From NCBI RefSeq assembly GCF_051842975.1, contig NZ_JBPXRT010000005.1: DNA of 24,000 nucleotides; one strand, given 5' to 3'. This DNA comes from Bacillus sp. Hm123. Its GTDB lineage: Bacteria; Bacillota; Bacilli; Bacillales; Domibacillaceae. Below the pieces are notes generated by a model. The model did no database searches and was not told the DNA's origin. It worked only from the letters and a program-made list of their open reading frames with translations. Positions within the stretch are counted from its first letter, which is position 1. Every line of letters begins with the position of its first letter. Shown in pieces: positions 1 through 24,000 of the stretch. The position numbers and the translations under genes are program-made.

Positions 1-592
1 CAGGTACTTCATCCGCGCCAGCTTCAACCATGTTGATCGCATCTTTCGTACCAGCAACCGTTAAGTTCATGTCACTTTTCTCCATTTGTTCAACAGATGG
101 ATTGATGATGAACTCACCATCGATGCGACCTACCACAACTCCAGCAATCGGGCCTTCAAATGGGATATCCGAAACGCTTAATGCTAAAGAAGAACCAAAC
201 ATCGCTGCCATTTCAGAAGAACAATCTTGATCGACACTCATGACAATACTAATAACTTGTACTTCATTACGGAATCCGTCTGCAAACAACGGACGAATTG
301 GACGATCGATTAAACGACTAGCTAACGTCGCTTTTTCACTCGGACGACCTTCACGCTTAATGAATCCACCCGGAATTTTCCCTACCGCATATAAACGCTC
401 TTCATAATTGACTGTCAGTGGGAAAAAGTCTACTGCTTTTGCTTCTTTTGATGCTGTTGCTGTGCTTAACACAACCGTATCTCCATAATGGATTAGTGCT
501 GCTCCATTTGCTTGTTTAGCGACCTCGCCGATTTCTACAGTCAGCGTTCGGCCTGCCCATTCTATGGAAAATGCTTGTTTCCCTTGCTCCAT
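1..592 (-). CDS. pnp: Polynucleotide phosphorylase (PNPase), N-terminal part; the gene runs off the left edge of the window
   Basis: Absent from the ORF track because no stop lies in the window. Reverse-complement translation from ATG (592-590) reads [113 protein letters not shown]... This is the conserved N-terminal RNase PH-like domain of Bacillus PnpA. A GAGAGGGG SD-like run lies 7 nt upstream of the ATG. Confidence 0.9.
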
Positions 593-649
593 AAATGAAC
601 CCCTCTCTATATCAATAAAAATGATGAATAATTTGCAATCCTACATAAT

Positions 650-677
650 AGCATAACATTCGTTGAATGCTCTGCAA
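650..677 (-). promoter_or_regulatory. Candidate sigma-A promoter for pnp (-35 TTGCAG, 16-nt spacer, extended -10 TGtTATGCT)
   Basis: On the minus strand TTGCAG (677-672) and TATGCT (655-650) are separated by 16 nt, with TG two nt upstream of the -10. Read by eye in an AT-rich spacer, so the false-positive risk is high. Confidence 0.25.
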
Positions 678-785
678 AGACATAACCTTTAAATTACCTA
701 TCTTATGTATTATTTACTGAAAACACATTCGTTAAGCATTTATTTTTAACATCAAATGTAAGTAAATACCAAATGTTTTAAACGT

Positions 786-813
786 AATAAAAAAGCGGGA
801 AAAAATCCCGCTT
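786..813 (-). terminator. Rho-independent terminator downstream of rpsO
   Basis: The minus-strand RNA reads AAGCGGGA-UUUUU-UCCCGCUU (arms 813-806 and 800-793) followed by UUUUAUU. It starts 10 nt after the rpsO stop. Confidence 0.75.
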
Positions 814-823
814 CTCGCATTGC

Positions 824-1093
824 TTATCGACGTAAGCCAAGTTTTTGAATTAATTCACGGTAGCGTGAAACGTCTTTGTTACGAAGGTATGTTAACAAGT
901 TACGACGACGTCCTACCATTTTTAAAAGACCACGACGTGAATGATGATCTTTTTTGTGAGTACGTAAGTGATCGTTTAGCGTGTTGATTTGCTCAGTAAG
1001 TACAGCGATTTGTACTTCTGGAGATCCAGTGTCACTCTCGTGTGTTTTAAATTGGTTAATGATTTCGTTCTTACGTTCTTGAGTTAATGCCAT
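824..1093 (-). CDS. rpsO: 30S ribosomal protein S15
   Basis: 89-aa [74 protein letters not shown]... This is canonical S15. AAGGAGGAA SD upstream of the ATG. Syntenic next to pnp. Confidence 0.97.
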
Positions 1094-1180
1094 TTGTAAT
1101 TCCTCCTTAAATTTTAAAATCCCCTGTTACTGAGCATGCGTCGGAGTGGCGCGATGCCAAGCAAAGGTTCAATTTATACG
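1094..1180 (-). promoter_or_regulatory. rpsO 5' leader (about 85 nt); possible S15 autoregulatory RNA
   Basis: An untranslated stretch lies between the predicted promoter and the rpsO SD. It contains a GC-rich segment (GGCAUCGCGCCACUCCGACGCAUGC) in an otherwise AT-rich region. I did not derive a fold. Confidence 0.3.
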
Positions 1181-1186
1181 GTCTCA

Positions 1187-1215
1187 ATTGTATCGGATAC
1201 TCTATCAAAATGCAA
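1187..1215 (-). promoter_or_regulatory. Candidate sigma-A promoter for rpsO (-35 TTGCAT, 17-nt spacer, -10 TACAAT)
   Basis: Minus strand: TTGCAT (1215-1210), exactly 17 nt, then TACAAT (1192-1187). It sits downstream of the ribF stop and hairpins and about 90 nt upstream of the rpsO ATG. Confidence 0.5.
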
Positions 1216-1223
1216 GCTTTTTA

Positions 1224-1264
1224 TCTCGTATTAACGAGACTCAATCCCTTCATTGATTGAAGGG
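1224..1264 (-). terminator. Two stem-loops just downstream of ribF; possible weak terminator or 3'-end stabiliser
   Basis: CCCUUCA-AUCAA-UGAAGGG (1264-1246) is followed by UCUCG-UUAAUA-CGAGA (about 1240-1225). Neither has a good U-tract, hence the low confidence. Confidence 0.3.
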
Positions 1265-1269
1265 TCACA

Positions 1270-2226
1270 TTATGATTGCTTAGCTAAGTAATCCATCGCC
1301 ATTTGTTTATCTTGTTCAATTTGCTGGACAAGCGCTTCAATGCCGTTAAATTTCTGCTCTCCTCGAATATGGACAAACCATTGAATAGTTACTTCCTCTC
1401 CGTAAATCGAGTATTGAAAATCAAAAATATGTACTTCAATGGATAGTGAAGGTTCATCCGGATTTTTAAATGTTGGTCTGTATCCAACATTACAAACCCC
1501 TTTATACCACTGACCTTTCACTTTGATCTTCACCGCATACACACCTGTTTTCGGGATGATAAAATCCGTACTTACTTCAACATTGGCAGTCGGAAAGCCG
1601 ATTTTCCTTCCGCGCTTATCTCCATGAATAACGGTCCCTCTCACTTCATATGGTCGACTAACTAATTGATTTACCATCTCCATTTGTCCCTCTTCAAGCA
1701 GTGTCCTTATTCTTGTGGAACTCACTTTTTCTGCTTCATGTTCCAATTTATCAACCGTCGTATAATCAAATTGACTTCGAGAATGAAAATGAATCGTCTC
1801 CATCGTTCCCTTACCTAATCTACCGTACGTATAATCAAAACCAGCTACGACATGTACGACATGTAAACCAATAATATAGCTATCAATAAATTGTTGCGGT
1901 TCTAAAGCAGCAAAATCAGAAGTAAACCGCACGACAAATAAGTAATCCACATCAAGCGATTCAATGACTTTCTTCTTTTCTTGTAATGGCGTAATATATT
2001 TAATTTGCTTATGCTTTCGACCTAACACAACGGAGGGATGCGGGTCAAAGGTCATGACTGCACTTTTGATACCTAACTCTCGTGCTTTGTTCACGGCTGT
2101 TTGAATCACTTGTTGATGACCTTTATGCACACCGTCAAAAAAACCAAGAGCCATAACGAGCGGTGGTAAGCTTTCTCTTTGTAATTGATGAGGATGATGC
2201 AACATGATCATTTCCACTTTTTTCAC
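1270..2226 (-). CDS. ribF: Bifunctional riboflavin kinase / FMN adenylyltransferase (FAD synthetase)
   Basis: 318-aa ORF with ALGFFDGVHKGHQ (nucleotidyltransferase motif), MTFDPHPS, and the C-terminal kinase signature GDKRGRKIGFPTAN...GVYAV...NVGYRPTF. Collinear with B. subtilis RibC. The start is uncertain (GTG at 2226, GTG at 2217 or ATG at 2211). Confidence 0.93.
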   Translation of the reverse strand: MKKVEMIMLHHPHQLQRESLPPLVMALGFFDGVHKGHQQVIQTAVNKARELGIKSAVMTFDPHPSVVLGRKHKQIKYITPLQEKKKVIESLDVDYLFVVRFTSDFAALEPQQFIDSYIIGLHVVHVVAGFDYTYGRLGKGTMETIHFHSRSQFDYTTVDKLEHEAEKVSSTRIRTLLEEGQMEMVNQLVSRPYEVRGTVIHGDKRGRKIGFPTANVEVSTDFIIPKTGVYAVKIKVKGQWYKGVCNVGYRPTFKNPDEPSLSIEVHIFDFQYSIYGEEVTIQWFVHIRGEQKFNGIEALVQQIEQDKQMAMDYLAKQS

Positions 2227-2238
2227 CCTTCTTCCTGG

Positions 2239-3147
2239 TCAATCACCTAATACTTTGACGGGCTTGATCTTTCCCGGCTTTGTCGGATGTAGACCATATA
2301 TAGCTAGTAAATGCCCATGAACAATGACGGCAGCTTCTGTTTCTCCTGCTGGCCAATCATTTGGCTGATCAAGCACAGCGCCGTTTTTCACTTTCTCTGC
2401 TAATGTATCACTTATCTCCCATTTCGGCAAATGGGAAACTCCTTTTTCAAGTGGGTGTAACCAACTCTCGACTTCGTTATTTTCTTGCTTCTCCTCTAGC
2501 TCCTTAAGAGTTAAACAGTCGGCTTGAGTAAATCCACCGGATGAAGTTCTCACCAAGTGTGACATATGAGCAGGATAACCTAGTCTTTCTCCAATCATGA
2601 CAGCAAGGGTACGGATATACGTTCCTTTCCCACAAGCTACTCTAATTGAAAAACGAATCGACTCGCCAGTAAACATTTCTCGATCATCAAGAAGTTCAAT
2701 ACCTTCAATGACAACCCTTCTAGAAGGACGTTCCACTTCGATTCCTTGTCGAGCGTATTCATATAATCGCTTTCCATTAACCTTGACAGCTGAGTACATC
2801 GGTGGAGTTTGAACAATCTCCCCCGTTAAAGACTGCAATACACGTAAAACATCTTCCCTCGAAAATGATTCCGTTATCGTTTTTTGTTCCACAGTCTCAC
2901 CAGAAGCATCTTCTGTTGTTGTAGAGTGACCGATCATCACTTCGGCAACATACTCTTTCCCTGAATTCATGATATACTCAGATAATTTCGTTGCTCGACC
3001 GATACAAATGGGCAAAACTCCCTCAACATCAGGATCAAGCGTACCTGTATGCCCGACTTTTTTTGTACGCAAAATTTTTCTAATGCGGAAAACGCAGTCA
3101 TGAGAGGTCATTCCTTTTTCTTTCCAAAGTGGTAATATACCGTTCAT
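2239..3147 (-). CDS. truB: tRNA pseudouridine(55) synthase
   Basis: Contains GMTSHD...KVGHTGTLDPDVEGVLPICIGRATK (catalytic Asp motif) and PPMYSAVKVNGKRLYEYAR. The ORF track starts at 3168, but the ATG at 3147 is preceded by AAGGAGAG at 9 nt and matches the B. subtilis N-terminus (M-NG-L-L-K--GMTSHD). Confidence 0.93.
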   Translation of the reverse strand: MNGILPLWKEKGMTSHDCVFRIRKILRTKKVGHTGTLDPDVEGVLPICIGRATKLSEYIMNSGKEYVAEVMIGHSTTTEDASGETVEQKTITESFSREDVLRVLQSLTGEIVQTPPMYSAVKVNGKRLYEYARQGIEVERPSRRVVIEGIELLDDREMFTGESIRFSIRVACGKGTYIRTLAVMIGERLGYPAHMSHLVRTSSGGFTQADCLTLKELEEKQENNEVESWLHPLEKGVSHLPKWEISDTLAEKVKNGAVLDQPNDWPAGETEAAVIVHGHLLAIYGLHPTKPGKIKPVKVLGD

Positions 3148-3176
3148 CCTGATTCTCTCCTTGTTCATTTTCTTCG

Positions 3177-3202
3177 TAAAAAAAAGAGGTCTTAAGCCTC
3201 TT
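3177..3202 (-). terminator. Rho-independent terminator after rbfA (end of the rimP-nusA-infB-rbfA operon)
   Basis: The minus-strand RNA reads AAGAGG-CUUAAGA-CCUCUU (3202-3197 pairs with 3189-3184) followed by UUUUUU (3183-3178). Confidence 0.7.
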
Positions 3203-3211
3203 CATGAATGA

Positions 3212-3240
3212 AATATAGAAAAAAGTCTATAGGCATTCAA
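3212..3240 (-). promoter_or_regulatory. Candidate sigma-A promoter (-35 TTGAAT, 17-nt spacer, -10 TATATT) between the rbfA stop and the rbfA terminator
   Basis: Minus strand: TTGAAT (3240-3235), 17 nt, then TATATT (3217-3212). The hexamers are good, but the site lies upstream of the terminator hairpin. It is either an attenuated truB-ribF promoter or a chance match in AT-rich DNA. Confidence 0.3.
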
Positions 3241-3268
3241 TTGAAGAAGCGAAAGACCCTTCCTTTTA

Positions 3269-3610
3269 TTATTCGCTGTCAATTTCTCTTAGCAGCGCAT
3301 CAATTCGATTTCCGTAAGCAATCGATTCATCGAATTCGAACAATAACTCTGGTGTTTTACGAAGACGGATTCTCTGTCCAACTTCAGAACGGATAAATCC
3401 TTTCGCTTTAGCAAGAGCTTTTAACGTTTCTTCCCGTTTTTGCTCATCGCCAAGCACAGTAATATAAACCTTCGCTTGTTGGAGATCTCCAGTGACTTCT
3501 ACATCTGTCACTGTAATAAAGCCAATGCGAGGGTCCTTCACTTTACGGTTTAAAATATCCGTTAACTCTTTTTTCATTTGTTCTCCGACACGATTCGAAC
3601 GAAGCGTCAT
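3269..3610 (-). CDS. rbfA: Ribosome-binding factor A (30S maturation)
   Basis: 113-aa ORF ...[48 protein letters not shown]... This is typical RbfA. Syntenic after infB-ylxP. Confidence 0.95.
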
Positions 3611-3624
3611 CTTTGTTCACCTCT

Positions 3625-3903
3625 TTATAACCATTCATAAGATGTCATCAGCCGCTCCCATTCAGGAAAAGAGTCTAGAAATTTTAGTGCATTTTCTAGT
3701 TCCCTCTCAGTTGCCTGTTTGGAGGAAGCAACGGTGACAATGGTAAGCTGCGTCCGTTGCCAAACATCTTGATGGTTCGTTTCAGCAACAGACACATTTA
3801 ATTTTTGCTTTAGGCGAGTGATTGTACGTTGAAGCACGGCCCGCTTTTCTTTTAAAGAATGGGACTCATGAATGACATATTCTACTTTAACGCAACCAAT
3901 CAT
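3625..3903 (-). CDS. ylxP: DUF503 family protein YlxP
   Basis: 92-aa ORF. Its ATG overlaps the infB stop (ATGA, 3903-3900). Position and size match B. subtilis ylxP between infB and rbfA. Confidence 0.85.
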
Positions 3904-5984
3904 TTACGCTCAATTTCCTCTTCAATGAAGGCTTCAATAATGTCGCCTTCCTTCACATCATTGAAGTTTTTAATCGTGATTCCGCACTCATAACCTTGAG
4001 CGACTTCTTTCGCATCATCTTTGAAGCGTCTTAGTGCATCCACTTCCCCTTCAAAAATTACGATGCCATCACGAATTAAGCGAACACCGCTATCGCGAGT
4101 GATTTTTCCTTCTGTCACATAAGATCCAGCAATGGTACCGACTTTCGATACTTTAAATGTTTGACGGACTTCTGCTTGACCGATAATTTTTTCTTGGAAT
4201 TCTGGATCAAGCATTCCTTTCATCGCCGCTTCAATTTCTTCGATCACTTTATAAATGATGCGGTGAAGACGTACATCTACTTCTTCCGCTTCCGCTGCAC
4301 GTTTCGCATTCACATCTGGGCGTACATTGAAGCCAATAACGATTGCGTTAGAAGCTGAGGCAAGAATAACATCTGACTCAGTAATCGCTCCAACACCTGT
4401 GTGAATGATTTTCACATTTACGCCTTCTACTTCAAGCTTTTGCAGGGCAGCAGCAACGGCTTCAAGCGACCCTTGAACATCGGCTTTTAATACGATATTT
4501 AAATCTTTCATTTCCCCTTGTTTCATATGTTCAAACAAGTTATCTAAGCTCACGCGTGATTTCTCGCTACGTTGCGCTTGTAACGCCTCTTGAGCACGGG
4601 ATTCACCGATTTGGCGAGCTGTTTTCTCATCTTCAAACACGACGAAACGGTCTCCCGCTAATGGTACATCATTTAATCCGGTAATTTCTACAGGTGTAGA
4701 AGGTCCGGCTACTTTCACTCGACGTCCTAGATCATTGACCATCGCACGTACACGACCGAACGTGTTACCAACAACGATTGGGTCTCCTACATTTAACGTA
4801 CCGTTTTGAACGAGTAACGTCGCAACAGAACCGCGGCCTTTATCAAGCTGAGCCTCGATCACTGTTCCAATCGCACGACGATCTGGATTCGCCTTCAGCT
4901 CTTCTACTTCAGCAACAAGTAGAATCATTTCAATCAATGTGTCAATTCCTTCACCGTGTTTCGCTGATAGAGGAACGAAAATCGTTTCGCCGCCCCAAGC
5001 TTCTGGTAAAAGACCATGCTCAGTCAATTCTTGCATTACGCGATCTGGGTTCGCTGTTGGCTTATCAATTTTGTTGACAGCAACAATAATCGGTACTTCT
5101 GCCGCTTTCGCATGATTGATCGCTTCAATTGTTTGTGGCATAACTCCATCATCCGCAGCCACAACAAGGATTGTGATATCTGTAATTTTCGCTCCGCGAG
5201 CACGCATCGTTGTAAACGCCGCATGTCCAGGTGTATCAAGGAACGTGATTTTTTTGTCTTGCTCCTCAATTTGATACGCACCGATATGCTGGGTAATTCC
5301 GCCAGCTTCTCCTTCAGTGACCTTCGTGTTTCGAATAGAATCAAGAAGCGTTGTTTTCCCATGGTCGACGTGTCCCATGATCGTTACTACTGCTGGTCTT
5401 TCAATTACTTCCTCTTCTTCATCAACTTCAAAATACACTTCTAGATCTGCTTTATCAATTAAGATTTCTTCTTCTACTTCCACACCGTATTCACCAGCAA
5501 TTAATTCAATCGCATCGCCTTCTAATTCTTGGTTAATCGTAGCCATTACACCTAACATGAACAACTTTTTAATAATTTCAGACGGCTCACGATTTAATTT
5601 CTTAGCCAATTCCGTTACTGTTAATGATTCAGTAAATGTAATTTTTTCTGGTAATTCTTTCACTTTAGGTGGAGTCGGTACAGCAGGTTTGACGTTTTTT
5701 TGTTTGTTGCCTTGTCTATTACGTCCTTGAGCTTTATTATTTCCTTTTTGATGAGGATTTCTCTTATTACCTTGAGATTTTGCTCCCTGTTTTGGTTTCG
5801 ATGTAGAACCTTTACCAGCACTTTGTGTATTACTTGTTTTTGATTGATTTAATGATTTATCCAATGTTTGTGTAGCCCCCTTGTCAATAACAGTCATATG
5901 ATTAGAGACTTCAATATTCCACTCTTTCAACTTATCAATGACTACTTTATTTGACACGTTTTTTTCTTTCGCATATTCATACAC
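3900..5984 (-). CDS. infB: Translation initiation factor IF-2
   Basis: 694 aa with a GTPase core ([26 protein letters not shown]) and a C-terminal domain collinear with Bacillus IF2. The ORF begins at GTG 5984. The expected ATG at 5996 is cut off by an in-frame TAA (see findings). Confidence 0.95.
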
Positions 5985-6003
5985 TTTTTAAGCCATGATA
6001 TGT

Positions 6004-6324
6004 TCACCCTTGCGTATAATCATCAAGGAGGGTAGAAAGCTTGTTGGCAAAGCCTGAATCAAGCACCGCTAAAACAACTCTAGCCTCTTTGCCAATTGCC
6101 TGACCTAGAACATATCGATCATCTACCCATCTTACGGGCACTCGATAAAAATTTGCTTTATCTTGAATTTTCTTCTTTGTATTAGGTGAAGCATCCATCG
6201 ACAGCAAAATCAGCTTCGCTTGGCCTCTTTGAATTTCCTTTACTGTCAGTTCTTCACCAGAAATAATTTTTCTTGCACGGTTAGCTAATCCGAGTAATCC
6301 TACCCATTGAGGTTGCTTCATCAA
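6004..6324 (-). CDS. ylxQ: L7Ae-family RNA-binding protein YlxQ
   Basis: 106-aa ORF ...[55 protein letters not shown]... It fits the L7Ae/L30e fold family. Conserved position between ylxR and infB. The start is TTG 6324 or ATG 6321. Confidence 0.85.
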
Positions 6325-6603
6325 TTAATGATTCTCCTTTTCCACAAGAGACCACAATTCCTCGAAAATAGCATCTGGTACCTCTGCACTTAAATGTCGG
6401 GATAAGATCCCTCTTTTTTTCGCTAATTCAACAGCTTCTTTATTTTTAGATAAATAAGCTCCACGCCCAGATTTTTTACCCGTTAAGTCAACAGATACGT
6501 CTCCTTCTTTCGAACGGACGATTCTTACCATTTCTTTTTTAGATTTCATTTCGCCTGTTGCTACGCATTTTCTTAATGGAACTTTTTTTTGGTTAGCCAT
6601 CAT
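6325..6603 (-). CDS. ylxR: YlxR/RnpM family protein (DUF448)
   Basis: 92-aa ORF with PLRKCVATGEMKSKKEMVRIV...GRGAYL, the hallmark of YlxR. It lies immediately downstream of nusA. Confidence 0.85.
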   Translation of the reverse strand: MMANQKKVPLRKCVATGEMKSKKEMVRIVRSKEGDVSVDLTGKKSGRGAYLSKNKEAVELAKKRGILSRHLSAEVPDAIFEELWSLVEKENH

Positions 6604-6613
6604 TCTTCACCTC

Positions 6614-7732
6614 TTATTCAATTTCTTCGGAGGAAAAGTCATAAGCTTCTTCATCTACAGATTGGATCACGATGTCTTCTCGCGGATAAATCCCGGCTTC
6701 GCGAGCATCTGATTCGCTCTTAATATCGATCTTCCAGTTCGTTAATTTGGCAGCTAAACGAGCATTTTGACCTCTTTTTCCAATTGCAAGAGAAAGCTGA
6801 TAATCCGGTACAACGACTGTTGTCGCTTTGTTCTCTTCGTCTACTTGTACATCGACCACTTTCGATGGACTTAAAGCGTTAGCAACAAAAACGACTGGGT
6901 CTTCCGACCATTTTACAATGTCAATTTTCTCGCCTTTTAGTTCATTGACAATCGCTTGTACACGGTTCCCTTTTGGACCAACGCATGCACCGACAGGATC
7001 AATTTCTGGATTTTCTGCATAGACAGAGATTTTCGAACGATCTCCTGCTTCGCGTGAAACCGAACGGATTTCAACCGTACCATCGAAGATTTCCGGCACT
7101 TCAATTTCAAACAAGCGCTTTAATAAGCCTGGATGCGTTCTTGAAACAAAGATTTGTGGGCCTTTTGTCGTTCTCTCTACTTTTGTAATAAAGACTTTAA
7201 TGCGGTCATGTGGCTTATAGCTTTCATTCGGCATTTGTTCAGATAACGGTAATAAAGCTTCGATTTTGCCGAGGCTCACATAGATAAAACGAGAATCTTG
7301 ACGTTGAACGATCCCAGTCATAATATCTTCTTCACGGTCGATAAATTCGGAATAAATAATTCCTCTTTCCGCTTCACGCACGCGTTGAGTAACTACTTGC
7401 TTCGCCGTTTGAGCGGCAATGCGACCAAAGTCCTTCGGTGTTACTTCTAACTCTACAATATCGCCAATTTCATAGGCTGGATTTACTTCTCGCGCATCCG
7501 TTTCTGAAATTTCTAAGCGACTATCAAATACTTCGTCTACCACTTCTTTACGTGCAAATACACGCATTGTACCTGTGGCTAAATTCAAATCCACGCGAAC
7601 ATTTTGCGCTTGATTAAAGTTGCGCTTATAGGCAGAAACAAGTGCTGCTTCAATTGCCTCAATGATCACATCTCTTTCAATTCCTTTTTCTTTCTCTAAG
7701 TACAAAAGAGCATCATATAATTCAGTGCTCAT
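6614..7732 (-). CDS. nusA: Transcription termination/antitermination factor NusA
   Basis: 372-aa ORF MSTELYDALLYLEKEKGIERDVIIEAIEAALVSAYKRNFNQAQNVRVDL... with S1 and KH regions (GPKGNRVQAIVNELKGEKIDIV, LAIGKRGQNARLAAKLTNWKIDI). AAGGGGG SD. Confidence 0.97.
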   Translation of the reverse strand: MSTELYDALLYLEKEKGIERDVIIEAIEAALVSAYKRNFNQAQNVRVDLNLATGTMRVFARKEVVDEVFDSRLEISETDAREVNPAYEIGDIVELEVTPKDFGRIAAQTAKQVVTQRVREAERGIIYSEFIDREEDIMTGIVQRQDSRFIYVSLGKIEALLPLSEQMPNESYKPHDRIKVFITKVERTTKGPQIFVSRTHPGLLKRLFEIEVPEIFDGTVEIRSVSREAGDRSKISVYAENPEIDPVGACVGPKGNRVQAIVNELKGEKIDIVKWSEDPVVFVANALSPSKVVDVQVDEENKATTVVVPDYQLSLAIGKRGQNARLAAKLTNWKIDIKSESDAREAGIYPREDIVIQSVDEEAYDFSSEEIE

Positions 7733-7820
7733 CGAACGTTCCGCCCCCTTAAATTAATTCAAACGATCCTTTATGGAAAGTTCTTCAAAAACAAATTCCC
7801 TTTCATCCATCATTTCATTG

Positions 7821-7866
7821 AAAAAGCCGATTCATTCGGCAAAAATGAGGGTGGGCCTCCACTCTC
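7821..7866 (-). terminator. Tandem terminator-like hairpins in the 143-nt rimP-nusA spacer
   Basis: Minus-strand hairpin A is GAG(A)GUGG-AGGC-CCAC(C)CUC (7866-7847) followed by AUUUUU. Hairpin B is GCCGA-AUGAA-UCGGC (7840-7826) followed by UUUUU (7825-7821). Confidence 0.45.
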
Positions 7867-7875
7867 CTCTATCAT

Positions 7876-8346
7876 TTAAGAGAAGGAAACAGCAAGGCGT
7901 GCTTTCGCTACTTTCTCCATCGGAATTTCCACTTGTTTTTTTCTTGTTTTGACCATATATTCAACGGTCAATGATTCTTGGTCATAGGATAATAATGTGC
8001 CTTCAAAAGCTTTTTCACCATCAATCGCTTCATACGTTTTCACATGTACTCTTTTGCCGATGGCTCTTTCGAAGTCTTTTGTTTTTTTCAGCGGTCTCTC
8101 CGCTCCTGGCGAAGATACCTCAAGGAAATAGTTGTATGGAATAGGATCTTTCGCATCTAGTTGCTCGCTTAAACGTTCACTCACGATGCCACATTCTTCA
8201 ATATCCACACCCGTTTCTTTGTCGATATAAATACGCAAAAACCAGTTCTTACCTTCTTTGACGTATTCAATGTCGACTAATTCCAAGTTTAAATCTTCTG
8301 TGATTGGTGTTACTAGCTCTTCTACGATTTCCATTACTTTGCTCAT
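7876..8346 (-). CDS. rimP: Ribosome maturation factor RimP
   Basis: 156-aa ORF ...[44 protein letters not shown]...[14 protein letters not shown]... matches YlxS/RimP. AGGAGG SD 6 nt upstream of the ATG. Confidence 0.93.
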
Positions 8347-8394
8347 CTAATACCTCCTGGTTGACTAGCTTTCCGGACCAAGAAATGAAACTCT

Positions 8395-8430
8395 ATACAA
8401 ACACGAAAGAGTGGGGATGCCCCACTCTTT
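8395..8430 (-). terminator. Perfect 11-bp hairpin with an interrupted U-tract; polC terminator and/or rimP-nusA leader attenuator
   Basis: The minus-strand RNA reads AAAGAGUGGGG-CAU-CCCCACUCUUU (8430-8406) followed by CGUGUUUGUAU. It lies downstream of the polC stop and also downstream of the predicted rimP promoter. Confidence 0.5.
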
Positions 8431-8463
8431 CACAGAGAGTTATCAATTAGTATTTCCATTAAA

Positions 8464-8492
8464 AATATACCACATCCATCGCATATATGCAA
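8464..8492 (-). promoter_or_regulatory. Candidate sigma-A promoter of the rimP-nusA-infB operon (-35 TTGCAT, 17-nt spacer, extended -10 TGgTATATT)
   Basis: Minus strand: TTGCAT (8492-8487), 17 nt, then TATATT (8469-8464), with TG at 8472-8471. A second TTGACA (8506-8501) has no good -10 partner. Confidence 0.5.
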
Positions 8493-8508
8493 CTAAGGTA
8501 TGTCAAGG

Positions 8509-9914
8509 CTAAAATAATGACAATTGATTTTGATCAGGTAGTGAAGCGAGACAGCCGTGATTATCTAAATACTCAATAATGGTTTTCGATACCTTGCCTC
8601 GTTGCTGTAAATCTTCCTTCGAGAGAAATTCTCCTTCTTCACGCGCTTTAACAATATTATAAGCAGCGTTCGTTCCTAAACCTGGAATCGAATTAAACGG
8701 CGGGATAAGAGATTGGCCATCTATCACGAATTGATCGGCACTTGAGCGGTATAAATCCACTTTTTGAAAAGAAAATCCGCGCTCACTCATTTCAAGAGAT
8801 AACTCTAAAACGGTCAGTAAGTTCTTTTCTTTCGGTGAAGCATCGAGTCCTTTCGCATTGATCTCCTCTAGCTTCGATTTAATCGCCGCCGAGCCTCTTA
8901 CCATCGCTTCAATATCAAAATCCTCTGCACGCACAGTAAAATAGGCAGCATAATAAAGTAGCGGTAAATGTACTTTAAAATAAGCAATCCGCACCGCCAT
9001 TAGTACATATGCAGCAGCGTGAGCCTTTGGAAACATGTATTTGATCTTTTTACACGAATCAATGTACCACTCTGGAACTTTTTTATTGCGCATTTCCTCT
9101 TCCATTTCCTCCGTTAGTCCTTTTCCTTTACGAACGGACTCCATAATTTTAAAGGCGAAGGCTGGATCGAGATCCTGGTAAATTAAATACACCATAATAT
9201 CATCACGACAGCCGATTACATCGCTCAATTCACAAATGCCGTTGTGAACCAACTCTTGCGCATTGCCAAGCCAAACGTCCGTCCCATGAGATAATCCAGA
9301 AATCTGTACAAGCTCTGAAAACGTCGTCGGTTTCGTATCTTCAAGCATTTGACGAACGAATCTTGTTCCGAATTCCGGAATGCCAAGCGTTCCCGTTTTA
9401 CACATAATTTGTTCTTCTGTCACACCGAGTGATTCCGTTCCGCTAAAAATTTTCATCACTTCTGGATCATCGGTAGGAATCGTTTTCGGATCAATTCCCG
9501 ATAAATCCTGAAGCATCCGGATCACAGTCGGATCATCGTGTCCAAGAATATCAAGCTTTAATAAGTTGTCATGGATAGAATGGAAGTCAAAGTGGGTCGT
9601 TTTCCATTCCGATTTATCACTATCAGCTGGGTATTGAATCGGTGAAAAATCATAAATATCCATGTAATCAGGAACAACGATAATTCCCCCAGGATGCTGG
9701 CCTGTCGTCCGCTTTACTCCTGTACAGCCTTTTGCTAAACGATCGACTTCCGCTCCACGAATTTGCAAATCATTATCCGCAGCGTAGCCCTTTACATATC
9801 CAAAGGCCGTTTTATCAGCGACGGTACCGATCGTTCCCGCACGATACACATTCTCTTCACCAAACAGTACTTTTGTATAGTTATGCGCTCTCGGTTGATA
9901 CTCACCAGAGAAGT
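8509..9914 (-). CDS. polC: DNA polymerase III PolC-type, exon 2 (C-terminal about 468 aa: rest of palm, fingers, thumb, beta-binding/HhH region)
   Basis: From 9914 the frame reads (N)[43 protein letters not shown]...[27 protein letters not shown]...[20 protein letters not shown]...NQLSLF, collinear with the B. subtilis PolC C-terminus. The first 15 codons of the ORF-track ORF (9915-9960, [15 protein letters not shown]) are intron domain VI sequence. Confidence 0.9.
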
Positions 9915-9917
9915 ATA

Positions 9918-9960
9918 GTGATAGGTAAACCTTTGATATTATCTCTAGCTTTTCCCCCAC
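9918..9960 (-). ncRNA. Group II intron domain VI with a candidate branch-point adenosine (position 9922)
   Basis: GUGGGGG (9960-9954) pairs with CCU(A)UCAC (9925-9918), leaving one bulged A 8 nt upstream of the 3' splice site. That is the canonical lariat branch geometry. Confidence 0.6.
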
Positions 9961-9963
9961 TCC

Positions 9964-9998
9964 ACACCGTGCATGAGGCTTTCACACTCACACGGCGT
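9964..9998 (-). ncRNA. Group II intron domain V (catalytic hairpin)
   Basis: ACGCCGUGU-GAG(U)GU-GAAA-GCCUC-AU-GCACGGUGU. This gives a 9-bp lower helix, a 2-nt AU bulge on the 3' strand, an upper helix and a GAAA tetraloop, matching the consensus GAGCCGUAUGCGAUGAAAGUCGCACGUACGGUUC. The triad position reads CGC, not AGC. Confidence 0.8.
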
Positions 9999-10021
9999 TC
10001 CATCGTTAATTTTGTTGAAGG

Positions 10022-11848
10022 TTATAGGCTAAGCTTTGGATTTCCTACTTCCGTTCTTAGCCTGTTTAGCTTTATTATTGCTTTCTTTTCGAACTTAGCT
10101 AACATTTTTTCGTAATCTTTATTCACAATCGGGTCTTTATTGTGAATAAGCATATGATATTTCTTATTAATAATAAGCAAATTGTCATACTCATCACTTC
10201 CAGCTTGTGCTGTTGGCTTAATATGGTGGCAGATTGCATTATGGGGCGTCAAACGTTCCCCTGTTATACCGCAACATCCTTTTTGAGCCACATATTTGCT
10301 TAAACGGTTGTTTTCATACAATATACTTTTCGCTTTATATATTCCCTTACGAAACATTTCAATTTCACGAACAGACACTTGTTTCAAATCTTTATGAATT
10401 GAGGACCTGTCATTCTCGTTGTAAATCGTAAATTCAGGTTTTCTCTGTCCTCGTATATCATGCCGAATCGCTTCAATAGGATATACCAGCAATCCATTGC
10501 TTTTAAATCTTGGACAACTATAGTCCCCATAAAATTTATCAATGACATTGTTTGTTTCTTTCGTTTTCACGAATATATTTCTAAATATCAATGATTTAAT
10601 ATTCGGATGAACTTGATGTCTTATCTCATTGAAGTCTTGAGATATCCTTGTCGCAATCTTGTAATAGTTATGCAACCCAAGAATATTCGCATTGAAATTC
10701 ATCACTTTTTCTGGGGTAGGACTTTTTCGAAGTTTTACTAACTGATGCCTTATGACCCCTTGCACCTTTTGTTTTGCTTTTGGGTCCATTTTTGAATTTA
10801 CAATATAACCTGTTTTAGCATCTCCCTTTTGAACTGCTCTAAATCGAATACCTAAAAAATCTGTACCGTTTTTACGCAAATTAGTGATTTTACTTTTTTC
10901 TTCACTTATCTCAAGCCCTAATCTTTCTTTGAGCCATTTTTCCACTGCTATTTTAATCTTCCTAGCATTTTCATAAGAGTTTGTGAATATTTTAAAATCA
11001 TCTGCGTATCTAACAAGATACATTGGCTTTAGCCTTGTCTTTTTCAGTGCATCCGTTTTATTTCGTTTCAGTTTATAGGGTACTCTAGTCGGCTTTGTTT
11101 CCCACTGATTAGAAACCCACCAATCTAATTCATTCAGCACTACATTGGTAAGTAGTGGCGATAAAATACCACCTTGTGGAGTCCCTTTTGTAGAAATGCC
11201 TTCACCTGTAATTTCAGCTTTAAGCATCTTTTTAACAATAGATAAAACTTTCTTGTCCCTTATTCCTATCGTCCATAGCTGCCTTATTAGTTTTTTATGA
11301 TTCACGTTATCGAAAAATCCTTTGATATCTACATCAACCACGAAGTGCTGATGACTATGATTGACCATGTGATAACATCTTGCTAGTGCATCATGTGTAC
11401 TTCTTTTTGGTCTAAATCCATAGCTCTGAGGATGAAACCTCGCTTCCACAATCGGTTCAAGCACTTGCAAGAACATTTGTTGTATTAATCTATCTTCAAT
11501 TGTTGGAATACCAAGTGGTCTCATCTTGCCATTTGGCTTCGGAATGAATAATCTCCTAACCGCATGTGGCGAGTAGTTCTCAAGTCTTTTCCTTGTTAGT
11601 CTAACTAATTCATCGGCATCCATTTTATTCAAATGCTTAATCGTATGTCCGTTTGTACCTTTCGTTTTACTGCCCGTATTGCTTTTCAAGTTTCGAAAGG
11701 CTAATAAAATGTTTTCTTCAGAAATAATCAGCTTATAAATGTCTGTAAAATAGCGATCACTTTTGCTCTGTTCATAAAGATTATCGAAAATTGGTTGTAA
11801 GCCAAAATATTCGTTATTTCTTAGCTTTTGAATCATTAAGTCAGCCAA
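10022..11848 (-). CDS. Group II intron-encoded protein: reverse transcriptase + maturase (X/thumb) + DNA-binding + HNH endonuclease domains
   Basis: 608 aa. RT motifs: RRLFIPKPNGKMRPLGIPTIEDRLIQQ, YGFRPKRSTHDAL, VDVDIKGFFDNVNH, TPQGGILSPLLTNVVLNELD, LVRYADDFKIF (YADD catalytic box). X-domain-like: ILGLHNYYKIA. C-terminal HNH: CCGITGERL...HHIKPTAQAGSDEYDNLLIINKKYHMLIH. TTG start preceded by AAAGGAGTG (7-nt spacing). Confidence 0.93.
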   Translation of the reverse strand: MADLMIQKLRNNEYFGLQPIFDNLYEQSKSDRYFTDIYKLIISEENILLAFRNLKSNTGSKTKGTNGHTIKHLNKMDADELVRLTRKRLENYSPHAVRRLFIPKPNGKMRPLGIPTIEDRLIQQMFLQVLEPIVEARFHPQSYGFRPKRSTHDALARCYHMVNHSHQHFVVDVDIKGFFDNVNHKKLIRQLWTIGIRDKKVLSIVKKMLKAEITGEGISTKGTPQGGILSPLLTNVVLNELDWWVSNQWETKPTRVPYKLKRNKTDALKKTRLKPMYLVRYADDFKIFTNSYENARKIKIAVEKWLKERLGLEISEEKSKITNLRKNGTDFLGIRFRAVQKGDAKTGYIVNSKMDPKAKQKVQGVIRHQLVKLRKSPTPEKVMNFNANILGLHNYYKIATRISQDFNEIRHQVHPNIKSLIFRNIFVKTKETNNVIDKFYGDYSCPRFKSNGLLVYPIEAIRHDIRGQRKPEFTIYNENDRSSIHKDLKQVSVREIEMFRKGIYKAKSILYENNRLSKYVAQKGCCGITGERLTPHNAICHHIKPTAQAGSDEYDNLLIINKKYHMLIHNKDPIVNKDYEKMLAKFEKKAIIKLNRLRTEVGNPKLSL

Positions 11849-12580
11849 CTAATCACTCCTTTGCGAAGTTTTCGTTCTCTTTAGTCATACACGAATCTGA
11901 CTTATTGTAGGTTTAGTTTCAACATTAACGACTTGTGCCCTTCCCTCTGAAATGTTTTATCCTCCGACCTATTGAGTATTCAGTCATCAGCGGCATTTCT
12001 TCATCGGTACTACAGCACTACTGCCACTCTCATAAAATGTGTTATAGCAATTTGCCTTTCCACATACCATCGTCATCGAAGTGCAACCTTCTCTATATGT
12101 CGAGAGCTTCACACGTTCCACTATTTCTATCTGTACATATTCCCTTAGGCTCCCCCTAAATTCCGCTGAGCTTGATTGTGCCTGTAACACAATATGGATT
12201 TTCATAACCAAACGCTTACTCATCCACACTCAGAAGTCCTAACATGGACTCCGTAACATTTCTACTACGTGACATTCACGAAAAGTCAGTCGAGGGTTCG
12301 TCCCAGTGATTCTACTGATTCTAACCATAGGAATTTTATAGACACCAGACCTATCATTCACAGAAAGTTAATACCTTCCTTTCCTCGTCTTAAACGTTAG
12401 GGTGAACTTCAGCCTGCTTTAACGGGCTTCAAACGATGTTGATGTTTGCAATATCTCCATCGCTTGCCGTAGCTTCAGTGAGTGCGTTTCAGGACGTTAC
12501 CCCATCATTCCACACTTCGAAATAGCAGTTCTCCTAGCAAATACTAGTGCTTAACCTTTTCAGTTAAGAACGTGTCACAC
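11849..12580 (-). ncRNA. Group II intron ribozyme domains I-III and the 5' part of IV
   Basis: 732 nt between the GUGUG 5' end and the IEP start. No credible coding potential. The 74-aa and 80-aa track ORFs here lack SDs and homology. I did not fold this segment. Confidence 0.7.
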
Positions 12581-15497
12581 TCAAATCAATATCCGGGACT
12601 TTATCCCCTTTAAACCCAAGAAACGTTTCAAATGGGATGTCATGGCCATCTTTTTTATATGGAATTCCGCAAGTTGGACACTCTTTATCAGGTAAGTCAA
12701 AACCAGAACCAACGGAACCATCATTAAAGAATTCCGACTGCTTACATTTCGAACAGACATAATGCGGTGGCAATGGATTGACTTCAGTAATTTCCATCAT
12801 CGTCGCAACGAAGGATGACCCTACCGAACCACGTGAACCAACAAGGTAGCCATCTATCAGTGATTTTTTTACAAGTTTATGTGAAATCAAATAAATAACG
12901 GCAAAACCGTGCCCGATAATACTTTTTAACTCTTTTTCTAAACGGGCCTCTACGATGTCTGGAAGTTCCTCTCCGTATATACTGCGCGCCATGTCATAAC
13001 TCATTTCACGCGTCTCATCATCTGCCCCTTCAATTTTAGGGGTATATAGATCATCCTTAATCGGCTTAATTTCATCTAAACGATCCGCAATTTTATTCGG
13101 GTTAACTACGACGACTTCTTTCGCTTTCTCCTTACCTAAAAAACCGAAAGCATCGAGCATTTCATTCGTTGTTCGAAAATGAACATCCGGCAATTGATGG
13201 CGGTTGAGCGGATTCGCTCCCCCTTGAGAATTGACTAAAATTTTGCGATGAATCTTATCTGTAGGATTTAAATAATGAACATTTCCTGTAGCACAAACAG
13301 GTAGATTCATCTTTTCACCGATCTCGACAATGTTAGAAAGAATGTCTTCAAGTGCATGATCATCACGAACAAGTTCAAGCTCTAGTAAATGCGCATACAC
13401 TTCTTTCGGATGAATTTCTAAGTAATCGTAAAAAGCCGCTTTTTTCTCCGCTTCTTCGCTTCCTTTTTGCATCATGCTCTCAAATACTTCGCCTTTATCG
13501 CAAGCTGAACCGATGATCAAGCCTTCGCGATATTTTTGTAACAACGAACGTGGAATTCGTGGCACACGATAAAAATAATTAATATGAGAAATCGATACTA
13601 ATTTAAACAAGTTTTTTAAGCCGACATCAGTTTGGGCAAGAATCGTACAATGATAAGGACGCGCTCGCTTGTAAGCATCTCCTTCACCCATATGATCGTT
13701 AAATTGATCATGATACGTAATCCCTTTTTCAGCGGCATCTTGAAGCATTTTCAACATTAAATAGCCTGTCGCTTCGGCATCATAAATCGCCCGGTGATGC
13801 TGAGTTAATTCGACATCGAATTTCTTAGCTAACGTATTTAAGCGATGGTTTTTCATACTAGGATATAAAAAACGCGCTAATTCTAACGTATCAATGACCG
13901 GATTTGTTGCCTTTTCAATGTTGTATCGTTCATAACCAGCTTGCAAGAAGCCCATATCAAAGGAAGCGTTATGAGCGACGAAAATCGCATCCGCTGTCCA
14001 TTCTTTAAACTTTTGTAATACCTCTTCCACTTCAGGCGCATTTTCCACTAAATCATCGGTAATTCCAGTTAGGTTAATTGTAGTCGCGGATAACGGATGG
14101 TGTGGATTGGCAAACGATTCAAAGCGATCAATAATCTCTCCATCCTTAATCTTGACACCCGCTAATTCGATAATCGTGTCATAAACAGCCGATAATCCTG
14201 TCGTCTCCACGTCAAAGACGACATACGTTTCATCTGGTAAAAACCGATGAGCGTCATGATAAGCAATCGGTACGCCATCATCAACTAAATTTGCCTCAAG
14301 ACCGTACAATATTTTAATCCCATTTTTCTTTCCGGCACTGTACGCTTCTGGAAAAGATTGAGCGACGGCATGATCGGTAATCGCGATCGCTTTATGGCCC
14401 CATTTACTTGCTTGGGCAACCAGTTCACTTACTGACGTCACGGCATCCATTTGGCTCATTGGTGTATGCAAATGCAGCTCGACTCGCTTTTCATCTTCTG
14501 GCGCTAGATCTTGACGAGTAACTGGAGGAATTTCATTAACGTCATTAGCAATCATCACGAGATCTCGAACAAATGTATCATTCTGAACCGTTCCTCGTGC
14601 TCTTACCCACATTCCTTTTTTCACTCTGTTGAAAAGAGCCGCATCTTCTTTATCCCGAGAAAACATTTTTACTAGCAAGGAATCGGTGTAATCGGTAATT
14701 TTAAAAGTAAGCAATGTTCGACCACTGCGAAGTTCTTTTGTTTCCGCATCAAATACATATCCTTCGATCGCAATCCGGCGCTCTTCATCTTGAATTTCTT
14801 CGAGCTTTTTAAATTCAGCATCGTCTTTGATTTTCAATCCAAGCATTAATGGGCCATCAAATTCCTGCCCTTCTTCTTTGGCACTTGCTTCTCGTTTTTG
14901 CATATCAACAACCGCTTGCATCGCTCGCTCAGCGTCTTCTTTTTGCTTCGCCTCTAAAAATTGTTGAAAAGCTTCATCTTTTTCTGCTTGACTTACTTCA
15001 ACATCAAAAGAAAAAGAAGGGAAGCCATAATTTTGATACACCTGGACGACCCAGTCTCCATACTTATTTTTTAATGCCATCCCTTCCGCTTCATTATTGA
15101 CTGCAACGACAAGCTTATTGCCTTTGATAGCAGGTAATTGCTTCGTTAGTAAAGCAAGCATCGGCGGTGAGATACCTTCTAATTGCTTAATGCATAAGTT
15201 CCAATATTGTCCGATCAACACATCGGACACTTCCGGATTTCTTGCTTTCATTGAAAATGTGACTGTCGCAATTTCTTTAAAAGTTTGCGCTAACTGGTTC
15301 GCAAACAGCTCTAACACTTGACTAGGAACTATTTGCTCCACTAAAAATGAAAAATGCCATCTTCTCTGTTGGCGCTCAACGGTCAGCTTAGCGATTTCTG
15401 CTCCTTCAAAGTGCTTGACGATGGCATCGTCTGTTAAATGTAACTGCTGTAATAGTAATTGAAACCTTTGTCGCTTCCCTTGGGATTCTTCACTCAT
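12581..15497 (-). CDS. polC: DNA polymerase III PolC-type, exon 1 (N-terminal 972 codons + 1 nt: N-domain, OB, PHP, inserted 3'-5' exonuclease, start of palm)
   Basis: [24 protein letters not shown]... is collinear with B. subtilis PolC. It includes [14 protein letters not shown] (PHP), the exonuclease motifs FDVETTGL / [11 protein letters not shown] / [10 protein letters not shown], the Zn-finger region HYVCSKC...CPTCG, and ends ...[14 protein letters not shown] 15497 is preceded by GGAGG at 8 nt. The track start at 15539 (GTG) is an over-extension overlapping the proS terminator. Confidence 0.9.
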
Positions 15498-15526
15498 TTT
15501 TACGCCTCCCAACTTTTTATAATCGG

Positions 15527-15560
15527 CAGAAAAAGGCACCTAAAGCAGGCACCTTTTTCT
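15527..15560 (-). terminator. Candidate Rho-independent terminator after proS, in the polC 5' UTR
   Basis: The minus-strand RNA reads AAAGGUGCC-UGCUUUA-GGUGCCUUU followed by UUCU. It forms 9 bp, including U-G and G-U wobbles that would be C-A mismatches in a plus-strand transcript, so the structure is strand-specific. Confidence 0.4.
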
Positions 15561-15621
15561 CTCTTTTACCAAAAACCTCTCGTTTATATCTAGAAGTTTG
15601 ATAGTAAATTTCATTTATCCA

Positions 15622-17346
<1,725 letters not shown>

Positions 17347-17351
17347 CTATA

Positions 17352-18611
17352 TTATTGTAAAAAGAATCGTTGAATATCATTCCAAGTAACAACGATCATT
17401 AACAGCATTAATAATGCAAATCCGACAAAATGGACCATTCCTTCTTTATGGCGATCGATCGGCTTGCCTCGAACTGCTTCTACTAGGAAGAATAACAATC
17501 TACCACCATCAAGAGCTGGAAGCGGCAATAAATTCATAATCCCAAGGTTGATGCTTAATAGCCCGGCCCATCTCATTAAATTCATTATACCAGACTCGGC
17601 AACGGTCTCTGTAGAAACATAAATTCCAACTGGTCCAGAAAGCATATCGATGGAAAATTGACCTGTCACTAGTTCACCAACCAGTTGAAAGATTTTTATC
17701 GTCCATTGGTACGTTTCTTTCGCTCCATAGACAATGGAACCGAAGAAATCTTTTTCAACTGGACTGTAAACACCAATTACACCCATTTCTTTTCCTTCGA
17801 TTTCACGGACATTTGGTGTTACAGGAACTTGTAGCGTATTTCCATCCCTTTCTACTGTGAAGTCCAGTTCTGATTGCGGATTTTTCTGAATCAAACTGAC
17901 AATTTCTTCCCAACTTGAAACCCCTTCACCATTGATGCTGATGATTTGGTCTCCCTCGGCTAACCCTGCTTCTTGTGCGGCGCCATCTGCTGTTAATTCG
18001 CCTAACTTTGCTTCGTTCGTCGGAATCCCTTGAATCCAAGCGATAATGACAAATAAGAAGAAAGCTAAAATAAAGTTAAACAGCGGTCCAGCAAAAATCG
18101 CCATCGACCGTTGCCCAAGTGTTTTTGACGCAAACTGACGATCCCATGGAGAAATTTGTGTTTCCATTCCATCCTCGACAATGACAGCTTCCCGATGAAT
18201 CGAGAAAGATTTCAATTCCTCTTCTCCATCCTCATAGCCGCGTATAAGTAGCTGATGTTCAAGGTCCGCTTGCTCCACTTCAATCACACGCGCTCTTGGA
18301 TAACGGTCTTTTCCGTTAACAATAATTTTCACAATTTCCTCTTGCTCATTACAGACGATACCAATTCGATGACCGGCTTTTAAATCGACCATTTCCGGGT
18401 CTTCACCAGCCATACGAACATAACCACCTAACGGTAAGAGACGAAGCGTATAAATCGTTTCTCCTTTTTTATGAGCAAATACTTTTGGTCCAAAACCAAT
18501 CGCAAATTCTCGGCAAAGGATACCCGCTCGTTTGGCAAAAATAAAATGCCCCAATTCATGGAAAAAAACGAGCGCGCCAAATATAACAATAAACGCTATC
18601 ACTGTGTTCAA
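17352..18611 (-). CDS. rseP: Site-2 intramembrane zinc metalloprotease RseP/RasP
   Basis: HELGH zinc motif near the N-terminus, a PDZ region (GLAEGDQIISINGE), and the C-terminal NLLPLPALDGGR motif. Probable start is TTG 18611 (AAGGTGG SD 7 nt upstream; matches the B. subtilis M-NTVIAF N-terminus). The track start at 18623 is GTG within the SD. Confidence 0.92.
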   Translation of the reverse strand: MNTVIAFIVIFGALVFFHELGHFIFAKRAGILCREFAIGFGPKVFAHKKGETIYTLRLLPLGGYVRMAGEDPEMVDLKAGHRIGIVCNEQEEIVKIIVNGKDRYPRARVIEVEQADLEHQLLIRGYEDGEEELKSFSIHREAVIVEDGMETQISPWDRQFASKTLGQRSMAIFAGPLFNFILAFFLFVIIAWIQGIPTNEAKLGELTADGAAQEAGLAEGDQIISINGEGVSSWEEIVSLIQKNPQSELDFTVERDGNTLQVPVTPNVREIEGKEMGVIGVYSPVEKDFFGSIVYGAKETYQWTIKIFQLVGELVTGQFSIDMLSGPVGIYVSTETVAESGIMNLMRWAGLLSINLGIMNLLPLPALDGGRLLFFLVEAVRGKPIDRHKEGMVHFVGFALLMLLMIVVTWNDIQRFFLQ

Positions 18612-18630
18612 ATAGATAACCACCTTTTTT

Positions 18631-19773
18631 TTATAAAAGTGAATGGACGAAATCCCTTGCTTCTTGATCCGTGCGCTGAATCGTTTCTAAATCCGGATGC
18701 AAAATTTGCTTATGGTTCTCTAACGAACGCTCCACCAATTCATCGATTTGTAAAAACGAAATCTTGCCAGCAAGAAAAGCGGCGACGGCTGCTTCATTGG
18801 CAGCATTTAATACTGTAGGCATCGTTCCGCCAGCCTTACCTGCCTCATAAGCTAACGCTAGCATTCGAAAGCGCTCCATATCCATTTTTTCAAAATGGAG
18901 TTTCCCTATTTCTACTAAGTCTAAGCGTTTAGAACCTGGTTGCACGAAACGATCTGGATACGTTAAGGCATATTGAATAGGCACTCGCATATCCGGCGTT
19001 CCTAATTGAGCGATCACGGAGCTATCGTGAAATTCGACCATCGAATGAATCATACTTTCACGATGTAAAATAACATCTATTTGCTCATATGGCAAATGAA
19101 ACAACCAATGAGCTTCAATCACTTCTAGACCTTTATTCATCATCGTCGCCGAATCAATGGTAATTTTGGCTCCCATTGACCAGTTCGGATGGTTGAGTGC
19201 CTCTTTCACAGTCACATCTTTCAATTGTTCTCGAGAGCGATCACGAAAGCTCCCTCCAGATGCCGTCAAAATTAAACGCTCAATATTTTTTGATTGCTCA
19301 CCTTGTAAACATTGAAAAATAGCCGAGTGTTCACTATCGACAGGCAATAAACGGACATGATGCTTTTTAGCAGCTTCCATCACTAAATGCCCCGCCGTCA
19401 CTAATGTTTCCTTGTTCGCAATTGCAATCGTCTTACCTGCTTCAATCGCTTGCATCGTCGGAAACAAACCGACACTGCCAAGTACAGCATTGACCAATAC
19501 TTCTGCTTTAGGAAAGACAGCTACTTCCACAAGCCCTTCTTCCCCATACTTAATGTTTAAGAAGGGGAACTCTGCCTGGAGACGCAAAGCGTCGTCTTTT
19601 TCCTGAACCGACACTAATTCCGGTTGAAACGCGTGGATGATTTTTCTTGTTTCCTCTATATTTCTCCCAGCAGAAAAAGCAACTAGTGTAAAATCGTCGC
19701 TATGATGCTTAATCACATCTAGTGTTTGCTGTCCAATCGAGCCCGTCGCTCCTAATAGACTAATCTTCTTCAA
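18631..19773 (-). CDS. dxr: 1-deoxy-D-xylulose 5-phosphate reductoisomerase
   Basis: [21 protein letters not shown] (NADPH-binding), ...[14 protein letters not shown]..., ...[13 protein letters not shown]... These are canonical Dxr motifs. The synteny is conserved. Confidence 0.96.
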
Positions 19774-19798
19774 ACTCCTTCAACTCCTCAACCAAACT

Positions 19799-20590
19799 CT
19801 AACTAACAATTTGTAAAATGTGGATAAGCGGGAACACAAACAACCAACTATCGACACGATCTAAAATTCCTCCATGCCCAGGTAAAATCGTCCCTGAATC
19901 CTTCACACCAAAATGACGTTTTAAAGCTGATTCAACAAGGTCACCCATCTGCCCAAACGCCGACAGCACGACCGTACCGATCAATAGCTGTACTAATGCG
20001 ATATTCATATCGGCAAAGAAATAAAACAATAAGGCAACAACAACAGCTGAAAGGATACCTCCTAAAGAACCCTCCACTGTTTTTTTCGGGCTAATGTCTG
20101 GCCATAATTTGTTCTTTCCGAAAGAACGTCCAATGAAGTAGGCTCCGGAATCGGTTGCCCATGTAATAAATAAAGCAAAGAAGACAAACACGATACCCGC
20201 TTCTCTCGTCTCCATAAAATAGTAAAAACCAAACCCGATATATAATACAGAAAGGGTGCAAAAGCTGGCATCTTCAAATGTAAAGCGATTTTTAGACATG
20301 ACCATGTAGACTAATAACAATAGAACGACAAGCAACATTAGCTGCAATTTGTCATAGCCTGCCTGTTCAATAACACCGCTCATCTTATTAGGAATCAACA
20401 GTACAGTCAACATGACTATTGATAAAATGCCTGGTATAGAAGCCAACGGAATCTTTTTCATTTTTAATGCTTCTCCGAGTCCTATGACGGCCATCAAAAA
20501 GGCTAGTAGCAAAAATGGCCAACCACCATAAAGGACAATTGGTAAAAAAACGGAGGCAGCAATGACAGCTGTTATAATACGTTGTTTCAT
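19799..20590 (-). CDS. cdsA: Phosphatidate cytidylyltransferase (CDP-diglyceride synthase)
   Basis: 263-aa polytopic membrane ORF with the C-terminal signature SALKRHFGVKDSGTILPGHGGILDRVDS. It lies between uppS and dxr, as in Bacillus. Confidence 0.93.
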   Translation of the reverse strand: MKQRIITAVIAASVFLPIVLYGGWPFLLLAFLMAVIGLGEALKMKKIPLASIPGILSIVMLTVLLIPNKMSGVIEQAGYDKLQLMLLVVLLLLVYMVMSKNRFTFEDASFCTLSVLYIGFGFYYFMETREAGIVFVFFALFITWATDSGAYFIGRSFGKNKLWPDISPKKTVEGSLGGILSAVVVALLFYFFADMNIALVQLLIGTVVLSAFGQMGDLVESALKRHFGVKDSGTILPGHGGILDRVDSWLFVFPLIHILQIVS

Positions 20591-20624
20591 TTTATAAACT
20601 CCTAACTTTCATCGAAATTCAAAT

Positions 20625-21404
20625 TTATGATTGTAAGCCACCAAATCGACGAGAGCGTCGCTGATAAGCTTCAACGGCTTCTAACAAGTGGTTTTCATTA
20701 AAATCCGGCCACAGCACATCAGAAAACCAAAACTCAGTGTACGCGAGCTGCCAAAGCATAAAATTACTCAAGCGTATTTCTCCACTTGTTCTAATCAGCA
20801 AGTCTGGGTCGTTTAAATGCTTCGTCATTAAATAGGAGGAAAAGACTTCTTCATTTAAGTCCTCTTCCTTTAGTATACCTTTTTTGGTATCATGCATAAT
20901 ACCTTTCACGGCATCTAATATCTCCGCTCTACTCCCATAGTTCAAAGCAAAGTTTAAAATGAGTCCATCATTATGTTCCGTTTTTTTGCTCGCTTTGTCG
21001 ACTGCACGTAATGTATGTGCGGGAACTTGCTCTCGATCTCCCATCATCTCTACCCGGACATTTTCCTCAATTAACTCAGGTAAAAATGTGCCGAGAAACT
21101 CTTCTGGAAGCTTCATCAAAAAATCCACTTCTAGCTTAGGACGCTTCCAATTTTCCGTCGAAAAAGCATATAAAGTTAACGTTTTTACTCCTAAACGATT
21201 AGCTAATCTCGTGATTTTTCTAACGGTTTTCATTCCTTCATGATGACCGGCCACTCTAGGAAGAGCTCTTTTCTTCGCCCACCTTCCATTCCCATCCATA
21301 ATAATGGCGATATGCTCCGGAATTGACTCTTTTTTGATTTGTTCAATCTTATCTTCAGTATGATGGACTTGATTGCTTCCCCACAACTTCTTTTTGTTGA
21401 TCAT
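20625..21404 (-). CDS. uppS: Undecaprenyl (isoprenyl) diphosphate synthase
   Basis: IPEHIAIIMDGNGRWAKKR...GHHEGMKTVRKI...LTLYAFSTENWKRP...IRTSGEIRLSNFMLWQLAY... The ATG at 21404 is preceded by GGAGG at 7 nt. The track start at 21449 adds 15 unsupported residues. Confidence 0.94.
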   Translation of the reverse strand: MINKKKLWGSNQVHHTEDKIEQIKKESIPEHIAIIMDGNGRWAKKRALPRVAGHHEGMKTVRKITRLANRLGVKTLTLYAFSTENWKRPKLEVDFLMKLPEEFLGTFLPELIEENVRVEMMGDREQVPAHTLRAVDKASKKTEHNDGLILNFALNYGSRAEILDAVKGIMHDTKKGILKEEDLNEEVFSSYLMTKHLNDPDLLIRTSGEIRLSNFMLWQLAYTEFWFSDVLWPDFNENHLLEAVEAYQRRSRRFGGLQS

Positions 21405-21454
21405 AAAATATCCTCCAAAATGTAACCTCATCAATATAATTAAAAACACTACCT

Positions 21455-21466
21455 ATTATAATACCA
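21455..21466 (-). promoter_or_regulatory. Candidate -10 region for uppS (TGgTATTATAAT: overlapping extended -10 TATTAT / TATAAT)
   Basis: Minus strand: TTTTGGTATTATAATAGG, about 50 nt upstream of the uppS ATG and downstream of the frr terminator. There is no convincing -35. Confidence 0.3.
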
Positions 21467-21514
21467 AAATCTCTCGATGATTACTTTGTAGAATTTTATG
21501 TATTTCATTTTTCT

Positions 21515-21554
21515 TCGTAAAAACAAGAAAACCCCCTTACAAAGAAGAGGGTTT
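21515..21554 (-). terminator. Rho-independent terminator after frr
   Basis: The minus-strand RNA reads AAACCCUCUU-CUUUGU-AAGGGGGUUU (10 bp with one U-G; 21554-21529) followed by UCUUGUUUUU. It starts 7 nt after the frr stop. Confidence 0.7.
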
Positions 21555-21561
21555 ATAATCG

Positions 21562-22119
21562 TTAAACTTCCATGATTTCTTTTTCTTTGTCTTTGGCGAT
21601 TTCATCAATTTTCGTAATAAATTGATCGGTTTGCTTTTGAACATCTTCCGTGTGACCACGTAAAGCATCCTCAGTAATCTCGCCTGCTTTTTCAAGCTTT
21701 TTAAAGTCCTCATTGGCATCACGACGAATATTACGAATCCCAACTTTTGCTTCTTCTGCTTCTTTCTTTACTAGCTTTGCTAATTCTTTACGACGCTCTT
21801 CTGTTAAAGCAGGGAAAGCAAGACGGATGACAGAGCCATCATTAGACGGTGTTAACCCTAAATCTGATTTTAAAATCGCTTTTTCGATATCGCCTAGCGC
21901 TGTTTTATCATAAGGTTGAATAACTAACAGTCTAGCTTCTGGTACTGAAACAGAAGCCAGTTGGTTAATTGGTGTTGGCGCTCCGTAATACTCAACTGTT
22001 ATGCGATCTAATAGTTGCGCGCTTGCACGCCCCGCACGAATTGAAGATAACTCTCTTGTGAAAGCTTGAATCGCTTTTGTCATTTTATCATTTAATTGTT
22101 CCATTACTTTAGTTGGCAT
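21562..22119 (-). CDS. frr: Ribosome recycling factor
   Basis: 185-aa ORF ...[49 protein letters not shown]...EKEIMEV, near-identical in pattern to Bacillus Frr. The ATG shares its A with the pyrH TAA (TAATG). Confidence 0.96.
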
Positions 22120-22844
22120 TATTCTTTCCCCCTAACAATTGTTCCAATATTATCTCCCATGACCACACGTTTAATATTTCCATCTTCCATTACAGAGAAC
22201 ACGATTAATGGAATGTCGTTATCCATACATAAAGAAGAAGCTGTAGAATCCATAACTGCTAAACCTTCTTTTAACACGTCTAGATAGGAAAGCTCGTTAT
22301 ATTTGACGGCTTCTTTATCAACACGCGGATCCGCAGAATAGACACCGTCTACATTATTTTTCGCCATTAAAATCACTTCTGCTTCAATTTCAGCCGCTCT
22401 TAATGCAGCAGTTGTATCTGTAGAGAAGTAAGGGTTTCCTGTACCGGCTGCGAAAATAACAACGCGTTTCTTTTCTAAATGACGAATCGCACGACGACGA
22501 ATATAAGGTTCGGCCACTTGACGCATTTCAATAGATGTTTGAACACGAGTTTCAATACCTAATTGTTCTAAACTATCTTGTAAAGCCATTGAATTCATAA
22601 CTGTTGCTAGCATCCCCATGTAATCGGCTGTAGCACGGTCCATGCCCATTTCACTACCGATCTTGCCTCGCCAAATATTTCCGCCACCAACAACAACTGC
22701 TACTTCCACATCTAACTCTGCGATTTCTTTCACTTGTTCTGCAATGGATTTAATGACTGTCGGGTTAATACCGAATCCAGCATCTCCTGCCAATGCCTCT
22801 CCACTTAACTTTAAGACAACGCGTTTATACTTTGGAACACTCAT
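22119..22844 (-). CDS. pyrH: UMP kinase
   Basis: [20 protein letters not shown]...[11 protein letters not shown]...[17 protein letters not shown]...[24 protein letters not shown]... The ATG at 22844 is preceded by GGAGG. The track start at 22856 lies inside that SD. Confidence 0.95.
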
Positions 22845-22898
22845 GTAGACCTCCATATGTAATGGTTTTAATTACGGTTTTACCGAAACTTCTATATG

Positions 22899-22929
22899 AA
22901 ATCCCTCACCAACAAGCGGTAAGGGATTT
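22899..22929 (-). terminator. Long hairpin after tsf; probable terminator with a weak U-tract
   Basis: The minus-strand RNA reads AAAUCCCUUACC-GCUUGUU-GGUGAGGGAUUU (12 bp, one mismatch) followed by CAUAUAG. It lies 44 nt after the tsf stop. Confidence 0.4.
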
Positions 22930-22972
22930 CCAATTTTCCATACATTCTTTCCGATGAAGCAATAGTAAGGAA

Positions 22973-23854
22973 TTATTTTTTTACTTGGCTCATTACTTCT
23001 TCAGCAAAGTTATCTTGACGTTTTTCGATTCCTTCACCAACAGCATAACGAACAAGCGCTTTTACTGTTCCACCTTTAGATGCTACGAATTGACCTACTT
23101 TTTGGTCAGGGTTTTTAACGAATGCTTGATCGACTAAGCAAATTTCTTCGAAGAATTTGCTGATGCGGCCTTCAACCATTTTCGCAACGATGTTTTCTGG
23201 CTTGCCTTCGTTTAATGCTTGTTGAGTTAATACTTCACGCTCACGCTCTACTTCTTCTTGAGATACAGCATCACGTGAAATGTATTTTGGATTTAAAGCA
23301 GCTGCATGCATTGCTACGTCTTTCGCTGCTTCTTCATCTGTTGTACCTTCTACAAGTGTTAATACGCCGATACGTCCGCCCATATGAAGGTAAGCACCAA
23401 ATGCATCATTATCGCCTTTTGCTACTACTTCAAAACGACGTAACGTTAATTTCTCACCAATTTTAGCTACTGCTTCATTGATGTACTCAGCAACTGTTTT
23501 ACCGTTGCTCATTGCTTGCTCAAGTGCCTCTTCAACAGAAGCTGGTTTGTTTGTTAATAAATGATCGGCTAATTCTTTTACAAGCTGTTGGAAGCCTTCG
23601 TTTTTCGCAACGAAATCTGTTTCAGAGTTAACTTCTAAGATGACAGCTTCGTTACCTTCAGCTTTGATGAAAGTTGTACCTTCAGCAGCGATACGATCTG
23701 CTTTTTTAGCTGCTTTCGCCATTCCTTTTTCACGAAGGAAGTCAATAGCTTGCTCCATATCCCCGTTTGTTTCTGTTAAAGCTTTTTTACAGTCCATCAT
23801 GCCTGCGCCTGTTTTTTCACGAAGTTCTTTTACCATTTGTGCAGTAACTGCCAT
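22973..23854 (-). CDS. tsf: Translation elongation factor Ts
   Basis: [59 protein letters not shown]... This is canonical EF-Ts (UBA-like N-domain plus core). AAAGGAGGAAG SD. Confidence 0.96.
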
Positions 23855-23944
23855 AAGTATTCTTCCTCCTTTAATTGTATGTAACTATCAAATATATGAT
23901 TAGCACAGAAAAGCTGACTATACAACTTTTCTGGCTTTTTCTCT

Positions 23945-23984
23945 TTAAAAAAAGGTGATAAGGGACTTTCGTCTTATCACCTTT
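23945..23984 (-). terminator. Rho-independent terminator at the rpsB 3' end, upstream of tsf
   Basis: The minus-strand RNA reads AAAGGUGAUAAG-ACGAAAGUCC-CUUAUCACCUUU (perfect 12 bp; 23984-23973 and 23962-23951) followed by UUUUUUAAAG. The rpsB CDS itself lies outside the window. Confidence 0.65.
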
Positions 23985-24000
23985 TCATCAAGACTATTAC

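Follow-up and report, generated by a model that had tools for sequence, protein, structure and literature searches.

The polC gene of Bacillus sp. Hm123 is split on the minus strand, at 12581|12580 and 9915|9914 of the window (the whole 24,000-nt stretch of DNA analysed here), by a 2,666-nt group II intron whose insertion point falls within an Asn codon; this Asn is specific to PolC and comes after the two catalytic aspartates (P-D-I-D-L|N-F). On the sequence evidence set out below, it is very likely that this is a functional self-splicing intron, bacterial and probably IIB-type in its RNA, which is assisted by its intron-encoded protein (IEP) and belongs to a lineage that homes to a single nucleotide position of polC. 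An interruption of polC by an intron had already been proposed in the initial annotation of this DNA, and the proposal gains strength from the presence of the same intron, at the same nucleotide, in 24 other independent genomes. The features of the locus are collected in Table 1.

Table 1. Features of the intron-split polC locus, in window coordinates
Feature	Position	Strand	Remarks
polC exon 1	12581..15497	-	972 codons and first base of the split Asn codon
Candidate IBS2 GAUAUU	12588..12593	-	Exon positions -13..-8; Asp-Ile codons; tentative
IBS1 GAUUUGA	12581..12587	-	Exon positions -7..-1; Asp-Leu codons and first Asn base
Group II intron	9915..12580	-	2,666 nt; 5' GUGUG ... AU 3'; Rfam matches; boundaries the same in 24 other loci
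In-frame UAA	12564..12566	-	Five codons inside the intron; ends translation of unspliced polC mRNA
Domain I	12111..12580	-	Closing helix ACACGUU/GAACGUG; RNAalifold and RF02004
Candidate EBS2 AAUGUC	12271..12276	-	Position homologous to the EBS2-like segment of relatives
EBS1 UUUGGU	12207..12212	-	Terminal loop, directly 5' of conserved UAUGAAA
Domains II-III and 5' part of domain IV	11849..12110	-	Sequence and conserved alignment
Shine-Dalgarno AGGAG of the IEP	11856..11860	-	Within the 5' part of domain IV
IEP	10022..11848	-	608 aa, TTG start, in domain IV, polC orientation; RT, maturase/X and HNH-like motif
Domain V	9964..9998	-	Catalytic hairpin, CGC triad, GAAA loop; RF00029
Domain VI	9917..9961	-	Bulged branch-point A at 9922; RF00029
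Presumed IBS3	9914	-	Base A, in exon 2
polC exon 2	8509..9914	-	Last two bases of the Asn codon, 467 codons and stop

Two exons of a single PolC

The two large ORFs on either side of the intron had been taken as the N- and C-terminal parts of one PolC, and their Pfam domains are indeed complementary. The ORF at 12564..15539 (-) contains N-I, N-II, OB, PHP and the RNase_T exonuclease together with positions 4-108 of the DNA_pol3_alpha profile, and the ORF at 8509..9960 (-) contains positions 192-260 of that profile, the fingers and HhH (HHH_6). Over the two exons the PolC architecture is complete: N-I/N-II, OB, PHP with the inserted DEDD exonuclease, Pol3 palm and fingers, and HhH. The mechanical ORF of exon 1 runs on to a GTG at 15539, the likely start being the ATG at 15497, and the last 200 aa of this exon align end to end with Geobacillus kaustophilus PolC (3F2B), finishing at ...KVPDIDL.

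Splicing in silico at the two cuts yields a single open frame of 1,440 aa (2917 + 1406 nt, from the ATG at 15497) that reads ...KVPDIDL-N-FSGEYQ..., which bears out the earlier proposal that these cuts restore the native PDIDLNFSGEYQ sequence with the frame kept. The predicted spliced RNA junction is ...GATTTGAACTTCTCT..., and the sequence spanning the predicted splice junction is GATATTGATTTGAACTTCTCTGGTGAG. The restored PDIDLNF includes the catalytic D-x-D and the PolC-specific Asn; according to a Pol III alpha census, E. coli D401 and D403 are catalytic residues that show absolute conservation throughout the C family, and in PolC the next conserved position is Asn (B. subtilis N970) (PMC3919608). 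In the protein database, PDIDLNF is uninterrupted in 117 of 120 PolC fragments; the matches of this junction search were all partial proteins of <700 aa, in which empty sites are visible. The order of genes at the window locus is the canonical proS-polC-rimP-nusA, as it is at the B. mycoides, Lysinibacillus, P. flexa and Sporosarcina loci, and the stop five codons into the intron is kept in 23 of the 25 loci of the lineage.

Ribozyme, exon recognition and intron-encoded protein

The intron (12580..9915) begins with GUGUGACACG and finishes with CACUAU, and a check of the sequence confirmed the ends GUGUG and AU given for it previously. Both ends satisfy the boundary consensus (5' GUGYG / 3' AY), and all 24 other loci of the lineage have GUG(C/U)G...AU. 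Two Rfam covariance models match the interval in a check that the initial annotation had proposed: RF02004 (group-II-D1D4-5) at 12533..12335 with 161 bits (E 1.5e-36, gathering level), and RF00029 (domain V/VI) at 10000..9915 with 49.9 bits against a threshold of 40. In an RNAalifold analysis of 25 lineage members, domain I comprises 133 pairs, and compensatory double changes occur in 52 of these, the closing helix included. The adjoining 262-nt stretch (11849..12110), which would hold domains II-III and the 5' part of domain IV, is conserved, and alifold predicts helices there.

The earlier placement of domain V and of a domain VI with a bulged A at -8 is upheld by the RF00029 match and by helix covariation. 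The 13 pairs of domain V, whose CGC triad is a variant known in the literature (PMC4424553), form in every one of 23 distinct sequences (100% paired), three of them showing compensatory changes; the seven pairs of the basal helix of domain VI are likewise 100% paired, four with compensatory changes. Taken jointly, the two sets of helices hold seven compensatory pairs and are 100% paired in the 23 distinct sequences, against 32-50% in slid controls. The candidate branch-point A, in ...CCUAUCAC, is the eighth nucleotide from the 3' end and is unpaired between two helices. An 80-aa ORF within the ribozyme (11987..12229) and an antisense 127-aa ORF (9732..10115) are regarded as mechanical ORFs.

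EBS1 was placed by homology to related introns at other sites, after a naive search of domain I for complements had misled. In 21 such introns the six nucleotides homologous to EBS1 match their own 5' exon at a mean of 5.29 of 6 positions, with 19 of the 21 reaching at least 5, compared with 2.63 of 6 (6% reaching at least 5) in control combinations of mismatched introns and exons. The window IBS1 pairs at 6 of 7 positions with the window EBS1 UUUGGU(U), a weak pairing on paper given a U.U mismatch at -3 and G.U in four of the six pairs, and at 7 of 7 with the UUAGGU(U) variant found in 11 other lineage members. P. abyssalis and M. maritimus have the Leu codon changed from UUG to CUC; an answering change in EBS1 was looked for in both and none was found, and their introns have an EBS1 mismatch at position -2.

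Pairing of an EBS2 with an IBS2 upstream of IBS1 is absent in IIC introns. The candidate EBS2 AAUGUC in the window is complementary to the candidate IBS2 at 6 of 6 positions, and in the two lineage members with a G-to-A change in this segment the exon base opposite is U; the control on relatives at other sites did not discriminate (own exon 5.00, mismatched 4.67). Two other segments considered as EBS, UCAGAU (intron position 681) and UCAAG (within a variable junction), were rejected as lying outside domain I or being unconserved. The target has five synonymous codon positions, and at four of them the facing base in the exon-binding sites is G or U; the RNA could by this means recognise its target in any Bacillales polC.

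The 608-aa ORF in domain IV had been described as an RT/X/HNH protein. Its RT and maturase assignment stands: the RT domain matches Pfam RVT_1 (E 2.4e-43) and has the YADD motif (...LVRYADDFKIF...), and residues 45-423 match the NCBIfam equivalog TIGR04416 (group II intron RT/maturase) with 363 bits against a cut-off of 300. The HNH label has to be softened, as residues 525-565 reach 16 bits in Pfam, below the 21.4 cut-off; a CC..HNAICHH...N...YHMLIH motif is visible at the C-terminus, and precomputed HNH matches are recorded for several close IEP relatives. Whether the window copy is mobile at present is uncertain, since its HNH domain falls below the Pfam threshold. The protein is identical to WP_439169191.1, named 'group II intron reverse transcriptase/maturase [Bacillus sp. 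Hm123]' by NCBI. Its closest solved counterpart is the T.el4h IIB intron maturase (PDB 6ME0), aligned over residues 48-572 (E 1.5e-50) and thus over the RT, X and C-terminal regions, although the relation is distant and concerns a cyanobacterial intron in another host context. Across the lineage, the IEP ORF is intact in 21 of 25 members and frameshifted in four, which shows that the protein is not always maintained, unless the frameshifts are sequencing errors. Class B IEPs are restricted to Firmicutes. The hosts of this IEP lineage are Bacillota only, and 68 of 77 group II introns are class B in a B. cereus-group survey (PMC2504315); together these observations are consistent with class B membership.

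In the mechanism that we propose, the intron would be transcribed within polC, and unspliced mRNA would yield only a truncated N-terminal product because of the stop codon five codons into the intron. Translation of the IEP would be driven by its own Shine-Dalgarno sequence and TTG start in domain IV, and the IEP would act as a maturase by binding the intron RNA. The bulged A 9922 would then attack, through its 2'-OH, the 5' splice site, positioned by EBS1-IBS1 and probably also by EBS2-IBS2, and ligation of the exons (...GAU UUG AAC UUC...) would produce the full-length 1,440-aa PolC. The excised lariat-IEP particle could reverse-splice into an intron-less polC and be copied into DNA through target-primed reverse transcription. 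The truncation in the first step is demonstrated; the steps from IEP translation onwards we infer from canonical group II biology.

Distribution, host-gene selection and spread

In a scan of species-representative genomes, the intron was at the identical polC nucleotide in 21 of 21 genomes with an IEP at least 69% identical, and none of the relatives at or below 57% identity was in polC. Each genome in the scan has one copy. The carriers span Bacillus, Lysinibacillus, Kurthia, Priestia, Sporosarcina, Mesobacillus and Domibacillus, and B. mycoides, P. flexa and a second Sporosarcina are further carriers with the identical insertion point; the window and these 24 further genomes (the 21 species representatives and the three additional carriers) make up the 25 loci. 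The lineage is common in Bacillales. [quoted passage not shown] Among the matches listed from plasmid and phage collections there was no full-length relative above ~49% identity. In P. flexa, polC contains, besides the ORF-carrying intron, another group II intron that has no ORF and presumably depends on a maturase in trans, possibly the IEP of the first intron. In the carrier genomes polC is annotated as two fragments or is uncalled.

Intron-bearing polC is under strong purifying selection. The spliced ORF is intact in 25 of 25 loci, and exon 2 encodes 467 aa in 23 of them, 470 aa in one other (L018) and, without the second intron, 467 aa in P. flexa. Between species dN/dS ranges from 0.026 to 0.057, after exclusion of comparisons that contained indels or had a saturated dS (Kurthia, Sporosarcina, window versus B. 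marasmi). Given the canonical synteny, the intact spliced ORFs and a dN/dS of 0.03-0.06, it is strongly implied that each round of replication depends on splicing. It is very improbable that the split gene is a dead or dispensable copy, with an intact paralogous polC elsewhere performing replication and an intron that need not splice. Such a copy would hardly be expected at the canonical proS-polC-rimP-nusA position, here and in other carriers, with exons that are intact in every locus once the intron is removed and that evolve at so low a dN/dS. The ribozyme is itself under strong structural selection, and the excerpts of the census of ~2,000 genomes mention an extra PolC copy only in Thermotogae (PMC3919608).

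Between genera whose PolC proteins are 66-68% identical the IEPs are 88-92% identical (92.3% for the window and Lysinibacillus antri, with PolC at 67.5%), and between families IEP identity exceeds PolC identity by 20-25 points. This excess indicates horizontal spread by site-specific homing, as read from the sequences. The target is near-identical across genera because it encodes the most conserved motif of the enzyme, which makes horizontal spread through Bacillaceae and Caryophanaceae possible, and since polC is essential only precisely splicing copies survive. We consider it unlikely that the intron is instead old, vertically inherited and now an immobile splice-only element whose patchiness reflects repeated precise losses. 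The partial correlation of host and intron identities (Spearman 0.47) would fit such a history, as would the lack of plasmid or phage copies among the matches listed, the frameshifted IEP in four of 25 members and, in two of these, a C-terminal part much more diverged (58%) than the RT part (77-78%). Under vertical descent, however, an excess of 20-25 points is unexpected for the less constrained protein; moreover, presence and absence vary inside the B. cereus group, and most IEP ORFs are intact and full length.

Regulatory roles have been suggested for introns in other housekeeping genes, namely the recA intron of Geobacillus and the dnaN and RIR introns of Trichodesmium (PMC12584367; PMC2504315), and by analogy the polC intron might have been co-opted as a regulator, its splicing efficiency tuning PolC supply to temperature, Mg2+, stress or growth phase. 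Persistence in many species is compatible with this idea, but the sequence indicates no sensor, and the intron is present in some close relatives and absent from others, which speaks against any need for it on the part of the host; we regard co-option as quite unlikely. Within the preferred account of a splicing, homing lineage, one extension is put forward tentatively, as less likely than not: that the lineage has left mobile and non-coding DNA, where bacterial group II introns usually reside, and become an obligate resident of the active-site codons of an essential replicase, in the manner of inteins and homing endonucleases. The G or U bases opposite most synonymous positions of the target fit this extension, as does the horizontal spread between families. 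In some hosts it may be drifting to an organelle-like, splice-only state, as suggested by the four species with a frameshifted IEP and the second, ORF-less intron of P. flexa.

Relation to known introns and significance

Housekeeping genes are commonly described as sites that bacterial group II introns avoid. The initial annotation had argued from the rarity of such interruptions, which overstates the novelty of this one, as the lineage is common in Bacillales and Tourasse & Kolsto had noted in 2008 that polC of a strain in the B. cereus group contains a group II intron, which they called 'intriguing' (PMC2504315). The two introns share host gene and bacterial group, and they are probably the same in site and lineage; the 2008 intron receives one sentence there, with cross-genus distribution, active-site target and horizontal transfer left aside. 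The polC intron is real and of biological note, but it belongs to a kind of element already known.

The recA intron of Geobacillus kaustophilus is comparable, as described, in being ORF-carrying and in residing in an essential or housekeeping gene of DNA metabolism in several related Bacillaceae strains (four thermophilic strains that belong to three species, according to citations of Chee & Takami 2005 in PMC12584367 and PMC2504315), but the gene differs. Trichodesmium erythraeum also has group II introns within replication genes (dnaN and RIR), where ORF-less copies rely on the maturase of a related full-length intron (PMC12584367). With an ORF in one of its two introns and none in the other, the polC of P. 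flexa resembles that arrangement, whereas the window polC has a single intron with its own IEP; T. erythraeum further differs in its cyanobacterial host, its intron class and its multiple related ORF-less copies. Inteins and group I introns that occupy active-site codons of genes for DNA metabolism, such as the cyanobacterial DnaE split inteins (PMC3919608) and the recA/nrdE group I introns (PMC2504315), follow the same ecological strategy of a selfish element in indispensable conserved codons. A site in the most conserved, indispensable codons makes the target invariant across species and imprecise loss lethal. These elements use protein splicing or DNA homing endonucleases, whereas the polC intron combines an RNA ribozyme with a reverse transcriptase.

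For annotation, the consequence is that an intron-split polC is misread as fragments or missed; the Pol III alpha census of ~2,000 genomes nowhere mentions introns and ascribes fragmented genes mostly to frameshifts (PMC3919608). More than 20 species have an intron at the catalytic centre of their replicative polymerase, and the viability of these bacteria would have to depend on efficient RNA splicing. The carriers offer a natural, genetically tractable Gram-positive system in which a retroelement coexists with an essential gene, and in which to ask how splicing stays efficient despite coupled translation and how a ribozyme-guided element moves between genera.

The interrupted polC and its intron

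The genes on the minus strand of the window are tsf, pyrH, frr, uppS, cdsA, dxr, rseP, proS, polC, rimP, nusA, ylxR, an L7Ae-like gene, infB, rbfA, truB, ribF and the start of pnp. Most of these names come from visual inspection of the ORF order and the translations; the Pfam check within the window covered polC and the intron-encoded protein (IEP), and Pfam backing for the positions of proS, rimP, nusA, ylxR, L7Ae-like, infB and rseP comes from related loci. At 412..727 (plus strand) lies an Rfam match to the Listeria antisense sRNA rliD (57.8 bits, threshold 50), opposite the N-terminus of polynucleotide phosphorylase on the minus strand. In Listeria, rliD is antisense to pnp, and the match is probably due to the conserved pnp coding sequence; it does not demonstrate an sRNA here.

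The initial annotation had read two large ORFs as parts of one PolC separated by a group II intron, and their Pfam domains are indeed complementary. In-silico joining of 12581 to 9914 restores a single open frame of 1,440 aa from the ATG at 15497, which reads ...KVPDIDL-N-FSGEYQ... across the junction, as predicted. All of its coordinates proved correct; the finding is real and its interpretation right.

Features of the interrupted polC in the window
Feature	Position	Strand	Basis
polC N-terminal piece	ORF 12564..15539	-	Pfam: PolC N-terminal domains, OB, PHP, inserted exonuclease, Pol3-alpha palm (first 108 profile positions)
polC C-terminal piece	ORF 8509..9960	-	Pfam: palm positions 192-260, fingers, HhH
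Intron ends	12580 GUGUGACACG ... CACUAU 9915	-	Sequence
RF02004 (group-II-D1D4-5)	12533..12335	-	Rfam, 161 bits, above gathering score
EBS2 (tentative candidate), AAUGUC	12276..12271	-	Pairs with GAUAUU (-13..-8)
EBS1, UUUGGU(U)	12212..12207	-	Homology with 21 related introns
IEP, 608 aa	11848..10022	-	RT domain (Pfam)
RF00029 (domains V and VI)	10000..9915	-	Rfam, 49.9 bits, above gathering score
Domain V	9998..9964	-	
Domain VI bulged A	9922	-	

Both the D1-D4 and the V/VI covariance models, which the initial annotation had proposed as a check, match above their gathering scores. In all 25 loci that carry this intron at this polC nucleotide (the lineage, window included) the catalytic triad of domain V is CGC, a recognised variant (PMC4424553), and not the commoner AGC. 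Across the lineage, the helices of domains V and VI (20 pairs) are paired in 460 of 460 cells (100%), with 7 compensatory pairs, compared with 32-50% when partners are slid as a control; RNAalifold finds 133 pairs in domain I, 52 compensatory, the closing helix among them. This pattern is the signature of an RNA that selection has held functional across many hosts. An in-frame stop lies five codons inside the intron in 23 of the 25 loci, and ribosomes on unspliced mRNA would therefore halt before reaching the ribozyme.

The IEP ORF is intact, has its own Shine-Dalgarno sequence and is identical to the NCBI protein 'group II intron reverse transcriptase/maturase [Bacillus sp. Hm123]'. Of the RT/X/HNH architecture first assigned to it, the RT/maturase identity stands (Pfam, and an NCBIfam equivalog for group II intron RT/maturase passed at 363 bits, cut-off 300); the HNH match falls under the Pfam threshold. 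Class B membership is plausible given hosts that all belong to the Firmicutes, an IIB-like architecture and the predominance of class B in B. cereus.

Target site and exon recognition

The intron splits the Asn codon of P-D-I-D-L-N-F. PMC3919608 describes the two aspartates of C-family polymerases (E. coli D401 and D403) as catalytic and absolutely conserved, with the next conserved position Asp in DnaE and Asn in PolC (B. subtilis N970). Exon 1 closes with PDIDL, and its final 200 residues give an ungapped alignment with G. kaustophilus PolC (3F2B). Given these catalytic aspartates, the PDIDL↓N split therefore places the intron in the catalytic centre.

A plain complementarity search for EBS1 failed, and homology with related introns was used instead. 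In 21 related introns at other sites, EBS1 was taken as the six nucleotides that directly precede a conserved U(A/C/U)UGAA in a terminal loop of domain I. This segment matches its own 5' exon at a mean of 5.29 of 6 positions (19 of 21 introns at 5 or more), and mismatched intron/exon combinations at 2.63 (6% at 5 or more); by this comparison the EBS1 position is validated. The window EBS1 pairs at 6 of 7 positions with GAUUUGA (-7..-1), four of them G.U, with a U.U mismatch at -3, and the variant UUAGGU(U) in 11 lineage members pairs at all seven. For the tentative EBS2, the control on relatives did not discriminate between own and mismatched exons. In this model G or U lies opposite four of five synonymous target positions (-2, -4, -5 and -11), a proportion that is not statistically significant; the idea that such pairing would tolerate common synonymous variants is at most suggestive.

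Priestia abyssalis (L013) and Mesobacillus maritimus PL-B2 (L016) encode the Leu that precedes the splice site with CUC, not UUG, and neither shows a compensating EBS1 change. The EBS1 G absorbs the -4 change, the -2 change leaves a U-C mismatch beside the splice site, and polC is intact in both.

Distribution, transfer and the state of polC

A scan for the IEP in one genome from each of 185,579 species returned 21 species at 69-94% identity, followed by a sharp fall to 57% or less. Using tblastn with 150 residues either side of the polC junction, we found polC exons adjoining the intron in 21 of the 21, and none of the more distant relatives inside polC. Bacillus mycoides CP036034, Priestia flexa and a second Sporosarcina also carry it in polC, and the IEP's 90% cluster includes a Ureibacillus composti protein. 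The insertion nucleotide is identical at all lineage loci (...GAY AUH GAY YUN A↓GUGYG ... (C/U)AU↓AYU UYN), intron lengths span 2,653-2,677 nt and each genome holds one copy.

Compared with the window, the IEP is 92.3% identical in Lysinibacillus antri and 88.6% in Kurthia, whereas PolC is 67.5% and ~67% identical, respectively. One IEP sublineage is 86-95% identical to the window; another, at ~70%, is made up of Sporosarcina, Mesobacillus, Bacillus AL-1R and Domibacillus mangrovi. Since the IEP is far more alike than the essential host enzyme, these values indicate transfer between genera and families. Among the plasmid and phage matches listed, no full-length relative exceeds ~49% identity, and there is thus no evident vector. 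Within the B. cereus group, B. mycoides CP036034 and B. pacificus EB422 are carriers; PolC fragments of B. cereus and B. toyonensis run unbroken across the site, providing the empty sites that the initial annotation had suggested seeking, and KBAB4 is listed in PMC2504315 with no group II introns. Presence of the intron is polymorphic in this group.

Such an interrupted gene could be a dispensable pseudogene copy. Against this, in-silico splicing yields an intact polC ORF at 24 of the 25 loci, with an exon 2 of exactly 467 aa in 23 loci and 470 aa in one (L018), and in the exception, P. flexa, the ORF is restored once a second intron is taken out. Likewise, dN/dS is 0.026-0.057 between closely related, collinear intron-bearing pairs, and polC holds its canonical proS-polC-rimP-nusA position in all five loci with called genes (B. 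mycoides, Lysinibacillus FJAT-14745, P. flexa and two Sporosarcina). The relevant passage of a census of ~2,000 genomes mentions an additional PolC copy solely in Thermotogae (PMC3919608). Taken jointly, these observations make a dispensable copy very unlikely, and we infer that the window polC is the sole copy in Hm123. At intron-bearing polC, public annotation is inconsistent (both exon fragments, one or neither at L001, L002, L084 and L087), so automated surveys could easily miss the interrupted gene or count it as fragmented.

The second intron of P. flexa polC, in exon 2 (L083 8826..9905, KQ758627.1; 1,080 nt), runs GUGCGACACGUU...CUAC, interrupts the conserved motif FPK↓AHAAAY and is ORF-less (longest ORF 94 aa). 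Rfam places its domains V and VI at 9810..9905 (55 bits). Domain V shares 87.5% identity with its counterpart in the first intron; domain I was not detected by the lineage HMM. Removal of both introns gives a 467-aa exon 2. The arrangement recurs in L084 and L085, and the window polC has no such second intron. The ORF-less intron presumably relies on maturase provided in trans, in which it resembles the Trichodesmium dnaN and RIR introns. Lysinibacillus sp. FJAT-14745 (L037) encodes a second group II IEP of the same broad family (45% identical) at a non-polC site ~290 kb away on the same scaffold; a single carrier can therefore house multiple related introns, any of which could be a source of trans-acting maturase.

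Mechanism and relation to known introns

A complete, structurally selected ribozyme, an intact RT/maturase ORF, protein-restoring boundaries, the EBS1 position and strict single-site occupancy are established for this intron. By canonical group II biology, IEP-assisted branching would occur at A9922, the exons would then be ligated, and empty polC alleles would be invaded by reverse splicing and target-primed reverse transcription. Present-day endonuclease-dependent mobility of the window copy is the least secure step, because the HNH motif is weakly detected. Elsewhere, the IEP ORF has one or two frameshifts in Lysinibacillus sp. RS11 (L017), D. mangrovi (L021), M. maritimus MER TA 152 (L022) and Domibacillus antri (L023), with ribozyme and spliced polC ORF intact; in both L021 and L022 the IEP has diverged far more in its C-terminal part (58%) than in its RT part (77-78%). 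These frameshifts are either errors of sequencing or an early stage in the loss of mobility functions with splicing kept.

Reviews place most group II introns of bacteria outside housekeeping genes, exceptions being mainly in cyanobacteria and in the CL and ML lineages (PMC4424553); housekeeping examples include Geobacillus recA, Trichodesmium dnaN and RIR, and Azotobacter groEL (PMC12584367). A polC group II intron as such is already known in the B. cereus group: a survey of 29 genomes reported group II introns within 'the DNA polymerase (polC)' as well as three repair genes, which it termed intriguing (PMC2504315). In the literature we found no description of the lineage's breadth, its fixed catalytic-motif position or its inter-family transfer. 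The intron is thus a clean and widespread case, glimpsed earlier in the literature, of a retroelement residing in the active-site codons of an essential gene.

Follow-up and report, generated by a model that had tools for sequence, protein, structure and literature searches.

The essential replicative polymerase gene polC of Bacillus sp. Hm123 is split by a group II intron immediately downstream of the codons that specify two catalytic aspartates. This intron is very probably a resident copy of a site-specific mobile element, the homing site of which is the polC DNA encoding the catalytic Asp-Ile-Asp-Leu-Asn, and it is presumably active in both splicing and retrohoming. The coordinates of its features within the window, i.e., the whole 24,000-nucleotide stretch of DNA analysed, are collected in Table 1.

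Table 1. Features of the interrupted polC gene and its intron in the Hm123 window.
Feature	Position	Strand	Basis or remark
polC exon 1, open frame	12581..15539	-	OB, PHP and exonuclease domains and first part of palm
Catalytic Asp-x-Asp of the C-family palm, codons GAT ATT GAT	12585..12593	-	Alignment to 2HNH and PMC3919608
Inferred IBS2, GAUAUU	12593-12588	-	Family-wide covariation, pairing table of 24 polC introns
Inferred IBS1, GAUUUGA	12587-12581	-	Family-wide covariation, pairing table of 24 polC introns
Group II intron, 2666 nt, GUGUG...AU	9915..12580	-	Rfam RF02004 and RF00029; identical boundaries in 22 species
EBS2, AAUGUC	12271..12276	-	Pairs with -13..-8, 6/6
EBS1, UUUGGUU, hairpin loop	12206..12212	-	Pairs with -7..-1 at 6/7 positions, four G-U
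Intron-encoded protein, 608 aa, reverse transcriptase/maturase	10022..11848	-	TIGR04416, RVT_1
YADD active site, residue 281	10997-11008	-	Part of the reverse transcriptase
C-terminal HNH-type nuclease domain (predicted)	about 10079-10285	-	Motif and C-terminus profile
Ribozyme domains V and VI	9915..10000	-	RF00029 Intron_gpII, full-length, 49.9 bits (gathering score 40)
polC exon 2	8509..9914	-	First bases AC complete the Asn codon; FSGEYQ... follows

The last codons of exon 1 (minus strand, 12602..12581, AAA GTC CCG GAT ATT GAT TTG A) specify K-V-P-D-I-D-L, and its final base, at 12581, opens the Asn codon. The intron starts with GTGTG at 12580 and ends with CACTAT at 9915, and exon 2 continues from 9914 on the same strand with AC TTC TCT GGT GAG TAT CAA, completing N-F-S-G-E-Y-Q. 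The Asn codon is thus interrupted in phase 1, 4 nt past the second Asp codon, just as the original prediction had located it. Exon 1 was matched by the Pfam families DNA_pol3_a_NI/NII, PHP, RNase_T and DNA_pol3_alpha, and its strong match to Geobacillus kaustophilus PolC (3F2B, E 4e-153) stops exactly at ...PDIDL; exon 2 was matched by DNA_pol3_alpha, DNA_pol3_finger and HHH_6. The Hm123 genome (100% complete) contains a single polC region and one full copy of the intron, and the host thus depends on accurate splicing. Because the same exon-intron junction was found in 22 aligned polC introns, chance is not an issue.

The active-site aspartates of Escherichia coli Pol III alpha are D401, D403 and D555 (PMC3919608). 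When PolC from an intron-less genome of the same genus was aligned with the E. coli protein, P-D-I-D-L-N-F fell opposite P400-D401-F-D403-V-D405-F; this segment is weak when taken alone (E 1.8), but is collinear with the other matched segments in a whole-sequence alignment with an E value of 8e-9. The earlier assignment of PDID to the catalytic Asp-x-Asp, which a structural alignment placing PDID outside the catalytic motif would have refuted, withstood this comparison, with D-I-D falling on the D401 and D403 assigned in PMC3919608. The third catalytic Asp was located in exon 2 (GAT, 9552-9550) within KLDILG, aligned with E. coli KFD555FLG, and the intron therefore divides the catalytic triad between the two exons.

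The intron shows the 5' GUGYG, 3' AY and conserved domains V and VI that characterize a group II ribozyme. Rfam RF02004 (group-II-D1D4-5) was matched over positions 1-201 of 201 with 161 bits (gathering score 34.5), and the RF00029 match terminates exactly at 9915. The intron-encoded protein scored 363 bits against TIGR04416 (cut-off 300), and its best solved relative is the 6ME0 maturase, whose intron we take to belong to subgroup IIB; this closest relative and the contiguous IBS2-IBS1 arrangement suggest that the polC intron is IIB-like. Subgroups IIB and IIA are told apart by how the first 3'-exon base is paired, through EBS3-IBS3 or delta-delta'. The Pfam HNH model gave 17.1 bits with the protein, under its cut-off of 21.4. 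The motif CHH..P...N..H..IH is kept in 11 relatives, and a profile of the C-terminus built from relatives was found to match the C-terminus of the 6ME0 maturase (4.5e-10) and also a Cas9 region aligned with the HNH-like motif (3.3e-4). The protein presumably reads the flanks of the target and cuts the second strand, the latter probably by means of this HNH-like domain.

The 13 nt upstream of the insertion would be read by the intron RNA itself, with EBS2 (AAUGUC) pairing with GAUAUU and EBS1 (UUUGGUU) with GAUUUGA; the paired stretch, -13 to -1, consists of the Asp-Ile-Asp-Leu codons and the first base of Asn. Both exon-binding sites were placed by covariation across 27 related introns having different targets, of which 20 show pairing between the EBS2 column and the upstream exon, and 17 show pairing between the EBS1 column and -1 to -5 or further. 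Other candidates were tried and rejected. UCAAG (12175-12171), considered as EBS1, is a pentamer conserved in related introns with unrelated targets and, conversely, variable among polC introns despite their constant target; AAAAUCC (12202-12196), considered as EBS2, forms the 3' side of a conserved helix. Plain searches for complements of the A/U-rich IBS1 returned many chance matches and were uninformative.

The EBS1 helix of Hm123 is weak, with a U-U mismatch at -3 in addition to its G-U pairs. The EBS1 variants UUAGGUU and UUAAGUU of other polC introns fit their own exons fully, and the variant EBS1 of the protein-less polC intron of genome G055 matches its own altered exon at 7/7 positions. 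Binding sites of the UUAGGUU type have at most one mismatch with 68 of the 69 empty Bacillales sites, whereas a plain complement of the Hm123 target stays within one mismatch in only 46 of the 69. Most synonymous change in the target can be absorbed by wobble pairs with the G/U-rich exon-binding sites, and this composition may be of adaptive value.

The target was predicted to lie within the most conserved DNA of polC, and poor conservation at the DNA level would have spoken against the proposal. Among 3031 sliding 45-nt windows covering approximately 3 kb of polC, the 45-nt target was found to rank 50th for DNA conservation (top 2%). Differences across 109 empty sites are confined to synonymous positions: the 13-residue target peptide is unchanged in 69/69 empty Bacillales sites, and PDIDLNF is unchanged in 40/40 empty sites from the wider phylum and invariant across the 109 empty and 22 occupied sites together. 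Synonymous positions make up approximately one-third of the target and do vary, as in the Leu codon CTC of two occupied sites. Natural synonymous variants of the -30..+15 target include TTG/TTA/CTC/CTT for Leu, GAT/GAC for Asp and ATT/ATC/ATA for Ile. The further claim that the host is unable to mutate the site consequently stands for the non-synonymous positions, which are fixed, but not for the synonymous third; given these varying positions and the wobble-tolerant binding sites, the idea that the host cannot escape needs other wording. Fixation of the catalytic codons at non-synonymous positions provides the same target in nearly every Bacillales polC, and G or U of the exon-binding sites lies opposite most synonymous positions, so that wobble takes up much of the remaining variation. 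Given a target this close to universal and such tolerance, the intron has very probably moved repeatedly between distant Bacillales by retrohoming. Elsewhere, it is inherited vertically, sometimes with loss of its protein gene.

To date, 29 genomes with an intron at the phase-1 polC site have been found, Hm123 included, and they represent six families and at least seven named genera (Bacillus, Lysinibacillus, Kurthia, Priestia, Sporosarcina, Mesobacillus and Domibacillus). In 21 further species, the same polC site holds an intron whose protein is 69-94% identical. A search for the exon end followed by the intron start gave 10 matches in 401 sampled Bacillales and 0 control matches; about 2% of the sampled Bacillales species are occupied, and about 98% are without a polC intron. 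Outside Bacillales, 64 PolC genes from elsewhere in the phylum showed no occupied site. The broad range across many Firmicutes that had been anticipated is therefore borne out across at least seven Bacillales genera, with evidence of horizontal movement, but extends no further than Bacillales in this sample. Two same-site copies are protein-less or decayed and four have broken protein frames, giving six polC intron copies altogether with decayed or lost protein genes. The site is empty in the same-genus genomes G001 and G004, with the G004 target differing at 1/45 nt. As in homing elements, the site is filled in distant hosts and empty in close relatives, and the phylogeny of the element conflicts with that of the host. 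The suggested resemblance to sites of inteins and homing-endonuclease introns holds in these respects, but not to the extent of sharing the codon with them, since neither inteins nor elements of any other kind turned up there in 186 PolC genes.

Comparison of silent sites bears on how this distribution arose. Identity at four-fold sites between Hm123 and Bacillus marasmi was 0.87 for the intron protein but 0.30 for PolC, and between Hm123 and Lysinibacillus antri it was 0.75 but 0.26, respectively; the intron-protein clade uniting these three hosts (support 98/97) includes different families and is at odds with the PolC tree. Such figures contradict one ancient insertion in the Bacillales ancestor that was inherited only vertically, lost in most lineages and not recently mobile, and the clean empty sites in same-genus relatives also count against it. 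The intron-protein tree follows the host tree in the Kurthia, Lysinibacillus and B. cereus-group clusters, indicating that much of the distribution is vertical, and the six copies with decayed or lost protein genes fit long residence; as a full account, however, ancient insertion is highly improbable. Transfer of an intron-bearing polC segment as DNA, by uptake and homologous recombination via the conserved exon arms without retrohoming, is also quite unlikely, though slightly less so. In its favour, the exon flanks belong to the best-conserved DNA in polC, megablast of plasmid and phage collections found no full-length polC intron and hence no such carrier, and natural transformation is known from species in some of the host groups. 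Against this, the intron ends of Hm123 and B. marasmi are 97-100% identical and the exon flanks 78-80% (46-49% at third positions), with the drop at the exact junctions, indicating that no flanking tract was co-transferred in this closest pair; the junction comparison covers the B. marasmi pair only, the L. antri pair being excluded for indels. The intron protein is moreover intact, with its YADD and HNH-like domain. The silent-site contrast and the sharp jump in identity at the junctions point instead to horizontal retrohoming, and a partial origin of the distribution by horizontal spread appears largely supported by these sequence comparisons.

The possibility that the intron is kept mainly as a host control device, in which splicing efficiency gates full-length PolC and mobility is incidental, is unlikely, if the least so of the alternatives. 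It would suit the division of the catalytic triad between exons and the persistence of protein-less and decayed copies in intact polC genes, and comparable proposals exist for recA (PMC2504315) and dnaN/RIR introns (PMC12584367). The intron is nevertheless absent from about 98% of the sampled Bacillales and from the close relatives checked, and no sign of regulated splicing was found in the Hm123 sequence. A chance ectopic insertion that inactivates polC, leaving a pseudogene or reflecting an assembly artefact, has nothing in its favour apart from the interruption itself and can practically be dismissed: both exons are open and conserved, the polC is the only one in a complete genome, and the exact junction is shared by 24 independently assembled genomes examined at the sequence level, a recurrence that refutes this reading. 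A mobile, site-specific intron resident at the catalytic codons thus remains the preferred explanation.

Related introns were also observed. A protein-less sibling of 821 nt resides in a recJ-like gene of the Hm123 genome, and G055 combines its protein-less, 752-nt polC intron with a gene for a 44% identical maturase elsewhere in the genome; both introns may be helped by maturases in trans. A third intron-like element lies at the end of contig C4, where it is cut by the assembly. Other insertion sites include DEYQD of a PcrA/AddA-type helicase, DYDAD of a RecJ-like protein, ...YA|FNKSH of Pol III alpha and ...AYN of a transglycosylase; host-gene names for loci L081 and L068 and the recJ-like locus rest on motifs or exon 2 only, as Pfam gave no match with their 5' exon pieces. 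The listed introns are almost always in codon phase 1, so that neither of the bases adjoining the insertion point is synonymous. It is tentatively suggested that the polC intron belongs to a lineage of nuclease-bearing Bacillota introns specialised, in an intein-like manner, on catalytic or invariant codons, with phase-1 insertion and degenerate G/U guides. New sites would then come from jumps between Asp-rich motifs alike at the DNA level, and protein-less descendants would persist on maturases supplied in trans.

Several known systems resemble this intron. In a B. cereus-group strain, polC is listed as a group II intron host gene together with radC, mutS and uvrD/rep (Tourasse and Kolsto, 2008, PMC2504315); host gene and kind of element are the same as here, and B. 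pacificus EB422, of the B. cereus group, carries an intron at the same polC site with a 90% identical protein. The polC intron listed there and the one described here are likely the same. The available portions of PMC2504315 neither place the polC intron relative to the catalytic DxD codons nor follow it outside the B. cereus group, and they do not analyse its exon-binding sites or transfer. The recA intron found in G. kaustophilus and its relatives (Chee and Takami, 2005, as cited in PMC2504315) is likewise a reverse-transcriptase-bearing group II intron in an essential, highly conserved DNA-metabolism gene of a bacillus, but the host gene differs. Replication genes also host the dnaN and RIR group II introns of Trichodesmium erythraeum, whose protein-less copies are thought to use a related intron's maturase (PMC12584367); the lineage and host phylum are different, and for the polC intron help in trans is only presumed. 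Inteins, such as those of DnaE, and homing-endonuclease group I introns, such as those in phage polymerase and nrd genes, similarly occupy invariant catalytic-motif DNA at sites shared by distant hosts, empty in close relatives and spread horizontally. The polC intron would differ from both element types in recognising its site mostly by RNA base pairing and moving by reverse splicing and reverse transcription rather than double-strand break repair, and no flanking co-conversion was seen for it. Another bacterial group II lineage likewise specialises in housekeeping genes and homes to its sites very efficiently; it is found at the termination or initiation codon and has a large 5' insertion, whereas the polC intron lacks the insertion and lies within the coding region, in catalytic-motif codons.

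What does this intron imply for its hosts and its family? In most descriptions, essential genes are avoided by bacterial group II introns. The polC intron occupies those codons of the replicative polymerase that are under the tightest constraint, and the cross-genome comparison explains why this niche works: the target is near-universal in the order, and the guide tolerates silent change. The intron crosses family boundaries, yet can settle and lose its protein gene. One practical consequence is that, in about 2% of Bacillales species, automatically annotated polC genes will appear split or truncated. The polC introns constitute a natural set of guide and target variants in which the handling of target variation by group II introns, and by gene-targeting tools derived from them, can be studied. 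Overall, the system offers a naturally occurring, testable example of an RNA-guided retroelement that chooses its site much as inteins do.

In the window, polC is interrupted on the minus strand by a group II intron of 2666 nt (12580-9915). The last base of exon 1, which reads AAA GTC CCG GAT ATT GAT TTG A, is followed directly by the intron 5′ end, GTGTGACACG; the intron ends with ...CCTATCACTAT at 9915, and exon 2 opens with AC TTC TCT GGT GAG TAT CAA. When joined, the exons encode K-V-P-D-I-D-L-N-F-S-G-E-Y-Q, the unbroken sequence of Geobacillus kaustophilus PolC (3F2B). The insertion site originally described, with exon 1 ending at 12581 and the intron in phase 1 of the Asn codon, was thus exact to the base. 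Full-length Rfam matches were obtained for group-II-D1D4-5 (161 bits) and for domain V-VI (49.9 bits), the latter with its 3′ limit exactly at 9915. The frame in domain IV encodes a group II reverse transcriptase/maturase of 608 residues (TIGR04416, 363 bits versus a cut-off of 300), which contains YADD and the C-terminal motif CHH..P...N...H..IH. The Pfam HNH score of this protein is slightly below the cut-off; a profile built from 11 of its relatives was found to match the C-terminus of the 6ME0 maturase, as well as a Cas9 region aligning with the C-terminal motif.

Features of the interrupted polC gene and exon-binding sites (EBS) of the intron RNA
Feature	Position	Strand	Basis
polC N-terminal, OB, PHP, exonuclease and first palm segments	open frame 15539-12564	minus	
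Rest of polC palm, fingers, HhH domains	frame 9960-8509	minus	
EBS1 UUUGGUU	12212-12206	minus	hairpin-loop column, 27-intron alignment
EBS2 AAUGUC	12276-12271	minus	second pairing column, 27-intron alignment

The P-D-I-D-L-N-F of an intron-less PolC from the same genus (L102) was found to align with residues 400-406 of E. coli Pol III alpha (P-D-F-D-V-D-F). There, D401, D403 and D555 are the active-site aspartates that bind metal, conserved without exception throughout the C family, and D405 is an additional Asp conserved in DnaE (Timinskas et al., PMC3919608). PDID is accordingly the catalytic motif, as had been proposed, and the PolC counterpart of D405 is the very Asn codon split by the intron. 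The third catalytic Asp (KLDILG, GAT 9552-9550) falls in exon 2, so that the catalytic triad is divided by the intron.

The target DNA, for which scoring of conservation from −25 to +10 had been suggested, was compared over −30 to +15 in three sets: 22 sites holding the intron, 69 empty ones in Bacillales (from a 121-genome sample, the PolC genes with the 29 best and the 40 weakest matches) and 40 empty ones from across the wider phylum. In all three sets, every difference was synonymous or at the outermost codons. The 13-residue target peptide is unchanged in all 69 empty Bacillales sites, and PDIDLNF in all 40 from the wider phylum. Among 3031 windows along ~3 kb of polC in 29 intron-less Bacillales, the 45-nt target ranks 50th in nucleotide conservation (0.875; median 0.793, maximum 0.897); the top-ranking stretch (12 residues) is the PolC counterpart of an FNKSH stretch interrupted by a distantly related intron in a Lachnospiraceae Pol III alpha gene.

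The genome of Bacillus sp. Hm123 holds a single full intron copy and a single polC. A search with the intron protein against one genome per species yielded 21 loci (69-94% identity), all flanked by the polC exons ...PDIDL and FSGEYQ and all inserted at the identical base. The named hosts belong to Bacillus (including B. pacificus, B. cereus group), Lysinibacillus, Kurthia, Priestia, Sporosarcina, Mesobacillus and Domibacillus, the last represented by genomes G018 and G020. Decayed copies escape such protein-based scans. At the same base, genome G055 carries a protein-less intron of 752 nt (L126:767-1518) and genome G056 one of 1291 nt with only a 122-aa protein remnant (L127:791-2081), polC being intact in both. 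G055 also has a full-length maturase gene, 44% identical, at another location; in G056 no maturase gene was found at E 1e-10, and its intron may be self-splicing or served by a distant helper. In 4 of the 21 loci (L030, L034, L035, L036) the protein frame is disrupted, leaving 301-488 codons open, while both polC exons remain open, an indication that resident copies are still losing their mobility functions. The combined pattern of exon end and intron start was present in 10 of the 401 Bacillales sampled (7 of 133 genera), and the reversed control pattern in none; five of these ten genomes (G263, G342, G360, G368 and G406) may coincide with some of the 21 loci, so that the overall total of 29 occupied genomes may hold duplicates. 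Uninterrupted polC genes were observed in the same-genus genomes G001 and G004, the empty site of G004 matching the flanks in the window at all but 1 of 45 bases.

Other introns at the same codon, one of the checks originally suggested, are represented by the 21 loci and by G055 and G056. The parallel check for inteins gave none: the longest open frame among 186 PolC genes is at most 1487 aa and an intein would lengthen it by at least ~130 residues. No other type of insertion was seen at the Asn codon in these 186 genes, and no site was occupied among 64 PolC genes of the wider-phylum sample. The broad range that had been predicted holds in that at least seven named Bacillales genera are occupied, but the documented range is Bacillales, at ~2% of sampled species.

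How the intron RNA reads this site was deduced by aligning the domain I sequences of 27 related introns that interrupt different targets and seeking at least five consecutive pairs with the exon ends. UCAAG (12175-12171), which could pair with the final five bases of exon 1, was rejected as EBS1 because relatives with unrelated targets conserve it as a structural element. Pairing from −1 upstream was found for the hairpin loop GAGUAAG-N-[EBS1]-UAUGAAA in 17 of the 27 introns, and pairing from −7 or −8 upstream for the site following GGGUCUAGA in 20. In the window, EBS1 and EBS2 together span −13 to −1 (GAU AUU GAU UUG A), EBS1 pairing with four G-U pairs and one U-U mismatch. The EBS1 variants of ten other polC introns fit their own exons at 7/7 positions, except in L029 (6/7); nine of the ten have UUAGGUU, and the protein-less G055 intron has UUAAGUU, which fits the changed exon beside it, GAC TTA A. 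G or U in the intron faces four of the five synonymous positions of −13 to −1, where either synonymous alternative pairs, and UUAGGUU-type sites therefore fit nearly all empty Bacillales targets with at most one mismatch (68/69; 30/40 in the wider phylum). A simple complement of the target in the window does so for 46/69 and 9/40. This wobble tolerance may be an adaptation or a by-product. The peptide is invariant (the 13 residues and PDIDLNF), but the DNA is not a site that the host cannot mutate: silent positions vary and can be tolerated by the guide through G/U pairing. Occupied sites with Leu CTC instead of TTG were observed in Priestia abyssalis (L026) and Mesobacillus maritimus PL-B2 (L029), with one EBS1 pair lost and nothing altered in the intron to make up for it; in a different strain of M. 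maritimus (L035) the codon is TTG.

At four-fold degenerate sites, the window and B. marasmi share an identity of 0.30 in polC and 0.87 in the intron protein gene; for Lysinibacillus antri the values are 0.26 and 0.75. In the intron-protein tree, a clade of the window, B. marasmi and L. antri (support 98/97) and one of Sporosarcina, Mesobacillus and Bacillus AL-1R (100/100) both conflict with well-supported host clades; other clusters track their hosts. Between the window and B. marasmi, the closest pair, exon identity is 78-80% over 60-150 nt on either side of the intron (third positions 46-49%), and at both intron ends it is 97-100% over the terminal 60-150 nt. Such a step is the expectation for precise insertion with flanks not co-converted. 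These comparisons are read as probable repeated retrohoming into new hosts, added to vertical descent. No full intron copy was found in plasmid or phage collections.

Related introns were observed in other genes. A protein-less intron of 821 nt in the Hm123 genome (G000:C7 ~278221-279041; L004:1128-1948) interrupts a recJ-like DHH-family gene after ...ILIYGDYDA + G, in phase 1 and within a motif rich in Asp; in domains V-VI it shares 90% identity with the polC intron, on whose maturase it may depend. The 3′ part of a third intron (G000:C4 747004-748304; L003), reaching the contig end, is 84% identical to the polC intron in domains V-VI and has its own diverged reverse transcriptase with RYADD. 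Helicase genes (UvrD/PcrA-type, AddA-like) carry introns directly after the DEYQD motif (L008-L011 and L013 in genomes G002-G006, L015, L037), present in 4 of 5 same-genus genomes and with 72-81% identity across the initial 100-200 nt (L037 protein, 48%). L009 and L010 share their EBS1-region sequence with the AddA-type intron, a possible trace of a jump from one homologous motif to another. In a Lachnospiraceae MAG (L084:3155), a gene for a Pol III alpha finger domain is split at ...DFAKYA|FNKSH by an intron whose protein is 41% identical; the corresponding PolC stretch, FPKAHAAAY, ranks first in DNA conservation within polC across the 29 intron-less Bacillales; the cyanobacterial split DnaE intein presumably lies within a codon or two of this FNKSH point. 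Among relatives with a clearly open upstream exon (L037-L093 plus the polC, recJ-like and helicase sites; roughly 12 target genes), 15 of 16 are inserted in phase 1, where the two bases adjoining the insertion point are both non-synonymous positions. Distant relatives (L063, L064, L068, L069, L071, L089, L091) follow ...DPxx motifs (DPKG, DPKS, DPKA, DPER, DPDR) in genes read as putative conjugative coupling-protein genes or, in one case, ...AYN in a lysozyme-like/SLT domain gene (Pfam-confirmed).

Group II introns are enriched near replication and repair genes (survey, PMC7306698), and the crucial housekeeping genes known to carry them in bacteria are still few: recA, dnaN/RIR and the groEL stop-codon family (PMC12584367). 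At the gene level, a group II intron in polC is already published; the accessible portion of that account (PMC2504315) does not treat the site, its catalytic nature or its wider distribution, and as far as we found there is no published account of the site-level and comparative picture. The original observation is confirmed and its interpretation supported with two refinements, namely that the guide is tolerant of a mutable target and that the range is Bacillales. Structurally, the polC intron is an ordinary group II intron; the greater interest lies in its niche and in how its guide handles silent variation.
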